This document shows, piece after piece, positions 1 to 64,000 of a stretch of 64,000 bases of DNA (the stretch's first letter is position 1; each line of letters starts with the position of its first letter). The stretch comes from an uncultured candidate division Zixibacteria bacterium. Lineage in GTDB: Bacteria; Zixibacteria; MSB-5A5; RBG-16-43-9. A model generated the notes under the pieces. That model worked only from the letters and a program-made list of their open reading frames with translations. It did not search any database and was not told the origin of the DNA. Made by a program: the position numbers and the translations under genes. The stretch spans positions 640,001 to 704,000 of the forward strand of contig OY970208.1 of NCBI GenBank assembly GCA_963713865.1, in the 5' to 3' direction.

Positions 1-18
1 CCAGACTAGATTCATTTC

Positions 19-939
19 TTATATTCCCCTTAAAATTTCTTGAACTGCCAGCTCAGCCTCAGAAAACAGGAATGTGAACCCTGCTTCCAGCAATCTTATC
101 GGGGCAACTCGCTGCCCGGTTAAAAGCAGTTCTTCAGCCATCTCGCCCATAAGCAGATGTAACATAAAACTTGGAACTTTTAACCAGCAAGGACGTTTTA
201 AAACTTTTCCCAAAATTTTGCAGAAATCTTTTTGCCTGAGATGTTCTGGTGCAGTCAGGTTGAATACACCCTGCAAACCTTCCTTCTCCATCAAGAAACG
301 GATTGCTTTTACTTCATCCTCAAGATGAATCCAGGAAAACCACTGGTTTCCGCTGCCTAATGGTCCACCTGCAAAAAGACGAAACGGGAGTAATAAACGC
401 GGAAAAGCTCCGCCTTCCTTTCCTAATACGATTCCGGTGCGAATGATTATACGACGAACACCTGAAGACTCAACTTCCTCTGAACAAGCTTCCCAGCTTT
501 GAGCTACATCCGGCAAAAATCCTTTCCCGGGCGAGGATGTCTCGTCAACTATATCATCTAAACGTGAACCGTAATACCCTATGGCAGAAGCCTGGATAAC
601 TACATTTGGTTTTTTCTGGACTTGTCTTACCGCTTCAACTACTGCTTTTCCTGCATTTAGTCTGCTTTCAAGTATAGACTGCTTTTTTTCTCTCGTCCAT
701 CTACCTGCACCTATGTTCTCCCCGGTTAAGTTGATAATGGCATAAGCTCCTTCAACCTGAGCAGCCCATCCCTTGGCTGTCTTACCGTCCCATTCGGCTA
801 CAGTAATCCCCTGTCCAAAAACTTCGCTGGCCTTCTTAGCACTTCGAGAAAGAGCTATAACCTCATAGCCAGCCTCAACCAGGTGATTGCTCAAGGCTTT
901 TCCAATAAAACCAGTTGCCCCGGTAATAATTATTTTCAT
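19..939 (-). CDS. TIGR01777 family NAD-dependent epimerase/oxidoreductase (YfcH-like)
   Basis: TGATGFIG Rossmann motif, 'SAIGYYG', 'RTGIVLG', 'WIHLED'. Confidence 0.92.
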   Translation of the reverse strand: MKIIITGATGFIGKALSNHLVEAGYEVIALSRSAKKASEVFGQGITVAEWDGKTAKGWAAQVEGAYAIINLTGENIGAGRWTREKKQSILESRLNAGKAVVEAVRQVQKKPNVVIQASAIGYYGSRLDDIVDETSSPGKGFLPDVAQSWEACSEEVESSGVRRIIIRTGIVLGKEGGAFPRLLLPFRLFAGGPLGSGNQWFSWIHLEDEVKAIRFLMEKEGLQGVFNLTAPEHLRQKDFCKILGKVLKRPCWLKVPSFMLHLLMGEMAEELLLTGQRVAPIRLLEAGFTFLFSEAELAVQEILRGI

Positions 940-967
940 TACTATTAATTACTCTTAGATTTTTCTA

Positions 968-1402
968 TCAAAATTTTGTTATTTCCCAGTTCTCGATCTT
1001 TCCTTCTGTAATCCTGAATAGAGGATGAGATTCAATGTCTCTGATAAACAGTATCTCTTTATATTTACGGGAATTCCTCTTTTTTAATTTATCCCGGAGA
1101 AGGTTAAATTCGTACCTAAGCTGACCTTCCGTCACCTTTATCTTCTTGATTTTCCCTATTTTCCCAATCTTTTCGCAGTTAAAATCATATCCTCTTTTTC
1201 TCGATTCTCTCCATACTTCCATAAGGTAACTTGAAATTGCTATTAAAGGATATGGATGGTCTTTAAATCTCGGAAGCTGAGAATGATTTTTATACCCTTT
1301 CGTTTTTCCTTGCAAAACCTTTTGGGCTAATAAAGATTCTCTCCATAGTGCTAAAATACCAGTTCTATCTAAATACTTAGGATGAATGCTCCACAATCTC
1401 AA
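968..1402 (-). CDS. Pyrimidine dimer DNA glycosylase / T4 endonuclease V-like protein
   Basis: '(M)RLWSIHPKYLD..GILALWRESLLAQKVL.G.TKGY.NH' family signature; likely TTG start at 1402 overlapping the tspO stop. Confidence 0.8.
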   Translation of the reverse strand: MRLWSIHPKYLDRTGILALWRESLLAQKVLQGKTKGYKNHSQLPRFKDHPYPLIAISSYLMEVWRESRKRGYDFNCEKIGKIGKIKKIKVTEGQLRYEFNLLRDKLKKRNSRKYKEILFIRDIESHPLFRITEGKIENWEITKF

Positions 1403-1885
1403 GGGTTGAGTCTCCAAATACTAAAATTCAGAACTGCGGCAAAACTCACCCAGAGGATATAGGGCAAAAGCAAAATACCAGCTATCTTTGAAACTTTGAA
1501 GAAATAAATGATAGTCAGCAGAATGAAGAAACAAAGTAAAATGATTTCGACAAATCCCAGAAAGGGGGATTTGAGTCCGAAAAACAACACCGACCAGATG
1601 GAGTTCAGGATCAACTGGATAATGAAAAACCGGAGAGCCAGATTAACCCGGGGATTTTCTGTTCCTTTTCGCCAGAACCAGATAGGCTGATATACCCATC
1701 AGAAAATAAAGGCTAATCCACACTGGAGCAAAGACCCAGTCAGGAGGGGTAAAAGAAGGTTTGACCAAAGTTGCATACCAGGTCGGTATCGCAGGAGTGG
1801 TGAAAATGGAACCGATAAAACCCGCAAACTGGCAGACGATTATACTTAAAAACAACTTCAGAATCTCTTTTAAATTGATTTTCAC
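1399..1885 (-). pseudogene. tspO: TspO/MBR tryptophan-rich sensory protein, frameshifted near 1676
   Basis: ORF 1643..1885 has 'WY..L.KP..TPP.WVFAPVW'; ORF 1399..1614 has 'LN..WS.LFFG' and 'LLPY..WV.FA..LN'; removing one base joins them (could be a sequencing error). Confidence 0.85.
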
Positions 1886-1965
1886 AATCTAATTCTCCTA
1901 TAAAAATTTATACTTATCTGTTCCGATAAATAGAAAATATATCTTTATTGAGATTTTTGATATAT

Positions 1966-2802
1966 TCACCAGCTTAAATAATATTTAGTTTTTTCTGAAG
2001 TTTTTTCATAATTCTTTTCATTTTGCTTGAAAATATCCTCAACTTTATCATAATCGAATTTTACCCCTACCCTGCTGCATAACTTCAAAAGCTCATTTCT
2101 GATAACTCTGGCTTGTTTTATTGTTTTAACAGGCTCTAAATACGGCTTTTTAATTAGTTTTAGATATTTAGATTCAGGAACTATTTTATTCTCAAGATAG
2201 TAGAAAAGCCATTTAGATGTAAAGGGCTGAAATTTCCTGTTTTTAGCATAAATCCATAAAATCAAACTCTCGGTACCACGAATCAGGGAGTCAGCCAGAT
2301 TTATAATATCCCCTCTTTTTTCCCAGGTTTCAAAATTATATTTTAGATTAAATTCCACTTCCTGCCTATGTTTTTCTAAAAGTGTCCTCTGCTCCCTATG
2401 AGGGAAGATAAGCTTTTCCTTGAATAGATCTTTTATCCTCCCCTTTGTATCAAACAGTACCAGGGCATTCCCAATTTCCCATCTTTGAACTTGAGACCAG
2501 TATCTGGATGGTACTTTATAGTTCAGTGCTTTTTGATACGATTCAACCGGAGTATCCAATTCAATATCTTTGTATCTTAAATAACCTACAGCAATATACT
2601 TTTTTATCTCTTTAACTTTTTCTTCTTCAGCATAAACTATCAAGTCTAAATCAGAATAATCATCACAGTAACCTCGTCCTATTCCTCCAGTTGCTGCTAT
2701 TCCCACGACTCCTTCGATTTTTGAAATTTTCCTGGAGATTATTTTAGCGGCTGATAAAAACTCCCTATATCGATTTTTACCTTTATAGATAACTTTGTTC
2801 AT
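1966..2802 (-). CDS. Nucleotidyltransferase domain protein
   Basis: 'GGIGRG..D.YSDLDL' Pol-beta-type motif. Confidence 0.75.
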   Translation of the reverse strand: MNKVIYKGKNRYREFLSAAKIISRKISKIEGVVGIAATGGIGRGYCDDYSDLDLIVYAEEEKVKEIKKYIAVGYLRYKDIELDTPVESYQKALNYKVPSRYWSQVQRWEIGNALVLFDTKGRIKDLFKEKLIFPHREQRTLLEKHRQEVEFNLKYNFETWEKRGDIINLADSLIRGTESLILWIYAKNRKFQPFTSKWLFYYLENKIVPESKYLKLIKKPYLEPVKTIKQARVIRNELLKLCSRVGVKFDYDKVEDIFKQNEKNYEKTSEKTKYYLSW

Positions 2803-2822
2803 AAATTACTTTGAAATATTTA

Positions 2823-3243
2823 TGGAGTGCCTTGACCATCTCAATATTGGGATAAGGATTGTACCCCTGTCACTTTTTACCTGACCGAAGCTCCAGTTAT
2901 CCACCTTTATTGCTATAATCTAAATTATCCTGAACTCATATTCCTCCGGGCGCACTGGAGTGTAAACCTTCAGGTTTACCCTGCTATATGTTCTGAATGT
3001 AGCTGCCCAATTCATTAGACATTTGAATTTCGGTAGGTCAAACATTCCTGTGGCTACGAGCCCGCCCGCCCGTAGGGCGCCAGGCTTTGCTCTCTGACCT
3101 TGGTGAACAGACAGAGATGTCTGTTCTACCGTTTTTTCTCTGGAGTGCATTAACCGTGTTAATGCTGGGATAGGGGTTGTACCTCTATCCCTCTCATTCA
3201 CCATTTTTCCCCTACCCGGGCAAAACTAAAGTTTTGCACTCCA
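2823..3243. repeat. Cluster of REP-like palindromes (GGAGTG...CACTCC family)
   Basis: ggagtgtaaacc/ggtttac and ggcaaaactaaagttttgcactcc; related copies at 10440-10508, 51771-51824, 59031-59130, 63186-63288. Confidence 0.7.
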
Positions 3244-3807
3244 TAATTTTCTTCCCAGATCAAAAGCCTCCTGCATTATCTTTTTATTTTCTTTCACCTT
3301 CCCTTTTTCAAAGTAATTATGTGCATACAAAATCTTATCAACATATTTTACATTCGCCCATTTAAAGAAACCCAAGAGAGTTATCAGGGCATAATCGAAC
3401 CTCTGCTTCTCGCTGGCAACCAAGATTATTATACCCTTTCTTTTCTTTTTTAATCTTGATTTGAAAATATATTTATTGTTTTTCTTCACCATCGGAGTCA
3501 AACAATTGCATCTATCTAAAAATAGCTTCGTCTGCGCAGAGACCGTGTCAAAATATACTGGTGAGCCTAAAACTAAAACATCTGAGCCTTTTAGTTTAGC
3601 ATAGACTTCTTCCATATCATCTTTGATAAAGCAGAATCTCGGCTCCGGGTTCTTGCCACAGGACTTGCAGGGGGAAATATCTAATTTATCTAAATACAAA
3701 CTCTCGGTTTTAGCCCCTTTACTTTGTGCTCCATCTAAAACCTGTTTAATTAATAAATCCACATTCCCGTTTTTAATCGGGCTGCCTGTGATTCCCAAGA
3801 CTTTCAT
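3226..3807 (-). CDS. Flavodoxin family / iron-sulfur flavoprotein (NADPH-dependent FMN reductase)
   Basis: 'MKVLGITGSP', CxxC..C, 'GSPVYF'; start placed at 3807 because the upstream extension is a REP palindrome. Confidence 0.85.
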   Translation of the reverse strand: MKVLGITGSPIKNGNVDLLIKQVLDGAQSKGAKTESLYLDKLDISPCKSCGKNPEPRFCFIKDDMEEVYAKLKGSDVLVLGSPVYFDTVSAQTKLFLDRCNCLTPMVKKNNKYIFKSRLKKKRKGIIILVASEKQRFDYALITLLGFFKWANVKYVDKILYAHNYFEKGKVKENKKIMQEAFDLGRKLWSAKL

Positions 3808-3885
3808 ATTTTCTTTTTGTAAAAATGTAGAGACGCATTGCCATGCGTCTCTACACACTTTTCCCTCAAACCTATCTCCTGATAC

Positions 3886-3990
3886 CTACTTCGAGATCTT
3901 TTTCATCGGAGCCCCGCAGCATTTCCCTGCTTTGCTGGAGGTATAACCACACTTTGGACACTTGTAGCTTGCTTTCTTTTTGGCTGGCAT
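3886..3990 (-). CDS. Small 34-aa Cys-rich protein MPAKKKASYKCPKCGYTSSKAGKCCGAPMKKISK (putative metal-binding)
   Basis: Hand-translated; strong SD AAAGGAGGTGA just upstream; CxxC...CC. Confidence 0.7.
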   Translation of the reverse strand: MPAKKKASYKCPKCGYTSSKAGKCCGAPMKKISK

Positions 3991-4086
3991 CTTTTTCACC
4001 TCCTTTGATGCAGGACTGGGAGTCCTGCCTTAGTAAACTCCTAAATTTTATTCATTGCCACGGGAGTGGCAACGCTATACTTACTT

Positions 4087-4200
4087 TCCCTCCCTTGAGG
4101 GGAGGAATAAAGGGAGGGTGAAGCAATTCTTATTTACCCCTCTCCTTAATCCTCTCCTCTACGAGCCGTAATGCTTTTATCGGCCACAAGGGGAGAGGAA
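4087..4200. repeat. REP-like element (CCCTCTCCC...GGGAGAGG family) carrying a 27-bp insert
   Basis: Related copies at 13373-13520, 15430-15561, 48802-48925. Confidence 0.75.
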
Positions 4201-4267
4201 CTTCGAAAGAACAACAGAATCTAATTTTTATAGCTTAGCAAAATCTTTTATTTTTCAAAGATCTTTC

Positions 4268-5005
4268 TTAAATTTTTTGAGAAAGAACAATCGTCCTGGG
4301 AGAATTGACTGTATAAGGGGATTTATCCTTTCTCCCATAGGTTTCTATAATTTTTAATCCGACTTTTTCTAAAAGATAGTTCACTTCCTCAAGGGTATAG
4401 AGCCGGACTTCAAACCAGCTTGACTTCTCACCCTTTTTGTCCAGAATAGTTATGTAATTTTTTATCCGCCCGGTCTTTAAATCCCAGCTCCTCTCTTCTA
4501 AAACTAAGGTCCCATCCTCTAATCTCTCCCAGTCTTTTGCCTGAAAATTTTTAACCATGATGTCCCGGTTCATAATCTCCAGAAGAAATTTACCCTCCTT
4601 TTTCAAGGCTCTGGATACTCCTCTTAATACCTCGAAATTCTCTTCGTCTGAGAAAAATCCAAAGCTGGTAAAATAGGAAATTACTCCGGTAAAATGGTTT
4701 TCAAAGGGGATTTTCCTCATATCCCCGACTAAAAACTCAATCTGCAGATTTTCCTTTTGCGCCTTTTCTTCCGCCATCCGGATGAACTTCTCAGTATAAT
4801 CCAGGCCGGTCATATCATAACCTTTTTTGGCTAAAGGGATAGTATGCCTTCCAAAACCGCAAGCCAAGTCTAAAATCTTGCTTCCGAGGGGTAGATTTAA
4901 AACCTCTGTTATGAAATCGACCTCTGCTTTAGTCCTCTCCTCAGTTAGAAAAGGCAAATATACCTGCAAGTAATCCTCTTTAAAAAACTCATCATACCAG
5001 GACAT
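4268..5005 (-). CDS. Class I SAM-dependent methyltransferase
   Basis: 'ILDLACGFGRH', 'GDMR', 'FTSFGFF'. Confidence 0.9.
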   Translation of the reverse strand: MSWYDEFFKEDYLQVYLPFLTEERTKAEVDFITEVLNLPLGSKILDLACGFGRHTIPLAKKGYDMTGLDYTEKFIRMAEEKAQKENLQIEFLVGDMRKIPFENHFTGVISYFTSFGFFSDEENFEVLRGVSRALKKEGKFLLEIMNRDIMVKNFQAKDWERLEDGTLVLEERSWDLKTGRIKNYITILDKKGEKSSWFEVRLYTLEEVNYLLEKVGLKIIETYGRKDKSPYTVNSPRTIVLSQKI

Positions 5006-5073
5006 AATTTTTTGCTCAATCCGTTAAACCGTTTTAGTGCCTGCCAGGTCCCCTGACCTAGCGGGAGAAATTT

Positions 5074-5574
5074 TTAATTTGTCAACCCTATCTCCACCTT
5101 TTCAGATTTTAAAGGCGGAATCGTATTCAAAACCCCTTCAATGTAATATCTCCCGCCTAAAACCCATTTTCTCTGGTTATCTTTAGCATCCCATTCGGCT
5201 TTGAAAGTCCAGACCTCTTCAGGATAGATGGAAAGCTTAATTGCAGTTTTATCGAATATTTTATCATAAGACCATTTCCAGACCTCAAACCCCTTTTTAT
5301 AAATTACAAAATCGAAAAGCTGATTTGTGGTAAAATTTAATTTCACCACATCCTCTGAGATATTTTCTATCTCTAATTTTAAATCCACCGGACCACCTAA
5401 GGGGTAACCCCTATCCTGAGTCAAAACCCGAACCTTTATCTTTTTGAAAAAACTCTCCTCTGGAGGGTTAGGTTCCTCTGGGTGATAAAGTGGAGCACAT
5501 CCAGAGAATAACAGTAAAAATAATAAAATACAAATCCTATAACCTTTGAGCAACCTCTCCTCCTGTATTTTCAA
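5074..5574 (-). CDS. Lipoprotein with BsuPI-like (proteinase inhibitor) Ig domain
   Basis: Lipobox 'FSGC'; 'L.F...Q.FDF.I....EVW.WS..K.F'. Confidence 0.65.
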   Translation of the reverse strand: MKIQEERLLKGYRICILLFLLLFSGCAPLYHPEEPNPPEESFFKKIKVRVLTQDRGYPLGGPVDLKLEIENISEDVVKLNFTTNQLFDFVIYKKGFEVWKWSYDKIFDKTAIKLSIYPEEVWTFKAEWDAKDNQRKWVLGGRYYIEGVLNTIPPLKSEKVEIGLTN

Positions 5575-7666
5575 AATACTCCAAATCCTTTTTCCGGCTT
5601 TTGGAAATTACCATCTCCAAGATAAGTAAACTCAGGGCCAGCCACAAGAAATTTTTTCTCAACTCTTTACCATATCTGGTTTTCAAAACCTCTTTTTCTA
5701 AATCCTGATCAGGCTCTATAAAAAATATGTTATCCTTCTCTTTAATCTCCTTTCTTAGTTCTGTCTCTTTTAAAGGCTCTAAATCTGAATCTTTGGGGTC
5801 AAGATTTACTGCCAACTGGTCTAAAAGATTATCTCCGGATTGAAGTTTATAGATGCCTGGTGTCCCTAAACCGTCTAATTTCAAAATAAGTTTATCTTTG
5901 TTCTGCTCAGGATTTAAAGCAACCTTAAGGTTTTCCGGGTCTAATAGCTCTATCTTCTCTGCTTTTTTTAAATCATACTCCTTTCTGATTTTCTCCCTGA
6001 CTGAATACTGTTCTGAGGTAAAAAGACTGGAGGCAAGATACTCAACTGAGCGGCGGATTAAAGGGACAAAAAGGGTGTGCTCCCCGAAATCCGAGAATTC
6101 GGGGTCATAGGAACTTAAAAAAGCTAAGACCTTTCCTGAACCAGAAATATTCTCTACCAAGGCTGAGGCTCCATTGCTGAAACTTGCCAGTATTTTGATC
6201 TTCTTTCCGGGAGTTATCTCATTTATGGAGAAAAACTTTATCTGTGGGAATTTGGTTTTATCCAGACTCTTATAAGATTGAAACACAGGATGAAGCAGGT
6301 CTATTTTTCCCAGGGTTAAAAACCCTTCCCCTTTCCCTGAAACCTCTTTTCTCCCCTTATAAGTTGAATTGAGATACTTCTGGCAGATTTGCGAATGTAT
6401 CTCCTTTTCTCCATCTCCCAGGAAAAAGAAAACCCCTCCACCTGAATTAATAAATTCATCTAATCTCGATAGATCCTCTGATTTTAACCCATTGTAATCA
6501 GAGAAGATTATCGCCTTATAATTTATAAGGTTTGACCTGGAGAAAGATTTGGGATCAAGCCGGGTAACTTCAATCCCTCTGCTCTCTTCAGTCTTCGGAT
6601 TCAGGGCTAATCTTAGATATTTTTCTTTTTCGCTTTTACTTTCCACTAAAAGGACTTCAATTTTTTCCGGGAGGTTGAAGGTAAAAAATCTTTTGTTGTC
6701 TGCTAAAAGATTATCATCGGAGAGCTCCAGATAGCCTGAATGAACTCCTGACTCCTTAACCACCTGCCTGAAACTGATTTCTTTCTCCTCTCTTTCTTTT
6801 AAATCCACACCTGCCTGGCTTACCCTTTTTCCATCCAAATACAGGCTCAGAAGCAAGTTTTGAGCCGGCTTCTGGCTGTAATTTGTAACCACCCCTTTTA
6901 TCTCAAAAGGTGTTTCCTTCTCCAAAATCCTTTCTGGAAGCTCAGCTTTTTTTATACACCAGTTTTCCTTCTCTTCCTCTGACAATCTGATTATAAAAAG
7001 TTTAATCCCTTTATCTTTAAACGCAGGACTCCATTTTTTCAGAGGGTAAATCTCATCTGACTCTAAATCTGTAATTAAATATATCTCCCGGTTCTCATTT
7101 TTAGCTTGGTTCAGGAGGTCAAATCCCGAGTTTAAAGCTTTGTCAAAATCTGCCGGCTCAAAGGAAAGTCCCGTTTCCCTGATGCCTTTGACTAATAGAG
7201 AAGAGTCAAACGTAGGATGTGACAAATAAAGCGTCGGCTTTGAACTGTAAGTAATCAAATACAGCTCATCCCCCTCTCTAAAAATTTTTAAAATCTCCTC
7301 ACCTTTTTTCAAGGCTAAACTTAAAAGATTCCCCTTCTTGGTCTCATATCCCATCCGATAGGAGTTATCCATCAACAAAAGGATTGTGCTTTTAGATTCA
7401 GCTCCCAATCTGGAGGCAGGCCCGGTCCTGGAGCTTGGTCGGGCAAAAGCCAAAACCACAAAAAAGATTATCGAGGAGCGAATCAAGAGGAGAAGAAGAT
7501 TTTTAATTTTTATCGCCCGTAGGGTGCTTTTTTCTAACGATTTCAAAAATATCAAAGAAGAGAATTCGATCTTTTTGACCCTCTGTCTGCTGAAAAGATG
7601 GATTAAAACTGGCAGGGCGATAGCTAAAAGAGCCCAGAGTAAGGTGGGATTAAGAAAGCTAAACAT
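5537..7666 (-). CDS. BatA (aerotolerance) N-terminal / vWA domain protein
   Basis: 'FLNP.LLW....P.LIHL', 'FSSL.FL', vWA-like 'LMDNS..M', 'ITD'. Confidence 0.85.
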   Translation of the reverse strand: MFSFLNPTLLWALLAIALPVLIHLFSRQRVKKIEFSSLIFLKSLEKSTLRAIKIKNLLLLLIRSSIIFFVVLAFARPSSRTGPASRLGAESKSTILLLMDNSYRMGYETKKGNLLSLALKKGEEILKIFREGDELYLITYSSKPTLYLSHPTFDSSLLVKGIRETGLSFEPADFDKALNSGFDLLNQAKNENREIYLITDLESDEIYPLKKWSPAFKDKGIKLFIIRLSEEEKENWCIKKAELPERILEKETPFEIKGVVTNYSQKPAQNLLLSLYLDGKRVSQAGVDLKEREEKEISFRQVVKESGVHSGYLELSDDNLLADNKRFFTFNLPEKIEVLLVESKSEKEKYLRLALNPKTEESRGIEVTRLDPKSFSRSNLINYKAIIFSDYNGLKSEDLSRLDEFINSGGGVFFFLGDGEKEIHSQICQKYLNSTYKGRKEVSGKGEGFLTLGKIDLLHPVFQSYKSLDKTKFPQIKFFSINEITPGKKIKILASFSNGASALVENISGSGKVLAFLSSYDPEFSDFGEHTLFVPLIRRSVEYLASSLFTSEQYSVREKIRKEYDLKKAEKIELLDPENLKVALNPEQNKDKLILKLDGLGTPGIYKLQSGDNLLDQLAVNLDPKDSDLEPLKETELRKEIKEKDNIFFIEPDQDLEKEVLKTRYGKELRKNFLWLALSLLILEMVISKSRKKDLEYFENTGGEVAQRL

Positions 7667-7668
7667 TA

Positions 7669-9579
7669 TTATTCTGCCTGCTTAATTTTTTCTAAAGCTA
7701 AAGCTCTCTCTTTGAAACCGGATGGGATATTTAAAACCTGCTGGTAATAATCTTTTGCCAACTTTTTGTCCCCCTTTAATTCATAAGCCTCTCCTAACTT
7801 GAGGAAGATCCTGCCTAAATAAGCGGGCCTATCTTCCAGGAACTCAGCGGTCTTAAGGGGAACAAAGCTTGAGTCTATTTCTCCTAAAGATATATAAGCT
7901 TCTCCGATCTTCAGATAAGGATAAGCATAGGCAGTCCCTTTGGTAGATAGATAATAGTTGGAAAACTGTAAAATTGAGTCTAAAGATGCTTGGGCTTTTA
8001 TGGTGTCTTTTTCCAGAGAATAGACTTTACTCAGGCCAGAATATATTTCCACCCAGTCCAGGATTGCTGGATTTAACTTCTTTGCCTTTTCAAAACTTTC
8101 CTTGGCTTTATTCAAATCCCCTTCATCTAAATAGAGCTCCCCTGATTTGATCTGGGGAGAAGAGTAGTTAGTATCCAGGTTTATAGCTTTCTGGTATTCT
8201 GCCCTAGCTGAGTCTTTTTCCCCCTGCAGGTAAAAGAGATTACCCCGGATGAAATGGTTCCCTGCATTCAGCGAATCGATTATAGACATCTGCTTATAAA
8301 TCTTTTCTGCTTCTTTATAATCTCCCACAGAAGAGTAAGCTCCTCCGATCTTATCTAAGACCCTGAGTATTTCTTCTCTTTTTAAAGAAGAGCCATAGAA
8401 ATTTAAAAGGTCTTCTAATAGATTTGCCCCTTCAGCATAATATCTGTAATTCAGTCTTCTATCTGCGGCTACTTCTAACTCATCCATATTATTTGGCTCA
8501 TATCGATCTAAAAAAGATAGCCACTCCTTTTCCATCTGAGAGAGGGTTTTAGAATAAATCTCCTCAAAAGTTTTATCAAAACTAAGATCCGTTACCTGAG
8601 AGTAGAACCTTTTAAAGTTATCCATATTATAGGAATCGATCAAGAATCTGATAAAGGAGGATGCTTCGGGTAAAGCAATATTCAACGGAGCTTTTCTATA
8701 ATCTGAGCTTATTATGAGGTCAGATAAGGGTATAATCGAGCCGCTATCTTTAAGCTTTTTAGCGTAATAATGACTTATCCCGAAATAGCCTGAGGTACCT
8801 TCAACTACCAATGCAGGGGCATACCCCCAGAACTCATACAGAAGTAAAAGCAGAGGTCCGGGGAAATCTACGCTTTCTTTTTCCTTATCAAACAGCACGT
8901 AGATTTTATGTTTGTTTGGATCCAAGCTTAAGTTCAGCCTTTGATCCCAGATCGCCTCTGGAATCTGACACGGGCAGATGAAGTAGTCGATTTTCAGGGT
9001 CTGGGGGTAGGAGAACTTGAAGAAATTCCTTATCTTCCTGTAATCTAATTCTAAATAGTTTTTATTCATATTCCAGAAAAAATCTGCCAGGGAGTTTTCC
9101 ATATATGTAAAAGCGAAGTGCACACTCTTGTTATAAAGCCATAAGCTATCAGTTAAATGGTAATCGCACAAATCCTCTTTCTCTACATATCTTTTGGGAG
9201 TAAGCTCCAGACTGAATACTCGCCCCTTTTTCAATTTGATATCTTTTATCGAATAGGTGTGACCCATCCCTATAAGAAAATCTTTGAAAATCCTCTCCAC
9301 CTCCGGGGCTAAGGTGAACAGGTTCAGATTCAATTTCAGACTCGTACTGTCAACTTCCTGAAAGCTTAAATTCAGGCTGAAATTCCCCATAAAAAGGGTA
9401 GAGGTAATCCCTTCCTTAACCTCTATCTCCCTTTCATCTACGGTCTTAAAAGAAAGGGAATCCCCTGTAACCCCCTCTTTTAAATCCAGACCTATTTGAA
9501 GATAAGTCGAAGCCAGAACATTGGACCAGCCCAGAATTAAAATAAAAAAAAGTGAAAAGAGTATGTTTTTGATTTTCAT
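7669..9579 (-). CDS. Secreted TPR-repeat protein
   Basis: Signal peptide; C-terminal TPR-like repeats. Confidence 0.7.
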   Translation of the reverse strand: MKIKNILFSLFFILILGWSNVLASTYLQIGLDLKEGVTGDSLSFKTVDEREIEVKEGITSTLFMGNFSLNLSFQEVDSTSLKLNLNLFTLAPEVERIFKDFLIGMGHTYSIKDIKLKKGRVFSLELTPKRYVEKEDLCDYHLTDSLWLYNKSVHFAFTYMENSLADFFWNMNKNYLELDYRKIRNFFKFSYPQTLKIDYFICPCQIPEAIWDQRLNLSLDPNKHKIYVLFDKEKESVDFPGPLLLLLYEFWGYAPALVVEGTSGYFGISHYYAKKLKDSGSIIPLSDLIISSDYRKAPLNIALPEASSFIRFLIDSYNMDNFKRFYSQVTDLSFDKTFEEIYSKTLSQMEKEWLSFLDRYEPNNMDELEVAADRRLNYRYYAEGANLLEDLLNFYGSSLKREEILRVLDKIGGAYSSVGDYKEAEKIYKQMSIIDSLNAGNHFIRGNLFYLQGEKDSARAEYQKAINLDTNYSSPQIKSGELYLDEGDLNKAKESFEKAKKLNPAILDWVEIYSGLSKVYSLEKDTIKAQASLDSILQFSNYYLSTKGTAYAYPYLKIGEAYISLGEIDSSFVPLKTAEFLEDRPAYLGRIFLKLGEAYELKGDKKLAKDYYQQVLNIPSGFKERALALEKIKQAE

Positions 9580-9583
9580 AATT

Positions 9584-10423
9584 TTATCCTTTATATAAAT
9601 TTCTTAAGGTAGCTAAGTTTTTCTCATCCATATCTTCTTCTTTGGGGGTCTCCAATATTTTGGGAACCATTTCAAACCTTCTATCATTTAAGATTAGTTT
9701 GAAAGCTTCCAATCCTATAAACCCCTTACCGATATGTTCGTGTCTATCAACCCTGGACCCTAAATCTTTTTTGGAATCATTCATATGGATTACTTTCAAT
9801 CTATTTAAGTTTATGATTTTATTGAATAATTTGAAAGTTTTCTCATAAACTTTTTTATCTCTTATATCGTAACCCGCCTCAAAGGTATGAGCAGTATCAT
9901 AACAGACTCCTAATCTCTCATCCTCTTGAGTTAAATCTATGATCTGAGCTATTTGCTCGAATTTATACCCAATAGTGCTTCCTTGTCCAGCAGTAGTCTC
10001 AAGGCAGATTTTAGTTTTATAGTTTTTGCTTTTTGAATGAACCCAGCTTAAAGAGTCTGCAATCCTTTTAATCCCATCTTTTTCATCCGGATTTGAGCCG
10101 GGATGCATAACTAAATAGGAAAGCCCGATCTTTTCTGAGCGGGTTAATTCCAGGAGTAAAGCTTCTCTGGATTTTCGCAGAAGCTCTTTATCACCTGAGG
10201 CAATATTTATAAGATAAGAATCATGCCCGACTACAGGAACAATCCCTGTCTCCTTCTGAGCCTGCTTGAACTTCTCAATATCTTCTAAAGTAAGCTCTTT
10301 TGCCTTCCACTGATTAGCGCTTTTGGTGAAAATCTGAATTGTTGCACACCCAAGTTCTTTCGCTGAGTAGAGAGAGTTAAAAAAGCCACCTCCGATAGAC
10401 ATATGCGCACCGATTAAAAGCAT
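9584..10423 (-). CDS. nfo: Endonuclease IV
   Basis: 'GAHMS', 'HDSYLINIA', 'LETTAGQG', 'DTAH', 'HMNDSK', 'DRHEHIG', 'ILETP'. Confidence 0.97.
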   Translation of the reverse strand: MLLIGAHMSIGGGFFNSLYSAKELGCATIQIFTKSANQWKAKELTLEDIEKFKQAQKETGIVPVVGHDSYLINIASGDKELLRKSREALLLELTRSEKIGLSYLVMHPGSNPDEKDGIKRIADSLSWVHSKSKNYKTKICLETTAGQGSTIGYKFEQIAQIIDLTQEDERLGVCYDTAHTFEAGYDIRDKKVYEKTFKLFNKIINLNRLKVIHMNDSKKDLGSRVDRHEHIGKGFIGLEAFKLILNDRRFEMVPKILETPKEEDMDEKNLATLRNLYKG

Positions 10424-10523
10424 AAATTCCCCGTTTTTCTGGAGTGTAAAGCCTCAAGGTCTTGAGATTTCAGCTTTACCTTTGGCAAAACTAAAGTTTT
10501 ACAATCCAATTTTCTTAAACCTC

Positions 10524-11417
10524 TCACCATAACCTCTGCCTTTTATTCAGATAAGAAAACAAAGCTCTATCAAAAGGGACTGAGGTGTCTAATAAAACAT
10601 AATCGATCAAACTCTCCCGGCATTCTAAGGTATATCTATTCAAAAGCCCCTTCAATCTATCCTGATACTCCTTTCTTATCTGCCAGGGTGAAGTCCAGAT
10701 CTCCTCTTTTGTTTCTAAATCCTTAAAAACCGCTTCATTATCAAAAGCAAAGCTCTGCTCCTTTGGGTCTAATATATGAAAAACAATCACCTCGTGCTTT
10801 TTATGTCTGAAATGCTTTAACCCGGTGATTATCTCCTCTGGTTGGTCAAAAAGGTCAGAGAGTAATATAATCAAACCTCTTCTTTTTATCCTCTCTGCCA
10901 TCTGGTGTAAGGTAGAGCTAATATTCGTAGTCTCAGAGGGTGAAAGCTTATCTAATTCTCTTAAGAGATTATGTAGATGACTCAGGGTTGACTTAGGAGG
11001 GATATACTTTTTAATCTTCTGGTCAAATATCACCAGTCCAACTGAATCCCTCTGCTTGAGCATTAAATAGGAGAGAGCTGCACAAAGATAGGATCCGTAT
11101 TCCAATTTGTTTATTCCGTTAGAGGAATATCCCATAGAGCCGGAAATATCTAAAAGCAGATAAGCTTTTAAATTTGTCTCCTCCTCAAATTCCTTGACAA
11201 AATATCTATCTGTCTTTCCATAGACTTTCCAGTCGATATTCCTCAAAGGGTCACCCGGCATATACTGCCGGTGCTCGGCAAACTCCACTGAAAAGCCATG
11301 ATAAGGGCTCCGATGCAATCCCGCGATAAACCCTTCCACCACCAGCCTTGCCTTAATCTCCATCCCGGAAAGCTTGGATACAACCTCCGGCTTTAAAAAA
11401 CGTCGATGATCTTGCAT
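10524..11417 (-). CDS. DUF58 domain protein (MoxR-associated)
   Basis: 'G.HRSP..G.SVEFAEHRQY.PGD..R.IDWK'. Confidence 0.93.
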   Translation of the reverse strand: MQDHRRFLKPEVVSKLSGMEIKARLVVEGFIAGLHRSPYHGFSVEFAEHRQYMPGDPLRNIDWKVYGKTDRYFVKEFEEETNLKAYLLLDISGSMGYSSNGINKLEYGSYLCAALSYLMLKQRDSVGLVIFDQKIKKYIPPKSTLSHLHNLLRELDKLSPSETTNISSTLHQMAERIKRRGLIILLSDLFDQPEEIITGLKHFRHKKHEVIVFHILDPKEQSFAFDNEAVFKDLETKEEIWTSPWQIRKEYQDRLKGLLNRYTLECRESLIDYVLLDTSVPFDRALFSYLNKRQRLW

Positions 11418-11681
11418 CTATTTCCTTTTTACTTTTGCGTGCTAAATAGTAATATTTCCCCTTCTTAATTCCTCCGCTATATCTTTTTTAATTTTATTTT
11501 TTGCCATTGAACTTTTAAACCTTTGAACATTTGAACTTTTTTTGTGGAGGTCTGAAGACCTCCGCTACGTTTATTCAACTGTTCTGGTGGCTCAGGCATC
11601 CCTGCCTGAGCTTGAAGAACAGGCAGGATGCCTGTTCTACCTTCTTTTATTGCTCCTTGCTACATGCTACCAGCTACAAGC

Positions 11682-12089
11682 TTAAAAAGAAAACCTTATC
11701 CCAAACTGGTTAACCGGTTTATCCACAAAGGTTCCAATTATCCTCTGATAGTTAAGGCTGAATTTTGGAACAATATCCTTAAGTAACCCGAATTCAAAAT
11801 AATGACAGGTTTTCCCCTTTTCCTGCAAACTCCGGTCTATATCACCGGTTACCTCAAGGGTAAACCAGGTACCCAACTTAAAGCTATTAATCATAACTAG
11901 TTGCAAAGTCTGACCAGCATCTTTCCAATCATCATAAGAGTTCTGATATAGTGAGATATTGTTAGAAAGCGGTTTTAAGCCAAAAGTCTGACCAGAACAA
12001 AAAGCTGGTAGAAAAACCAGATTTAAGAAAAGAATTAAAAAAAACTTTTTTCTCACTCCTCCCTCCTTTAAGATACTGTAGAGGCGCAT
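11682..12089 (-). CDS. Hypothetical exported beta-strand protein
   Basis: Signal-peptide-like N-terminus; C-terminal 'QFGIRFSF'. Confidence 0.55.
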   Translation of the reverse strand: MRLYSILKEGGVRKKFFLILFLNLVFLPAFCSGQTFGLKPLSNNISLYQNSYDDWKDAGQTLQLVMINSFKLGTWFTLEVTGDIDRSLQEKGKTCHYFEFGLLKDIVPKFSLNYQRIIGTFVDKPVNQFGIRFSF

Positions 12090-12125
12090 AGCTATGCGTC
12101 TCTATCTTTTATAAATAACCCTAAA

Positions 12126-12275
12126 GGGAGTGTTGAAAAACCGGAACTAATACAGTGTCATTCTGAGTCCGCCATAAGCGGACGAAGAATCTATTCATGG
12201 ATCAAGGAGATTCTTCAGTCGTCCGCCTTTGGCGAGACTCCCTCAGAATGACAGGATGGACTTTTTCAACATACC
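12126..12275. mobile_element. MITE-like element (TIR GGGAGTGTTGAAAAA / TTTTTCAACATACC) inserted in a REP palindrome
   Basis: Flanked by TAAA duplication; internal GTCATTCTGAG..GAAGAATCT..AGATTCTTC..CTCAGAATGAC palindrome; second copy at ~41321-41459. Confidence 0.7.
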
Positions 12276-12300
12276 TAAAGGTTCACACTCCAAAATCCTT

Positions 12301-13329
12301 TCAACCTGACTCCTTTACATCCTCTAACAACTTCTGAATAATCTCAAATGTCCCTACCCCATCTGCCTCAGCATTAAAGCTGGTAACAATCCTGTGTCGC
12401 AAAACCGGCAGGGCAACAGCTCTTACATCCTCGCAGGAAGGGGTATATCGGCCATCTAAAATAGCTTTAGTCTTTGCTCCCAAGACCATATATTGGGATG
12501 CCCTTGGACCTGCTCCCCAGGTAACCCAGTTTTTTATATATTCTAATGGCTTGTCTACCTCAGGCGGATCATTTAAAAGTGGGCGGGTATACCGGGCAAG
12601 TTTTACTGCATAATTTATCACATGGTCTGATACAGGTACTTTTCTGGCAAGTTTTTGCAATCTAACGATCTCTTCAGCTCCCATAACCTTATCCAGGTTC
12701 CAGGAGTAAGCCGAGGTAGTAGACTTGACTATAAGATTTTCTTCGTCTGTTGATGGATAGTTTATATAGATATTGAACATAAACCGGTCTAACTGTGCTT
12801 CAGGTAAAGGATAGGTTCCCTCCTGTTCAATCGGATTCTGGGTGGCTAAGACAAAAAAAGGTTCCGTGAGCTTGTAGGTTTGTCCACCAGCAGTTACCTC
12901 ATGCTCCTGCATCGCCTGAAGCAAAGCTGACTGGGTCTTGGGAGGGGTCCTGTTGATCTCGTCAGCCAGTATTATATTGGCAAAAATTGGCCCCTGGATG
13001 AATTTAAAAGCCCTTTCCCCAGTGGTTATATTCTCCTGAATTATTTCCGTCCCGGTAATATCTGAGGGCATCAAATCCGGAGTGAATTGGATTCTGCTGA
13101 ATTTCAAATCTAAAATCCTTGAGATTGTGCTGATTAGAAGGGTTTTGGCTAACCCCGGAACTCCGATTAAAAGGCAGTGTCCATTGGATAATAAAGCAAT
13201 CAATAACTCATCAATAACCTTATCCTGACCGATAATAACCTTCCTGATCTCCTTTTTTATCCTGTCCCTGGCATCTCTTAATTTCTCAACTGCTAAAAGG
13301 TCATCACCCACTGGCTTTTCATTAGACAT
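12301..13329 (-). CDS. moxR: MoxR family AAA+ ATPase
   Basis: 'GVPGLAKT', 'RIQFTPDLMPSD', 'LADEINR', 'ATQNPIEQEGTYPLPEAQLDRF'. Confidence 0.95.
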   Translation of the reverse strand: MSNEKPVGDDLLAVEKLRDARDRIKKEIRKVIIGQDKVIDELLIALLSNGHCLLIGVPGLAKTLLISTISRILDLKFSRIQFTPDLMPSDITGTEIIQENITTGERAFKFIQGPIFANIILADEINRTPPKTQSALLQAMQEHEVTAGGQTYKLTEPFFVLATQNPIEQEGTYPLPEAQLDRFMFNIYINYPSTDEENLIVKSTTSAYSWNLDKVMGAEEIVRLQKLARKVPVSDHVINYAVKLARYTRPLLNDPPEVDKPLEYIKNWVTWGAGPRASQYMVLGAKTKAILDGRYTPSCEDVRAVALPVLRHRIVTSFNAEADGVGTFEIIQKLLEDVKESG

Positions 13330-13724
13330 TAAACCTCCAGGTTTTTCGTTACCGTAACGTCCTCACTCCTATTCTCCCCTCCCTTGACGACCGATTAAAG
13401 CTTTACGGTCCTACGGGCTACGCCCCCGCCTGTCGGCGGGAGGCTACGCTCCTCGTAGAGGAGGGGTTAAGGGGGAGGGTGACCCCTCTCCCTACCCTCT
13501 CCCACAGGGGGAGAGGGAATTATAATCGTTGTCACTGGAGTGGCAACGCTATCTTCTCCCTCGTTTTATATTAATACGCAAAGAAGATAGAGTCAATTTA
13601 ATTCTGGATGGAAAAAGAAAAATAGAAGATGAAAAATAACGCTCTTTGTGGGTGTCCTCACCAAAGACCAGCAGAAAGTTCGGAGTGCATCGTCCGTGAC
13701 GACGCACTTCAAATCACCCAATAC

Positions 13725-14381
13725 TCACTCCACTACTATCTTTTTATCTCTTATATAAACTTTCTTTGTTTCCCCTGGCTTCAAAATAAAAGTATCAGAT
13801 TCAAGCTTCTCAGGTTTAACAAATAAGAGAATCTTTTTCCATTGGTAAATCTTGTTCCAGATCTCTGTTTGTCCCCCGGAAAGCGTATAAGCCTTCAAAT
13901 CCTTTTGTAAGGTATCAGAAAATTCCTCTAACCGTGTTAGTTTATATCCATCTCTGAATCCAAAAAAGCTTAAGGAGTTATCCCAGTTTAAAACCTCTGC
14001 TTGGAGCTTGAGTTTTCTATTCCCTGATATCTCAAATGTTTCTTCATAGGTTTTTCTCTCTTTACCTGCAGAGTAAAGATATAAAGTCAAATAAGAATCA
14101 CCAGCCGGTTCTGTTTTAATTTCTCCGACAAATTTTTCAGAAACCAAAGAATCATAAGGACGCAGATAATTCTGCATCTGAAAAAATAACCAGGCAAAAA
14201 AGATAAACAGGATTGAGAAAAAGAAAATTATAAATCTGATTAGAGCTCCATAACCTCTTTTCTCAGACTCGTCTTGAGCATAGCGAGCTCTGGCTAATAT
14301 CCAGAAAAAGAGTATAAAAAGTAAAACCAAACCCAAGCCAAGAAAAATCCCCCCAAAAATTGCAATTTTTGTTTCAGGCAT
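13725..14381 (-). CDS. Hypothetical membrane protein
   Basis: Two N-terminal TM segments; SD GAGGGG. Confidence 0.65.
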   Translation of the reverse strand: MPETKIAIFGGIFLGLGLVLLFILFFWILARARYAQDESEKRGYGALIRFIIFFFSILFIFFAWLFFQMQNYLRPYDSLVSEKFVGEIKTEPAGDSYLTLYLYSAGKERKTYEETFEISGNRKLKLQAEVLNWDNSLSFFGFRDGYKLTRLEEFSDTLQKDLKAYTLSGGQTEIWNKIYQWKKILLFVKPEKLESDTFILKPGETKKVYIRDKKIVVE

Positions 14382-14495
14382 AATTCCCCCTCTCCGGGTT
14401 TTATGTCCTATAAACCGAAACTCAGATGATGATTTAAACCATTTATTTTACTCTTTAAGTTAACCCTAAAAAGAGTCAACATTTAACAAAATGGA

Positions 14496-14594
14496 TGTGG
14501 ATAAATATCTTTTCGAACCCGCATTCTTTTATGATAACCCTTTATATTATAATAATTTAACATGCTATCCACATATCCTCTTTTTTTATCCACA
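14496..14594. promoter_or_regulatory. DnaA-box cluster
   Basis: TGTGGATAA 14496-14504, CTATCCACA 14565-14573, TTATCCACA 14586-14594 in AT-rich intergenic DNA. Confidence 0.7.
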
Positions 14595-14609
14595 TTTTGA
14601 AAAAAATTC

Positions 14610-15425
14610 CTAATTTATATATTCATCTGGAACCAAAGGTATATCATCTTTTCTTATTTCATAATGCAAATGGGGAGTAGGTCTTCCGGTTCTCCCGGAA
14701 AGGGCAACTACCTCACCCCTTTTAACCCTGTCACCTTGTTTAACGAAGATTTCCGAACAGCTGCAATAATAAGTTTTGTATCCATTTTCGTGATTTATGA
14801 TAATCAGGTTTCCATATTTTCTATCCTTACCCACAAAATCTATCAAACCATCTGCAGTTGCTTTGATTTCAGTTCCAATCCTTGCAGAGATATCGATTCC
14901 CGAATGCTCTTTTTTTGTTCCGGAATTCAGAGAATAATTTTTAATTATTTTCCCCTGAAGGGGTAATCCGGATGGAATGGTGGAAAAGATCGGTATTTTC
15001 TGGGTTTTCAACTGAGAAACTGTATCCTTAATATTTAATAGAGAAAGCTTTTCCGTTCTAATATTCTTAATAGAATCCTTATCTACCGGGAATTTCACAC
15101 CAGCTATCTGGGCTACCTGATGAGCAAATATACGATATTCCCTTAGCTCCTGTTCCAACTCTTTCACTTTAGAGTTGTACATCTTCAGCTGCTGGTTCTC
15201 CTTTGAAAGAGCTTGATTTAATACCAATTGAGAATTAAGTTTACCATAAGAAAAAATTAGAAAAACGAAAAAAGCCAAAAGAAGAAAGAGTATACCCATT
15301 AAAAGAACAACAATATTAATAGATAATTTGAAATTTAATCCTTTTCCCTGGTCCGGCTCTACAGGTCCGTTCCCGGATGAAATTGAAAATTTTAGGTGAT
15401 GGATTTTCTTAATATTTATCTTCAT
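14610..15425 (-). CDS. M23 family metallopeptidase
   Basis: TM + coiled coil; 'HSGIDI', 'ATADG', 'PHLHYEIR'. Confidence 0.9.
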   Translation of the reverse strand: MKINIKKIHHLKFSISSGNGPVEPDQGKGLNFKLSINIVVLLMGILFLLLAFFVFLIFSYGKLNSQLVLNQALSKENQQLKMYNSKVKELEQELREYRIFAHQVAQIAGVKFPVDKDSIKNIRTEKLSLLNIKDTVSQLKTQKIPIFSTIPSGLPLQGKIIKNYSLNSGTKKEHSGIDISARIGTEIKATADGLIDFVGKDRKYGNLIIINHENGYKTYYCSCSEIFVKQGDRVKRGEVVALSGRTGRPTPHLHYEIRKDDIPLVPDEYIN

Positions 15426-15619
15426 CTTTCCCTTCCTTGATGGCCGATAAAAGCTTTACGGTGGCTACGCCCTTTGCTCCTCGTAGAGGAGGGATATAAG
15501 GGAGGGTGAAAGTATTTTTATTCCCCCTTCTCCCTAATCCTATCCCACGAGGGGAGAGGGAATAAACTTTCTTGGAACGGGCACCCTTGCCTGTCTAATT
15601 GTTCCACTTATTAGAGTTC

Positions 15620-16492
15620 TTACAGAGTTATCTTAATCAACTCTAAGATTCTGTTCAAATCTTCATCCGAATAAAATTCAATTAAAATTTTTCCTCTCTT
15701 CCTACCTTTTACTATTTTAACTGAGGTCCCAAAATATTGTTTAAGTTTATCTTCGATTAATTGCAGCTGAGGATAAACTCTTTTCAATCTTCTTGCTTTG
15801 AGTCTCTTTGTACCATAAATCCTTTCCTCAACTTCTCTAACTGATAACCCCTTCGCTATAATCTCTTTTGCGAATTCTATCCTTTGACTTTCAGAATCTA
15901 AACTTAGAAGAGCTCTGGCATGACCCTCTGAAAGTCTGCCTGAGACTATATGTCCCTGAATCTCAACCGACAAATTTAAAAGTCTCAAAATATTAGAAAT
16001 AGTAGTCCGATCCTTCCCAACTTTTTTTGAAATATCCTCCTGGGAAACACCGAATTCTTCAATTAATTTTTTATAACCTCTACCCTGATCAATCGGATTT
16101 AAGTCTTCTCTCTGAATATTTTCAATAATTGATAGCTCTAACAAACCCTCTTTTGACAGATTTTCTGTCAAAATGGCTGGAATTATTGACAAGCCAAGCT
16201 TTTTTACTGCAACAAGTCTTCTTTCTCCTGCAACTAATTCATATCCATCATCTATCTTTCTTACTATTATCGGCTGAATAACCCCCTTTTCTTTTATCGA
16301 ATTTGCTAACTCATTTAACTTTTCAGGATCAAAACTACCTCTTGGTTGATATGGGTTAGGTTTGATCTCTTCAACTTCCAATTCTAGAACTCTTCTTTTC
16401 TCTTTTCCTATAGATTTTTCTTCAGACTTGATTTCCTGAGGTAGATCAGGAATCAAGGCTTTTATCCCTTTACCTAAAGCTACTCTGGTCAT
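15620..16492 (-). CDS. parB: Chromosome partitioning protein ParB
   Basis: 'ALGKG', 'NPYQPR', 'AGERR', 'ENIQREDL', HTH. Confidence 0.97.
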   Translation of the reverse strand: MTRVALGKGIKALIPDLPQEIKSEEKSIGKEKRRVLELEVEEIKPNPYQPRGSFDPEKLNELANSIKEKGVIQPIIVRKIDDGYELVAGERRLVAVKKLGLSIIPAILTENLSKEGLLELSIIENIQREDLNPIDQGRGYKKLIEEFGVSQEDISKKVGKDRTTISNILRLLNLSVEIQGHIVSGRLSEGHARALLSLDSESQRIEFAKEIIAKGLSVREVEERIYGTKRLKARRLKRVYPQLQLIEDKLKQYFGTSVKIVKGRKRGKILIEFYSDEDLNRILELIKITL

Positions 16493-17249
16493 GGTCTAAG
16501 ATCTCCTTAGCTAAATTTATATAGTTCTCTGCCCCGGTGGAGGTGATATCATAAAGTATAATCGGTTTTCCAAAACTTGGCGATTCAGAAATTCTGACAT
16601 TTCGGTGAATAACTGTATTATAAACTTTTAGACCGAAAAACTTTTTTGCCTCATCTGCCACCTGTTTAGACAGATTTAACCTTGTATCATACATAGTTAA
16701 CAGAACCCCTTCGATCTCTAAGTTTGGATTCAGACTTTTCTGCACTAAATTTATAGTATTTAATAACTGGCCCAATCCTTCCAATCCGTAATATTCACAT
16801 TGTATCGGTATAAGAACAGAATCAGATGCAGTCAGGGTATTGATAGTTAGAAGCCCTAAGGAAGGAGGTGTATCTATCAGGATAAAATTATATTCATCTT
16901 TGATGGGTATCAAAGCTGAAGTCAACTTTTTTTCTCTATTTTCTAAATTCACTAACTCAATCTCAGACCCAACCAATCTCAAAGAGGATGGAGCAATCTC
17001 TAAAAAAGGGATTGTAGTCGGAAGGATTACCTCTTTAATCGGGACTCCATCAATCAAGACTTCGTAAATTGTTTTCTCTAATTTATTTTTATCAATCCCC
17101 ATACCGGAAGTTGTATTTGCTTGAGGGTCTAAATCAATCAACAGAACTTTTTTTTCAGCCATAGCTAAGCAGGCAGAAAGATTTACTGCAGTTGTGGTTT
17201 TACCCACTCCCCCTTTTTGATTGGCAATTGCAATTACCTTCCCCATCAC
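16470..17249 (-). CDS. parA: Chromosome partitioning ATPase ParA/Soj
   Basis: 'NQKGGVGKTTT', 'DLDPQAN', 'DTPPSLG', 'ESPSFG'. Confidence 0.97.
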   Translation of the reverse strand: MMGKVIAIANQKGGVGKTTTAVNLSACLAMAEKKVLLIDLDPQANTTSGMGIDKNKLEKTIYEVLIDGVPIKEVILPTTIPFLEIAPSSLRLVGSEIELVNLENREKKLTSALIPIKDEYNFILIDTPPSLGLLTINTLTASDSVLIPIQCEYYGLEGLGQLLNTINLVQKSLNPNLEIEGVLLTMYDTRLNLSKQVADEAKKFFGLKVYNTVIHRNVRISESPSFGKPIILYDITSTGAENYINLAKEILDHDQSSFR

Positions 17250-17332
17250 ATAAATCCTTTTTTCATAAAATCAACTCCTTATGATTTTTGTATTTATAAG
17301 AGAGAAAAGAGAAAAAATCAAGAGATTTTTTC

Positions 17333-17370
17333 AAAAAAAGAAGGCCCCGATAAATCGGAGCTCTTTTTTT
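17333..17370. terminator. Putative bidirectional rho-independent terminator
   Basis: A-run + gccccgataaatcggagct hairpin + T-run, downstream of the 17395 gene. Confidence 0.55.
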
Positions 17371-17394
17371 ATAGGAAATGAAGGAAAAGTAATA

Positions 17395-20305
17395 CTATTT
17401 CAGCAAGCTCATCTTGGCAGTCTTGGTAAAAGTTCCAGTCTGCATCCGGTAGAAATATATACCAGAGGCAACCTCTTCACCCCGATCGTTTGTGCCATCC
17501 CAGAAGATAGTATAATACGCAGGAGATTGAGTCTCATCCACTAAAACTCTGATTTTCTGACCCAGAAGATTATAGACCACTAACTTTACCTGGCTTTCCT
17601 CAGCCAGAGCATATTTTATGATTGTTCCGAAATTGAAAGGATTAGGATAATTCTGAAAAAGCTCAAATTTCTCTGGAACAACTGATGAGGCAGTTATCTT
17701 TCGTTGCTCAGGGTCTTCTGGAAAACAGTTATTTGTAGTTCCTGAGACTATACTCACTGTATTGGAAGGATTACTCAAATCACTCGCATAATCAATAGCA
17801 TAAACTTTAAAGTTGTAACTTTTTCCAAGCTCCGGCACGCAGAAAATCGTGCTTGTAGAGGTCGCTGGCACTGTCTGAGATTGAGTCCAACTTCCCCGGA
17901 TTGCTGTAACCTTATACTGGGTCAAAGTGCCGGCTTTCTGATTTAAAGGTGGTTGCCAGGATAGAATAATTTCATTGGTATAGCAATAGGGACAGATTCC
18001 ATTAATACTCATTCCTCCTACTGAACCAAAGCCAGGACAGCAAATCCTGTTCAACCTGGCAGTTAAATTACGCGGTGGATTAGGAAAATTTTTAACTGTA
18101 ACCTCGTTGGAATATTCTGAGAAATATTGTTGGTCAAATGCCCGCACCCTGTAATTATAAGTCTCACTTCCAACCAAGGTTGTATCAGAATAACTCGTTA
18201 CATTGGAGTCAGTCGAGCCAATCTGAGACCAATTGGCTCCATCAGCTAATTTTCGCCACACTTCATAACCGGACTCATTTACATTAGGGTCAGACCAGGA
18301 GAGATTGATTCGTTGTGGAGAGCTCTGTCTACTGCCAGATAAATTGGAGGGGAGAAAGTTTGCCAGTCTGAAGAGCTTACCTTCTCCTGGGTTTAATATA
18401 GTATGAAAAATACCATATCCCGGAAAAGTATCAACCACCCCTCCTGTTAAGCAATCTATGAGATAGAAATAACGGCTTTTTTGTAAAGTAACCCTCTCAC
18501 AGGGCATCTCGAGATACCCTACCCAGCGGTTCACTAACATCAGATAATCTTCTCCCAGACTATCATCTTTAAACATCCCCACCTGAACGTAATTTGAGTA
18601 GACTGGATATTTACAGGAAAAACCACAGTTAATACACGCTACGCCTGTAACTGATCCTACAAAACTCTCGGGAGCTGCCAAGACAGAATCACCCGGACCG
18701 GCCCATTTCCATTCAAGCTTTCTCAGGACAGGTCCTAAAACATCAAGTTTCTCATTTATTTGTTTGACTGCATCAAATAAATACTCATGCGTGCCGGCAT
18801 AATATTGATTCTCAGGGTAAGGGTAAGTCTGAACTGGTATCCCGCTGGTATCTACTAAACCGCCATGGATAAGCGAATCATTTCGCCAGTAAGATGCATA
18901 TCTGAAATACCCAACTCCTTTGGCACCATAGGCTAATGCCATATATACTGTGGCTTTTAACTCATTATTATGTGGATACCTGTAAATATCAGGATATAGA
19001 GCTTCCCAGTAAGCATCAGCACCATACCACCATTCTTTACCTTTGGTTTCTGCAGCATTAGCTACTTTACTTACCCTCACAGCAAAAGAATCTAAGGTGG
19101 CTTGCCAGGCCTCGTTATTATTTTCAGGAGTCCTATCTCTTATTATTGGGTAATCGTCATAGAAAAGCTCATTGGGATAAGGATAAAGCTCATCCAAATA
19201 TCTGTAAGTATTCCGAAATATAAAATCACCTGTAGCCTGAATGCCGGGTGCATAATGTACTGAATCAAGGATTCGGTGAACTCTTTTACTACTGCGATAT
19301 TGGTCATAATCTGGTTCATCCTGTAAACACCAGCGATATAAGGATGAATCACCAAACTGCTCTTCGAGGGGCTTTATATTTGGGTCATTTATAAGTTTCC
19401 ATTGATAGACAGTATAAGTTGTATCGGGAAGGTATTTGACGTTGAATAATGAATCGTAGATATGGTCATAAACTTCAACATAATCTATGTAAAGGTCTGT
19501 CTGCTTATACCAGTAAACCTTATAGTCAAATGAATCCCGTGAGTTATATGGTGGTCTTTCGAAAGTGAGTGTGAAAGGGTAGTATTGACCAGCAAAAGAA
19601 TCATCATAGATTATAAGCCTTTCAACCAAAACCGAATCATTCCAGGTTTCCGCTATCACATCCCAGTCATAAAGATGCACCTCTAAATTTGCCACTGTAT
19701 CATTAGATGAATAGCCAGAAGGAACCTTTAATTTGAAGATGACATTGTAAACCAGAACCACTATCCCTATCCTGCTCCCGGCTGTAATCGATACCATTAG
19801 GGTCATTCCAGAGACTATCCAAAACATACCCTCGATTATCATTTGGATTGTTCTTAGAGACAAACCAGGCATACACATAGGGAATTACTGTGCTATCTAC
19901 GACTTGCTGACCATGACCAGCGTTATCATATTCCAGTTTAGTGCTCAGAAAACGGATTTGGTTCTCAGGATCTGGAGGTTGAAAGTAATCCGGTGCATTA
20001 TGTCGATCTGCCTGATACATACTGTATTGCCCCCAGGAATAGTATGCAGCATTTGCATTTATCAGGTTCAAATGGTAGTTTTGAGCTGCAGTAAAATCAT
20101 CTGTTTTAAAAGAAGTTCCGCTCTGAATCAGGGCGGTTAAACCAAGGGTATCTACTGCCTGGCAAAAGTACGGATAATAAGCGGAAGCAGTTGTACTATA
20201 AGGTGGCATATAGGCGATTCTGGGTAATTTATCCTCATAAGCAGAGACTATAATAATTGAATTTATTATAATCATTAAACCAAATAAAAGAATTTTTTTA
20301 AGCAT
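17395..20305 (-). pseudogene. Large secreted protein (signal peptide, putative glycoside-hydrolase-like core, 2x FN3, FlgD/T9SS-like CTD) split by a frameshift near 19760
   Basis: ORF 19703..20305 has the signal peptide; overlapping ORF 17395..19878 has 'LQDEP', FN3 motifs and 'QNYPNPFN...GIYFY'. Confidence 0.65.
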
Positions 20306-20321
20306 TTTTCACCCCAAAAAG

Positions 20322-21839
20322 TTACTTAATAAGTAAAAGTTTTTTACAATCTTTAAACTCAACTGTCCCGAAGGGATCCGTACGGACACTTAACTGATAG
20401 AAATAAATCCCACTTGACACCTCCTTCCCTGAATTGTCCTTCCCGTCCCAAACAACCTGGTAAGTTCCTGACTGTTTTTCTTCATCTACCAGAGTTTTCA
20501 CTTTTTGCCCTAGTAAATTATAAATCATCAGGGTAGTGGGGATGGGTTTGCCAAACTCCAAACTCCCAACTCTAAACTGTATTATTGTGGATGAATTAAA
20601 GGGATTAGGGTAGTTTTGGCTCAATTCAAAGTTGTGAGGAAGAGTAGTTTGTTCTTCTTCAATCGCAGTATAAGGATTTTTATAAACATAAACCCTGCCT
20701 GGAGGATAGGATGGATTATTATACCACCAGCCAGGATCGCCTACTATGGCCTCATCTACTCCATCACCATTGATGTCAGCAACACTTACTTGACTACCAT
20801 AATCACCCACTTCAGAATCATAATAATGCCAATCTTGTATTGTATCCAAAGGGTTAGAACCTAAATAGGTCCAAGCTTCCCCGCCAGCTAACGTTGGAAC
20901 CCCCGAGAGTAGATCCTCATATTTATCTTTATTAAAATTGCCAATTGCCCAGGATTGACCTCTGATACAAAGAGGCGCGTCTATTAGAGAGTCTATTGTA
21001 TTGCCTCCAAAATATGTTCCTTCAACTGTTATTATATCCTTATATCCATCTCCGTTAACATCTCCTAAAATTACAAATCCACCTTTTAATTTTACTCTTG
21101 GTATGGTGTCTAACTGCAGTCCCCCGAAATAAATATAGGTAGAGTCATCAGGATAATGCTCGCTGGTGGAAACTGCCAAATCTCCATAACCATCCCCATT
21201 CATATCCCCTATGGCTAACCCGTCAAAACCAAAATAATTCGGAGGTCCCTGTAAAACATAAGCAGGTGAGGTTGACATATCTGCCCCACCCAAATATACG
21301 TACACCCAGGTAGGACTTCCATGGATAGCAACATCATCATAACCATCCTTGTTAATATCACCCGTAGCAATATTATCTTCAAAATAAGGGGTTGCCAGAA
21401 TTTTGTCTGGAACTGTATCAAAAGGAGTACCCCCATAATAAATCCAAACCGCTGAAAATGAAAATGGAGCTACAAGCAAATCTTCAATACTATCCCCATT
21501 CACATCACCAGCAGATATGTATCTAGATGAAAAAAGAAACATAACATCAGGAATAGTATCAAAATTCTTGGAGCCAAAATAGATAAAGGTTTTCCCTACT
21601 TGCCCTACTCCTAAATCTTCAAATCCATCCTTATTTATGTCCCCTATTCCAGCTAAAACATAACCAAAATAAAGAGTATCCCTTGCCCCTTGCATTACAG
21701 CTATCTGTTGCATACCAAACTGAGCTAAAGCGGAGTTACTAAAAAGTAAACTTAATAACAAAACGATTAGAAAACTTTTCTTCTCTGACATTTCAAATCC
21801 TTGACTTATAATCTCAGTTCCTATCAATAAATTAAGCAA
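20322..21839 (-). CDS. FG-GAP repeat protein with FlgD/T9SS-like C-terminal domain (likely start MSEKK at 21791)
   Basis: Repeated 'GDxNxDGxxD'; 'QNYPNPFN'. Confidence 0.88.
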   Translation of the reverse strand: MLNLLIGTEIISQGFEMSEKKSFLIVLLLSLLFSNSALAQFGMQQIAVMQGARDTLYFGYVLAGIGDINKDGFEDLGVGQVGKTFIYFGSKNFDTIPDVMFLFSSRYISAGDVNGDSIEDLLVAPFSFSAVWIYYGGTPFDTVPDKILATPYFEDNIATGDINKDGYDDVAIHGSPTWVYVYLGGADMSTSPAYVLQGPPNYFGFDGLAIGDMNGDGYGDLAVSTSEHYPDDSTYIYFGGLQLDTIPRVKLKGGFVILGDVNGDGYKDIITVEGTYFGGNTIDSLIDAPLCIRGQSWAIGNFNKDKYEDLLSGVPTLAGGEAWTYLGSNPLDTIQDWHYYDSEVGDYGSQVSVADINGDGVDEAIVGDPGWWYNNPSYPPGRVYVYKNPYTAIEEEQTTLPHNFELSQNYPNPFNSSTIIQFRVGSLEFGKPIPTTLMIYNLLGQKVKTLVDEEKQSGTYQVVWDGKDNSGKEVSSGIYFYQLSVRTDPFGTVEFKDCKKLLLIK

Positions 21840-23032
21840 AATATCTATTTAGTCAACAGTTATTTGATTAACAAAAGTTTTTTACAATCTTTAAAACTGC
21901 CTGCCTTTAACTGATAGAAATATATTCCACTCGACACCTCCTTTCCTGAATTGTCCTTCCCATCCCAGATGATACTGTAACTACCTGGGGATTTATCTTC
22001 ATCTACCAATGTCTTAACCAACTGCCCCTGAATATTATAAATCTTTAAGGTGATGTGGATGGGCCTCATAGCTCCAAGCTCCAAGCTACCAGCTTGGAAG
22101 GGTATGGTGGTGGAGAGGTTGAATGGATTGGGATAGTTTTGACCCAAAGCAAAAATAGAGGGTAATTGCTGTGCTTCATCTTCAACCGCTGTATATGGAT
22201 TCTTATAAATATAAACCCTGCCTGGTGGATAGGATGGGTTATTATACCACCAACCAGGGTCTCCTACAATTGCTTCATCCACTCCATCCCCATTAATATC
22301 TACCGCTCCTACCTGATCGCCGTATGCACCTACCTCATAATCACGATAGTGCCAATCCTCTATTGTATCTAAGGGATTACCACCTAAATAAATTACTGCA
22401 TCACCACCAACTATAGAGCCAGAGCCCCATAGATAATCCTCATATCCATCTTTATTAAAATTACCAATGACATTAGAGCGACCCCTTGTAAAAAGAGGTG
22501 AGTCCATTACTGAATCTATGGTAACTCCTCCAAAATAAGTTCCTTTATCTGTTATCAAATCCATATAACCATCTCCATTCATATCTCCTAATATAACATC
22601 CCCCCCCCTCAACTTCAATCCGGGAATTGTATCTAACTGCACTCCACCGAAATAAATATAGGTAGAGTCATCAGGATAATGCTCGCTGGTGGAAACTGCC
22701 AAATCTCCATAACCATCCCCATTCATATCCCCTATGGCTAACCCGTCAAAACCAAAATAATTCGGAGGTCCCTGTAAAACATAAGCAGGTGAGGTTGACA
22801 TATCTGCCCCACCCAAATATACGTACACCCAGGTAGGACTTCCATGGATAGCAACATCATCATAACCATCCTTGTTAATATCACCCGTAGCAATATTATC
22901 TTCAAAATAAGGGGTTGCCAGAATTTTGTCTGGAACTGTATCAAAAGGAGTACCCCCATAATAAATCCAAACCGCTGAAAATGAAAATGGAGCTACAAGC
23001 AAATCTTCAATACTATCCCCATTCACATCACC
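21124..23032. repeat. Identical 386-bp direct repeat (21124-21509 = 22647-23032) within otherwise diverged paralogs
   Basis: Compared by eye, offset 1523; identical shadow ORFs 21215..21436 and 22738..22959. Confidence 0.9.
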
Positions 23033-23350
23033 GGAAGATATATATACAGATGAAAAAGGAAACACTATATCCGGGATGGTATCAAAGTTTTTTGAACCAA
23101 AATATAGAAAGGTCCTACCCACTTGCCCAATACCTAAATCTTCGAATCCATCTTTATTTATATCACCTATTCCAGCTAGAATATAACCAAAGTAAAGGTT
23201 GTCAGTCGCCCCCTGCATTGTAGCTATCAGTTGCATATCAAATTGGGCAAAAGCAGGGCTACAAAAAACTAAGCAAAAAAGCAAAAGAGTTAAAAATTCT
23301 TTTTTCTCTAACATTTCTACCATTTTCACTTTTTTAAAGATTGACCTCAT
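21860..23350 (-). CDS. FG-GAP repeat protein with FlgD/T9SS-like C-terminal domain (tandem paralog)
   Basis: Same architecture as 20322..21839. Confidence 0.88.
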   Translation of the reverse strand: MRSIFKKVKMVEMLEKKEFLTLLLFCLVFCSPAFAQFDMQLIATMQGATDNLYFGYILAGIGDINKDGFEDLGIGQVGRTFLYFGSKNFDTIPDIVFPFSSVYISSGDVNGDSIEDLLVAPFSFSAVWIYYGGTPFDTVPDKILATPYFEDNIATGDINKDGYDDVAIHGSPTWVYVYLGGADMSTSPAYVLQGPPNYFGFDGLAIGDMNGDGYGDLAVSTSEHYPDDSTYIYFGGVQLDTIPGLKLRGGDVILGDMNGDGYMDLITDKGTYFGGVTIDSVMDSPLFTRGRSNVIGNFNKDGYEDYLWGSGSIVGGDAVIYLGGNPLDTIEDWHYRDYEVGAYGDQVGAVDINGDGVDEAIVGDPGWWYNNPSYPPGRVYIYKNPYTAVEDEAQQLPSIFALGQNYPNPFNLSTTIPFQAGSLELGAMRPIHITLKIYNIQGQLVKTLVDEDKSPGSYSIIWDGKDNSGKEVSSGIYFYQLKAGSFKDCKKLLLIK

Positions 23351-23378
23351 TCTTACAATACATTATCCTCTTAAAAAA

Positions 23379-24071
23379 TCAAGAGATTTTTTCAATGAGG
23401 ACAAAAATTCTTTTTAAACTAATTTCCGGTATTTCAAAAAATTTTACATCCTTAATCTGCAATTTCAGGTTTTCAAATCCCTCCAGAAGCTCTATTATTT
23501 CAGTTTTATAGGAGCTCCCCTTATAAGCCACTAAAATCCCTCCTTGCTTTAGAAAAGGGTAAGAATTATTGATTGTGTCTTTCACTTTCCCGAAAGCTTT
23601 GGCAGTAACAAAATCAAAACTCTCTTTGAATCCCTGTAACTCCGGCAAATTTTCAATCCTTTCTTGAAAAACGGTTATATCTTTCAAGCCCAAAAACTCG
23701 ATCATCTTTTTCAGGAATAAAGTCTTTTTACGGATAGACTCAACCAGTGTAATATCTAAATCCTCTCTTAAGATTTTCATTGGAATTGCAGGAAATCCTG
23801 CGCCTGAGCCTAAATCCATGATTTTTGAGCTTTGCGGAATCTGGAGAGCTTTAAAGATTAAAAGTGAATCAAAAAAATGTCTGTAGATATCCTCTGGCTT
23901 ATCTTTTTTTCTGGAGATTAGGTTAATTTTTTTATTCCAGGAGGAAAGCTCATTCAGATACAGGTTAAATTTTTCTTGAGATTTTAAAGAAAGATTTATA
24001 TCAAGGTAGGTTTTTAAAAGCTTTTTAAATTCTTCCATAGAAATATTATCAGTATGTTTCACGTGAAACAT
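23379..24071 (-). CDS. rsmG: 16S rRNA m7G527 methyltransferase RsmG
   Basis: 'WN..INL', 'HFFDSL', 'DLGSGAGFP'; follows mnmG; start uncertain. Confidence 0.95.
   Translation of the reverse strand: MFHVKHTDNISMEEFKKLLKTYLDINLSLKSQEKFNLYLNELSSWNKKINLISRKKDKPEDIYRHFFDSLLIFKALQIPQSSKIMDLGSGAGFPAIPMKILREDLDITLVESIRKKTLFLKKMIEFLGLKDITVFQERIENLPELQGFKESFDFVTAKAFGKVKDTINNSYPFLKQGGILVAYKGSSYKTEIIELLEGFENLKLQIKDVKFFEIPEISLKRIFVLIEKIS
24055..24070. promoter_or_regulatory. parS: parS centromere-like site
   Basis: Perfect TGTTTCACGTGAAACA. Confidence 0.95.
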
Positions 24072-24077
24072 TCCCCT

Positions 24078-25970
24078 TTAAGCAGGTGTATCTTTAGAAA
24101 ATACACCGCTTTTGGAAATAAACTGTTTCAGATAGACCATAAGAACGGCAATATCTCCTGGAGATACTCCTGAGATCCTCGATGCCTGTCCGATAGATCT
24201 GGGTTTTATTCTCATTAATTTTTCTTTTGCCTCCCTTTTAAAACCTTTGAGATTGGTATAATCGAACTCATCCGGGATGACCATATTCTCTAACTTCTTG
24301 TATTTCTCTATCTCCTTTAGTTCCCTTTGAATATAACCGTCATATTTTATTTCTATCTCCACTTTTTCTTTTACGATTTCCGGGAGTTCCTGAGGAACCT
24401 GGTCAATCTTAGCTAAATCTTCATAAGTTATCTCTGGCATTTTCAGAGCATAGGCTAAAGAGACCCTTTTCCCGTTTTTCTCTTCTTCTAAGAACTTGCC
24501 AAATGAGTTTAAAGGTACAAAAACCTGCTTCAATCTTTCCTTTTCCTCTTCAATTATTTTCTTATTTTCTTTAAATTCCTTGTATGCCTCATCTGAAATC
24601 AGATTATATTTATGACCATAATTTATAAGTCTATCATCCGCATTATCTTCTCTTAAAATTAATCTGTGCTCCGCCCTGGAAGTGAACATTCTGTAAGGCT
24701 CAGAAGTTCCTTTGGTAACCAGATCATCAATCAAAACACCGATATACGCTTGACTCCGATCTAAGATAAATGGCTTCTCTTTTCTTAATTTAAGAACAGC
24801 ATTTATCCCTGCAATAATCCCCTGTGCACCTGCTTCTTCATACCCTGAGGTTCCATTTATCTGGCCGGCAAAGAAAAGGTTCTCAACTAATTTCGTCTCC
24901 AAATTTGGCTTGAGCTGAGTTGGAGAGAAGAAATCATACTCAATCGCATATCCGGGTCTGGTCATCTCCACCTTTTCCAAACCGTGGACTGTTCTTAAAG
25001 CTTTTAGCTGAACATCTTCAGGCAAAGATGTGGCAAATCCATTAACATAATACTCTGTAGTATTATCACCTTCCGGCTCTAAGAAAAGCTGATGCCTGAC
25101 CTTTTCTTTAAATTTCACCACTTTATCTTCAATTGAAGGGCAATATCTGGGACCTACCCCTTTTATTACACCGCTAAAAAGAGGTGAGCGGTCCAGGTTC
25201 TTTAAAATGAATTTATGCGTAAGTTCATTTGTATAAGTCAGATAACAGGGATAATCCTTATGCTCTAAGCTTTTTGTTCTCATGGAGAAAGGTTTGATAT
25301 TATTATCCCCTAACTGAGGAATAGTTTTGGAGAAATCAACTGTTTTACCGTCAATTCTCGGAGGGGTTCCGGTCTTAAGTCTGCCAATCTCAAAGCCAAT
25401 CTCCTTAAGTTTATCTGAAACTTTTAAAGAAGGGAATTCACCAGCCCTTCCGGCAGGGAAGTTTACTAACCCAATATGAATTAACCCATTAAGAAAAGTC
25501 CCTGCAGTTAATATGACCGCATCTCCAAAATAAATAGTCCCAACTGATGATAAAACACCCCTAACTTTATTATTCTCTATAATAATCTCCTCAATATTCC
25601 CCTGTTTTAAAACCAGATTCCTTTGATTTTCTAAGGAGTTCCTCATAGCCATCTTATAAGCCACCCTATCACACTGAGCCCTTGAGGACCAGACCGCTGG
25701 ACCTTTTTTCTTGTTCAGGGTCTTGAACTGGATATAGGTTTTGTCTGTTACATACCCCATTTCTCCGCCAAGGGCATCGATCTCCCGGACTAAATGCCCC
25801 TTTGCCTGCCCTCCAATAGCAGGATTACAGGACATCTGGGCAATAGTCTCTTTATTCATAGTCAAAAGCAAAGTCTTACACCCCATCCGGGCAGATGCTA
25901 AAGCGGCCTCACACCCCGCATGCCCTGCGCCGATGACTATAACTTCAAATCTTTCTTCGTATTCAATCAT
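24078..25970 (-). CDS. mnmG: tRNA modification enzyme MnmG (GidA)
   Basis: 'GAGHAGCEAA', 'MSCNPAIGG', 'GPRYCPSIEDK', 'AGQINGTSGYEEA'. Confidence 0.98.
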   Translation of the reverse strand: MIEYEERFEVIVIGAGHAGCEAALASARMGCKTLLLTMNKETIAQMSCNPAIGGQAKGHLVREIDALGGEMGYVTDKTYIQFKTLNKKKGPAVWSSRAQCDRVAYKMAMRNSLENQRNLVLKQGNIEEIIIENNKVRGVLSSVGTIYFGDAVILTAGTFLNGLIHIGLVNFPAGRAGEFPSLKVSDKLKEIGFEIGRLKTGTPPRIDGKTVDFSKTIPQLGDNNIKPFSMRTKSLEHKDYPCYLTYTNELTHKFILKNLDRSPLFSGVIKGVGPRYCPSIEDKVVKFKEKVRHQLFLEPEGDNTTEYYVNGFATSLPEDVQLKALRTVHGLEKVEMTRPGYAIEYDFFSPTQLKPNLETKLVENLFFAGQINGTSGYEEAGAQGIIAGINAVLKLRKEKPFILDRSQAYIGVLIDDLVTKGTSEPYRMFTSRAEHRLILREDNADDRLINYGHKYNLISDEAYKEFKENKKIIEEEKERLKQVFVPLNSFGKFLEEEKNGKRVSLAYALKMPEITYEDLAKIDQVPQELPEIVKEKVEIEIKYDGYIQRELKEIEKYKKLENMVIPDEFDYTNLKGFKREAKEKLMRIKPRSIGQASRISGVSPGDIAVLMVYLKQFISKSGVFSKDTPA

Positions 25971-25982
25971 GGTTACATAAAA

Positions 25983-25998
25983 TGTTTCACGTGAAACT
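25983..25998. promoter_or_regulatory. parS: parS site overlapping the putative mnmG promoter
   Basis: TGTTTCACGTGAAACT (15/16); TTGACA on minus strand at 26002-26007. Confidence 0.88.
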
Positions 25999-26017
25999 TA
26001 TTGTCAAGGGAATAATT

Positions 26018-26053
26018 ACCTAACAAACAATTAAATAATCATACTTGTTGGGT
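26018..26053 (-). other. Minimal attC-like palindrome
   Basis: Minus strand: ACCCAAC-22 nt-GTTAGGT within a ttacc(c/t)aacaa inverted repeat. Confidence 0.5.
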
Positions 26054-26072
26054 AACTTTGAATGAACAAGTC

Positions 26073-26195
26073 TTATAACTCATCCAGGCAGATGCAAAAC
26101 CGCTTAGCGCCAGCGATACCCTGCTGGCAAATGAGGCGGCAATTGACAATCAGGTTTATCCTCTTGCTGGCGTCCGGCTGATGCGCTGGTTGGGC
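26073..26195 (-). other. attC site (degenerate right arm)
   Basis: Minus strand: GCCCAAC cagcgcatcagccggacgccagc...gctggcgc...GTTATAA. Confidence 0.65.
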
Positions 26196-26381
26196 GCTTT
26201 GCAACTATCTATATGGTACTCTATTGATATGTTTATTTAGCGGACGCTAAATATTTCCCGGGTTCGTTATTTCCCATATCACTTCCACCCCCCCTTACTT
26301 TCAGAATATTCTCAAACTATATTTTTGTTTACTTTGGGCAGCTTCAATAACTCTTTACGATTTATTCTCATCTTACTTTTT

Positions 26382-26756
26382 TTACCTGTCCTTAGTTCCG
26401 GCTGCAGGAATCTTCCTCAGCTTCATGATAAGGGATAAAATACCCAGTCCTATTAGCAGAGCGATGATGCCATAAACCCACCAGGGGATGTTCCGCCCAA
26501 AGAAGATCACATAGATAAAGGGCGCTACGGTAGCGCATAGAAAGATTGCGGTCCAGAGTATGACTTTTTTCCAGAGCTTTTTGGTGAGGGATTGAATGGT
26601 GCGAAATAATGAATAGTAGAATACCGGCGCACAAACCAGGTAAATAATCAGGAATACAACCGGATTGACACCATAATCATCACGAGCCATCTGTAATAGT
26701 TCCTCTATCTTTGATATTACATAATCTAACATCCTCTGATATCTCCATTCATTCAA
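26382..26756 (-). CDS. Cassette gene: small 3-TM membrane protein
   Basis: Three hydrophobic segments; bounded by GTTGGGT and GCCCAAC. Confidence 0.7.
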   Translation of the reverse strand: MNEWRYQRMLDYVISKIEELLQMARDDYGVNPVVFLIIYLVCAPVFYYSLFRTIQSLTKKLWKKVILWTAIFLCATVAPFIYVIFFGRNIPWWVYGIIALLIGLGILSLIMKLRKIPAAGTKDR

Positions 26757-26773
26757 TAATACAAGTGTTTAGC

Positions 26774-26831
26774 ACCCAACTGACCCGCTTCACCTACCCG
26801 AAGGGTGGTCGGATGCAACCACTTGTTGGGC
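26774..26831 (-). other. attC site (58 bp)
   Basis: Minus strand: GCCCAAC aagtggttgcatccgaccacccttcgggtaggtgaagcgggtca GTTGGGT. Confidence 0.8.
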
Positions 26832-26875
26832 ATCGGCAAGACATCACATCTATCCTGATTCGTCTCAAAGTCTAA

Positions 26876-27052
26876 TCAGCCTAACTTCTCGACAATAAAA
26901 AGAAAGTCCACCCGATGCGCCCAGGGAAACCCGAGCGTAACGTTCGGGAATATTGAGATGACTTCACCCTCCAGGCCGTTCAGGAATTGCTCTAATTTGT
27001 TCTGGTCGCTTGTCATCCTGATATCGAACCGGTGCACCCTGTATTTCATCAT
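26876..27052 (-). CDS. Small hypothetical protein, 58 aa (MMKYRVHRFDIRMTSDQNKLEQFLNGLEGEVISIFPNV...)
   Basis: Hand-translated; SD AAGGAG; below the ORF-track cutoff. Confidence 0.7.
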   Translation of the reverse strand: MMKYRVHRFDIRMTSDQNKLEQFLNGLEGEVISIFPNVTLGFPWAHRVDFLFIVEKLG

Positions 27053-27100
27053 CCTGACTCCTTTTTAAATAATTTACTATCTGTTTATACTACTACCAAG

Positions 27101-27631
27101 TTATGTACCTAACGAGATGCGCTGTATTGTTTTCACTGTATCATTTTCATAATTCGCCACGTCGAGTATCGCAATGCGTCCTGCTATCGCAAACTCCTCC
27201 TTGTTCCAACTTTCAGCCATTTCGATGCACTTTAGCGGGTCTTTTGAGTTCCCTATTCCCATATGCGGAACAAAGTTGGCAAAGAGCGCACGATGTGGAA
27301 ATAGCTTATCAGCGTATAGTTTGTCGTGGAGCTTTACGATTTTGCTGTACCCTTCATCTGGCACCAGAAAAGTGTGATAATTATCGTTGAAGGAATCTTT
27401 ATTGAGAACAGCACAGCGCAGGCAGAACTCAAATGGTCGAACTCCTTGCACTTGCTTCACGATTTCCGAGATAAAAGGTTTGGCTTCCCAACCTTTACGT
27501 ATAGGAAATACAAGCGCAAAATGTGGCTCGACCACATGGTAATATAACTCGTCATTACGTTTTCGGAATTCCTGTATCCGCTCATAATCGCTTTTTTTAA
27601 TTTCTGGATACGCAAGCACTAATAGTGCCAT
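27101..27631 (-). CDS. Cassette gene: 2H phosphoesterase (2'-5' RNA ligase family)
   Basis: Two His motifs 'PHFAL' and 'FVPHMGIG' about 85 aa apart; stop lies within ACATAAC. Confidence 0.7.
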   Translation of the reverse strand: MALLVLAYPEIKKSDYERIQEFRKRNDELYYHVVEPHFALVFPIRKGWEAKPFISEIVKQVQGVRPFEFCLRCAVLNKDSFNDNYHTFLVPDEGYSKIVKLHDKLYADKLFPHRALFANFVPHMGIGNSKDPLKCIEMAESWNKEEFAIAGRIAILDVANYENDTVKTIQRISLGT

Positions 27632-27684
27632 AGCTATTACTCCCCATTATGAAAGTTGATTTGAAAACTTTCTTGCATTTCGCT

Positions 27685-27704
27685 GCCTAACGCCATTGTT
27701 GGCC
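27685..27704 (-). other. Collapsed attC (R'' and R' 6 nt apart)
   Basis: Minus strand: GGCCAAC aatggc GTTAGGC. Confidence 0.55.
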
Positions 27705-27845
27705 ACTTTTCTTTTCACGGCTTTCTTGATAAATCGAGCCTCTTTTTCTCCCTCTTCATTCCGAATCTGGATCCTGTGGACCGGAAGGAGCCAGAGGTGC
27801 TCCTCCATCGTCTCAAACCAGTCTGGCATGTTTCGGTTCCTATAT

Positions 27846-27935
27846 GGTCAACTATGCGGATGAACCGCTCCGGTGAGACCGTCCGCGCTTTATACGGGTC
27901 GGCCGAAACCGGTTGGTAGGTAAAAACCGTTAAAT
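27846..27935 (-). other. attC site (degenerate)
   Basis: Minus strand: ATTTAAC...ccggtttcggccgacccg / cggacggtctcaccgg...GTTGACC, just after the 27941 stop. Confidence 0.6.
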
Positions 27936-27940
27936 GGACA

Positions 27941-28279
27941 TCAATTTTCTGATTTGGAACGTCTCCCAAACCAATAACCCAATAAGGGACCAACTAAGCT
28001 CACCATTACTTCAGTATTGATGAAATTAAAAATGCGCAAGGAGACAATTCCGGCAAAAATTATTAAGGCAAATAAATATGCGGCCCATAAAGATTGAATA
28101 CGATACGAATGATTCCTGGGTACGTTACTGGAATGAGCCTCTATAAAGGTCTTAATAGAAGTTCGAATTTCCTTACTATTCAGAAGGTCAGCGATAGCTA
28201 ACCAAGCTTCATCAGAAGGAGGAATTTCTTCATTAGGTTCTTTTTCAATTGGTTCTTGTTTCTCATCATCTTTGTTCAT
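27941..28279 (-). CDS. Cassette gene: hypothetical protein with two C-terminal TM helices
   Basis: SD GGAGG; preceded by GTTAGGC. Confidence 0.75.
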   Translation of the reverse strand: MNKDDEKQEPIEKEPNEEIPPSDEAWLAIADLLNSKEIRTSIKTFIEAHSSNVPRNHSYRIQSLWAAYLFALIIFAGIVSLRIFNFINTEVMVSLVGPLLGYWFGRRSKSEN

Positions 28280-28310
28280 ATCGAATCTCCTCCAAGTTTT
28301 TTTTATAGAG

Positions 28311-28377
28311 GCCTAACATGGGTTTATCTATACTAATTAAATTGCGATCGTTGGCTTTCTCAACCATATAAACCTCC
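28311..28377 (-). repeat. attI-like site, copy 1
   Basis: Minus strand: gcaatttaattagtatAGATAAAcccatGTTAGGC; homologous to 29849-29915 and 32258-32327. Confidence 0.7.
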
Positions 28378-28391
28378 TTTATTTGTATCTT

Positions 28392-28459
28392 CTATTTCCC
28401 TATACAAGACTCCGAAAAAATCTTGTCCAGGATATCTTCAGTACAACTTTCCCTAAATC
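28392..28459 (-). repeat. Diverged copy of the mnmE 3' end (33701-33770)
   Basis: About 62/70 identity including the stop codon (TAG vs TAA), two 1-nt deletions. Confidence 0.9.
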
Positions 28460-28539
28460 TGCAAGAGCCGAGCCGTTTTACGTTGTTATGTGATGAAACC
28501 GGTAGTTTTTCTTTATTCATAAAACCTATAAGCTCTAAT
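28456..28539 (-). repeat. Constant array-terminal segment (copy of 29931-30015)
   Basis: ~84-bp near-identical repeat; minus strand (G/A)TTAGAGcttataggttttatgaat...gcagatt. Confidence 0.9.
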
Positions 28540-28624
28540 GCAGAGGTAAGCGGCGGGCGAGTTATAGTCTTCCAGAAAAATCAAACCATGTTCAACGCCC
28601 GTCCGCTTGACCGAATTGTTCGGC
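28533..28624 (-). other. attC site with mutated core (ATTAGAG)
   Basis: Minus strand: GCCGAAC aattcggtcaagcggacgggcg...cgcccgccgcttacctctgc ATTAGAG. Confidence 0.85.
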
Positions 28625-28633
28625 AATTTCCGT

Positions 28634-29077
28634 CTATCTCCATAGGTAGCCTGCCTCCTTTGCTTTGGCTACCAAGCTGGAATACGACTCAACCTCAATA
28701 AATGGCGCCCACTGACCATACTTCTTTTCTAATGAACCATCTTGGTGTTTAACGATGTGCCAATAAGGTAACCAAACTGATGAAGAACCCTTATCAATTG
28801 ACTCGACGATAACCAAGAATGGATAAAATTCGACCTTGCCACCATTTCCGTTCGACCAACTTACGATCTGATCAGGGAGAAAGGCTGTCAAAACCCTACA
28901 GTGATGCTGACCAGCACCCAAACCAAAATTGAAAGTAAGTTCAATGCTCATGGGCAACGCGCACGATTCGCATGCGTGCCCTTGGCCATTGGCATGATCA
29001 TGGAGAGCAACAAATAGATTTGCTATCCAGGTTTTCTTATGACACGCCCCACAGACATAATATCTCTGCGTTGCCAT
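28634..29077 (-). CDS. Cassette gene: Zn-ribbon (CxxC...CxxC) hypothetical protein
   Basis: 'CGAC', 'CESC'; bounded by GTTGGGC and GCCGAAC. Confidence 0.75.
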   Translation of the reverse strand: MATQRYYVCGACHKKTWIANLFVALHDHANGQGHACESCALPMSIELTFNFGLGAGQHHCRVLTAFLPDQIVSWSNGNGGKVEFYPFLVIVESIDKGSSSVWLPYWHIVKHQDGSLEKKYGQWAPFIEVESYSSLVAKAKEAGYLWR

Positions 29078-29099
29078 CTTGGATTCCTACTTGTGTGTG

Positions 29100-29186
29100 G
29101 CCCAACGCGGTGTTAATCTGCGAGGTGAACTTTTAGCCCAATTTGAAGTCCTCCAGTACAGAGTTAGCTTGAACACGTTGTTAGCC
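29100..29186 (-). other. attC site
   Basis: Minus strand: GGCTAAC (contains the stop codon) aacgtgttcaagct...cagattaacaccgc GTTGGGC. Confidence 0.75.
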
Positions 29187-29828
29187 ATTTTTTATTCTGT
29201 TAAGCAATTCTTTACAATATGAGGTTTTATATGATATTAAACCCAATTTTCCCCTTAATTTGTTTGCAGAAATATTTCGTTGTTTTGATAATATTTCTTT
29301 TGCCTGAATTTCATAATAACTCTCTTTTAATAATCCAAAATGCCATAAAAGCCTAATAAGGGATAAAACATCATCCTTCGGGTCTATTTTTGGATCTTTG
29401 CCGATATATAGGATTAAGCCGTCAAGTACTTTAGATTCCAATAACTCGCCTTCAATAACAGTTACATCTTTTGGAATTTTATTTTTAATTCGATCAGCAA
29501 TATTAATTCCAAAAATTGTCTGAATAACTTTTTTGTCTTTCCAACGTTCTTTTGCCAATTTTCTTGATTCTTTAATTTGTTTTAAAATTCTATCTAGCGA
29601 TTTATTATGAAATGTACTGTTAATATTGGATTTGCATTCACAAATATTAACCTTTTTCGGATCTTCCGGATCAATTGCGATTAAATCAAAATCAGTAGTA
29701 GCTGTAGATGGACTATATTTTGTTATTTTCTTTCGGTCATATCTAATGGGCAAATTTTCAATTACAAAAGCACCATTCAATCTTTCCATCCATAATCTAC
29801 AAATTCGCTCAAACGGATGATAGGCCAT
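29181..29828 (-). CDS. Cassette gene: PD-(D/E)XK nuclease-like protein
   Basis: 'FE', 'DFDLIA', 'ICECKS' motif order. Confidence 0.7.
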   Translation of the reverse strand: MAYHPFERICRLWMERLNGAFVIENLPIRYDRKKITKYSPSTATTDFDLIAIDPEDPKKVNICECKSNINSTFHNKSLDRILKQIKESRKLAKERWKDKKVIQTIFGINIADRIKNKIPKDVTVIEGELLESKVLDGLILYIGKDPKIDPKDDVLSLIRLLWHFGLLKESYYEIQAKEILSKQRNISANKLRGKLGLISYKTSYCKELLNRIKNG

Positions 29829-29848
29829 TTTTAATATCCTCTTTTCAT

Positions 29849-29915
29849 AGCCAACATAGGTTTATCTGTTCTAATTAAATTGCGACCACTGTCTTTCTTG
29901 ACCTTATAAGCCTCC
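29849..29915 (-). repeat. attI-like site, copy 2
   Basis: Minus strand: gcaatttaattagaacAGATAAAcctatGTTGGCT. Confidence 0.7.
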
Positions 29916-30008
29916 CACAAACTTACTCACAATCTGCAAGAGCCGAGCCGTTTATACGCTGTTATGTGATGAAATCGGTAGTTTTTCTTCATTCATAAAA
30001 CCTATAAG

Positions 30009-30132
30009 CTCTAACGGGATTTTCACCGATCAAACCGCAAAGAGATACTTCCCTGAAAATTGTGATGGACCGAACTCTCAAAATTAGAAAAAGTAGTGCG
30101 CGGTTCGATCAGCGTGCAAAATTGGGTTATGG
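30009..30132 (-). other. attC site (124 bp)
   Basis: Minus strand: CCATAAC ccaattttgcacgctgatcgaaccgc...gcggtttgatcggtgaaaatccc GTTAGAG. Confidence 0.85.
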
Positions 30133-30140
30133 CTATTAAC

Positions 30141-30956
30141 CTACATATCTTTTTTCTCTATATTATTCCCATGATAATGAGTTATTGATAGAACTTGACG
30201 CAATACACTTAATGGTTCATTAGGAATAGGCATTGGTATTAGAATTTTATCAATAGGATACTGAAAAGGTGATAATATTTTACTAACCATAGTGAGAAGA
30301 CCAATGATATCTGGTTCTACAGGGTGAAAGGGTATAGCTAATAATTTCCAATGATACGTATCACGTTTTGCTCGAATGAACGCTGATCCATATGCATTAA
30401 CAAAGGGTAATAATACAGTCATTAATTGTTTCTCAACAATTTTCTTACTTTTTATAGCTCCTTGAAGTGAATCAAATAGATCTATAAAGTTATCTACGGG
30501 AATCGATAATATGCCCAGTCTCTTACCCCGAAATTCATCGATATGAGAACGCCAAGGTATAAGTTGCTCTTGATACTGGGAACCTAGCTGCAAAGCTTCA
30601 ATCATTGGATATATCATTTGTGCAGAATTAAATTTTTGGTTAAGAAATATAAATTCATCAAATGATATTCCAGATAAGGAAAACATAACTGAACAATACG
30701 GTGATTCCGCAAGTCTATAAGCATGTCCAGCTATTTCAAAAGATTCTTGTGATCCTGTTAGGTCAGAGAGCAGTAGAGAGTGAGCAGCAGAACGCCTGAA
30801 ATATGTGGCAGCAATAAATGCTAAAGAAATGCGATTTTGAATGGTTTCTTCTTTCTTGGCATGTGTAAAATAGGTATGTCCAATCTCACTATAAACATTA
30901 CCAAGACGCATAACACGTTCCGAGTCAAGCTCAGCTAGAAATTCATATTTAATCAT
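30141..30956 (-). CDS. Cassette gene: helical hypothetical protein, partner of the ADP-ribosyltransferase
   Basis: 19 bp downstream of the ART gene in the same cassette; SD GAGG; Ala-rich TPR/SNAP-like helices. Confidence 0.75.
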   Translation of the reverse strand: MIKYEFLAELDSERVMRLGNVYSEIGHTYFTHAKKEETIQNRISLAFIAATYFRRSAAHSLLLSDLTGSQESFEIAGHAYRLAESPYCSVMFSLSGISFDEFIFLNQKFNSAQMIYPMIEALQLGSQYQEQLIPWRSHIDEFRGKRLGILSIPVDNFIDLFDSLQGAIKSKKIVEKQLMTVLLPFVNAYGSAFIRAKRDTYHWKLLAIPFHPVEPDIIGLLTMVSKILSPFQYPIDKILIPMPIPNEPLSVLRQVLSITHYHGNNIEKKDM

Positions 30957-30975
30957 TGATGTTTCCTCGTTGAAA

Positions 30976-31620
30976 TCATATAATCACATCACGGATATTA
31001 GATATTTCTTCTGGAGAAATGTACTTACGAGTGTTAAAAACTTCACTCGTTGGTCTAGGTATTTGCCTTGATCTGAACGAAGTAAGAGTAGAATTAATTT
31101 CATAATAACAGTATTTCTCGATTTGTGTTGGTGGTATATTTATCTTAGCTGTGACTTCACCTTCAGGTTGAAAAGGGCTGAAACCTGTGTATATATTTAA
31201 CTCTCTAACTTCTTCAGAAAAAGGTCGGTGTGCTATGCTTTGTTTACCAAGAACGAATAAATAACAATGAAACAAATATCCATCATGCGACCACCCGTCT
31301 GTAGCGAATTCAAGTGCAATGAGCCAAGCAGGATGCCGAATATTAATTCCTGCTGCTGGATTTCTCTCAATAGAACCTGCGGTTGTTGAAATGAATGGAG
31401 TATGTTTGTAGAAAGGTTCTCCACCTTCCTGTGGGTCGGGGTCCGTAAATCTGTTCTGATGCCAAAATAAATTACGATCTGTAAGACGTACATATACTTC
31501 TACTTCGGGCATATTATGTACTTTATTCCACCAGTTACATAGAATACCCACATTCATTATATTATCAGCTTCATTTTTCGAAATGCCTCCAATCCCTCTT
31601 ATTACTTTTTGAATAATCAT
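30976..31620 (-). CDS. Cassette gene: R-S-E clade (cholera/pertussis-toxin-like) ADP-ribosyltransferase
   Basis: 'VIRG', 'PFISTT', 'PEGEVTAKINIPPTQI' parallel CtxA 'LYRA', 'YVSTS', 'EQEVSALGGIPYSQI'. Confidence 0.75.
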   Translation of the reverse strand: MIIQKVIRGIGGISKNEADNIMNVGILCNWWNKVHNMPEVEVYVRLTDRNLFWHQNRFTDPDPQEGGEPFYKHTPFISTTAGSIERNPAAGINIRHPAWLIALEFATDGWSHDGYLFHCYLFVLGKQSIAHRPFSEEVRELNIYTGFSPFQPEGEVTAKINIPPTQIEKYCYYEINSTLTSFRSRQIPRPTSEVFNTRKYISPEEISNIRDVII

Positions 31621-31642
31621 TTTTAATTTTCCCTTAATTATG

Positions 31643-31712
31643 CCATAACGTTACACTCCACCGGCTCGTAGCCCACCGCGGGCTTCGCGTGCGGTGGGAG
31701 CGATAGTTGGAC
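31643..31712 (-). other. attC site (70 bp)
   Basis: Minus strand: GTCCAAC tatcgctcccaccgcacgcgaagccc...gggctacgagccggtggagtgtaac GTTATGG. Confidence 0.88.
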
Positions 31713-31713
31713 A

Positions 31714-32250
31714 TTAAAATAGTTCTTTCAAACTGTCTGCAAAGGCCTTGAGTTTCAACATTGTTTCAGGATTGTCTCTTACCTCTCGTGGGAGAAAGTC
31801 TTCTTTATGATCCCGCAGGTATTCCCACACGAAATCGCGGATATGAAACGGAAGGCTGAGGATATTCCCTGATCCTTGGGTGATAATTCCCTTGTTCAAG
31901 AGGGAATTAGCCGTTTGGTTGATTGCGGTTGCACTGAGTGTCTGGACATTGTGGAACAAGCAGTAGGCGATCCATTTGTATTCCGACAGATCAAGAGTTC
32001 GCAGGCGTTTGATTATGACAGCCTTTTGCCTTGCTTTTCCTCGGATTTCAGAAAACCAATTGGAGACACATATGGTGGCTGAGAAGATTAGTCCGAGCCA
32101 ACAAAATCCGAGATAATCGAGCTTGATCTTTTCCAGTCCGAGTGACTTCGATGTGTCGGTCGGCAAAAGGATTACGAAAAGACAGACGAAGAATACTCCC
32201 CAAGCGTACTTCGCTACTGCCTCAAGTATTGTTGATATAGCTTCAATCAT
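31714..32250 (-). CDS. Cassette gene: superinfection exclusion protein B (SieB)-like membrane protein
   Basis: Two TM helices then 'L.TL...E..I..C', 'SL..KGII', 'I.DFVWEYL'. Confidence 0.6.
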   Translation of the reverse strand: MIEAISTILEAVAKYAWGVFFVCLFVILLPTDTSKSLGLEKIKLDYLGFCWLGLIFSATICVSNWFSEIRGKARQKAVIIKRLRTLDLSEYKWIAYCLFHNVQTLSATAINQTANSLLNKGIITQGSGNILSLPFHIRDFVWEYLRDHKEDFLPREVRDNPETMLKLKAFADSLKELF

Positions 32251-32257
32251 ATCTTAC

Positions 32258-32327
32258 GTCCAACATAGTTTTATCTACACTAATTAAATTGCTTTCACTA
32301 TCTTTCTTGACCATATAAACCCCCTCC
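32258..32327 (-). repeat. attI-like site, copy 3
   Basis: Minus strand: gcaatttaattagtgtAGATAAAactatGTTGGAC. Confidence 0.7.
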
Positions 32328-32407
32328 AAACCTCCCCACATTCTTAATGACAGACTGTACTTCTCGCCATAGGTCACGCTTGTGAACAAGAAGAAATTCG
32401 AGGCCAT

Positions 32408-32572
32408 TTAGATGGGAATGTATTTTTCAAAAATATCAATCTCGTCATAATCAGGATTAAAGTCCCTCATTAAAGTTTTTTTCCTATTATCTGCTAAATG
32501 TCGAGTAAAAAATATTTCAGGCTCCTGAATAAAACCTCTTTTGACAAAGGTTAAAATCCATATTTTTTTCAT
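32408..32572 (-). CDS. Small hypothetical protein, 54 aa (MKKIWILTFVKRGFIQEPEIFF...DEIDIFEKYIPI)
   Basis: Hand-translated; starts 2 nt after the upstream stop; SD AGGAG. Confidence 0.6.
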   Translation of the reverse strand: MKKIWILTFVKRGFIQEPEIFFTRHLADNRKKTLMRDFNPDYDEIDIFEKYIPI

Positions 32573-32574
32573 TC

Positions 32575-33480
32575 TTACACTCCTTTCATTCTCTTAAACC
32601 AGCTATACACATCTCTATATTCCATAAAGTTGCAAATATCGGTCAATCCACTCGTCCTAAAGGTGGGACGACCGATCTGCCTTAGGAACATAGACCGCCT
32701 TGTATCATTTGAGACAATGTTGAATTTTAGTTTCAAATTAGGTTCAATAAGATGCATATCATTAAATCTGAGTAACCCAGAATATATCGGCGTTGAATAT
32801 TCAACTTCGAAAATTGCGGTTAGCTCACTAGAACCTCTCTGAATCCATATAACATCAACTTCCCTGATAATATTGTCAACCTTTTCATATCGCACTGGCA
32901 AATCACTTCTACAAGCGTATTCTTCTGCCAAGCTCCAATCCAATTTATTTCTATCATTTAATGGTATCCAGATGTCATGACCTTTTATTGTCCCTATTGA
33001 GCCGATCAAAGTTTGAATTTGAGAATGACCGAGGTCCGGCATAACCACAATCTTATTTTTATCGATCAGATTATCTAAAATATGCCATCCATAAAAACCC
33101 TCTATATTGAACCGACCAGCATTGGCAATATAAAGCTCGGTTTCCTCACCAGGATAAATCTGAACCTTGTATTGACCATCAGAAGCTGGCGTCAGAGAGT
33201 TGAATATTTCTTCAAAATCTGTAAAAGGTACAAAAACAGGCTCTGTTTGAGTATCCCATAAAAAGCAAATAACAGAATTAACTCCTTCCAATTGTTTTAT
33301 ATCATCTCGCCGTAATCCAAAAAATGTCTTGTCTCTATCGTGAACTTTTGAATATCTTATATATATTCGTGCTAAGCCATCGCCTATCTCAAATAAAGAG
33401 AGACTGTTCGGTAATCGTTTTGGTTTACCATATTTACTTCTTAATTGTTCTAGAAAAGCTTTCTTAAATGGATTTGCCAT
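32575..33480 (-). CDS. Restriction-endonuclease-like PD-(D/E)XK protein
   Basis: 'HSQIQ..I..IG..KG.DIWIP.ND', 'VDVIW', 'FEVEYSTPIYSGLLRFND'. Confidence 0.72.
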   Translation of the reverse strand: MANPFKKAFLEQLRSKYGKPKRLPNSLSLFEIGDGLARIYIRYSKVHDRDKTFFGLRRDDIKQLEGVNSVICFLWDTQTEPVFVPFTDFEEIFNSLTPASDGQYKVQIYPGEETELYIANAGRFNIEGFYGWHILDNLIDKNKIVVMPDLGHSQIQTLIGSIGTIKGHDIWIPLNDRNKLDWSLAEEYACRSDLPVRYEKVDNIIREVDVIWIQRGSSELTAIFEVEYSTPIYSGLLRFNDMHLIEPNLKLKFNIVSNDTRRSMFLRQIGRPTFRTSGLTDICNFMEYRDVYSWFKRMKGV

Positions 33481-33487
33481 AGGATTG

Positions 33488-33606
33488 TTATAACGTAATT
33501 TCAGTTTATCATCGCACCTGCCCCACGGTGATTGTGACGATTAGTTGCAATGACTCATCCGGTATGGTCTTCAGTAGTTCTATACAATCACCGGGATAAA
33601 CAACAA
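33488..33606 (-). other. Degenerate attC-like palindrome ending in GTTATAA
   Basis: gtttatc...cggtgattgt / acaatcaccg.gataaac arms; core 7 nt upstream of the ATG. Confidence 0.45.
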
Positions 33607-33661
33607 TTTGCTCTGACAGTGCAAATTTCTGAACTATTTTTCTCTTGTCGAACATAATACT

Positions 33662-33690
33662 ATGATAATAAAATGTAGGTTTAGAGTCAA
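33662..33690 (-). promoter_or_regulatory. Putative sigma70 promoter driving the cassette array
   Basis: TTGACT-17 nt-TATCAT right after the mnmE stop. Confidence 0.65.
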
Positions 33691-33700
33691 CGGATTCATT

Positions 33701-35137
33701 TTATTTCCCTATACAAAACTCCGAAAAAATCTTATTCAGTATATCTTCAGTTACAACCTTCCCTACAATCTCACCGATTGAATCTAAAGCAACTCTCAAA
33801 TCTAAAGCCACAAATTCAAAGCTCATATTTTTCAAAAGGCTATCCTTAGCCAGAGATAGAGATTGAACTGCTTTTGCTAATGCTTCTTTATGTCTTAAAT
33901 TACTAATTAATCCGCCTAAGGCGGACTGGTCAAGTCCTTTTTTGGAAAAGAAGACCTCAGAGGCAATTTTATCTTTTAATTCCTCTATACCCCAGCCTTT
34001 CAAAGCTGAGATATTATGAATTTTTTTAGATATTTCTTTTTGCTCTAATCCTTCAGAGAGCTTCTTTTCTATTTCTTTGACTTTTTCATCTGAGACTAAA
34101 TCCACCTTATTAATCGCAATTATATAACTAAAATCAGCTAATTCTTTTTCTAAGTCTTTATCCTCTTTTGTTATACCGGTCTCCGCATCAACAACAAAAA
34201 CTATGAAGTCAGCTTTACTTATCTCAATCTTTGTCTTTTTAATCCCTTCGATCTCGATCTTATCTTTAGAGACCCTGAACCCCGCTGTATCGGTCAACCT
34301 CACCGGCAAACCTTTGAAATTAGTATATTCGCTGATCACATCCCTGGTAGTCCCTGGAATTGGGGTAACAATAGCCCGCTCCTCTTTTAAGAATGCGTTT
34401 AAAAGGGAAGATTTGCCAACATTGGTCTTTCCCACAATCACAACCCTTAATCCTTCTCTCAAAATCTTCCCCTCTTCGTAGGTCTCGATCAAACTTTTTA
34501 TCTGGGATTCAATCTTCTCTATCTTTTCTAAAACAAAAGACCTGTCCAGATCCTCAATCTCTTCCTCTGGAAAATCTATCCTTGCTTCCAATTCAGCTAA
34601 AATAGAAATCAACTCTTCCTGGATGAGATTTAGTTTTTCAGATAATTCACCCTGAAGATGTTTCAGGCTGTGTTTCAGGCTCAAATCTGTCTTCGCCTTT
34701 ATGATCTCAGCCACTGCTTCAGCCTGGGCTAAATCGATCCGTCCGTTTAAAAAAGCCCTGAGTGTAAATTCCCCAGGATTGGCAAGTCTTGCCCCACACT
34801 TTATTATCTCCTCAAGCACCCTGCAAAGAACAAGAGGGCTTCCATGACAGCTTATCTCGACCAGGTCTTCTTTGGTATAGCTTTTAGGTGCCCTGAAGAC
34901 TGTAAGATAAACTTCGTCTATCACCTGCCTGGAATCCGGAGAAATTAGCTTTCCATAATTTGCTTTATGGCTTTCTGCTTTGCTAAGTGATATTTCCCCT
35001 TTGAAGATTTTATCAGCAATAAAAATAGCTTTTTTGCCGCTAATTCTTACTATACCGATTCCGCTTTCTCCAAAGGGAGTAGAAATAGCTGTTATGGTAT
35101 CTTCTGTGTCAGAGAGATACCCCAAAGATTTCTCCAT
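33701..35137 (-). CDS. mnmE: tRNA modification GTPase MnmE
   Basis: 'DTITAISTP.G', 'GKTNVGKSS', 'GTTRD', 'DTAG', 'FCIGK'. Confidence 0.98.
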   Translation of the reverse strand: MEKSLGYLSDTEDTITAISTPFGESGIGIVRISGKKAIFIADKIFKGEISLSKAESHKANYGKLISPDSRQVIDEVYLTVFRAPKSYTKEDLVEISCHGSPLVLCRVLEEIIKCGARLANPGEFTLRAFLNGRIDLAQAEAVAEIIKAKTDLSLKHSLKHLQGELSEKLNLIQEELISILAELEARIDFPEEEIEDLDRSFVLEKIEKIESQIKSLIETYEEGKILREGLRVVIVGKTNVGKSSLLNAFLKEERAIVTPIPGTTRDVISEYTNFKGLPVRLTDTAGFRVSKDKIEIEGIKKTKIEISKADFIVFVVDAETGITKEDKDLEKELADFSYIIAINKVDLVSDEKVKEIEKKLSEGLEQKEISKKIHNISALKGWGIEELKDKIASEVFFSKKGLDQSALGGLISNLRHKEALAKAVQSLSLAKDSLLKNMSFEFVALDLRVALDSIGEIVGKVVTEDILNKIFSEFCIGK

Positions 35138-35153
35138 ATTCTTGAACTCTTAT

Positions 35154-36809
35154 CTAAACAGTAGCCACTTTGGGCTTGGTCTTGGACTTAATATAATATT
35201 GTTCGATCAAAGAGAGGATATTGAAGAAGGTCCAGTAAAGTGTTAGCCCGGCGGGAAAACTCTTAAACAGGAAGAAAAATAAAATAGGCATCATATAAAC
35301 CATAGCCATCTGCTTTGGGTCTTTTATAGTCATCTTTTGCTGCCAGAACATAGTAACTGCCATTATTACAGGTAAAATGTAATATTTATCCATTTGAGAT
35401 AAATCATTTAACCAAAAAATGAATTTAGCACCTCTTAATTCTATTGTGCTTCTGAAAACGACAAATAGACCATAAAACAAAGGCATCTGAAGTAAAAGCG
35501 GAAGACACCCTCCAAAAGGATTAACCTTTTCATCTTTATACAGCTTCATAATCTCTTGATTCATTCTCTGTGGGTCTTTTTTATATTTCTCTTTTAAAGC
35601 TGCCATTTTAGGCTGTAAATCTTGCATTTTGGCAGCAGAGGTAACGCTTTTATGAGTTAAAGGATGAAAAAGAATCTTTATTAAAATCGTAAAAACGATA
35701 ATCACCAGCCCATAATTGGGAATAACCTTATGCAGATTAACGAATATCCATAAGACTGCTAAAGAAAATGGTTTAATAATCTTCCAGCCTAAGTCAACTA
35801 TATTCTCCAAACCGATTTTATAATTTTTTAAGATGTGGTGATCGATGGGTCCAACATAAACCATAAAACTATCCTGAAAAGAATCACCCGATGCGGGAAT
35901 CTTTATAGATACCCCGATCTTTTTCTCTTCTATTTTTTTATTCTGCAAATACTTTACTGTCCGGATCCCTTCTGCTTTAAATCCTGCTCCTGGCTTGGAA
36001 ATCGGGACCAGAGAGGCGATGAAATATTTACTTCGAGTGGCCACCCATTTGGTTTCACCTGACCTATCCTCTTCTATCCTCCCGATATCTGAACCCTTGG
36101 GCTGCTGGAAGCTTTTGATTTTGATAACTTCTGTACCCATCAAGGAGTAGGCGCCAAAATAGGAGAAATCTTCAAATTTGTTAATCTCCGTAGGTTTGAG
36201 TCCACCATCCCAGGAAAGCACATAGTATCTTCCCAGTTTCTTGTCCTTTGAGGAGATTTCAAACTGGAGTTGAAAATCGTACCTGTTTTCAAAAAAAAGA
36301 AATCTTTTTATAATATTTAATCCCTTTTCATCTGAAAAAGTAAAAGTTAAAGTATCAACCGGATGAGCCTTAGAGAGAAAAAGAGTGTCTTTATCCACGC
36401 TGAAATCGAGCTGGCTTAAATTCAGGGTTAAATCAGGAAAAGTTATATTTAAAGGGTAAATTGTATCTGAAGGGATAATCTCAATAGGTCCATCCTGGGA
36501 ATACCTGTATTTTTTAAAAGTAAAACTTTTTAGAATAGCTCCTTTTGTGCTGAAAACCCCTCGGTAAAGAGAATTTTCTACAAAAACTTCTTTCTCCGGC
36601 AGCGAGGCCGAAGCAGAAGAAATTACAGCCAGGCTTTCCTGGGGAGGCTTTTCCTCTTTTCCCTGCAGAGTTAGACTATCCGAAATCACTACCTCCTGTT
36701 TAGGTGGAGGAGTAATACCTTTGCCGCCGGTGATCAAATGAACATAATAAGGGTATAATACTACGATAATACCCACGATGAGCAATCCGATTACAGTCCT
36801 TTTATCCAA
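35154..36809 (-). CDS. yidC: Membrane protein insertase YidC
   Basis: 'NYG..I', 'NPFGGCLP.L.QMP', 'PAGL.LYW'. Confidence 0.96.
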   Translation of the reverse strand: MDKRTVIGLLIVGIIVVLYPYYVHLITGGKGITPPPKQEVVISDSLTLQGKEEKPPQESLAVISSASASLPEKEVFVENSLYRGVFSTKGAILKSFTFKKYRYSQDGPIEIIPSDTIYPLNITFPDLTLNLSQLDFSVDKDTLFLSKAHPVDTLTFTFSDEKGLNIIKRFLFFENRYDFQLQFEISSKDKKLGRYYVLSWDGGLKPTEINKFEDFSYFGAYSLMGTEVIKIKSFQQPKGSDIGRIEEDRSGETKWVATRSKYFIASLVPISKPGAGFKAEGIRTVKYLQNKKIEEKKIGVSIKIPASGDSFQDSFMVYVGPIDHHILKNYKIGLENIVDLGWKIIKPFSLAVLWIFVNLHKVIPNYGLVIIVFTILIKILFHPLTHKSVTSAAKMQDLQPKMAALKEKYKKDPQRMNQEIMKLYKDEKVNPFGGCLPLLLQMPLFYGLFVVFRSTIELRGAKFIFWLNDLSQMDKYYILPVIMAVTMFWQQKMTIKDPKQMAMVYMMPILFFFLFKSFPAGLTLYWTFFNILSLIEQYYIKSKTKPKVATV

Positions 36810-37059
36810 TTCTTTTCTCCTCAGGCAAATCTACCTTTTTTAGATTATATTTCAAGACCGGGTCATATCCTCCAGTAGAAAAAGGATTACATCTTAAAAT
36901 CCTTTTAAGGGAGAGCCAGCCTCCCTTTAATACCCCGAAGGATTGTAATGCCTGGATAGAATATTCAGAGCAGGAAGGGTAGTATCTACAACTCGGAGGG
37001 AATATGATTCCCAGGGTGTTCTGATAGATTCTAATTAAAAAAATGAAAAATTTATTCAT
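36802..37059 (-). CDS. yidD: Membrane protein insertion efficiency factor YidD
   Basis: 'CRYYPSCSEY', 'RCNPF..GG.DPV'. Confidence 0.96.
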   Translation of the reverse strand: MNKFFIFLIRIYQNTLGIIFPPSCRYYPSCSEYSIQALQSFGVLKGGWLSLKRILRCNPFSTGGYDPVLKYNLKKVDLPEEKRIG

Positions 37060-37405
37060 CCGATTTTTGTTTGAGTTTAACCAGGTCCAGAAATTCAGTT
37101 AAAATATCATTATACCTTAAATTTTTTCCCTTAGACCGGTAGATCAGGATTACTCTCTCGCCCGGAAAAAATTTCTCCTTGTTTTTTCTGATTACCTCTC
37201 TCAAGATCCTTTTTACTCTGTTCCTCTTGACTGCCCCCTTTAATCCGGAACTAACTCCGATCCCGAATTTTATATTTTCTTCTTTACTTTCCAAGCGCAA
37301 AAGAATTAGATCCTGACCAAAGGTCCTAACCCCTTTTCTCATTACCTCTTCCCATTCTTTTTTCTTTTTAATTCGAAGAGATTTAGGAAACCCCTCCTTT
37401 TTCAT
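37052..37405 (-). CDS. rnpA: Ribonuclease P protein component
   Basis: 'AVKRNRVKR.LRE'. Confidence 0.93.
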   Translation of the reverse strand: MKKEGFPKSLRIKKKKEWEEVMRKGVRTFGQDLILLRLESKEENIKFGIGVSSGLKGAVKRNRVKRILREVIRKNKEKFFPGERVILIYRSKGKNLRYNDILTEFLDLVKLKQKSDE

Positions 37406-37554
37406 TATTTGCCTTTAACCTTTACGGTCAGCCTTTTTCTTTTTTTCGTCCTTCTCCGCTTTAAAACCTTTATGCCACCTTTGGTCTTAATCCTTTTCCT
37501 GAAGCCATGACCCCTTAGCTTTTTTATCCTTGAAGGCTGATAAGTTCTTTTCAT
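37405..37554 (-). CDS. rpmH: 50S ribosomal protein L34
   Basis: Hand-translated [35 protein letters not shown]...; synteny. Confidence 0.95.
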
Positions 37555-38009
37555 TTCTCACGTCTCCTCTGAATTCATTCTGCTTTTCAAGTATTATATA
37601 ATCCGCTTTGGACGGAGTCAAGCGAAAAGAAAGGCAGATTTACATCTTTTTTTCTTATCATCTTTATCTGAATAAAGATAACCGTCTGTTTGATTTTAAA
37701 ACATAAAAATATCACAACCGATTTTCAAAAATTGCTGAAAATATTTTAAATAAAATCTTTTTAATCTATACTTCATTAACGGATTAAATTTTTTCAAAAG
37801 TTTTTTTCTAAAATCTCTTGACAAGTAATAAAAGAGTCCTATTATCAAGACAGAAACTGATGGAGGGAATTTAAGAGTATAGATTTTAATTTGAAAGAGG
37901 AGATTTTATCCAAAAGATATATTCATAGAATTTGAAATTTATTGTTTATAATTAAGGGCTATTCTATAGATATAACCTTATAACCCTAAGCCCAGCAAAG
38001 GATATTTTT

Positions 38010-38029
38010 TTATACACATCTGTGGATAA
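38010..38029. promoter_or_regulatory. DnaA boxes upstream of dnaA
   Basis: TTATACACA 38010-38018, TGTGGATAA 38021-38029. Confidence 0.8.
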
Positions 38030-38090
38030 CCTTCCACATCTAAGGGAATAGGACTGTTTATTTATCAAGACTCAAAATCGAGAAATAGTT

Positions 38091-39458
38091 ATGCCTTTAA
38101 ACAACGAAAAGGTCTGGGAAGAATGTCTTGACATTCTCAGCCAGAAAATAAAAAAACAGAGTTTTCATACCTGGCTCAGACCCACCAAGGGGGTCTCCTG
38201 TGAGGAGAAGACGTTGAAGGTGGCAGTACCTAACAAATTTGTGGCAGAGTGGCTGGAAGAGCATTACCTGGAACAAATTCATGAGGCCATAGATAAAGTA
38301 ACCCGGGAGAGTCTGCCTCTTTCCTTTTTGATCTCAACGGAGATGGGCGAGACCTTAACCAGAATAAACTTTGAGGAGACAGAAAGGGAGGGAGCCGTTC
38401 TTTTAAAAAAATCTTTATTAAGTCAGAAAAAAAATTGCCAGTTCAATCCCAGATATACCTTTGAGACCTTTGTGGTGGGAGAGAGTAATCAGTTTGCCCA
38501 TGCAGCTGCTTTAGCTGTAGCGGAAGCACCGGGAAAAACCAAGTTTAACCCTTTCTTTATTTACGGGGGGGTGGGATTGGGGAAAACCCATCTGGCTCAG
38601 GCTATCGGGCATTATGTGAACGAAGAATATGTAGAGCTAAACGTGCTCTATGCCACCAGCGAGAAGTTCACCAACGACTTCATAAATTCAATAACCAATA
38701 ATACCTCTCAGGAGTTCGTGAACTTTTATCGAAATGTCGATCTTCTCCTTTTAGACGATATTCAGTTTTTGGCTGGCAAGGAGAGCACGCAGGTTCAATT
38801 CTTCCATACCTTCAATGCCCTTTACCAGAGCGGCAAGCAGATAGTCTTAACTTCAGACCGTCCGCCTAAGGAGATCAAAGGATTAGAGGAAAGGCTCTTA
38901 TCCAGGATGCAATGGGGTCTGGTTACAGATATCCAGCCGCCGGATTTGGAAACCAGGATCGCCATCCTTCAGAAAAAAAGCGAATCGGATGGTATAACCA
39001 TCCCCCAGGAAATAGCAGTATTCATTGCAGACAATGTAACTTCTAATATCCGGGAATTGGAAGGTGCACTAATCCGTCTTTTAGCTTATTCCTCCTTAAA
39101 TGGCAAGGAACTGAGCGTTGATTTATCCAAAGAGGTTTTAAAAGATGTTATTAAAAACGGCTCTAAGGAGATAACCATAAGCGATATTCGAAAAAAAGTG
39201 GCAGAAAGTTTTAACCTTTCCGAGGAAAACCTTTGTTCCAAGAAAAAAACACAAGAGATTGCCATAGCCCGGCAGGTAGCAATGTATTTAGCCCGGAGCC
39301 TGACCAAAGCCTCCCTGAAAACCATCGGCTTGGAATTCGGGGGAAGAGATCATTCCACAGTAATTCATGCCTATAATCTGATCGTGGAATATTTAAAAAA
39401 AGATCTGGATTTTAAATTAAAGGTCGATGGGATTATCAACTTTTTGTATTCATCCTAA
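38091..39458 (+). CDS. dnaA: Replication initiator DnaA
   Basis: 'GGVGLGKTHL', 'DDIQFL', 'NIRELEGAL', 'GGRDHSTV'. Confidence 0.99.
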   Translation: MPLNNEKVWEECLDILSQKIKKQSFHTWLRPTKGVSCEEKTLKVAVPNKFVAEWLEEHYLEQIHEAIDKVTRESLPLSFLISTEMGETLTRINFEETEREGAVLLKKSLLSQKKNCQFNPRYTFETFVVGESNQFAHAAALAVAEAPGKTKFNPFFIYGGVGLGKTHLAQAIGHYVNEEYVELNVLYATSEKFTNDFINSITNNTSQEFVNFYRNVDLLLLDDIQFLAGKESTQVQFFHTFNALYQSGKQIVLTSDRPPKEIKGLEERLLSRMQWGLVTDIQPPDLETRIAILQKKSESDGITIPQEIAVFIADNVTSNIRELEGALIRLLAYSSLNGKELSVDLSKEVLKDVIKNGSKEITISDIRKKVAESFNLSEENLCSKKKTQEIAIARQVAMYLARSLTKASLKTIGLEFGGRDHSTVIHAYNLIVEYLKKDLDFKLKVDGIINFLYSS

Positions 39459-39485
39459 TTTGTCGAATTTGACCTTGAGGGATAC

Positions 39486-39692
39486 TGTGGATAAACTGTG
39501 GATTAGATGGGAGGAAAAGATTTTTTAAATTTTATTGTTGAAATATCTCTAATTTATTAATATCTTATCAACCAAAGAGATTTATATAATACATATTAAA
39601 ATATATGCACTATAAAGAGTTAATGAAAAACAAAATGAAGTTATCCCTAAATCCACAGTATTATTAATTATATATATTTATTAAAATAATTA
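39486..39692. other. oriC: Replication origin oriC (dnaA-dnaN spacer)
   Basis: TGTGGATAA 39486, TGTGGATTA 39497, tandem TTATCCCTAAATCCACA 39641-39657 followed by an AT-only stretch. Confidence 0.85.
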
Positions 39693-39704
39693 AGGAGGAA
39701 GAAA

Positions 39705-40820
39705 ATGAAGTTCACAATTTTAAAAAGTAAGCTCCTTTCTGCTCTTCAGGATATTGTCAATGTAGTTCCCAGTAAAACTACTTTGCCGGTTTTATCTCAC
39801 CTGCTCTTAGAAACGGATGATTCCAAATTAAAATTAGCCGCTACAGACTTAGATATATCAATTGTAACTACCATACCGGCAAATGTGATAAAAAAAGGCG
39901 GGATAACTATTCCGGCTAAAACCTTAACTGATATAATCAGGGAATCACCCGAGACCCAGATAGAGATAAATACCACTGAAAACCGGATGGAGCTAAAGAT
40001 CGATCAAGGTGTATATAAATTACCAGGCTTGCCAGTGGATGAGTTCCCTAAATTACCAACGGTAAATCTATCCAAAGAGATAAAAATATCCGGTACAGAT
40101 TTATGCCGGATGATAAGAAAAACCATCTTTGCTATTTCTATGGATGAAACCAGACCTGCTTTAAATGGTGTTCTGTGGCACACCAAAGGTGAAAATATGC
40201 AGATGGTAGCCACAGATGGTCACCGCTTAACAAAATTTTCCAGAGTAAATAAAAAATTAAAAGGGTTACACGAAGATGTGATCGTACCACCGAAGATCTT
40301 AAATCTTTTACTCAGGTTAATCGGAGATCAGGATAAAGAGATTGGGGTGATTTTCGAGGAAAAAAATCTAATCTTCGATTTAGGGGATACGATTTTATCC
40401 ACCCGGTTAATAGAAGGACCTTACCCGAACTTCGAACAGGTTATACCCAAGGATAACGATAAAAAATTAATCGTGGATAAGGAGCTTTTAGCTTCAACCG
40501 TGAGAAGGGTTTCAATACTTTCAAATATGCTCACCCATCAGGTGAAATTCTCAATAAAAAAAGATAGTCTAGAGCTTTCTTCTGCCAACTTCGACCTGGG
40601 TGGAGAGGCCAAGGAGAAAATCCCCTGCGAATACAAAAACGATGAGATGGATATCGGTTATAATGCCCTTTACATTCAGGACGTCTTAAAACAGACCGAT
40701 GGGGATGAGGTGGTTTTTGAGTTCTCCAGCCCGGTCTCAGCCGGTGTGGTCTATTCAACCCAGAAAAAAGAAGATGAAGATTATCTCTGCCTGATAATGC
40801 CCCTGAGGTTGGTGGAATAG
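39705..40820 (+). CDS. dnaN: DNA polymerase III beta clamp
   Basis: 'ATDLD', 'VATDGHRL', 'LIMPLR'. Confidence 0.98.
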   Translation: MKFTILKSKLLSALQDIVNVVPSKTTLPVLSHLLLETDDSKLKLAATDLDISIVTTIPANVIKKGGITIPAKTLTDIIRESPETQIEINTTENRMELKIDQGVYKLPGLPVDEFPKLPTVNLSKEIKISGTDLCRMIRKTIFAISMDETRPALNGVLWHTKGENMQMVATDGHRLTKFSRVNKKLKGLHEDVIVPPKILNLLLRLIGDQDKEIGVIFEEKNLIFDLGDTILSTRLIEGPYPNFEQVIPKDNDKKLIVDKELLASTVRRVSILSNMLTHQVKFSIKKDSLELSSANFDLGGEAKEKIPCEYKNDEMDIGYNALYIQDVLKQTDGDEVVFEFSSPVSAGVVYSTQKKEDEDYLCLIMPLRLVE

Positions 40821-40857
40821 TCCCATTTTTTTCGAAATTATATTTTTATAAATTCCA

Positions 40858-40903
40858 AGGGGAAAGAGTTTTATTTCGTATATAATTAAAAATCTTTCCC
40901 CTT
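40858..40903 (+). terminator. Putative terminator after dnaN
   Basis: aaggggaaaga...tctttcccctt inverted repeat followed by T-rich sequence. Confidence 0.5.
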
Positions 40904-40977
40904 ATTTTTCTTTCAAAAAAAATCGTAAGTCCAAGAAAAATAGTTGCTTATTAAAATCGTAGATATTATATTAAAAT

Positions 40978-41280
40978 ATGAAGATAAGGGATAAAAAAGG
41001 ACCAGAAAGCCTGGGAGGAGTTCTTCAGAACCTCTTAAGGAACTTGGGATTAGAGAAAAGAATAAAGGAACAAGAGCTGGTTTTCAACTGGGATAAAATC
41101 GTCGGTGAGAAAATAGCAGATAAAGCTAAGGCGTATAAGATAGAAGGGAATAAACTTTTTGTCAGGGTTGAAAGCTCTTGCTGGAGGAATGAGCTTTTTT
41201 ATCTTAAAAAAAGTATCATTGAAAAATTAAATCAGTCAGTAAAAAAAGAGATAGTAAAGGATATAATCTTCCTCAATTAA
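40978..41280 (+). CDS. DUF721 / DciA family protein
   Basis: 'W.KIVGE.IA', 'L.V.V.SS.W..EL...K..II.KLN'; position before gyrB. Confidence 0.88.
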   Translation: MKIRDKKGPESLGGVLQNLLRNLGLEKRIKEQELVFNWDKIVGEKIADKAKAYKIEGNKLFVRVESSCWRNELFYLKKSIIEKLNQSVKKEIVKDIIFLN

Positions 41281-41320
41281 ATTTTTGATTATTATCTATT
41301 TTTGATATGGCGACCCAAAA

Positions 41321-41459
41321 AGAAACTTTTGAAAAACCAGAATTATCAAAGTGTCATTCTGAGTCCCCGTAGGGGGCGAAGAATCTCCATATGAATCAAA
41401 GAGATTCTTCGGTCGCTACCCTCCCTCAGAATGACAGGGTGGATTTTCTCAACACACCC
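41321..41459. mobile_element. MITE-like element, second copy
   Basis: Same internal palindrome as 12126-12275; right end ttttctcaacacaccc-taaa. Confidence 0.65.
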
Positions 41460-41499
41460 TAAAGGATCGCGCTACGAAAAGACCGGAAGAAGTAGGTAG

Positions 41500-43470
<1,971 letters not shown>

Positions 43471-43524
43471 TTTGGTAGGGGCACGTTGCAACGTGCCATT
43501 ACTACGTTTCGTTAAAGAAATATT

Positions 43525-44106
43525 ATGCAATACATTTTAATTCCATTAGTAACAATTGCCATTATAATAGTAGTAGTTTCAGTTACATTTTGTTTATCCG
43601 TCTCGGAAATTGTTCAGCTTGTAGTAGCAGGTGCTACGCTTCTTTTAGCAATTGCAGCATTCAAAAGTAGTAAGGAAAGCGAAAGACAGTTTATGAGGAG
43701 TAAATCACCTGTACTGAAGATAGATTTGAAAAAATGGAATGGATTATCGTCATATCAAGATAAAGATGGAAAAGAATTTTTCTGTGATAACGCCTTACTT
43801 ATTATTAAAAATGTGGGCTTTGCATCAACTTTTAATATAAAAATTGTTTGCAAAAGGGTAGATAAGATATATGAGGTGGATTTAGGAAATAAGCTGTCTT
43901 GTTTTGACTTGGAACAATCGGAGAATAAACAAATAAAATGCTCTTGTTCTGAGTTAACTAGAGAACATTTGGAAAAACCAATTAATATAGAGACAGTATA
44001 TATTGGTATTCTGGGAAATAAGTTGAGACAAAACTTTGAATTACCAATACAGCACGAAGGAGAATATGTAACAGCCTTGAAAACTTATTTGGATTTTGGT
44101 GTTTAG
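43525..44106 (+). CDS. Hypothetical AT-rich membrane-anchored protein between gyrB and gyrA
   Basis: 193-aa ORF with two N-terminal TM segments. Confidence 0.7.
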   Translation: MQYILIPLVTIAIIIVVVSVTFCLSVSEIVQLVVAGATLLLAIAAFKSSKESERQFMRSKSPVLKIDLKKWNGLSSYQDKDGKEFFCDNALLIIKNVGFASTFNIKIVCKRVDKIYEVDLGNKLSCFDLEQSENKQIKCSCSELTREHLEKPINIETVYIGILGNKLRQNFELPIQHEGEYVTALKTYLDFGV

Positions 44107-44145
44107 TACATATTGATATGGTCAATGCACTCCATAAAATATAAT

Positions 44146-46620
44146 ATGCCCCTTGAAAGAGAAAAAGTAGTTCCGGTCCTTTTAGAAGAGGAGATGAAAT
44201 CCTCCTATATCGACTATTCTATGTCGGTAATCACTGCCCGGGCTCTGCCGGATGTCAGGGATGGGCTGAAACCCTCTAATCGCCGGATCTTAGTAGCGAT
44301 GAACGATCTGAATTTAGCCCCGGGCAGACCTCATCGTAAATGTGCCAAGATAGCAGGTGATACTTCAGGTAATTATCATCCTCACGGTGAGCAGGTGGTC
44401 TACCCCACTTTAGTCCGTATGGCTCAGGATTTCAATATGAGATATACTTTAGTCGATGGACAGGGTAATTTTGGCTCCATCGACGGGGATGCACCAGCAG
44501 CGATGAGATATACAGAGGCGAGGTTTACCCCTTTTGCTATGGAGGTACTGGCTGATTTAGAGAAAGATACTGTCAATTTCGTCCCTAACTATGATGGGAC
44601 CAGAAATGAACCGGTAGTTTTACCTTCTAAATTCCCGAATCTAATCTGCAACGGCTCCTCCGGGATTGCAGTTGGAATGGCGACCAATATCCCCACTCAT
44701 AATCTTTCAGAAGTAGTAGATGCTTTAGTATCTTTAATCGATGACCCGGAATTAGAAGATGAAAAGCTTTTAAAATATATCCAGGGACCTGATTTTCCCA
44801 CCGGTGGTATCATTTACGGCAGGAGCGGGATAAAAGAATATTTTAGAACCGGAAGAGGTCGCCTGGTCTTAAGGGCAAGGGCAAATATTGAAAGGCAGAA
44901 ATCCGGTAAAGAGAGTATCATTGTCACCGAGATTCCTTATCAGATAAATAAAGCCAACCTCTTAGAGAAGATAGCGGATTTAGTCACAAATAAAGTCATA
45001 GAGGGGATCTCAGATTTAAGGGATGAGTCTGACCGGGAAGGGATGAGGATAGTAATAGAGCTGAAAAAGGAAACCCCGGCTGAGATAACCTTGAACCAGC
45101 TCTTTAAGCTGACCCAGATGCAGTCAACCTTCGGGGTGATAATGTTAGCCTTAGTGGATGGGGTGCCTAAGGTTTTAAATCTAAAAGAGCTTCTCATTTT
45201 ATTTATAGAACACCGGCATACAGTCATAATCCGCAGGACAAAATACGAGCTTGCTCAGGCAGAACACAGAGCGCATATACTTGAAGGTTTGAAGATTGCC
45301 CTGGAGAATATAGATGCGGTTATAAAACTGATCAAATCCTCAAAAGACCCGGCTGAGGCTAAAGATGGTTTAATGAAGAAGTTCAATATGACGGAGATTC
45401 AAGCCCAGGCTATACTGGATATGAGACTGCAGAGGCTTACCGGCCTGGAAAGAAAAAAAGTTGAAGAGGAATATTTAGAGTTAATTAAACTGATTGCTAC
45501 CCTGAAAGGGATATTGGAAAGTAAAGCTAAGAGGATGAATATCATTAAAGAGGAGCTTTTGGCTTTAAAGAAAAACTTTGGGGATCTAAGGAGGACTGAG
45601 ATCCGGGAAGAGGAGGAGGAGTTCACCATAGAAGACCTGATCGCCGAAGAAGATATGGTGATCACTGTTACCCATTATGGATATATAAAGAGACTGGGCA
45701 TTGATGCTTACAGGAGACAGGGTCGTGGTGGCAAGGGGGTTATCGGTATAGAGACCAGGGAAGAGGATTTTGTGGAGCATCTTTTTATCGCTTCAACTCA
45801 TGATTATATCCTCTTCTTTACCAATATCGGGAAATGCCACTGGCTTAAAGTTCACGAGATCCCGGTTGGTGGAAAGGTTACCAAAGGTAAATCGATTACC
45901 AACCTTCTGGATTTAGCTGAAGGGGAGAGGATAAGAGCTTTTGCACCGGTTAAGGAGTTTGTTGAGAACCGCTATGTGGTGATGTCGACTAAAAAAGGGA
46001 CCATCAAAAAAACCGAGCTTTCTGCCTTTTCAAACCCGCGAAGGGGTGGGATTAATGCTATAAATATTGACGAAGGGGATGAGCTGATTGAGGCGACCAT
46101 AACTGATGGAACCTGCGATATAGTTTTAGGGACAAAAGAAGGTTTGGCTATAAGATTCCCTGAAGATAAGGTTAGAAGTATGGGTAGGACAGCTTATGGG
46201 GTTAAGGGAATCTCCCTGCGGGGGAAAGCCGATAAAAGCCTTACGGCTCGTAGAGATGAGGTCGTAGGGATGGTGGTGATAAAGAGGGATGCAACATTAC
46301 TGGTAGTAACTGAAAACGGTTTTGGCAAGAGGACTCCAATTTCCGATTACCGGGTAACTAACAGGGGTGGTAAGGGGGTTATAAATGTTAAGACTTCTGA
46401 AAGAAACGGTAAAGTTGTGGCAATAAAAGAGGTTTTGGAAGATGACGAGCTGATGATTATAACCGAGAAGGGGATTATAATAAGACAGCCAGTAAAACAG
46501 ATTAAAGAGATTGGGAGAAATACCCAGGGGGTTAAGCTGATTAATCTGGATGAAGGGGATAGGGTGGTGGATGTGGCACGGGTAGTTAAGAGCGAAGAAG
46601 AAAGTTCAAACGTTCAATAA
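44146..46620 (+). CDS. gyrA: DNA gyrase subunit A
   Basis: 'RALPDVRDGLKP', 'AAMRYTE', GyrA-box 'QGRGGKG'; ATG at 44146. Confidence 0.99.
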   Translation: MPLEREKVVPVLLEEEMKSSYIDYSMSVITARALPDVRDGLKPSNRRILVAMNDLNLAPGRPHRKCAKIAGDTSGNYHPHGEQVVYPTLVRMAQDFNMRYTLVDGQGNFGSIDGDAPAAMRYTEARFTPFAMEVLADLEKDTVNFVPNYDGTRNEPVVLPSKFPNLICNGSSGIAVGMATNIPTHNLSEVVDALVSLIDDPELEDEKLLKYIQGPDFPTGGIIYGRSGIKEYFRTGRGRLVLRARANIERQKSGKESIIVTEIPYQINKANLLEKIADLVTNKVIEGISDLRDESDREGMRIVIELKKETPAEITLNQLFKLTQMQSTFGVIMLALVDGVPKVLNLKELLILFIEHRHTVIIRRTKYELAQAEHRAHILEGLKIALENIDAVIKLIKSSKDPAEAKDGLMKKFNMTEIQAQAILDMRLQRLTGLERKKVEEEYLELIKLIATLKGILESKAKRMNIIKEELLALKKNFGDLRRTEIREEEEEFTIEDLIAEEDMVITVTHYGYIKRLGIDAYRRQGRGGKGVIGIETREEDFVEHLFIASTHDYILFFTNIGKCHWLKVHEIPVGGKVTKGKSITNLLDLAEGERIRAFAPVKEFVENRYVVMSTKKGTIKKTELSAFSNPRRGGINAINIDEGDELIEATITDGTCDIVLGTKEGLAIRFPEDKVRSMGRTAYGVKGISLRGKADKSLTARRDEVVGMVVIKRDATLLVVTENGFGKRTPISDYRVTNRGGKGVINVKTSERNGKVVAIKEVLEDDELMIITEKGIIIRQPVKQIKEIGRNTQGVKLINLDEGDRVVDVARVVKSEEESSNVQ

Positions 46621-46685
46621 TTCAAAAGTTTAAAAGAATAAATTATTAATAGACTCGCCTTGCCCTCAAGGCGGGGGAAATGTAG

Positions 46686-46716
46686 AGTCCGGGTTTATCC
46701 CGGACGTTTTTTTTTC
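46686..46716 (+). terminator. Putative terminator after gyrA (REP-derived)
   Basis: gtccgggtttatcccggac followed by a T-run. Confidence 0.6.
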
Positions 46717-46837
46717 GTAGAGCGACCCTTTTAGGGTCGCCTCTACGAAAAAACTCCAAACTGTATTTCAGAGGCGGAACTGGTTGAAAACTATTTTTGA
46801 TTTGTCAAACAGTCCGCCCAAGGCGGACATGCTTAAC

Positions 46838-47337
46838 CTACGAGCTGCGGTCGTCATAAATTTTTTGTAATAGATGAACATCCAAAAGTTTCCCAAATTT
46901 TCGACCAACTTCCCTCATAATTCCTATGTGCTCAAAATCCACCGATTCGTGAAGATGAATACTTGCTTTTCCATCCTCAGCCACTCTAGCTATTACTGTA
47001 TGGAGGCCTACTTTTTGACCTTCCTGCATAATTGCTTCCAAAAGCTTCTTCCCAATTCCCTTGCCTTGAAATTCTTCCTTAACATAGAGTGAAATTTCAG
47101 CAGTATCAGAATATGCACATCTATCAGACCATTTGCTTAAAGACACCCAACCACAAGACCGTTCTCCTCTGCAACTAATATGGGATACTTAGTGCCATGA
47201 TTTGAAAACCATGCACTCTGTTCCTTAAGAGTTTTAGGCTGGGTGTCGAAGGTGGCTACTGTTCTAACAATAGCTTCATTGTATATCTCTGTAATTCGAT
47301 CCAGATCCTTTAGTTCCGCCTTCCTAATTCTCAGCAT
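46838..47337 (-). pseudogene. Phosphinothricin N-acetyltransferase-like GNAT, frameshifted near 47145
   Basis: N half 'I..IYNEAI....ATFD'; C half 'AY..TAEISLYV....QGKGIGK.L', 'VGRKFG'. Confidence 0.88.
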
Positions 47338-47519
47338 ATATACTCTTTAGATGATTTTAGTCCGCCAGAAGCGGAGATGGTTGACAACCATTTTTGATTG
47401 TCAAGCAGGCTAAGCCATACTTGATCTACAAGCTGTCTGTTCCTTTGTATTTGAACTCAGATTGTCCGTTCGGCTGAGCTCACGATGAAGCCCTCTCCTA
47501 AAAGGAGAGAAGAAATTAA

Positions 47520-47681
47520 GTAGGGGTGGGGTCACCCCGCCCTTTGGCGGGTCGCCACTACGAAAATATTGTAAGGACAGAACATTGTTCTGTCCCTACG
47601 CTGATTTGTCATTGCGTTCCCGTAGGGGGACTTCTTGCAATGACCAGATTTTCATAGGGGCGTATTGCAATACGCCCCTAC
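47520..47681. repeat. Cluster of GTAG-type REP palindromes
   Basis: gtaggggtggggtcacccc, gtaaggacagaacattgttctgtccctac, taggggcgtattgcaatacgcccctac; similar hairpins at 3827, 12078, 43475, 46717, 61443, 61548. Confidence 0.8.
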
Positions 47682-47695
47682 CTTTTGTTCCATAA

Positions 47696-48691
47696 TTAAA
47701 AATGTCTATAACCGGTTTTCTTCAAATTTCTGATTTTACCATCCTGATTTAAAATCTTAACCCCTTCCTCTTTTCTCTTAATCTCTCCTATTAAGCTAAC
47801 CTGAAATTTACCCTGAGTAATTTTTCTTAGCTTCTCTTGTTCCTCTGGGCTTAAGGTGAAAAGAAGCTCGTATTCCTCTCCTGAGCTTAAAGCTAAATTT
47901 AGAGGTGAAAGGTTTAAAAGCTTACAAGCCTCTCTCGTTTTCTGGCTAACAGGAATTTTGTCAGCAGAGATTAAAGCTCCCTTATTGCTCTCCTCGCAGA
48001 TATGATATAGATCAGAAGAAAGCCCGTCGCTAATATCGATCATCGAGGTTACCTTCAAGTTCTTCACTAAAAGCCTGCTTTCCTCTATCCTCGGATAAGG
48101 GGTAAGATGTTTTTTTATAATGGAGCTATTAAATGGGATTTTATTCTTTGAGGATTTTTTCAAAAATCTTAATCCAGCCTCAGCTTCCCCCAAATCACCT
48201 GTCACGCAGATTAAATCCCCGACTTTTGCACCTGACCTGGTCTTAAACAGATTTTTTTCAACCTCTCCTAAGAGTGATATGGTTATCACTAAAGACTTAG
48301 ATGAGAAAATATCTCCTCCTACAACCGGGCACTTGAATCTTGAAGATAGGGTTTTCAGTCCGGAATAGAGCTTCAGAATATCTTCAACTTTTGTTCTTGA
48401 TGAAACCCCCAAGGAAATTATCCCGGCTAAGGGAATCCCTCCCATAGCGGCAATATCGGATAGATTTGCAGCTATACTTTTCCAGCCCACATCTCTGTAA
48501 GAACAATATTTTAAGTCGAAATGGACTTTCTCCATCAGGGTATCGGTGGTGAAAACCAAGAGTTTATTTTTTGAGTATCTGAGGACCGCCGCATCATCCC
48601 CGATATTTAAAACAACTCTTTTGTCCCTGGTATAGATTTTCTTTCGGATTAAATCAATCAGCCCGAACTCGCCTATATTTTTTAATTCCAT
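47696..48691 (-). CDS. thiL: Thiamine-phosphate kinase
   Basis: 'GEFGLI', 'GDDAA', 'NLSDIAAMG', 'IDISDGL', 'GEEYELLF'. Confidence 0.96.
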   Translation of the reverse strand: MELKNIGEFGLIDLIRKKIYTRDKRVVLNIGDDAAVLRYSKNKLLVFTTDTLMEKVHFDLKYCSYRDVGWKSIAANLSDIAAMGGIPLAGIISLGVSSRTKVEDILKLYSGLKTLSSRFKCPVVGGDIFSSKSLVITISLLGEVEKNLFKTRSGAKVGDLICVTGDLGEAEAGLRFLKKSSKNKIPFNSSIIKKHLTPYPRIEESRLLVKNLKVTSMIDISDGLSSDLYHICEESNKGALISADKIPVSQKTREACKLLNLSPLNLALSSGEEYELLFTLSPEEQEKLRKITQGKFQVSLIGEIKRKEEGVKILNQDGKIRNLKKTGYRHF

Positions 48692-48973
48692 TTTTCAGTT
48701 TCCCTCGTTGTCACAGGAGTAACAACGCTACCATCATTTCCTCCTGTAGCGTCCTCACTCCTGTCCTCCGGATCCGCTCCTAAGGATGAAGACGACTGTA
48801 TTTCTCCTCCTTTGATGGCCGATAAAAGCTTTACGGCTCGTAGAGGAGGGGATAAAGGGGAGGGTGATTCCAAAATACCTTTATATTTACCCCTCTCCTT
48901 AATCCTCTTCCACAAGGGAAGAGGAAAATATCTTCTGCTATGCTGTTAATCATACAACGTTATAATCTTTTTA

Positions 48974-50461
48974 CTAATCTATCCTTAAAGGATTATTCCA
49001 GTAAAATCTGGTTGCACCTCTTTCAGTCCCAAACCAGATATAATCCCCATCTAAAAGCAGTGTTTGAATGTTGTTGTCCAGAAGCCCATCCTCTTTATAA
49101 TACCCCTTCCAGATATTATTTTGCTTATCCAATCTCCATGCCCCCATAATCGTCCCTACCCAAAGATATTTATCATCGCAGACCAGTTTAGTAACCTCTA
49201 TACCAGGATAATTAACTGGTGATTGGTAAATCTTCCTGTTCTTGTTAACAAGATCTACACTTACGACTGCATCCCTGGTTCCAAACCACAGCTCATCTTT
49301 ATATTTGTAAATGGACTTTACCTCCTGATTCAAAATCCCTTCAGGAATATTAAAGGGAATCACCTCTCCTGATTTCTTATTCAGCTGAAAAGCTCCCCTA
49401 TCCGTTCCTATCCAGATAAAGTTTGAATCCTTCTCAATCGAATAGATGTAAGCACCTTTAATTAATTGATCTTTTATCCGGGCAACTGTGTCTCTTTTAG
49501 CTAAATATAAATTTAGCCCCGACCGTGTTCCAATCCAGAGTAATCCCTGGTCGGACTTCAAAGCTGTAACATCATTATCCCAGAGCCCCTTGAAACTATC
49601 ATAAGTTTTCCATCGATTTTTCTTCTTATCATAACGCAAAAGTCCCCTGTCAGTTCCAAACCAGACATATTGAGAATCTTTTTCCATACAGGTAATATTT
49701 CTGTTCGCCAGCTCTATTATAGAGGTAGAAACAAAATAATCCCAAACTCCCTCTTTACGGTTATATCTGCTTATTCCGTTCTCTCTCTGGAGAAAACTTT
49801 CACCCCCGAAAAAAAGATTATCCCCATCTATGATCAGAGCCTTGACATCCTGATTAAAAAGCCCGGTTTTAAACACTTTAAGTTCTAAATAGCGGGGAGA
49901 GCCCAATCCCACATTCAACCCCCAGGTCCCTATCCACAGGTTTCCCCATTCATCAAAAAGGTAATCTGTGACTTTATACCTATTCAGATAAAGATCGGTG
50001 ATGTAACCTTCCGGGTAAAAATAATAACCGAAATCCATAAAGAAGGATGGAAAAACGAAATTGGAGGAATCTCTATGCACCAACTCGTAAGGGAAATCAC
50101 TTTCAGTATAAAATTCCTGAAAAGCTGGAATATAACTGCAGACTCCGGAATAGGTTTTAAAATAAAGTTCATTTCTCTGGGGGTCATAAGCTATCTTTTC
50201 CACCCGGTTATCCAGGAGACCATCGCTTTCAGTTAAAGGCTCCACCCATTTGTCAGCAAAAAAATCATACATGGAGACTCCGCCCGTGGTTCCAAAGTAA
50301 ATAAAGTTGAAATCTTTCTCGATGCAGTTCACATATCTTAAAACCGTATAGCTTTTCCAGTCTCCTGGACGATAAGGAGGCTTGGCATAGGAAGAAATAG
50401 AAAAGAGTAGGATTAATAAAATGGATAAAACAAATAAAGTTATGATTTTCTTGTTTTTCAT
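48974..50461 (-). CDS. Secreted beta-propeller protein (two-component regulator propeller repeats)
   Basis: Signal peptide; repeated 'W(F/I)GT..G', 'DGL.DN'. Confidence 0.75.
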   Translation of the reverse strand: MKNKKIITLFVLSILLILLFSISSYAKPPYRPGDWKSYTVLRYVNCIEKDFNFIYFGTTGGVSMYDFFADKWVEPLTESDGLLDNRVEKIAYDPQRNELYFKTYSGVCSYIPAFQEFYTESDFPYELVHRDSSNFVFPSFFMDFGYYFYPEGYITDLYLNRYKVTDYLFDEWGNLWIGTWGLNVGLGSPRYLELKVFKTGLFNQDVKALIIDGDNLFFGGESFLQRENGISRYNRKEGVWDYFVSTSIIELANRNITCMEKDSQYVWFGTDRGLLRYDKKKNRWKTYDSFKGLWDNDVTALKSDQGLLWIGTRSGLNLYLAKRDTVARIKDQLIKGAYIYSIEKDSNFIWIGTDRGAFQLNKKSGEVIPFNIPEGILNQEVKSIYKYKDELWFGTRDAVVSVDLVNKNRKIYQSPVNYPGIEVTKLVCDDKYLWVGTIMGAWRLDKQNNIWKGYYKEDGLLDNNIQTLLLDGDYIWFGTERGATRFYWNNPLRID

Positions 50462-50550
50462 ATAGCTTGGCGGGCAAGGGTGCCCGTCTTACGAGTCATA
50501 AAAGGGGTAAAATCGTAGGCAGGGCTCCCAGCCCTGCAAATAAAAATATT

Positions 50551-51744
50551 TTAAAAACCTCTCAAAAAATCAAAAACCACCTGAGCCAACAAGCTTGAAC
50601 CTATATAAATTCCCTCCTCATCTACTTTCCATTTAGGATGGTGCCAGGGATAGACTGCCCCGATTTTTTCATTTCTGATTCCCAGTCTTATAAACGAACC
50701 TTGAACCTCTCTTAAATAATAGGCAAAATCCTCAGCCCCCATCATCGGCTCTTTGATCTCGTGAATTGCCTCTTTGCCGAATAAGTCAGTAATTGAACCC
50801 CTGACCAGGTCTGTCATAACTATATCATTTATCAAAACCGGATAGCCATAATTATATCTCAGTTCAAAATCAGCACCATAACCTTTGGCAACACCTGCGA
50901 CGATCTCTTTTATCAGGGCTGGTATTTTTCTGGTAATGGATTTCTCTAAAGTTCTGGCAGTTCCTTTTAAAACCACCTTATCGCAGATTATATTTCTGGC
51001 AGTTCCGCCTTCGATTACCCCTACACTTACAACCACTGGTTTTAAGGGGCTAATTCTCCGGCTGGGAATAGTCTGCAATGCCTGAATAACCGCTGAGGCA
51101 ACTACAATTGCATCCACTCCATCCTGGGGTTTGGCACCATGCCCTCCTTTGCCGATTATGGTAATATCAAAATCATCTGCTTCTGCCATCATCGGACCAT
51201 TTTTTACACCAATTTTCCCAACCGGGATATTGGAATCACAATGTAAGCCGAATATCCCATCAACTTCAGGATTTTTAAGCACCCCAGCTTTAATCATCGG
51301 ATAGGCACCACCTGGAGTTGCCTCTTCACTCGGCTGAAAAATAAATTTTACCTTTCCCGGCAGTTCATCTTTTAAACTCGATAAAATTTTAGCAGCCCCT
51401 ATAACACAAGACATATGCACATCATGTCCACAGGCATGCATCTTTCCAGAAATCTTAGATTTGTAAGGAAGACCAGTCAACTCCGTGACCGGCAGGGCAT
51501 CAATATCCGCCCGCAGTGCAACAGTTTTACCCTTTTTATTTCTATTCAATAACCCAACCACACCCGTCTTAGCCACACCCTTTTTAATATCCAGACCAAT
51601 CTTTTGAAGCTCCCGAACGATAATCTCTGAAGTTTTAAATTCCGTATAGGCAACTTCAGGATACTGATGAAGCTCCCTTCTCAGTTTAACCAATGAGGGG
51701 AAAAACTCTTCAGATAGATTTTTTATTTTTTCTTCAATCTTCAT
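50551..51744 (-). CDS. M20D family amidohydrolase
   Basis: 'LRADIDALP', 'MHACGHD', 'FQPSEE', 'MGAEDF'; SD GGAGGAG before 51744. Confidence 0.93.
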   Translation of the reverse strand: MKIEEKIKNLSEEFFPSLVKLRRELHQYPEVAYTEFKTSEIIVRELQKIGLDIKKGVAKTGVVGLLNRNKKGKTVALRADIDALPVTELTGLPYKSKISGKMHACGHDVHMSCVIGAAKILSSLKDELPGKVKFIFQPSEEATPGGAYPMIKAGVLKNPEVDGIFGLHCDSNIPVGKIGVKNGPMMAEADDFDITIIGKGGHGAKPQDGVDAIVVASAVIQALQTIPSRRISPLKPVVVSVGVIEGGTARNIICDKVVLKGTARTLEKSITRKIPALIKEIVAGVAKGYGADFELRYNYGYPVLINDIVMTDLVRGSITDLFGKEAIHEIKEPMMGAEDFAYYLREVQGSFIRLGIRNEKIGAVYPWHHPKWKVDEEGIYIGSSLLAQVVFDFLRGF

Positions 51745-51865
51745 TCTATAACTCCTCCAGAAAGAGTAATTGGAGTGTAAAGCTTTAGCTTTACCTTTTG
51801 GCAAACCTAAGGGTTCGCACTCCAAAATCTTTTTAACATACCTCAATCTCAGCCGATTTGGTTTA

Positions 51866-53437
51866 TCACTCGACTAACTGTTTCAACACCTCTGGCAATT
51901 TCTCCATCATATCCCCGGCAATCATCCCCATCTCACCTTTTTCCTCCTTAGCTAAATCTCCACATAGTCCATGAATGTAAACCCCGGCTAAAGCAGATTC
52001 AAGCATGCTCTTTTTAATATCCTGTTTCTTCAGCAGAATCATCTGAGCTAAAAGCCCGATTATAATCCCGGTCAAAACATCCCCAGAGCCTGCGGTTGCC
52101 ATACCGGCATTGCCAGTAGGATTAACATAAATTTCTCCTTCTGGCTCACCGATAATCGTAGGTGCTCCTTTAAAGACAAGCACACAATTAAATTTCTTGG
52201 CTGATTCGGAAGCATACCTTATCCTGTTTTTGGCAATCTCTTCTATGGGGACACTAGTCAATCTGGACAATTCGCCTATATGCGGAGTTAAAATCAGAGG
52301 AGCTTTTGACTGATTTAATATCGAAGAATCTTTGGCAATAGCATTCAATCCATCCGCATCTATGACCATAGGCAGCTCGATCTTAGTAATCAATCTTCTG
52401 ACTAACTCCACAGTCTCGAAATGCTGACCCAGGCCCGGACCTAAAGCCACACAATCCGCCCATTTTAAAGCCTGCATTATCTCACCTAATCCCCGCAGGG
52501 CTAAAACTCCTTTTTTTCTCACATCCGGCAATGGTTTGGTCATAACCTCAGTAACTTTTATCTCCATTATCTCGTTCAGGCTTTTTGGAATCCCCAAAAT
52601 TGCCATCCCGGCACCAGCTTTTAAACAGGATAAAGAAGCTAAAGTTGCTGCACCGGTCATCCCGGTTGAGCCAGCTATAAGAAAAGCCTTACCGCAGTTT
52701 CCCTTATGCGCATCTCCCAGACGTTGAGGAAGAGAACTCTTAACCTCTTGTTCGGTTATTAAATTCAGATTTATTTTCTGCTCCTCTATTACCCCTTGAG
52801 GTACACCTATATCTATAACATCTACTTTTCCGCAAAAACTTTTACCTGGAAAGAAAAATTGTCCTATCTTGGGCAATCCCATAGTTGGGGTAGAGTCTGC
52901 TTTCACACATACCCCTTCAACAGAGCCGGTATCAGCATCCAAACCTGAGGGGATATCTATGGATAAAACTTTTATCGGGGTCGAATTCATCAGGAGTATC
53001 GCCTTTTCTTCCAAACCAGTTGCTTTACCTTTGAAGCCGGTGCCGAAGATCGCATCCACTATCAGATCAGCTTTAAACTCAAAGGGAAGCTCCTTTTCTT
53101 TTAAAATCTCTTTGACAGGTAAGTTTAAATCAATTGCCTTTTTTAAATTAACCAGAGCATCCCCTTTAACCTCTTCTTTTTTTCCTAAGAGGTAGAATTC
53201 TACTTCCGCTCCCCAGGAAGATAAATATCTTCCTACGACAAATCCATCTCCACCATTGTTTCCTTTTCCGCAGAAGATAATCACTTTTTTATCCTCAACT
53301 TCTCCATTCAGAATCTTTTTTGCCACAAGAGATGAACCCAGTCCAGCTTTTTCCATTAGCTCCAGGCCGGGAATACCTATCTCTTCGATAGTGGTCTTAT
53401 CTATTTTTCTCATCTGCTCTGAGGTTACTAATTTCAT
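51866..53437 (-). CDS. nnr: Bifunctional NAD(P)H-hydrate epimerase/dehydratase
   Basis: 'GKGNNGGDG', 'HKG..G', 'TPH.GE', 'MATAGSGDVL'. Confidence 0.95.
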   Translation of the reverse strand: MKLVTSEQMRKIDKTTIEEIGIPGLELMEKAGLGSSLVAKKILNGEVEDKKVIIFCGKGNNGGDGFVVGRYLSSWGAEVEFYLLGKKEEVKGDALVNLKKAIDLNLPVKEILKEKELPFEFKADLIVDAIFGTGFKGKATGLEEKAILLMNSTPIKVLSIDIPSGLDADTGSVEGVCVKADSTPTMGLPKIGQFFFPGKSFCGKVDVIDIGVPQGVIEEQKINLNLITEQEVKSSLPQRLGDAHKGNCGKAFLIAGSTGMTGAATLASLSCLKAGAGMAILGIPKSLNEIMEIKVTEVMTKPLPDVRKKGVLALRGLGEIMQALKWADCVALGPGLGQHFETVELVRRLITKIELPMVIDADGLNAIAKDSSILNQSKAPLILTPHIGELSRLTSVPIEEIAKNRIRYASESAKKFNCVLVFKGAPTIIGEPEGEIYVNPTGNAGMATAGSGDVLTGIIIGLLAQMILLKKQDIKKSMLESALAGVYIHGLCGDLAKEEKGEMGMIAGDMMEKLPEVLKQLVE

Positions 53438-53439
53438 AT

Positions 53440-54255
53440 CTACCCCTTTTTTCTATATAGATTGAATGAATCTCTTAATCTCTTTGCCTCTTCTCTGGCA
53501 GATTGAGCAAAATCTTTTTCGGATGAAGCATAGATGACCCCTCTGGAGGAATTAATTATGGCTAACTCCCCGTTCTTGTCAGTTCCATACTTAACAGTAA
53601 GCTCCGCATCCCCTTTCTGAGCTCCTACTCCCGGGATTAAGATAGGGAAATCTTGAGCTATTTCCCTTATCTCTTTCAACTGTTCAGGATAAGTAGCACC
53701 AACTACCAAACCGCAATTCCTTTTCTTATTCCAGCTTTTGACCTTTTCAGCCACGATCTTGTATAATGGTTTCCCATCAATATTCTGAAGTTGAAAATCT
53801 TTAGCTCCAACATTAGAAGTTAAACAGAGGATAAAAGAGCATTTATCCTCATATTCCAGGAAGGGAGCTAAGCTATCCTCACCTAAATAGGGATTCAAAG
53901 TCACACCATCTGCTTTGAATTCATCAAAAATTGCTTTAGCATACATCTTGGATGTATTTCCGATATCCCCTCTTTTAGCATCCAAGATAACCGGGATATT
54001 TTCAGGGATGTATTCGCAGGTTTTCTTCAAAGCCTCAAGCCCTTTTATCCCATAAGCCTCATAAAAGGCTAAGTTTGGCTTATAAGCACAAACCATATCC
54101 TTGGTCGAATCTATAATTTTTTGATTAAAACTAAAAATCGGGTCTTTTTCCTGAAGTAAATATTTAGGGATTTTCTCTAATTCAGTATCCAAGCCAACGC
54201 AGAGAAGAGAGTTGTTTTTGTGAGACACATTTTTTAGTTTTTCGATGAATTTCAT
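53440..54255 (-). CDS. pyrF: Orotidine-5'-phosphate decarboxylase
   Basis: 'LCVGLD', 'LDAKRGDIGNT', 'PGVGAQ', 'NSSR'. Confidence 0.96.
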   Translation of the reverse strand: MKFIEKLKNVSHKNNSLLCVGLDTELEKIPKYLLQEKDPIFSFNQKIIDSTKDMVCAYKPNLAFYEAYGIKGLEALKKTCEYIPENIPVILDAKRGDIGNTSKMYAKAIFDEFKADGVTLNPYLGEDSLAPFLEYEDKCSFILCLTSNVGAKDFQLQNIDGKPLYKIVAEKVKSWNKKRNCGLVVGATYPEQLKEIREIAQDFPILIPGVGAQKGDAELTVKYGTDKNGELAIINSSRGVIYASSEKDFAQSAREEAKRLRDSFNLYRKKG

Positions 54256-54340
54256 TTAATATCCTTTCGAAATTAACCTCACAGCTGATTATTAAGATTA
54301 AGCTGATGCTCTGCTGTAAAAATTTGTTTAATCCGCTCAA

Positions 54341-55261
54341 TCAGCTATGAACCTTCAACTTTCCTACCAAATCTCCAATCTTTTTTATCCTCTTTTCCTT
54401 AAAATATTTTCTTAATCCTTCAACAATTTTTACCGAGCATTCCGGGTCAACGAAATTTCCAGTGCCTATTTGTATCATAGAGGCACCAGCTAAGATAAAT
54501 TCTAAAGCATCCTGGTAATTCATAATCCCGCCTATCCCTATAATCGGGATTTTCACCTGTTGGGCTACTTTCCAAACCATAGCCAAAGCCACGGGCTTAA
54601 TCGCTGGACCGGAAAGGCCTCCAGTTATATTTTTAAGTTTCGGTTTTTTAGTCTCTAAATCTATTGCCATACCCACCAGGGTATTGATTAAAGAGATCGC
54701 ATCTGCACCAGCATCCTTTACTGCTAAGGCAGTTTTCACGATATCGCTGACATTTGGGGAAAGCTTAGCTATAATCGGAAAAGAGGTACTCTCTTTTACA
54801 GCTTTTATGCATTTATAAGCAGATTCAGAATTGGAGCCGAAAGCAATCCCGCCTTCTTTGACATTAGGGCAGGAGATATTTATCTCTAAGAGGTCTATCC
54901 CCTTTTTACATTCTAATCTTTTCACCACCTCAACATATTCTTCTATTGAGCTCCCCGCTACATTGACAATCACTTTTGTCTTAAGGGTTCTTAAAAAAGG
55001 CAGCTTCTCTTTGATAAACCTTTCTACCCCCACATTAGCTAAGCCTATGGCATTCAGCATCCCGGCTGGGGTCTCGCAGGTTCTGGGTGGAGGATGACCT
55101 TCTCTGGGGTTTAAGGTGACCGACTTGGTGATTATCCCGCCTAATCTATTCAAATCGAAAATGGAACCATATTCTTCACCATATCCAAAAGTCCCTGAAG
55201 CCACCAGTACCAGGTTGGAGAATTTGACCTTTCCTATTCTAACTGAAAGATCCGGGTTCAA
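54341..55261 (-). CDS. pyrD: Dihydroorotate dehydrogenase B, catalytic subunit
   Basis: 'ASGTFGYG', 'NISCPN', 'GGLSGPAIKP'. Confidence 0.96.
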   Translation of the reverse strand: MNPDLSVRIGKVKFSNLVLVASGTFGYGEEYGSIFDLNRLGGIITKSVTLNPREGHPPPRTCETPAGMLNAIGLANVGVERFIKEKLPFLRTLKTKVIVNVAGSSIEEYVEVVKRLECKKGIDLLEINISCPNVKEGGIAFGSNSESAYKCIKAVKESTSFPIIAKLSPNVSDIVKTALAVKDAGADAISLINTLVGMAIDLETKKPKLKNITGGLSGPAIKPVALAMVWKVAQQVKIPIIGIGGIMNYQDALEFILAGASMIQIGTGNFVDPECSVKIVEGLRKYFKEKRIKKIGDLVGKLKVHS

Positions 55262-56085
55262 TCTAAGATCACCTCCCTGGCATCAAATACCGGTCCCTCT
55301 TTACACACCCTCTTATACCCTTTAACTGTATTTACCACACATCCTAAGCAGGCACCTATACCGCAGGGCATATGGTTTTCTAAAGAGACCTGGCAGTTAA
55401 GATTTAATCTTCTTGAAATAGAAGAGACCTCCTTGAGCATCGGATTTGGTCCACAGGCATAAAACTTCGTATTTTTTAAATTTATTCTTTTTTCTTTTAA
55501 CTCCTGATAAAAAAGTGAAGTTATCATCCCCCTGTATCCGACGCTACCGTCCTCTGTAGCAATATGAAGTTTAATCACGGATGAGACAAGTTCCTCTATC
55601 AAGATAAGTTCCTCCTTTTTTTTAACACCGAAGAAAAGAGTGATCTTTTCTGGGCTATATTTTTTCTTTAAAAGAAAATCTATAAGATAAAATAAAGGAG
55701 CTATCCCCATTCCTCCAGCTAAAAGAACTGTATATTCTCCTTTATCAGGAAAAGTAAAGGAGTTCCCCAGAGGAGCCAAAAGGTCAATTTTCTCTCCCGG
55801 ATTTTTCCTGGATAAAATCTCTGTGCCGGGTCCTACAACTTTAATCAGAAGCTCAAAACTATTCTTCTCTTTTTCCATCTGATGAAGACTGAAAGCCCTT
55901 CTCAGAAGAGGAAAATAAGTTTGGTTTACTCTCAGATGGCAGAAGTTACCAGGCAAAGCTTTCTGTGCGATATTCGGTGAAAAAATCTTTAATCTGAATA
56001 CCTTCTGGTTTAAACTCTCAATTGAAAAAATCGAGCCTTCTTCTTTATAAATCATCTTTTCTTTTACGCTCCATTTTTCGTTCAA
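55258..56085 (-). CDS. pyrK: Dihydroorotate dehydrogenase electron transfer subunit
   Basis: 'GGMGIAPL', 'ACGP', 'CGIGACLGC...C.EGPVF'. Confidence 0.94.
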   Translation of the reverse strand: MNEKWSVKEKMIYKEEGSIFSIESLNQKVFRLKIFSPNIAQKALPGNFCHLRVNQTYFPLLRRAFSLHQMEKEKNSFELLIKVVGPGTEILSRKNPGEKIDLLAPLGNSFTFPDKGEYTVLLAGGMGIAPLFYLIDFLLKKKYSPEKITLFFGVKKKEELILIEELVSSVIKLHIATEDGSVGYRGMITSLFYQELKEKRINLKNTKFYACGPNPMLKEVSSISRRLNLNCQVSLENHMPCGIGACLGCVVNTVKGYKRVCKEGPVFDAREVILD

Positions 56086-56097
56086 AAAGTTATTCTT

Positions 56098-58110
56098 TTA
56101 ATCAGTGCTTTGAGGAGGTGGATTGACATCTATCTCATATAAGAACCATTTCCCCAAATCCAATGGGTCAATAAGCTGAGGGTTAAAGGTAGTATTTAAA
56201 GCGGCATTTTTAGCCGCTTCGTCGATCTCCGCATTGTTCAGGGAATTTAAAATCACCGCTTCAGTTACTTTCCCGGTGTAATCAATTATTATCTTCAAAA
56301 CCACTTTGCCTTTTGTTCCCGTCTCTATCTGGGACTCAGGATAAATAAATGTACCTGTAGTCACTGGCTGAGGTGCCTTGGGTATTTCCGGGGGTTTGGG
56401 TACTTTGGTCGTATCGGAAGTATCTGCAGGGGTTGTGGTTTGAGTCTGCGGCTGGGTTGCTGGAGCAGGTGTCTTAGCTGCTTTCTGTCCTAATTTCTTT
56501 CTGGCGAAATCAGCATACTCTGTTCCCGGATATTTATCGATTAGAGATTTATAAGCTAAAGCTACACTGCTGTCCCCGGGATTATTGTAGTTCTCTAAAA
56601 TCCAGGTAAGTGCGAACTCAGATTTAGAGGCATATTTGGATTGAGGATAATCATTAACGATCTTTTTAAATATGGCTACAGCAGAATCAACCTTTTCAGC
56701 TTTAAAGAGGAGGCTTTCCGCTAATATATACTCCTTTTCCACCAAATTTATCCCAAGAGAGTCCTCAGATAGACCAAGGAATAAAAGCGATTTTTTAGCA
56801 TAATCACAATTCGGATATTTATCTACTATCTCCTGATAGTAATCCTTTGCCTTTGTGCTATCCTGAAAGATATTCTCATAGATCCAGGCAATAGCATAAA
56901 GCGATTTCGGAACATATTCGGTTTCCGGATATTTATCTACAATGCCCTGGTATTCAGCTAAAGCTGATTCAGGCAGGTTCATCTTGATAAGATAGAACTC
57001 CGCCAGAAGGAAAAGGGGCTGGACCGCTTTTTCCGATTCCTCTTTGGTTACCTGCTCCTGGTAGCTGGATAATTTTGAGATATCCGCACTCTTCTCTAAG
57101 GCTAATTTGGCAGAAGGTGAGTCTGCTTTATCGGTTTTAGCCTTATCGAAATACTCCTGGGCTTTTTTAAAATCCTTTTTTTGTTCTAAATAGATCATCC
57201 CGATTCTATAGAAAGCCTCAGATGATTCGTTGGTTTTCGGATAGGCCAGGCTTATCTTTTCAAATTTCCCTAAGGCTAAATCCAGACTGTCCTGCAGTTT
57301 ATATCCTTCTGCTATCTTCAGCTCTATCTGGGGAAGGTATTTAACATACTTTTTCTCCCTGGATAAGTCTGAAAAAATATTTAACCCCTCTTTATAGTTT
57401 TTTAAATTGTAAATCGCCTCTCCGGTCCAGAAAATCGATTTATAAACCAGCTCTCCCTGTTCCCCGTATTTTCTTACTGCGGAGAAGCTCTCTTTTGCCT
57501 GGGTAAAATCTTTTAGCTTAAAATAACCCTCTCCAATCCTGAACTGAGCTAAGGCGTTCAACTCATCTTTAGGATATTGAGAAAGCATCCTTTTGTAGAA
57601 GGTTATTGCTTCAGCATATTCGCCTTCCTCAAATTTTATCTCCCCTAATTTGAAACAGACTTCAGACTTCCTTTTCTTCAGCTTGGGATTATCCAGAAGT
57701 GATTTTAAAGCTTCTGTAGCTTCAAATCTATTCCCCTGTTTATACTGACTTAAACCTAAGTAATAATAGGATTCCTCACTAAATTCGCTTTTAGGAAAAT
57801 TAGTGATCAGCTCCTGAAACTTCCTTTCCGCCTTGGCATAATCCCCCATATTGAAATAGGACTTTCCAATCAGAAAAAGGGCATCATCCACCCATTTGGA
57901 TTTAGGATGAAAAGTCAGAACTTTGGAAGCTTTCTTTATAGCTTCATCATAATACTTAGCCTCACCCGAGGAAGCCACTTCCCTCCCTGCCTTTTTTTGA
58001 GCTTTCTCCGCCTTTTTATAACTTTCCTCTGCATGATAAAAGGTGTTATAATATATACAGGAGAAAATAAAGAGCAAGGAAATCCCCAGGATTAAAACAC
58101 CTTTTCTCAT
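56098..58110 (-). CDS. TPR-repeat lipoprotein with Pro/Thr linker and TonB-like C-terminal domain
   Basis: Lipobox 'FSC', many TPRs, 'YPES....G..GKV.L...ID..G.V'. Confidence 0.75.
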   Translation of the reverse strand: MRKGVLILGISLLFIFSCIYYNTFYHAEESYKKAEKAQKKAGREVASSGEAKYYDEAIKKASKVLTFHPKSKWVDDALFLIGKSYFNMGDYAKAERKFQELITNFPKSEFSEESYYYLGLSQYKQGNRFEATEALKSLLDNPKLKKRKSEVCFKLGEIKFEEGEYAEAITFYKRMLSQYPKDELNALAQFRIGEGYFKLKDFTQAKESFSAVRKYGEQGELVYKSIFWTGEAIYNLKNYKEGLNIFSDLSREKKYVKYLPQIELKIAEGYKLQDSLDLALGKFEKISLAYPKTNESSEAFYRIGMIYLEQKKDFKKAQEYFDKAKTDKADSPSAKLALEKSADISKLSSYQEQVTKEESEKAVQPLFLLAEFYLIKMNLPESALAEYQGIVDKYPETEYVPKSLYAIAWIYENIFQDSTKAKDYYQEIVDKYPNCDYAKKSLLFLGLSEDSLGINLVEKEYILAESLLFKAEKVDSAVAIFKKIVNDYPQSKYASKSEFALTWILENYNNPGDSSVALAYKSLIDKYPGTEYADFARKKLGQKAAKTPAPATQPQTQTTTPADTSDTTKVPKPPEIPKAPQPVTTGTFIYPESQIETGTKGKVVLKIIIDYTGKVTEAVILNSLNNAEIDEAAKNAALNTTFNPQLIDPLDLGKWFLYEIDVNPPPQSTD

Positions 58111-59006
58111 TCTATAAACCCTTCCTTCTGCACCCAGCCACAGGATAAGCCACAGGAGTCAAAGTAGTTAAAAGCTAACTCATATTCCGATTTTTTTATC
58201 CTGCGATCCAGTGGAGGGAAATCTTTTGCCTGATAGGCAGGGAAATATTGCCCCATCAGGCTGATCCAGACTTTAGCTGAAACCTCTTTTGCTAAAAATT
58301 CAAAGGATTCAAAACTCCCAGCTATATTTTCAGGCAGAACCAGATGCCGAACTATAATTCCGGATACGGCCAGACCGGAACTATTCAATTTCAGATTCCC
58401 TGTCTGTCTAAACATCTCTTTTATATTTCTCCGATTTATCTTGACATACTCTTCAGCTCTTGAAAAGTTATATGCTTTATCATCTTCAGAATAACGCATA
58501 TCCGGTAGGTAGACATCCACAACCCCATCTAAAAGAGACAAAGCTTCTTTTGATTCATAACCTGAGGTATTATAAACTACAGGCAGAGAAAAACCTTTCC
58601 CCCAGGCAAAAAAAAGCGCCTCTAAGATCTGAGGGATAAAATGAGTTGGAGTTACCAGGTTGAGATTATGGGCACCCTTTTTCTCCAAATCAAGGAACTT
58701 CTCGGCTAACTCTATAGTGGAAACCTTTTTACCTTTTCCCATCTGGCTAATGGGATAGTTCTGACAATAGACACAGCTCAGACTGCAGTTGGTAAAAAAG
58801 ATTGTGCCTGAGCCCTTTTCTCCTGAAATGGGTGGCTCCTCACCAAAATGCAGATTGGCACTCGAAATAAATACCTCCTTGCCACTTCTACATCTTCCTT
58901 TTTCACCCTTAAGCCGATTAACACCACATTCAAACCCACAAAGATGGCAGGAGCTCAAGATTTTATAACCTTCCTCAACCCTACTCTCAATGTCGTTTAC
59001 TCTCAT
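58107..59006 (-). CDS. Radical SAM protein (PflX-like)
   Basis: 'CSLSCVYCQN', 'NLVTPTH', 'VRHLVLP'. Confidence 0.9.
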   Translation of the reverse strand: MRVNDIESRVEEGYKILSSCHLCGFECGVNRLKGEKGRCRSGKEVFISSANLHFGEEPPISGEKGSGTIFFTNCSLSCVYCQNYPISQMGKGKKVSTIELAEKFLDLEKKGAHNLNLVTPTHFIPQILEALFFAWGKGFSLPVVYNTSGYESKEALSLLDGVVDVYLPDMRYSEDDKAYNFSRAEEYVKINRRNIKEMFRQTGNLKLNSSGLAVSGIIVRHLVLPENIAGSFESFEFLAKEVSAKVWISLMGQYFPAYQAKDFPPLDRRIKKSEYELAFNYFDSCGLSCGWVQKEGFIE

Positions 59007-59140
59007 ACAAATTAATACGATACAAACCAACTGGAGTGTAATCCGCCTTTGGTGGACAGCTTTACTTTATACCCTGGTCGATTCAAAAACAAAACGATTC
59101 ATTTTGATAAACCTGAAGGTTTATAATCCAAAAACCTATC

Positions 59141-59890
59141 CTATGGATTTACTTCTCGCATAGAGTCTATTATCTCAGGCATAATTTCCCCAGCCTTCCC
59201 CAGGAAAACCTCATCCGCTAAACTGGAGAGTTCAGTCCTTTCTAAATTCACCTCAATTAAATAAGCTCCTGCTCTTTTAGCTATCAATGGCAAGGAAGCT
59301 GCTGGATAGACTATGGCGGAAGTCCCGATGGAGAAAAAAAGGTCGCAGAAGGAGGAGAATTCAAAAGCTTTCTTTATCGCCTCTTCAGGAAGCATCTCCC
59401 CAAACCAGACTACATCCGGGCGTAGCATCCCACCGCATCTGCATTTGGGCGGAATCTCCTCAGATGAAAACTCCAGCTCTTCTAATTTTTGCCCGCAGTC
59501 TATACATTTATTTCTCTTGATATTCCCGTGAAGCTCGATAACCTCCTTTGACCCAGCTTTCTGATGCAAGCCATCCACATTCTGGGTTATCAGATGGAAA
59601 TTTTCAAAATAGGATTGCATTTCCACTAAACTCCAGTGAGCAGGATTAGGCTTAACCTCAGAGATAAGTTTTCTCCGGTATTCGTACCATTCCCAAACCA
59701 ATTGCGGGTTGGAGATAAAAGCATCAAAAGTGGCTAATTCCTCCGGCTTGAACTTCTTCCAGAGCCCATCTTCTCCTCTAAAAGTAGGAACACCGCTTTC
59801 CGCAGAAATCCCAGCCCCGGTTAAAACCACCACCCTTTTATCTTTTTGAAGATAAGATTTTAAAACATCTGAAAGTATATATCTATCCAT
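59141..59890 (-). CDS. cobB: NAD-dependent protein deacylase (sirtuin)
   Basis: 'GAGISAESGVPTFR', 'TQNVDGLH', 'RPDVVWFGE'. Confidence 0.95.
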   Translation of the reverse strand: MDRYILSDVLKSYLQKDKRVVVLTGAGISAESGVPTFRGEDGLWKKFKPEELATFDAFISNPQLVWEWYEYRRKLISEVKPNPAHWSLVEMQSYFENFHLITQNVDGLHQKAGSKEVIELHGNIKRNKCIDCGQKLEELEFSSEEIPPKCRCGGMLRPDVVWFGEMLPEEAIKKAFEFSSFCDLFFSIGTSAIVYPAASLPLIAKRAGAYLIEVNLERTELSSLADEVFLGKAGEIMPEIIDSMREVNP

Positions 59891-59942
59891 TTGAATAATA
59901 ATATATTTTTGATAAAAAAATATCAAGGATTTATTTTTAGTA

Positions 59943-61389
59943 TGTTATAGCAAGATTAAAATGTCCTAATTTCTACAAAGTTAAAATGTCCTGTTTTCAT
60001 GTTTTAGTTAATAGTAGCTTTTGTTCTTTTTGTTCATAAGGTCTATATTGTGAATTAACCTTAAACTTCCGCCAGGGATGATCCACTGGAGGTATATAAG
60101 CCGTTTTGAGTTTTAATATGGGTAGTTTTGGAGTTTCTTTTTCTCTCTTAGGCCTGATGATAATCTCTTTAAACTTCAAGATGGTATCTTTATAGGTAAT
60201 TAGCATAGAGCCATCTATCATATCTTCTACTATCACATTGTTAGTTCTTACATTATCCTTTATCTGATAGAGCCTGTTATTATGCGCTACCGTGAAGTCG
60301 TTCCTTAAAGCCCTTTCGGTCTTAAAGCATAGTATTCGATCCAGGTTAAGAGCTATGGGAACAGGTCTATGAAGATCAAGCTCTTCTGCCGCCCTAAAGC
60401 TGAATCGCTTATTATATATGGGCAGGTAGTATCTTAAGAGTCGATTGGCTTCTTCTATGGTCTTAATACCTCTTAGCCTCATCTCCTTTATTAGGCGATC
60501 CTGGAAAGTCCTGAATTGTCTCTCTATCCTCCCCTTAGCCTGAGGAGAATGGGCATAGATAATCTTAACTCCCAATTCCTTAAAAGCTCTGGCAACCTCA
60601 CTCAACGGCTCTATTCCCTTAAGCTGGTCTTCTATAGAAGGCTTCTTAGTTGATTTATATGTGGTATGCTTGTCTAAATATATGCTCAGCGGAATACCAT
60701 ATTTTTTGATATAACGTTTAAAACTGTCCATAGCTGGAATGGTGCCTTCATAAGGATAAAATCTTGCAAAGACATTACCGGTAGCGTCATCCACATAACC
60801 CATAAGAACACATTCCGGACCCCTGCTCTCCAGCCAATCATGATGAGAACCGTCCAGCTGGATCATCTCGCCAAAATAACGCCTCCTCTGACGCCACTGA
60901 CGATGAGCCTTTCTCTTTCGACCCCGGTACTCTATCCCTTTCTCCTTGAGCCAGTTCCTTAAGGTCTCTCGACTTAAACCTATCTTGTCTATCTCTAAAA
61001 GCTTCTCTGTCGCTAAGGTCGGACCAAATCCTGCATATCTCTCCTCATAAAGCTCAAGAACCCTTGTCTTTATCATATCCGGTGTCATATTATGCGATGG
61101 TTTTCCTCGAGATCTGTGGACTATACCTCGGTCGCCTTCTTCTATCACCCGCTTTATTATTCTTCTGACCTGCCTATCGCTTAAACCTAATATCCCAGCT
61201 GCCTCTACTTGAGTTAAACCCTTGTCAATTGCCTGGTGAATCACATTTATCCTCTTTAGCTCCTCCTGGCTCATCTTTATTATGTCCTTCCCTGCCATAA
61301 TATCCTCCTTTGGAAAAAGATACTATGGCAATCTCTAAATAGGACATTTCTGCTTTGCTAAAACAGGACATTATTATATTGCGATTACA
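59943..61389 (-). mobile_element. IS1202-family (formerly ISNCY) insertion sequence with 16-bp target duplication
   Basis: TGT...ACA ends with paired internal AATGTCC/GGACATT repeats; GGATTTATTTTTAGTA at 59927-59942 and 61390-61405. Confidence 0.92.
59997..61298 (-). CDS. DDE transposase (IS1202/ISNCY)
   Basis: 'QLDGS.HDW', 'VDDAT', 'SPQAKGRIER.F.TFQDRL'. Confidence 0.95.
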   Translation of the reverse strand: MAGKDIIKMSQEELKRINVIHQAIDKGLTQVEAAGILGLSDRQVRRIIKRVIEEGDRGIVHRSRGKPSHNMTPDMIKTRVLELYEERYAGFGPTLATEKLLEIDKIGLSRETLRNWLKEKGIEYRGRKRKAHRQWRQRRRYFGEMIQLDGSHHDWLESRGPECVLMGYVDDATGNVFARFYPYEGTIPAMDSFKRYIKKYGIPLSIYLDKHTTYKSTKKPSIEDQLKGIEPLSEVARAFKELGVKIIYAHSPQAKGRIERQFRTFQDRLIKEMRLRGIKTIEEANRLLRYYLPIYNKRFSFRAAEELDLHRPVPIALNLDRILCFKTERALRNDFTVAHNNRLYQIKDNVRTNNVIVEDMIDGSMLITYKDTILKFKEIIIRPKREKETPKLPILKLKTAYIPPVDHPWRKFKVNSQYRPYEQKEQKLLLTKT

Positions 61390-61609
61390 GGATTTATTTT
61401 TAGTAAGGCAAACCTCCAGCTTTGCTCAGGCAACTCAAAAAAATAGAGACGCATAGCAATGCATCTCTACAAATTCTTTTCCCCTCTCCTCCCAGGAGAG
61501 GGTGAGGCTACCATTTCGCAACCTCATCTTGCTCTAAAAGTGAAATCGTAGGGGCAATGCATGTCCAATTGGATCCATCTCGAAATTGCCCCTACCAGAA
61601 TATTTAATC

Positions 61610-62026
61610 CTACTTCATCTTCAAGAGAGTCTTAAACGAATCCAGATGCCCTTCTTCATCCCCCAGGATTTCTTCAAACAACCTGCGGGTGGTGACATCA
61701 TCTTCTTTATTTGCCAATTTGATGATCCCCTTATAAAGCTTAATAGCATCCAGCTCTGCCGCGATGTTGTCCTTAATCATCTTCGGTAAGCTACCACCAA
61801 CCATAATCGTGGTGGGCTTGGTCGTAGGGGTTCCACCCAGGAAGTTTAACCTCTCCGCAATAGCCTCAGCATGTTTCATCTCCGTAATTGCGGTTTTCTC
61901 AAAAATCCCACTCACCCCCGGGCTTTCCATCCCCTCGCCCATCACATGCTGCCACATATACTGGATGGATACCGCGATCTCCCGGGCAATTGCCTGATTC
62001 AGCCTGTTATTTAGCTCCTTGCTCAT
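61610..62026 (-). CDS. Ferritin-like / bacterioferritin family protein
   Basis: 'E....QY..QH', 'EMKHAE', 'DEEGH'. Confidence 0.9.
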   Translation of the reverse strand: MSKELNNRLNQAIAREIAVSIQYMWQHVMGEGMESPGVSGIFEKTAITEMKHAEAIAERLNFLGGTPTTKPTTIMVGGSLPKMIKDNIAAELDAIKLYKGIIKLANKEDDVTTRRLFEEILGDEEGHLDSFKTLLKMK

Positions 62027-62209
62027 CCTATCCCTCCGTTTTTGATTATGGGTTAACTTATTTATTCTATTTTAATAAAACTACTAATTATAAAGAAAGC
62101 AAGGAAATTTTTGAAGTATAAAAAGATATTTTTTGTTTTCTATCTTATCCTGTCATTGCGAGAAGTCTCGCCGAAGGAGGGACTCGCAATGACGTCCTAT
62201 TAATAGCCT

Positions 62210-63175
62210 TTATTTCTTCCTCAAAAAATCCAACAGATTTTTCATATCCTCTGGCAATTCCGATTCAAATTCCATATATTTTTCAGTTCTCGGATGAACA
62301 AAACCGATTTTTTTTGCATGCAGGGCTTGTCGGTCTATTAATTTCAAGACCTGATTAGCTTGAGTCTGCAAACTTTCCTTTATCATTCCAAGATGCTTTT
62401 TCCTGCCACCATATTCCGGATCGCCCATAATCGGGTGGTTCAGAAACAAAAAATGGACCCTGATCTGATGAGTCCTTCCGGTTTTTAACTTTATGCGGAG
62501 ACGATCTCCGAGTGGAAATCTTTCCAGTACTTCATATTCGGTAATAGCCTCCCTACCGTCTTTTCTTAACACAACCATTTTCTTCCGGTCCTTTACCGAT
62601 CTACCGATCAGAGTCTCAATTATACCCCTTTCCTTGGTGATATTACCCCAGCAGAATGCTGCATATTCTCTGGTTAGAGTTCTTTCTTTAAGTTGAGCGA
62701 CCAAACCATTATGGGCATAATCGTTTTTAGCCACAACTAAAAGTCCGGAGGTATTCTTATCCAGGCGATGGACAATACCTGGACGCAAAACCCCGTTTAT
62801 CCCAGATAAATCTTTGCAGTGAAATAAAAGGGCATTGACTAAAGTATCTTTATAATTCCCGGCAGCAGGATGAATCACCATCCCGACAACTTTGTTCACC
62901 ACCAAAAGGTCTTTATCCTCATAAACAATATCTAAGGGTATATCCTGTGGCTCCAAAGATAATTTCTCGAGTGGTGGAATCTGAATGGAGATTTTCTCTT
63001 CGCCTTTTATCTTGTAATGCGATTTAACCATTCTATCCTGAACTAAAATCTTCCCTTCTTTGATCAACTTCTGAATCCGGGAGCGGGAGAGACCAAGCTC
63101 TTTCTCAGACAAGAATATATCTAACCTTTTGCCTTTATCCTCTGGTGCGGTTATTAATTTAAGAAGCTCATCCAT
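62210..63175 (-). CDS. rluD: RluA/RluD family pseudouridine synthase
   Basis: S4 domain, 'VHRLDKNTSG', 'TGRTHQIR', 'RQALHA'. Confidence 0.92.
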   Translation of the reverse strand: MDELLKLITAPEDKGKRLDIFLSEKELGLSRSRIQKLIKEGKILVQDRMVKSHYKIKGEEKISIQIPPLEKLSLEPQDIPLDIVYEDKDLLVVNKVVGMVIHPAAGNYKDTLVNALLFHCKDLSGINGVLRPGIVHRLDKNTSGLLVVAKNDYAHNGLVAQLKERTLTREYAAFCWGNITKERGIIETLIGRSVKDRKKMVVLRKDGREAITEYEVLERFPLGDRLRIKLKTGRTHQIRVHFLFLNHPIMGDPEYGGRKKHLGMIKESLQTQANQVLKLIDRQALHAKKIGFVHPRTEKYMEFESELPEDMKNLLDFLRKK

Positions 63176-63440
63176 TTAATTTTCACTGGAGTGTAAAGCC
63201 ATCAAGGTCTTGTCCACAGGATCCTGGTGAAGACTTTAGCTTTACAATTTTCTTATTATCTTTTATAAACCTAAAAGTTTATACTCCACCCTCTGGTAGC
63301 GTCCTTTTTCTGTGGTGACGATATACGTTTTTCGTCGTTGCGAGGAGTCCCGCCTTTGGCGTGACGACGAAGCAATCCGTACCTCATTGCGTGAACAGAT
63401 TGCTTCGCAATGACAACTCAAATCTGCTTCGTCTGCTCCA

Positions 63441-63965
63441 TCAATCAGGTGTGAATGCTCCTTTCCGGGGTCTTATCACATACCACAAAATCAATAACAT
63501 TCCTATCGTTACTGCGCCATCTGCAACATTAAAGACTGGCCAGCGGTCTAAATAAATGCCTGAGAAGTTTATATATCCGAATTTAATCGGGGGTATTCGA
63601 ATATCGAAAAAATCAAAATCCAAAAAATCCAATACCTCGCCATATCTGAAGCGGTCTATAAGATTTCCTAAAGCCCCTCCTAAGATCAGGGGAAAAGTAA
63701 AATGTAAAAATTTTTCCTCTTTCTTGCTTTTGAAATAAAACCAGACCGCTACGATTATTGCTAAAACCGAGAGGATGGTATAGAAGATATTGCTGCCTAA
63801 CTTAGTTCCAAAAGCCCCACCGGGATTTAAAACATAGGTTAACCTAAAAAAATTGCCCAAAACCGGGATGGACTCACCCATTTTCATAGATGAGGACACC
63901 ACAGTCTTGGACAATTGATCCAAAACCAATACCAACAGGCTAAACCATAAAAATTTTTTTCCCAA
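63441..63965 (-). CDS. lspA: Lipoprotein signal peptidase
   Basis: 'DQLSK', 'NPGGAFG', 'GALGNLIDR', 'PVFNVAD'. Confidence 0.95.
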   Translation of the reverse strand: MGKKFLWFSLLVLVLDQLSKTVVSSSMKMGESIPVLGNFFRLTYVLNPGGAFGTKLGSNIFYTILSVLAIIVAVWFYFKSKKEEKFLHFTFPLILGGALGNLIDRFRYGEVLDFLDFDFFDIRIPPIKFGYINFSGIYLDRWPVFNVADGAVTIGMLLILWYVIRPRKGAFTPD

Positions 63966-64000
63966 TTCCTAAAAGCTAAAAAGACTATTCGCTCTCCACC

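Follow-up and report, generated by a model that had tools for sequence, protein, structure and literature searches.

An integron is usually pictured as a single integrase with a single attI and a single array. The 7.7-kb interval between mnmE and mnmG in G000, the genome under study (an uncultured sediment bacterium), contains an array of attC-bounded cassettes that has no integrase and includes a repeated element, here called E, in three copies. This raises the question of what E is and how it came to be present three times. We analyzed the interval within the window, that is, the whole stretch of 64,000 nucleotides (positions 640001–704000), and window coordinates are used unless stated otherwise. 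Our results indicate that the interval, whose genes are on the minus strand (Table 1), is probably a CALIN (an integron-type cassette array without integrase) that holds three copies of the attI-type site of this lineage. A previous sequence-only reading placed the locus next to oriC. This is reasonable, as dnaA is located at 38445–38930 and the sign change of the GC skew is broad (350–800 kb).

Both anchors of the interval are conserved. The mnmE gene is 79–94% identical in six relatives, and mnmG is 80–94% identical over its full length in six relatives, to which G002 adds a C-terminal fragment. No Pfam match was found for the three ORFs inserted between mnmE and the first copy of E. The region 33707–33534 matches G003 at 87%, and the full gene in G003 is a PF01555 gene beside a BglII-type endonuclease.

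Table 1. Features of the mnmE–mnmG interval (window coordinates). The attC, attI-type and cassette assignments are predictions.
Feature	Position	Strand	Details
mnmE	33701–35137	−	478-aa ORF; conserved left anchor
Insertion between mnmE and copy C	32408–33655	−	Three ORFs, no attC
DNA methyltransferase N-terminal stump	33509–33655	−	48 aa; inside the insertion
301-aa ORF	32575–33480	−	Inside the insertion
54-aa ORF	32408–32572	−	Inside the insertion
Element copy C (attI-type site)	32264–32327	−	Crossover G|TT 32264|32263; nhmmer E-value 8.7 × 10−10
Cassette 1	31649–32263	−	SieB-like 178-aa ORF 31714–32250 (PF14163, E-value 2.2 × 10−11); attC 31640–31715
Cassette 2	30015–31648	−	214-aa and 271-aa ORFs; long attC 30009–30132
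Unit X(B)	29855–30014	−	160 nt; G|TT at both borders
Parts of X(B)		−	Leader P 29968–30014; attC 5′ half 29931–29967; short mnmE-derived stub; copy B
Element copy B	29855–29918	−	End of X(B); nhmmer E-value 2.8 × 10−13
Cassette 3	29106–29854	−	215-aa ORF 29181–29828; attC 29097–29189
Cassette 4	28539–29105	−	Cys-rich 147-aa ORF 28634–29077; attC 28530–28627
Unit X(A)	28317–28538	−	222 nt; G|TT at both borders
Parts of X(A)		−	Leader P 28492–28538; attC 5′ half 28456–28491; displaced mnmE 3′ end 28390–28460; copy A
Element copy A	28317–28380	−	End of X(A); nhmmer E-value 1.1 × 10−12
Cassette 5	27846–28316	−	112-aa ORF 27941–28279; putative attC 27846–27935
Older cassettes, mnmG side	26099–27845	−	Common to relatives; contain the next five features
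60-aa ORF and 176-aa 2′-5′ RNA ligase-like ORF (PF13563)	27101–27829	−	
58-aa ORF	26876–27052	−	
attC	26771–26834	−	
124-aa membrane ORF	26382–26756	−	
attC-like site	26099–26174	−	
mnmG	24078–25970	−	Right anchor

Our repeat comparison of the window confirmed the ~70-bp repeat that had been noticed three times, and located it at 28313–28397, 29851–29935 and 32260–32344. E is a non-palindromic element of 60–70 nt, and the outer copies are 71% and 80% identical to the middle copy across 85 nt. On the minus strand, an AGATAAA-type box, 5 nt and G|TT close every repeat, and an ORF starts 8–40 nt further on, as the earlier description of an AGATAAA-5 nt-GTT end directly before a cassette gene had stated. 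The crossover points of the copies are 28317|28316, 29855|29854 and 32264|32263. No hairpin potential was found in the window copies (DNA fold z = −1.06, +0.66 and +0.61). E thus appears to have the features of an attI site, namely a non-palindromic sequence with a conserved left side, a G|TT crossover and the first cassette on the right.

Related WOR-3 genomes and metagenomes also contain E; in ~130 copies, the conserved part reaches exactly as far as G|TT. Two sets were used to define the boundary, one of 55 copies (relatives and species genomes) and one of 83 copies (metagenome contigs). In both, conservation climbs toward the 3′ end and halts at CCTATG|TT, and the next letters are mostly AGNC or GGGC. 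The exact reverse complement of the eight junction bases was found 100–3000 nt downstream in 9/48 copies (control 68/2206, P = 1.4 × 10−5), and the independent metagenome set gave the same junction rule (17/66 against 152/4968, P = 1 × 10−11). The exact 8-mer is present in just 26 of the 114 tested copies, the control rate being 3%. Textbook attC-type hairpins begin at these inverse-core places downstream of E. Outside the core, E resembled the classical attI of G196 no more closely than shuffled sequences did.

The absence of a tyrosine recombinase from the window, which the sequence-only reading had reported, was borne out. A whole-genome scan with TIGR02249 gave three places, all outside 640001–704000, and tblastn of the window returned nothing under an E-value of 0.5. 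The scan detected a 97-aa C-terminal intI remnant at 753844–754137 (109.5 bits; cut-off 265), ~80 kb from the array, and two Xer-type genes. A search of the genome for intI had been recommended; ours found only this remnant and no intact gene. No intI of the TIGR02249 type with the IntI-specific segment adjoins the array, as it would in a complete integron.

In this clade, intI, attI and the cassettes run in the same direction, and a related site is located 165–175 nt behind the stop codon at nine intI or intI-remnant loci. At the G000 remnant, the next cassette has the inverse core CGCCCAAC, which agrees with the junction G|TTGGGCG at 8/8 positions, and the attC of this cassette has an E-value of 6.9 × 10−5 with R2, an attC covariance model made solely from other genomes. 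On contig L107, E itself follows an intI remnant that scores 104.7 bits, in the place where the nine clade loci have attI. This positional homology, the sharp G|TT boundary and the inverse cores matching the junction all support the earlier view that the repeats are attI-like. Judged from these sequence features, E is probably a real attI-type site. E was within ~1.5 kb of intI or Xer at 0/34 loci of the phylum, and no copy was found with a full-length intI next to it; in the set of 80 metagenome loci, the L107 remnant and an Xer-like gene at L176 are the only such genes near E.

We searched the 64 kb for attC sites on both strands with R2. It gave nine matches at E-value ≤ 10, and the best five all coincide with predicted attCs of the minus strand in the region 26.1–31.7 kb, which upholds the proposal that attI platforms are stacked in one integrase-less array. 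The scores are individually weak: one match alone has an E-value < 0.01, two predicted attCs were missed, and the fold z-scores range from −0.8 to −3.0. The sites nevertheless resemble the imperfect hairpins (RYYYAAC...GTTRRRY) of attC cassettes, and cassettes 1 and 2 are perfectly self-consistent. Cassette 1 starts with TTGGAC and has the inverse core GTCCAAC (7/7; R2 E-value 0.67; fold z = −1.59). Cassette 2 starts with TTATGGC and has the inverse core GCCATAAC (8/8); its attC, a long imperfect stem (fold z = −0.83), was missed by R2, and its ORFs gave no Pfam match. For cassette 3, the R2 E-value is 1.1, the inverse core fits the junction at 5/7, and fold z is −1.32. The attC of cassette 4 is the top window match of both models (R1 E-value 0.13, R2 E-value 0.0044; fold z = −3.01; inverse core 6/7). 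The putative attC of cassette 5 (hairpin z = −1.41) was missed by R2, and its inverse core fits the junction poorly.

The older cassettes on the mnmG side gave R2 E-values of 0.083 and 0.71. They show 76–94% identity with the equivalent interval of G001, G003, G004 and G006. The interval is polymorphic among relatives, and the cassettes after each window copy of E were not found in the equivalent interval of seven relatives. That the cassettes nearest mnmG are common to relatives is what would be expected if insertion occurs at each E. Altogether, five attC model matches and two structural candidates are found in 5.7 kb, and the nearest intI remnant is the distant one described above.

The sequence-only reading also described two sub-arrays that end in the same ~84-bp flank. 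Two copies of this flank do exist (28476–28538 vs 29952–30014, 94%; 28445–28478 vs 29920–29953, 88%). However, it is not a simple right flank but consists of a 47-nt cassette leader (P), also present in relatives, and a truncated attC of which the 5′ half is left. Both flanks are part of larger units, X(A) (28538–28317) and X(B) (30014–29855). These units begin with TTAGAGC directly behind an attC, and their last base is the G of copy A and copy B, respectively. In X(A), a displaced mnmE 3′ end precedes copy A (28390–28442 vs 33699–33751, 91%; in a longer alignment, 28460–28390 vs 33771–33699, 89%). Because the X units start after the attC crossover and end at their own G|TT, with attI instead of attC at the end, they are predicted to be attI-type cassettes. 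From their borders, we regard the inner copies of E as belonging to non-coding attI-type cassettes of 160 and 222 nt. Thus, the idea of stacked modules of attI, cassettes and right flank holds in that several attI-type sites are present in one array, but the inner copies are carried by small G|TT-bounded units.

The left join of the X units looks illegitimate, because it lies inside the attC loop with a 3-nt microhomology. In the public run X4, one contig has the joint 28538->29853 (side 27; letters between the joint ends not known), and another fuses the flank with an mnmE 3′ fragment. The first is a single sighting, in one contig, of the ‘empty’ junction of element and flank that the earlier reading had postulated, and it is a hint only.

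E is found directly 3′ of the mnmE stop codon in G006 and G008, and run X2 shows the same adjacency (joint 32325->33699, 11 letters between). The place straight after the mnmE stop is probably the native one in this family, from which E would have seeded the array. E would act as a double-strand-type site (L-box, 4–5 nt, G|TTRRRY), where an integron integrase would insert a circular cassette by joining its folded attC between G and TT. Copy C heads the array, and copies B and A are located at the 3′ ends of the X units, which may have been copied by attC × E recombination following one illegitimate join. We infer that IntI acts on E and that it came in trans, as the sequence-only reading had proposed, or has since been lost.

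E is not confined to the mnmE interval. It is lineage-wide and multi-locus, and it is present in several families of the uncultured phylum, also at loci unrelated to mnmE. Further repeat copies in the genome, for which the sequence-only reading had recommended a search, were found in G000: four at 2482699–2486451 and a weak one at 83008. At the second locus (2482699–2486451), the copies of E precede asnA, a glycosyltransferase and catalase, and R2 detected no attC behind them. The modules ahead of these copies can be aligned with L107 over the stretch from the final codons of intI to the end of E (80% mean column identity in a four-way alignment). We tentatively suggest that attI has come loose from its integrase as a multi-copy, possibly mobile docking platform, in the form of attI-type cassettes and promoter–attI modules settled behind core genes such as mnmE. 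Several capture and expression sites per genome would be served by one transient or foreign integrase, which might be called a ‘distributed integron’.

Another explanation is that E primarily serves gene expression as a leader: a site for a protein or small RNA in the 5′ untranslated region, or an operator close to the promoter. It would be carried on non-coding ‘promoter cassettes’, with recombination at its end being incidental, and its conservation would be due to regulation. This would agree with several genomes (L053, L056 and L064) in which E begins a few bases past a consensus TTGACA-17-TATAAT promoter and ends 10–40 nt ahead of a ribosome-binding site and ATG. A promoter ahead of attI, the cassette promoter Pc, is also a feature of complete integrons. 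Many copies also have GGAGG and ATG at their 5′ end, and the genes following E at the second locus look ordinary. However, the ATG is absent or its frame broken in many copies, and the genes downstream of E have no common function. No promoter-like site adjoins the three window copies; the scan found 21 sites where 23.1 were expected, without enrichment, and the sole good minus-strand match in the window is at 33690–33662, behind mnmE. RNAalifold gave 0 consensus pairs for 38 copies, so that a conserved structure with covariation, typical of structured cis-regulatory RNA, was not seen, and Rfam gave no overlapping match at E-value ≤ 5 for the window and the second locus. A leader would also account neither for the exact boundary at G|TT nor for the inverse-core matches and the site behind intI, and we consider this explanation improbable.

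SGI1-type islands target the 3′ end of trmE (mnmE). The repeats could accordingly be attL/attR scars of a non-integron element integrated in tandem at this end, with the attC cassettes as passengers. Displaced mnmE 3′ ends in the interval of G000 (~70 nt), G001 (241 nt) and G006 (37 nt), as well as the X4 contig with the fused mnmE fragment, could be read in this way. Yet such unequal lengths are unlike the fixed repeat of a site-specific integrase, and neither an integrase of its own nor a fixed-length mnmE repeat at both borders, as in mnmE/trmE genomic islands, was found here. No integrase or transposase was detected in the interval, in the 3–8 kb loci of the genome-set copies, or in 78/80 metagenome loci. 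The copies of E away from mnmE and the illegitimate-looking join in the attC loop also argue against scars, which we regard as very improbable. E may instead be a true attI, one module of which was multiplied to three copies through unequal crossing-over or tandem duplication before ordinary cassette turnover set in, and the X units would then not be mobile. Because X(A) and X(B) both join a truncated attC to an mnmE stub at the same odd place, they are likely to derive from one event, and copies B and C have an identical deletion of the mnmE stub. However, only the X units are duplicated, the attCs ahead and the cassettes behind being unrelated; both start exactly at an attC crossover point, and run X4 shows that a second population has this join too. 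Duplication is therefore somewhat unlikely, though less so than the other two alternatives.

CALIN denotes a cluster of attC sites and SALIN a single attC, both without integron integrase, and the definition of CALIN excludes attI. In contrast, a long conserved site, positionally homologous to true attI, heads each sub-array here. In sedentary chromosomal integrons of the Treponema type, intI and the cassettes are co-oriented and one attI lies beside a complete intI. The clade attI at 165–175 nt behind the intI stop, with cassettes following on the intI strand, is similar to this arrangement, whereas intI is lacking from the window and three attI-type sites lie next to mnmE. According to parts of bioRxiv 10.1101/2022.09.11.507474, chromosomal attC-bounded cassettes without nearby intI, as in CALIN and SALIN, may have been inserted by an integrase in trans. 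The attG genomic insertion sites described there are a degenerate GWT, unlike attI in sequence and structure.

By analogy, the ΔattI-type cassettes known from class 1 and 2 integrons, as presented in sections of PMC12901181, are the closest precedent of the X units. These sections describe ΔattI-type cassettes and attI1-gene-attI1 arrangements, so that internal (Δ)attI are already known, and report that IntI1 excises and inserts ΔattI-type units. In both cases, an attI copy lies within an array and forms the 3′ end of a unit starting past the attC/attI crossover; the crossover is G|TTRRRY, and the attI2 minimal core AATAAAATGTTRRRY resembles the end of E (PMC12901181, in part). Most of the ΔattI-type cassettes covered there (PMC12901181) keep only 14–18 nt of attI, whereas the X units keep the full 60–70 nt. 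The X units are, moreover, non-coding and contain a piece of a housekeeping gene. They also differ in that no integrase lies beside the array and none is intact in the genome, and in that E is found at other chromosomal loci across several families.

To our knowledge, attI sites outside class 1–5 integrons are barely defined. E would provide an attI family that is long and well conserved and belongs to an uncultured phylum. It comes with ~130 natural copies, numerous cassette junctions and candidate integrases in relatives, such as a full-length IntI in G014, and thus attI recognition by a non-proteobacterial IntI becomes directly testable. E would also suggest a concrete route by which integrase-less cassette clusters arise and keep growing, namely the copying or relocation of the docking site itself, whether or not a promoter goes with it. 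In this way, attI-type sites could multiply and spread without their enzyme.

Some cassettes in the interval and in relatives have a defence look (SieB-like, restriction-modification, TIR and Fic), which fits the view of arrays as stores of accessory genes.

Every gene between 24 and 37 kb of the window lies on the minus strand. The sequence-only reading had placed three attI-like platforms of about 70 bp between mnmE and mnmG. Our self-comparison of the window recovered these repeats as an attI-type element of 60-70 nt (E, copies A, B and C), and each copy ends in the geometry that had been noted, with an AGATAAA-type box, 5 nt and G↓TT, and an ORF right after. The shared flank was likewise recovered as an 84-nt repeat (identity 88-94%), and no tyrosine recombinase was found within the window (TIGR02249 genome scan; tblastn of the window), as the same reading had stated. 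The self-comparison also revealed something that it had not mentioned, a duplicate of the mnmE 3' end (91% identity). The cassettes behind each E had no counterpart in the mnmE-mnmG intervals of seven relatives, which were the regions searched. The best promoter-like stretch of the interval, TTGACT-17-TATCAT at 33662-33690 (minus strand), lies directly behind the mnmE stop codon and ahead of a methyltransferase stump.

Features of the mnmE-mnmG interval, listed from the mnmE side, and attC sites matched by covariance model R2
Feature	Window position	Strand	Remarks
dnaA	38445-38930
mnmE	33701-35137	minus	gene order rpmH-rnpA-yidC-mnmE
mnmE 3' end, original copy	33699-33751
Small ORFs between mnmE and mnmG		minus	7.7 kb
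Remnant restriction-modification insertion		minus	48-aa methyltransferase stump, 301-aa and 54-aa ORFs
E copy C	32260-32344	minus
Cassette 1, SieB-like		minus	start TTGGAC; attC begins GTCCAAC
Cassette 2, two ORFs		minus	start TTATGGC; attC begins GCCATAAC
Unit X(B), 160 nt		minus	47-nt leader P, attC 5' half, mnmE stub, E copy B
E copy B	29851-29935	minus
Flank	29920-30014
Cassettes 3 and 4		minus
Unit X(A), 222 nt		minus	parts as X(B), but ~70 nt of mnmE 3' end, then E copy A
E copy A	28313-28397	minus
mnmE 3' end, second copy	28390-28442
Flank	28445-28538
Cassette 5		minus
mnmG-side cassettes		minus	76-94% identity to the same interval in G001, G003, G004 and G006
mnmG	24078-25970	minus
attC	31640-31715	minus	R2 E-value 0.67
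attC	29097-29189	minus	R2 E-value 1.1
attC	28530-28627	minus	R2 E-value 0.0044
attC	26771-26834	minus	R2 E-value 0.083
attC	26099-26174	minus	R2 E-value 0.71

We then considered the distribution of E. The source genome (G000) contains seven strong copies and a weak one, all on the minus strand, and four copies at 2482699-2486451 precede asnA, a core-2/I-branching-type glycosyltransferase, a catalase and a small membrane protein. The 23-nt core of E (≤2 mismatches) was found in 10 of 41 related genomes, the source genome included, and the reversed control pattern gave 2 matches. Exact-pattern scans found the E pattern in 28 stretches of species genomes, from records mostly titled as candidate division WOR-3 or its allies, and in 82 stretches of metagenome contigs; a few matches in archaeal records are without the extended element and look like chance. 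E directly follows the mnmE stop codon in two relatives (G006 and G008), and in the public sequencing run X2, one contig connects 33699 with 32325 across 11 intervening letters. Thus, the native place of E in this family is directly behind mnmE. Two species-genome loci (L058 and L060) carry a short variant that keeps only the last ~25 nt of E. Together with an inverse copy of its own L-box located upstream, this variant makes a small hairpin and resembles a miniature attC, a hint that the right half is common to E and some attC sites in this lineage.

Several other readings of E were rejected. A structured RNA would not agree with the 38 copies compared, which yielded no consensus pair, and an Rfam search gave two chance-level matches at each locus (the window and the second locus), none of them on E. 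A leader peptide or upstream ORF is contradicted by the loss of the ATG or the frame in many copies. A transposon end does not fit either, as the sharp edge of E faces the following gene, the opposite edge is gradual and the surroundings upstream differ between copies. A promoter scan showed no enrichment, and no recombinase gene was present in the 3-8 kb loci around the E copies of relatives and species genomes.

The bases that follow G↓ in a cassette array are part of the cassette and are thus expected to complement its own inverse core. We searched for the exact reverse complement of the eight junction bases 100-3000 nt downstream of E, with the cores of other copies as the control. It was found for 9 of 48 genome copies versus 68 of 2206 controls (binomial, P = 1.4 × 10−5), and for 17 of 66 metagenome-contig copies versus 152 of 4968 controls (P = 1 × 10−11). 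With seven bases, the counts were 14 of 48 and 24 of 66, against controls of ~10-11%. Clear attC hairpins are present where the inverse cores match. Judged by these matches, the E junction obeys the integron rule.

A first attC covariance model was built from six inverse-core-matched sites. Across 43 E-bearing loci it returned 32 sites, all on the E strand except two weak reverse-strand matches in locus L050 (E-values 0.36 and 0.65). It was too narrow for the window, where it gave one match only (E-value 0.13). We rebuilt the model as R2 from those 32 sites, none of them from the window, and scanned the whole window with filters off. Nine matches were obtained at E-value ≤10, and the best five all lie on predicted attCs of the minus strand; the scan missed the predicted attCs at 30009-30132 and 27846-27935. 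The individual R2 scores are weak; jointly with the self-consistent cores, they establish an attC cluster. Attempts by fold or duplex energy were unspecific (16 sites in the region versus 7-14 in control stretches) or, in other versions, too strict, and the predicted attCs have modest minimum-free-energy z-scores, which we did not take as proof. Elsewhere in G000, a lone attC-like site (G000:C1:526593-526690; L007:6593-6690) has a 5' half resembling the truncated attC of the X units, with a small Cys-rich ORF after it.

The position of E can be compared with that of attI beside intI. A profile search of the G000 genome found no intact intI. The sole trace, at 753844-754137, is an ORF of 97 aa whose match covers the final 69 positions of TIGR02249 (109.5 bits). 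A second tyrosine recombinase, at 1580 kb, was rejected as intI; it is a frameshifted xerC between topA and hslV, split over two frames (260 aa and a tail) at G000:C1:1580032-1580900 (L003:1450-2320), by frameshift or assembly error. The relative G014 has a full IntI (340 aa, 481 bits), around which no attC array was detected. Behind nine intI genes or remnants we found a conserved same-strand site, 165-175 nt from the stop codon, ending in an ATATAAC-type box, 4-5 nt and G↓TT. At the G000 remnant, the junction G↓TTGGGCG corresponds at 8/8 bases to the inverse core CGCCCAAC of the next cassette, which has a SnoaL-like ORF (attC E-value 6.9 × 10−5). Therefore, intI, attI and cassettes are co-oriented in the G000 clade. 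The stretch G000:C1:753844-754900 (L001:1417-2470; L009:9822-9894) is a decayed integron with the IntI remnant, the clade attI ~165 nt behind and the SnoaL-like cassette.

In the metagenome contig L107, intI is cut by an insertion but keeps its C-terminus (104.7 bits), and E is located behind it at the usual attI place. The modules before E at the second locus of G000 can be aligned to L107 over the final intI codons and onward to the end of E (four-way alignment, mean column identity 80%). From this position and this alignment, E therefore descends from an intI-linked attI and shares positional homology with a true attI. E was never found beside a complete intI: 34 phylum loci are without E, and among 80 metagenome loci with E, the only recombinase neighbours are that of L107 and one Xer-like gene. 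In G196, a more distant genome with a classical divergent integron, the attI has a junction match of 9/9, and the CCTATG↓TT core is all that it has in common with E.

At the second locus (G000:C1:2481500-2486700; L006:7500-12650), three of the four E copies have a repeated ~250-330-nt module in front of them. The module includes a hairpin as well as a promoter-like inverted repeat and is homologous to the intI-to-E stretch of L107. R2 detected no attC there, and E with its promoter-like module may merely head ordinary genes. Phylum-wide, many genomes (e.g., G003 and G019) have several short C-terminal IntI fragments in open frames 48-130 aa long, a pattern suggesting that the attI-proximal end of the gene frequently stays behind or is copied, in a way similar to the mnmE end in the window.

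Internal attI copies are described in PMC12901181 as ΔattI-type cassettes of class 1 and 2 integrons, recombined by IntI1, with one attI1-gene-attI1 case among them. Integrase-less clusters (CALIN, SALIN) and attG sites have been described as well (10.1101/2022.09.11.507474). Literature listings and abstracts contained no multi-copy orphan attI, and our literature search found no reports of integrons in WOR-3. What is new is a putative full-length attI family, multi-copy and multi-locus, conserved across families, anchored behind mnmE and apart from its integrase.

The three E copies of the window raise the question of their origin. Units X(A) and X(B) share an odd join, where the sequence passes from the broken loop of an attC into mnmE sequence through a microhomology of 3 nt; this points to an illegitimate event that would have occurred once. 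A complete version of this attC is present in G001, and a related attC at 526.6 kb of G000. The two units start exactly after the crossover bases of two attCs that are unrelated to each other, and each unit ends at its own G↓TT, an arrangement that fits copying of the X units as attI-type cassettes by attC × E recombination. The main alternative is a tandem duplication followed by cassette turnover; self-comparison of the window and comparison with relatives found no further duplication around the units. A site-specific island integrase is argued against by the differing lengths of the displaced mnmE ends (37, ~70 and 241 nt).

Contigs of other populations break at the same points as the window units. 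Run X1 contains 27% of the sampled words and X2-X6 contain 5-8%, and uncovered stretches are uninformative. X3 and X4 join leader P to the next shared cassette (27844/27846 to 28492/28512), and X4 joins the flank to an mnmE 3' fragment (33762 to 29929, depth 15.7, side 57). The sequence-only reading had also predicted an empty site. One X4 contig shows this site, with E joined to P (28538 to 29853, depth 6.7, side 27, intervening letters not known), and is a hint only; the pattern of element end plus flank start gave two loose matches and no true junction in 104 sequences.

P occurs at four places in relatives and follows an attC in three of them. At the remaining place, in G001 (L034:7698-7830), P runs in frame into the start of mnmG and provides the start codon of the gene plus 10 additional N-terminal residues. 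G007 (L039) carries the mnmG 5' end a second time (61 nt, 90%), ~1.2 kb before the gene. Just upstream of mnmG in the window, positions 26016-26062 contain an AT-rich palindrome of 40 nt whose ends are of inverse-core and core type (R2 E-value only 8.7, plus strand). The palindrome is also found in G006 and G007, and a TTGACA-type promoter-like stretch comes after it.

Follow-up and report, generated by a model that had tools for sequence, protein, structure and literature searches.

A conserved gene pair for a predicted R-S-E ADP-ribosyltransferase and a helical partner, carried as an integron-type cassette in a Zixibacteria genome

We describe a strictly conserved gene pair, found as an integron-type cassette in the genome of an uncultured candidate division Zixibacteria bacterium, that encodes a predicted mono-ADP-ribosyltransferase (ART) of the R-S-E clade and an all-helical partner and that, judged from sequence, is a candidate undescribed two-gene module of ART toxin plus neutralizer or sensor, probably anti-phage. 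The pair lies in a 64,000-nt stretch of contig OY970208.1 (herein referred to as the window), and the best explanation of it as a whole, which we regard as moderately probable, is a two-gene operon in which a cytoplasmic R-S-E mono-ART and a cognate TPR-like helical protein form an abortive-infection module. An earlier note on this DNA had proposed a cytoplasmic ART that is held in check or triggered by its partner, and that reading is supported by the present analysis: the ART fold, the conservation of the pair and the match to named systems were each checked, and none of these refuted it. ART toxins paired with cognate neutralizers are an established theme (DarTG, CmdTAC, Tre1–Tri1 and TreX–TriX). 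If the present pair is a defense system, it would add a new effector–partner architecture, probably a new target of arginine ADP-ribosylation in the cell or the phage, and a natural lysine variant of the canonical catalytic arginine that would be informative for ART enzymology; it is also an example of a defense-type two-gene module that has become a cassette in an integrase-less array outside Vibrio.

The gene pair and its cassette

The ART-like gene (30976..31620, minus strand, 214 aa) is the upstream of the two and is followed after 19 nt by the partner gene (30141..30956, minus strand, 271 aa), with a purine-rich stretch resembling a ribosome-binding site 5′ of each. Both open reading frames and the core sites that flank them were confirmed at their positions. 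A promoter and terminator scan returned 8 sites, against 8.1 expected from shuffles, with no standout promoter-like site on the minus strand 5′ of the pair, and positions 25500–34000 matched no Rfam family at E up to 0.1.

The pair is enclosed by two complementary core sites, GTTATGG at 30126–30132 and CCATAAC at 31643–31649 (both as read on the plus strand), and in cassette orientation each of them occupies the place that an integron cassette calls for. On the upstream side, a hairpin-forming attC-like site of 70 nt (31643..31712, minus strand; GTCCAAC ... GTTATGG) belongs to the preceding SieB-like cassette, and the ART cassette begins with the last six bases of this site, TTATGG; the 93-nt stretch 31713->31621 folds with a dG of −15.3 kcal/mol under DNA parameters, its stem lying inside the attC-like site. 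The attC-like site of the ART cassette itself (30009..30132, minus strand, 124 nt) consists of CCATAAC, an imperfect stem in which 30125–30099 pairs with 30039–30018, and then GTTAGAG, and folding of the 312-nt stretch 30140->29829 shows its 124-nt imperfect hairpin within the predicted minimum-energy structure. These sites were obtained from region-wise folding and a flank test, a strict attC scan having returned only a terminator-like hairpin. Known attC sites are imperfect hairpins of about 57–141 nt, and the core-site consensus of integrons is GTTRRRY/RYYYAAC, from which the cores of the ART cassette deviate at one position.

Taken together, the two sites delimit a cassette of 1634 nt (30015..31648, minus strand) that runs from TTATGG to the G of GTTAGAG, and a repeat, D2, begins exactly at the G|TT crossover point at 30014. 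These boundaries were established by computation. The cassette has G|TT cores, and its first bases complement the inner core of the attC-like site that it carries; the claim that both genes lie in one cassette with complementary cores holds, with TTATGG at the start and CCATAAC past the stop codon, and a GTT-anchored 7-mer with its complement inside the opposite 120-nt flank occurred in 1.8% of 5000 random gene-sized intervals of the window. Two adjacent units share this property, as the SieB-like neighbor gene is likewise flanked by complementary sequences (GTTGGAC/GTCCAAC).

The array lies between mnmE and mnmG and is integrase-less. A search of the genome for IntI gave nothing above the cut-off, so that the adjacent integrase and attI of a complete integron were not found; what matched best was a C-terminal remnant of 97 aa that lies about 82 kb off, beyond the window. 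The lack of an IntI above the cut-off makes the array CALIN-like. Full IntI proteins are encoded by 3 of 40 relatives, none of which belongs to the same family. The stretch 30015..31648 was not found in the relatives G001, G003 and G006, whose mnmE–mnmG intervals share other blocks of the window.

Pairing, distribution and neighboring genes

The pair is conserved, as the earlier note had asked to be verified: the ART gene is immediately followed by the partner gene in all 15 genome loci (on the same strand in each; 14 were recognized by HMM and the 15th by BLAST clustering) and in 57 of the 58 metagenome loci with at least 300 nt of downstream sequence. At loci with unambiguous starts the two genes are separated by 6–23 nt or overlap by 1 nt, and the pairwise identities of the two proteins (means 50% and 25%) correlate with r = 0.87 over 16 loci. 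The computation thereby establishes strict gene pairing and co-inheritance. The pair spans at least six phyla, its carriers being for the most part uncultured bacteria of soil and sediment. Among the 41 genomes made up of this one and 40 relatives, the ART gene was found in 1, and the pair was found in none of the relatives; of 401 genomes from the phylum of another carrier, 1 was found to have the ART gene. This patchy distribution, shown by computation, marks the pair as accessory and mobile. No homologues were found in 72,556 plasmids, 50,697 phage records or IMG/VR contigs.

Of the 14 loci whose neighbors were submitted, 8 have genes within about 4–5 kb of the pair that match PADLOC models. 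These neighbors include SIR2-APAZ with pAgo and bSEFIR (L013), PDC-M36A/B (L014), Olokun (L020), PDC-S62 (L010) and PD-T4-6 (L012), and integrases, a relaxase and transposases also occur; a receiver-domain-like gene stands alongside the pair in 3 of 15 loci. In the window, the adjoining cassettes are SieB-like and restriction-enzyme-like. The defense-island neighborhoods of the pair are thus plain from the computation and lend added support to the reading of the earlier note.

One rival reading holds that the pair is purely an addiction (toxin–antitoxin) module that stabilizes the cassette array or island and has no role in phage defense. Toxin–antitoxin cassettes are described as common in chromosomal integrons, which they stabilize (10.1101/2024.07.02.601686), and the array in which the pair is here a cassette no longer has its integrase. 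However, besides the window, the pair is a cassette at none of the 15 genome loci and, among 34 metagenome loci, only at L098, a degenerate copy; this setting is peculiar to this genome and that one copy and not a property of the family; elsewhere the pair adjoins defense systems, and profile and structure searches of the partner found no recognizable DNA-binding domain that could serve autoregulation. We therefore regard pure addiction as unlikely.

The two proteins

By fold and motifs, the computation identifies the 214-aa protein as a predicted R-S-E clade mono-ADP-ribosyltransferase. The AF2 model (pLDDT 80.2, pTM 0.80) has the split β-sheet, NAD+-binding ART fold of that clade, and the matches listed for it by Foldseek, and likewise by VIA, are ART toxins only, which bears out the ART fold that had been proposed. 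Protein-language-model neighbors point the same way, falling in NarE, Pertussis_S1/Scabin-like, ArtA and Lart1 clusters (query: homologue P0005, 69% identical). No signal peptide is evident by eye, as had been claimed, and β-1 starts at residue 2 in the model.

The protein contains all of the motifs singled out earlier (VIRG, PFISTT, PEGEV and IPPTQI); the arginine of VIRG, however, is not conserved across homologues. This residue, R8, falls in the predicted strand β-1, the strand on which R-S-E enzymes have their arginine, and among 120 homologues the position is occupied by Lys in 107 and Arg in 9, with a gap in 4. The S-T-S/T motif is represented by S78 (120/120), T79 (103/120) and T80 (120/120) in a predicted strand at 77–80, and the [Q/E]-x-E motif by E153 (118/120, Gln in 2), G154 and E155 (both 120/120) directly before the strand at 157–159; W53-H54-Q55-N56 and R139 are also invariant. 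Residues 127–138 and 142–144, which precede E-x-E and form the ARTT-loop region, have pLDDT below 50. The 253 homologues matched are nearly all of 212–216 aa, and the mean column identity of 58% across phyla is unusually high for a conflict toxin.

To our knowledge, all characterized R-S-E toxins need arginine at the position where lysine is substituted here. The same Arg-to-Lys change is reported as one of the two substitutions in genetically detoxified pertussis toxin (PMC7406505). Since 107 of 120 homologues have Lys at this site, members of the family may rely on a different residue, operate in some other way or have little activity.

The partner was confidently modeled (AF2, pLDDT 94.1) as an all-helical protein with a TPR/SNAP-like N-terminal part, in agreement with its earlier description as helical or TPR-like. 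Structure search gave no specific fold match, and searches of Pfam, PADLOC and NCBIfam gave no family match; leads from the ESM Atlas for its homologues are TPR/SNAP-like only, all below 0.9. Nor did the 50 best of 48,161 chains include a macrodomain or ADP-ribosylhydrolase, as anticipated, or a NADAR domain. An HMM search placed 221 cluster representatives in the partner family, in which R54, F73, G148, W203 and P212 are invariant (alignment A3) and H202 and F210-H211-P212-x-E214-P215 nearly so, forming a loop motif, YHW...PFHPxEPD; one homologue has a weak HATPase_c-like tail. The near-invariant polar residues R54, H202, H211 and E214 fit a catalytic partner as well as a plain inhibitor.

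Neither protein matched Pfam, NCBIfam or PHROGs or, at E up to 0.1, any family of PADLOC-DB v2.0.0, and these searches assigned the pair to no named system; the ART family has no profile in these collections and the partner no recognizable relatives. For the 214-aa protein, Pfam gave 0 families at E up to 0.1, and at E up to 10 none of 40 homologues was hit by the Pertussis_S1, Enterotoxin_a, Scabin-like, NarE, ADPrib_exo_Tox or DarT profiles of Pfam. Sequence searches of the PDB with both family profiles gave best E values of 0.018 (an eIF2B-epsilon fragment) and 0.41, which are not meaningful. A full-text literature search retrieved no description of the family, and the main texts of two preprints on integrons and defense do not contain 'ADP-ribos', though their supplementary tables could list such a cassette.

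The conserved residues of the partner invite more ambitious readings. More than an inhibitor, it could belong to a new enzyme class, with R54 and H202-W203...F210-H211-P212-x-E214-P215 as a catalytic center for undoing arginine ADP-ribosylation or for sensing some phage product. In this reading the transferase would work with lysine, and the pair would be a new kind of immune switch, based on reversible ADP-ribosylation and spread by defense islands and integron cassettes. We consider this rather improbable. A related possibility, to which we give slightly less weight still, is a reversible or regulated ADP-ribosylation pair in which the partner, instead of inhibiting stoichiometrically, is a hydrolase of new fold or the activator or substrate of the transferase. 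DraG, Tri1 and DarG all remove ADP-ribose modifications, and the near-invariant His, Glu and Arg residues of the partner, the high conservation of the enzyme, the receiver-domain-like gene in 3 of 15 loci and the HATPase_c-like tail would suit such a pair; against it stand the lack of any ADP-ribosylhydrolase, macrodomain or NADAR among the 50 best matches and the rare, patchy distribution and mobile-element neighbors, which argue against a housekeeping regulator.

Just as doubtful is the reading in which the ART-fold protein is not a protein transferase at all and is instead an NAD+ glycohydrolase, a modifier of nucleic acids or small molecules or a pseudoenzyme. The prevalence of lysine for the first-motif arginine, the poorly modeled ARTT-loop region and the presence of the DNA-modifying Scabin and pierisin among the closest structural relatives are in its favor, but S-T-T and E-G-E are invariant or nearly so, and pseudoenzymes usually lose such motifs. 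Moreover, the protein has E-x-E and not Q-x-E, the former being the arginine-specific signature as stated for TreX (PMC11606950).

Proposed mechanism and known systems

We hypothesize that the transferase is a growth-arresting effector that uses NAD+. Its E-x-E motif suggests arginine modification, the residue belonging to some conserved protein of the cell or of a phage. The partner would be translated from the same transcript, bind the enzyme and keep it inactive, and may double as a sensor that releases the enzyme upon phage infection, such that the pair would act as a toxin–antitoxin-like abortive-infection module; the copy in this genome was taken up as an integron-type cassette. What we infer in this model is catalysis, arginine specificity, toxicity, physical binding, neutralization and phage triggering. 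Several observations sit uneasily with it: the lysine at β-1, the low pLDDT before E-x-E and the high conservation of the enzyme, and likewise the enzyme-like residues of the partner, the lack of plasmid, phage or IMG/VR homologues and the lack of a promoter-like site.

Highly improbable, in our view, is a toxin that is secreted against other bacteria or a host and is paired with an immunity protein or chaperone. The best structural matches, which are toxins that are secreted or injected, and the gene order, with toxin before immunity, would fit it; against it stand the facts that the ART stands alone, starts at β-1 and has no delivery domain, that a weak search of proteins of 407–2000 aa found no fused form, that no secretion-system gene turned up among the 107 neighboring ORFs scanned and that the carriers are mainly soil and sediment Acidobacteriota, Chloroflexota, Verrucomicrobiota and Cyanobacteria.

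In polymorphic toxins (Rhs, CDI and T6SS) the toxin domain sits at the C-terminus of a large delivery protein, unlike the ART of the window, which also lacks the B subunits, signal peptide and eukaryote-directed context of pertussis S1, cholera/LT A1, PltA/ArtA, NarE, Scabin and pierisin; further, R-S-E mono-ARTs carry arginine where most members of the window's family carry lysine. CmdTAC consists of three components, including a chaperone, versus the two conserved genes here. Its ART effector is described as acting in anti-phage defense (10.1101/2024.02.24.581662).

Precedents for an ART with a neutralizing protein are Tre1–Tri1, an arginine-specific R-S-ExE ART with an immunity protein that inserts a helix into the active site, and TreX, an R-S-ExE ART whose non-hydrolase immunity protein occludes the active site (both as described in PMC11606950). 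Tri1 is, however, an enzyme of ADP-ribosylhydrolase fold, and a T6SS delivers Tre1 according to the same account, and the window's pair has neither feature. In TreX–TriX (Xenorhabdus bovienii Rhs/T6SS; PDB 8s2m, 9gco), TreX forms the C-terminal domain of an Rhs protein that is secreted, and it depends on thioredoxin, whereas the window's ART, about 16% identical to it in sequence, is a free-standing protein of 214 aa; TriX is described as a mixed β/α wedge, whereas the partner here is all-helical and twice the size of the matched TreX chain. In organization the pair resembles DarTG, an abortive-infection system of ART toxin and neutralizer that, as described (PMC13069673), is encoded by two genes with the toxin first and is found in defense islands, an arrangement that the present pair shares.

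A transferase-like protein and a helical partner

ORF calls on the minus strand place a 214-aa protein with a predicted ADP-ribosyltransferase (ART) fold at 30976-31620 and, 19 nt after it, a 271-aa partner at 30141-30956, each with a purine-rich, ribosome-binding-like stretch 5' of it, and the coordinates that the earlier note gave for this two-gene cassette are exact. The peptide motifs quoted there (VIRG, PFISTT, PEGEV, and IPPTQI) all lie within the 214-aa protein, and both of its core 7-mers are found in the sequence (GTTATGG, 30126-30132; CCATAAC, 31643-31649).

The 214-aa protein has no match in Pfam, PADLOC, NCBIfam, or PHROGs, and with the cut-off relaxed to E 10, ART Pfam families still matched none of 40 homologues. 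A word-indexed search returned 253 relatives (E up to 0.001), nearly all of 212-216 aa and all annotated as "hypothetical", with the named ones spanning several phyla. An AlphaFold2 model built from a 40-sequence alignment (pLDDT 80.2, pTM 0.80; weak at 127-138, 142-144, and the C-terminus) retrieved from the PDB with Foldseek, among the matches listed, solely ADP-ribosylating toxins: TreX/TreTu, pertussis S1, cholera and LT A1, PltA, MTX, and pierisin (best E 1.6e-4; four rows at E up to 0.001). A language model placed a 69%-identical homologue near the NarE, Pertussis_S1/Scabin-like, ArtA, and Lart1 clusters. The 214-aa protein is, as modelled, a predicted ART-fold enzyme of an unnamed family.

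Residue counts over 120 homologues bear on the proposal that the protein carries R-S-E motifs. S78 and T80, which sit on a predicted strand (77-80), are invariant, as are G154 and E155, and E153 is Glu in 118 sequences and Gln in two. S78/T80 and E153-x-E155 correspond to the S-T-S and E-x-E motifs that mark the R-S-E clade, the E-x-E being described for TreX as typical of arginine-modifying toxins (PMC11606950). This part of the proposal stands; Arg as a family feature does not. Residue 8, on predicted beta-1 and within an h-h-[R/K]-G sequence resembling the aromatic-Arg of the toxins, is Arg in the window's protein, yet Lys in 107 of the 120 homologues. One of two substitutions described for genetically detoxified pertussis toxin is R9K (PMC7406505), so the family may either tolerate Lys or employ another invariant basic residue; other conserved basic residues are R139 (120/120), R86 (116/120), and R45 (113/120). 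W53-H54-Q55-N56 is also invariant and has no counterpart that we could name.

A word search with the partner found just six relatives. Its HMM, run in full against 1.84 billion cluster representatives, yielded 221 at E up to 0.001, most of them 255-300 aa long. Mean column identity across 53 aligned sequences is only 32%, with R54, F73, G148, W203, and P212 invariant and H202, F210, H211, E214, and P215 nearly so. Pfam holds no family for the partner (a single stray match among the 53 members). Its model, a confident one (pLDDT 94.1), is wholly helical, with 13 helices, and gave no Foldseek match at E up to 0.001; since no macrodomain, NADAR, or ADP-ribosylhydrolase appears among the matches listed, its earlier description as helical or TPR-like and not an evident macrodomain was right.

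Co-inheritance and genomic neighbours

We examined 15 genome loci from Verrucomicrobiota, Chloroflexota, Cyanobacteria, Gammaproteobacteria, Acidobacteriota, and Bacteroidota. The partner HMM matched the same-strand gene directly downstream of the ART gene in 14, and in the remaining locus, L020, the downstream gene falls in the partner cluster by BLAST. Among 68 metagenome loci, 58 extend 300 nt or more past the ART gene, and the partner is there in 57; in the sole exception, L065, the ART gene is truncated. Where starts are clear, the two genes are separated by 6-23 nt or overlap by 1 nt. Their pairwise identities correlate (r = 0.87, 120 pairs). With mean identities of 50% for the ART and 25% for the partner, the ART changes at about half the partner's rate.

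No general third gene was seen across the 15 genome loci, and a weak search found no fused or longer ART form. A protein of 232-273 aa with a borderline receiver-domain match (28-30 bits) adjoins the pair in three of the 15 (L007 3611-4429, L008 1928-2623, L009 5132-5911), downstream in two and upstream in one, and the C-terminal extension of a 441-aa partner homologue, P0164, weakly resembles HATPase_c (E 0.006); together these hint at a signalling link in some variants. P0213, a database protein of 279 aa, scores 219 bits against the ART profile and also matches the partner profile over its C-terminal half; it is either a deletion-fusion of both genes or an artefact of assembly or gene calling.

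The ART gene was found in this genome alone among 41 (itself and 40 relatives) and, in a second search of another carrier's phylum, in only one of 401 genomes; plasmid, phage, and IMG/VR collections yielded no homologue. From 116 neighbouring ORFs called, 107 were scanned against Pfam (the nine omitted being partner ORFs) and 61 of these against PADLOC, after clear housekeeping and transposase matches and most short ORFs had been dropped. PADLOC models matched neighbours in eight of 14 submitted loci, an uncontrolled count to be read qualitatively, as some of the models are generic domains. They comprise SIR2-APAZ, short pAgo, and bSEFIR directly upstream, with an LmuA-like protein on the downstream side (L013), PDC-M36A/B (L014), OloA/OloB (L020), PDC-S62 (L010), a PD-T4-6-type kinase (L012), E1-E2/JAB with LmuA/RTasMBL-like proteins (L018), a DrmC/MkoB-like PLD (L006), and a mad3/AriA-like ATPase (L015). 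Further Pfam neighbours include integrases, a TrwC relaxase, IS transposases, and a Gp49/HTH pair.

A local cassette array between mnmE and mnmG

The window contains the origin region, where about 7.7 kb of small minus-strand genes separate mnmE (33701-35137) from mnmG (24078-25970). Directly upstream of the pair, in its own cassette, lies a 178-aa SieB-like (superinfection exclusion B) gene (31714-32250, minus strand; PF14163, E 2.2e-11). The first six bases of each unit are complementary to the core past its stop codon, a configuration expected by chance at 1.8% per interval: in gene direction, GTTGGAC precedes the SieB-like gene by 14 nt and GTCCAAC follows it by 2 nt, while GTTATGG precedes the pair by 29 nt and CCATAAC follows it by 9 nt. 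A 70-nt hairpin-forming site separates the two units, and past the partner a 124-nt imperfect hairpin ends in GTTAGAG exactly where the repeat D2 starts. Complementary cores and hairpin sites are, on their sequence, apparent integron cassette features; no integron integrase lies nearby, and the array therefore reads as CALIN-like (a cassette array without integrase). The best match to IntI in this genome, a C-terminal remnant of 97 aa, lies outside the window about 82 kb from the cassette (G000:C1:753844-754137, L001 1417-1710; 106.7 bits, model positions 247-315) and suggests a decayed integron platform there; by eye, a SnoaL-like small gene comes after it. Complete IntI genes occur in three of the 40 relatives, none of the same family.

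That the integron setting is local is, with the Arg that is no family feature, the main correction to the earlier note. The cassette form is atypical of the family, recurring in none of the 15 genome loci and in one of 34 testable metagenome loci. That copy (L098 3920-5300, a metagenome contig) is attC-bounded with canonical GTTAGGC/GCCTAAC cores and looks degenerate, with matches limited to positions 1-64 of the ART HMM and 107-261 of the partner HMM.

The interval is also variable in the three relatives examined (G001, G003, and G006), whose intervals contain no ART pair, SieB-like gene, 215-aa gene, or 147-aa gene; blocks 27846-27089 and 26802-26110 are common to the window and G001. A second copy of the final ~53 nt of mnmE lies 5.3 kb further downstream (28390-28442 versus 33699-33751, 91% identity), local repeats D1/D2 recur at cassette boundaries (28313-28538, 29851-30014, 32260-32344), D1 terminating in a GTT core every time, and extra partial mnmE 3' ends (G001, G006) and local repeat copies (all three) occur in the relatives. 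The interval thus looks like a recombination hotspot, and its repeats unlike ordinary attC sites. Immediately past mnmE there may be a decayed R-M unit: a 301-aa protein (32575-33480, minus strand) that weakly matches type II restriction enzymes (PADLOC REase_II, E 3e-7) adjoins a 48-aa ORF (33509-33655, minus strand) that resembles, by eye, a DNA methyltransferase reduced to an N-terminal stub. A 176-aa 2H-phosphoesterase/2'-5' RNA ligase superfamily gene (27101-27631, minus strand; PF13563, E 4e-10) lies in a block 94% identical to that of the same-genus G001 and 85% to that of G003.

Proposed function and relation to known systems

We hypothesize that the two genes probably form a module in which the TPR-like partner would keep the transferase inactive and let it go when infection occurs or the module is lost, whereupon the freed transferase would ADP-ribosylate an arginine of a conserved target. 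We computed fold, motifs, pairing, and context, and we infer catalysis, specificity, binding, toxicity, and triggering. In its anatomy the pair matches a toxin and its cognate neutraliser: the enzyme gene comes first, the partner is tightly coupled downstream, co-inheritance is strict, the distribution is patchy and mobile, and the company is that of defence islands. What the earlier note observed is thereby confirmed, and the analysis supports its interpretation as that of a candidate system.

That the pair serves purely for addiction seems unlikely. The holding-and-release model leaves unexplained the partner's conserved His, Glu, and Arg and the Lys at the ART Arg position. A partner that is itself catalytic, activating, or the substrate is improbable, and a 214-aa protein that is a non-transferase or pseudoenzyme no less so. 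A secreted toxin with its immunity protein is very improbable.

ART-plus-neutraliser systems are a known kind; the ART family and, above all, the partner are new to every library searched, and neither is described in the main texts reached by word searches of the literature, a means by which sequence families cannot be found. In the nearest solved example, TreX-TriX, a non-enzymatic immunity protein is described as silencing an R-S-ExE transferase via active-site occlusion (PMC11606950), and this precedent, with the toxin-neutraliser anatomy, leads us to favour a two-gene holding and release module.
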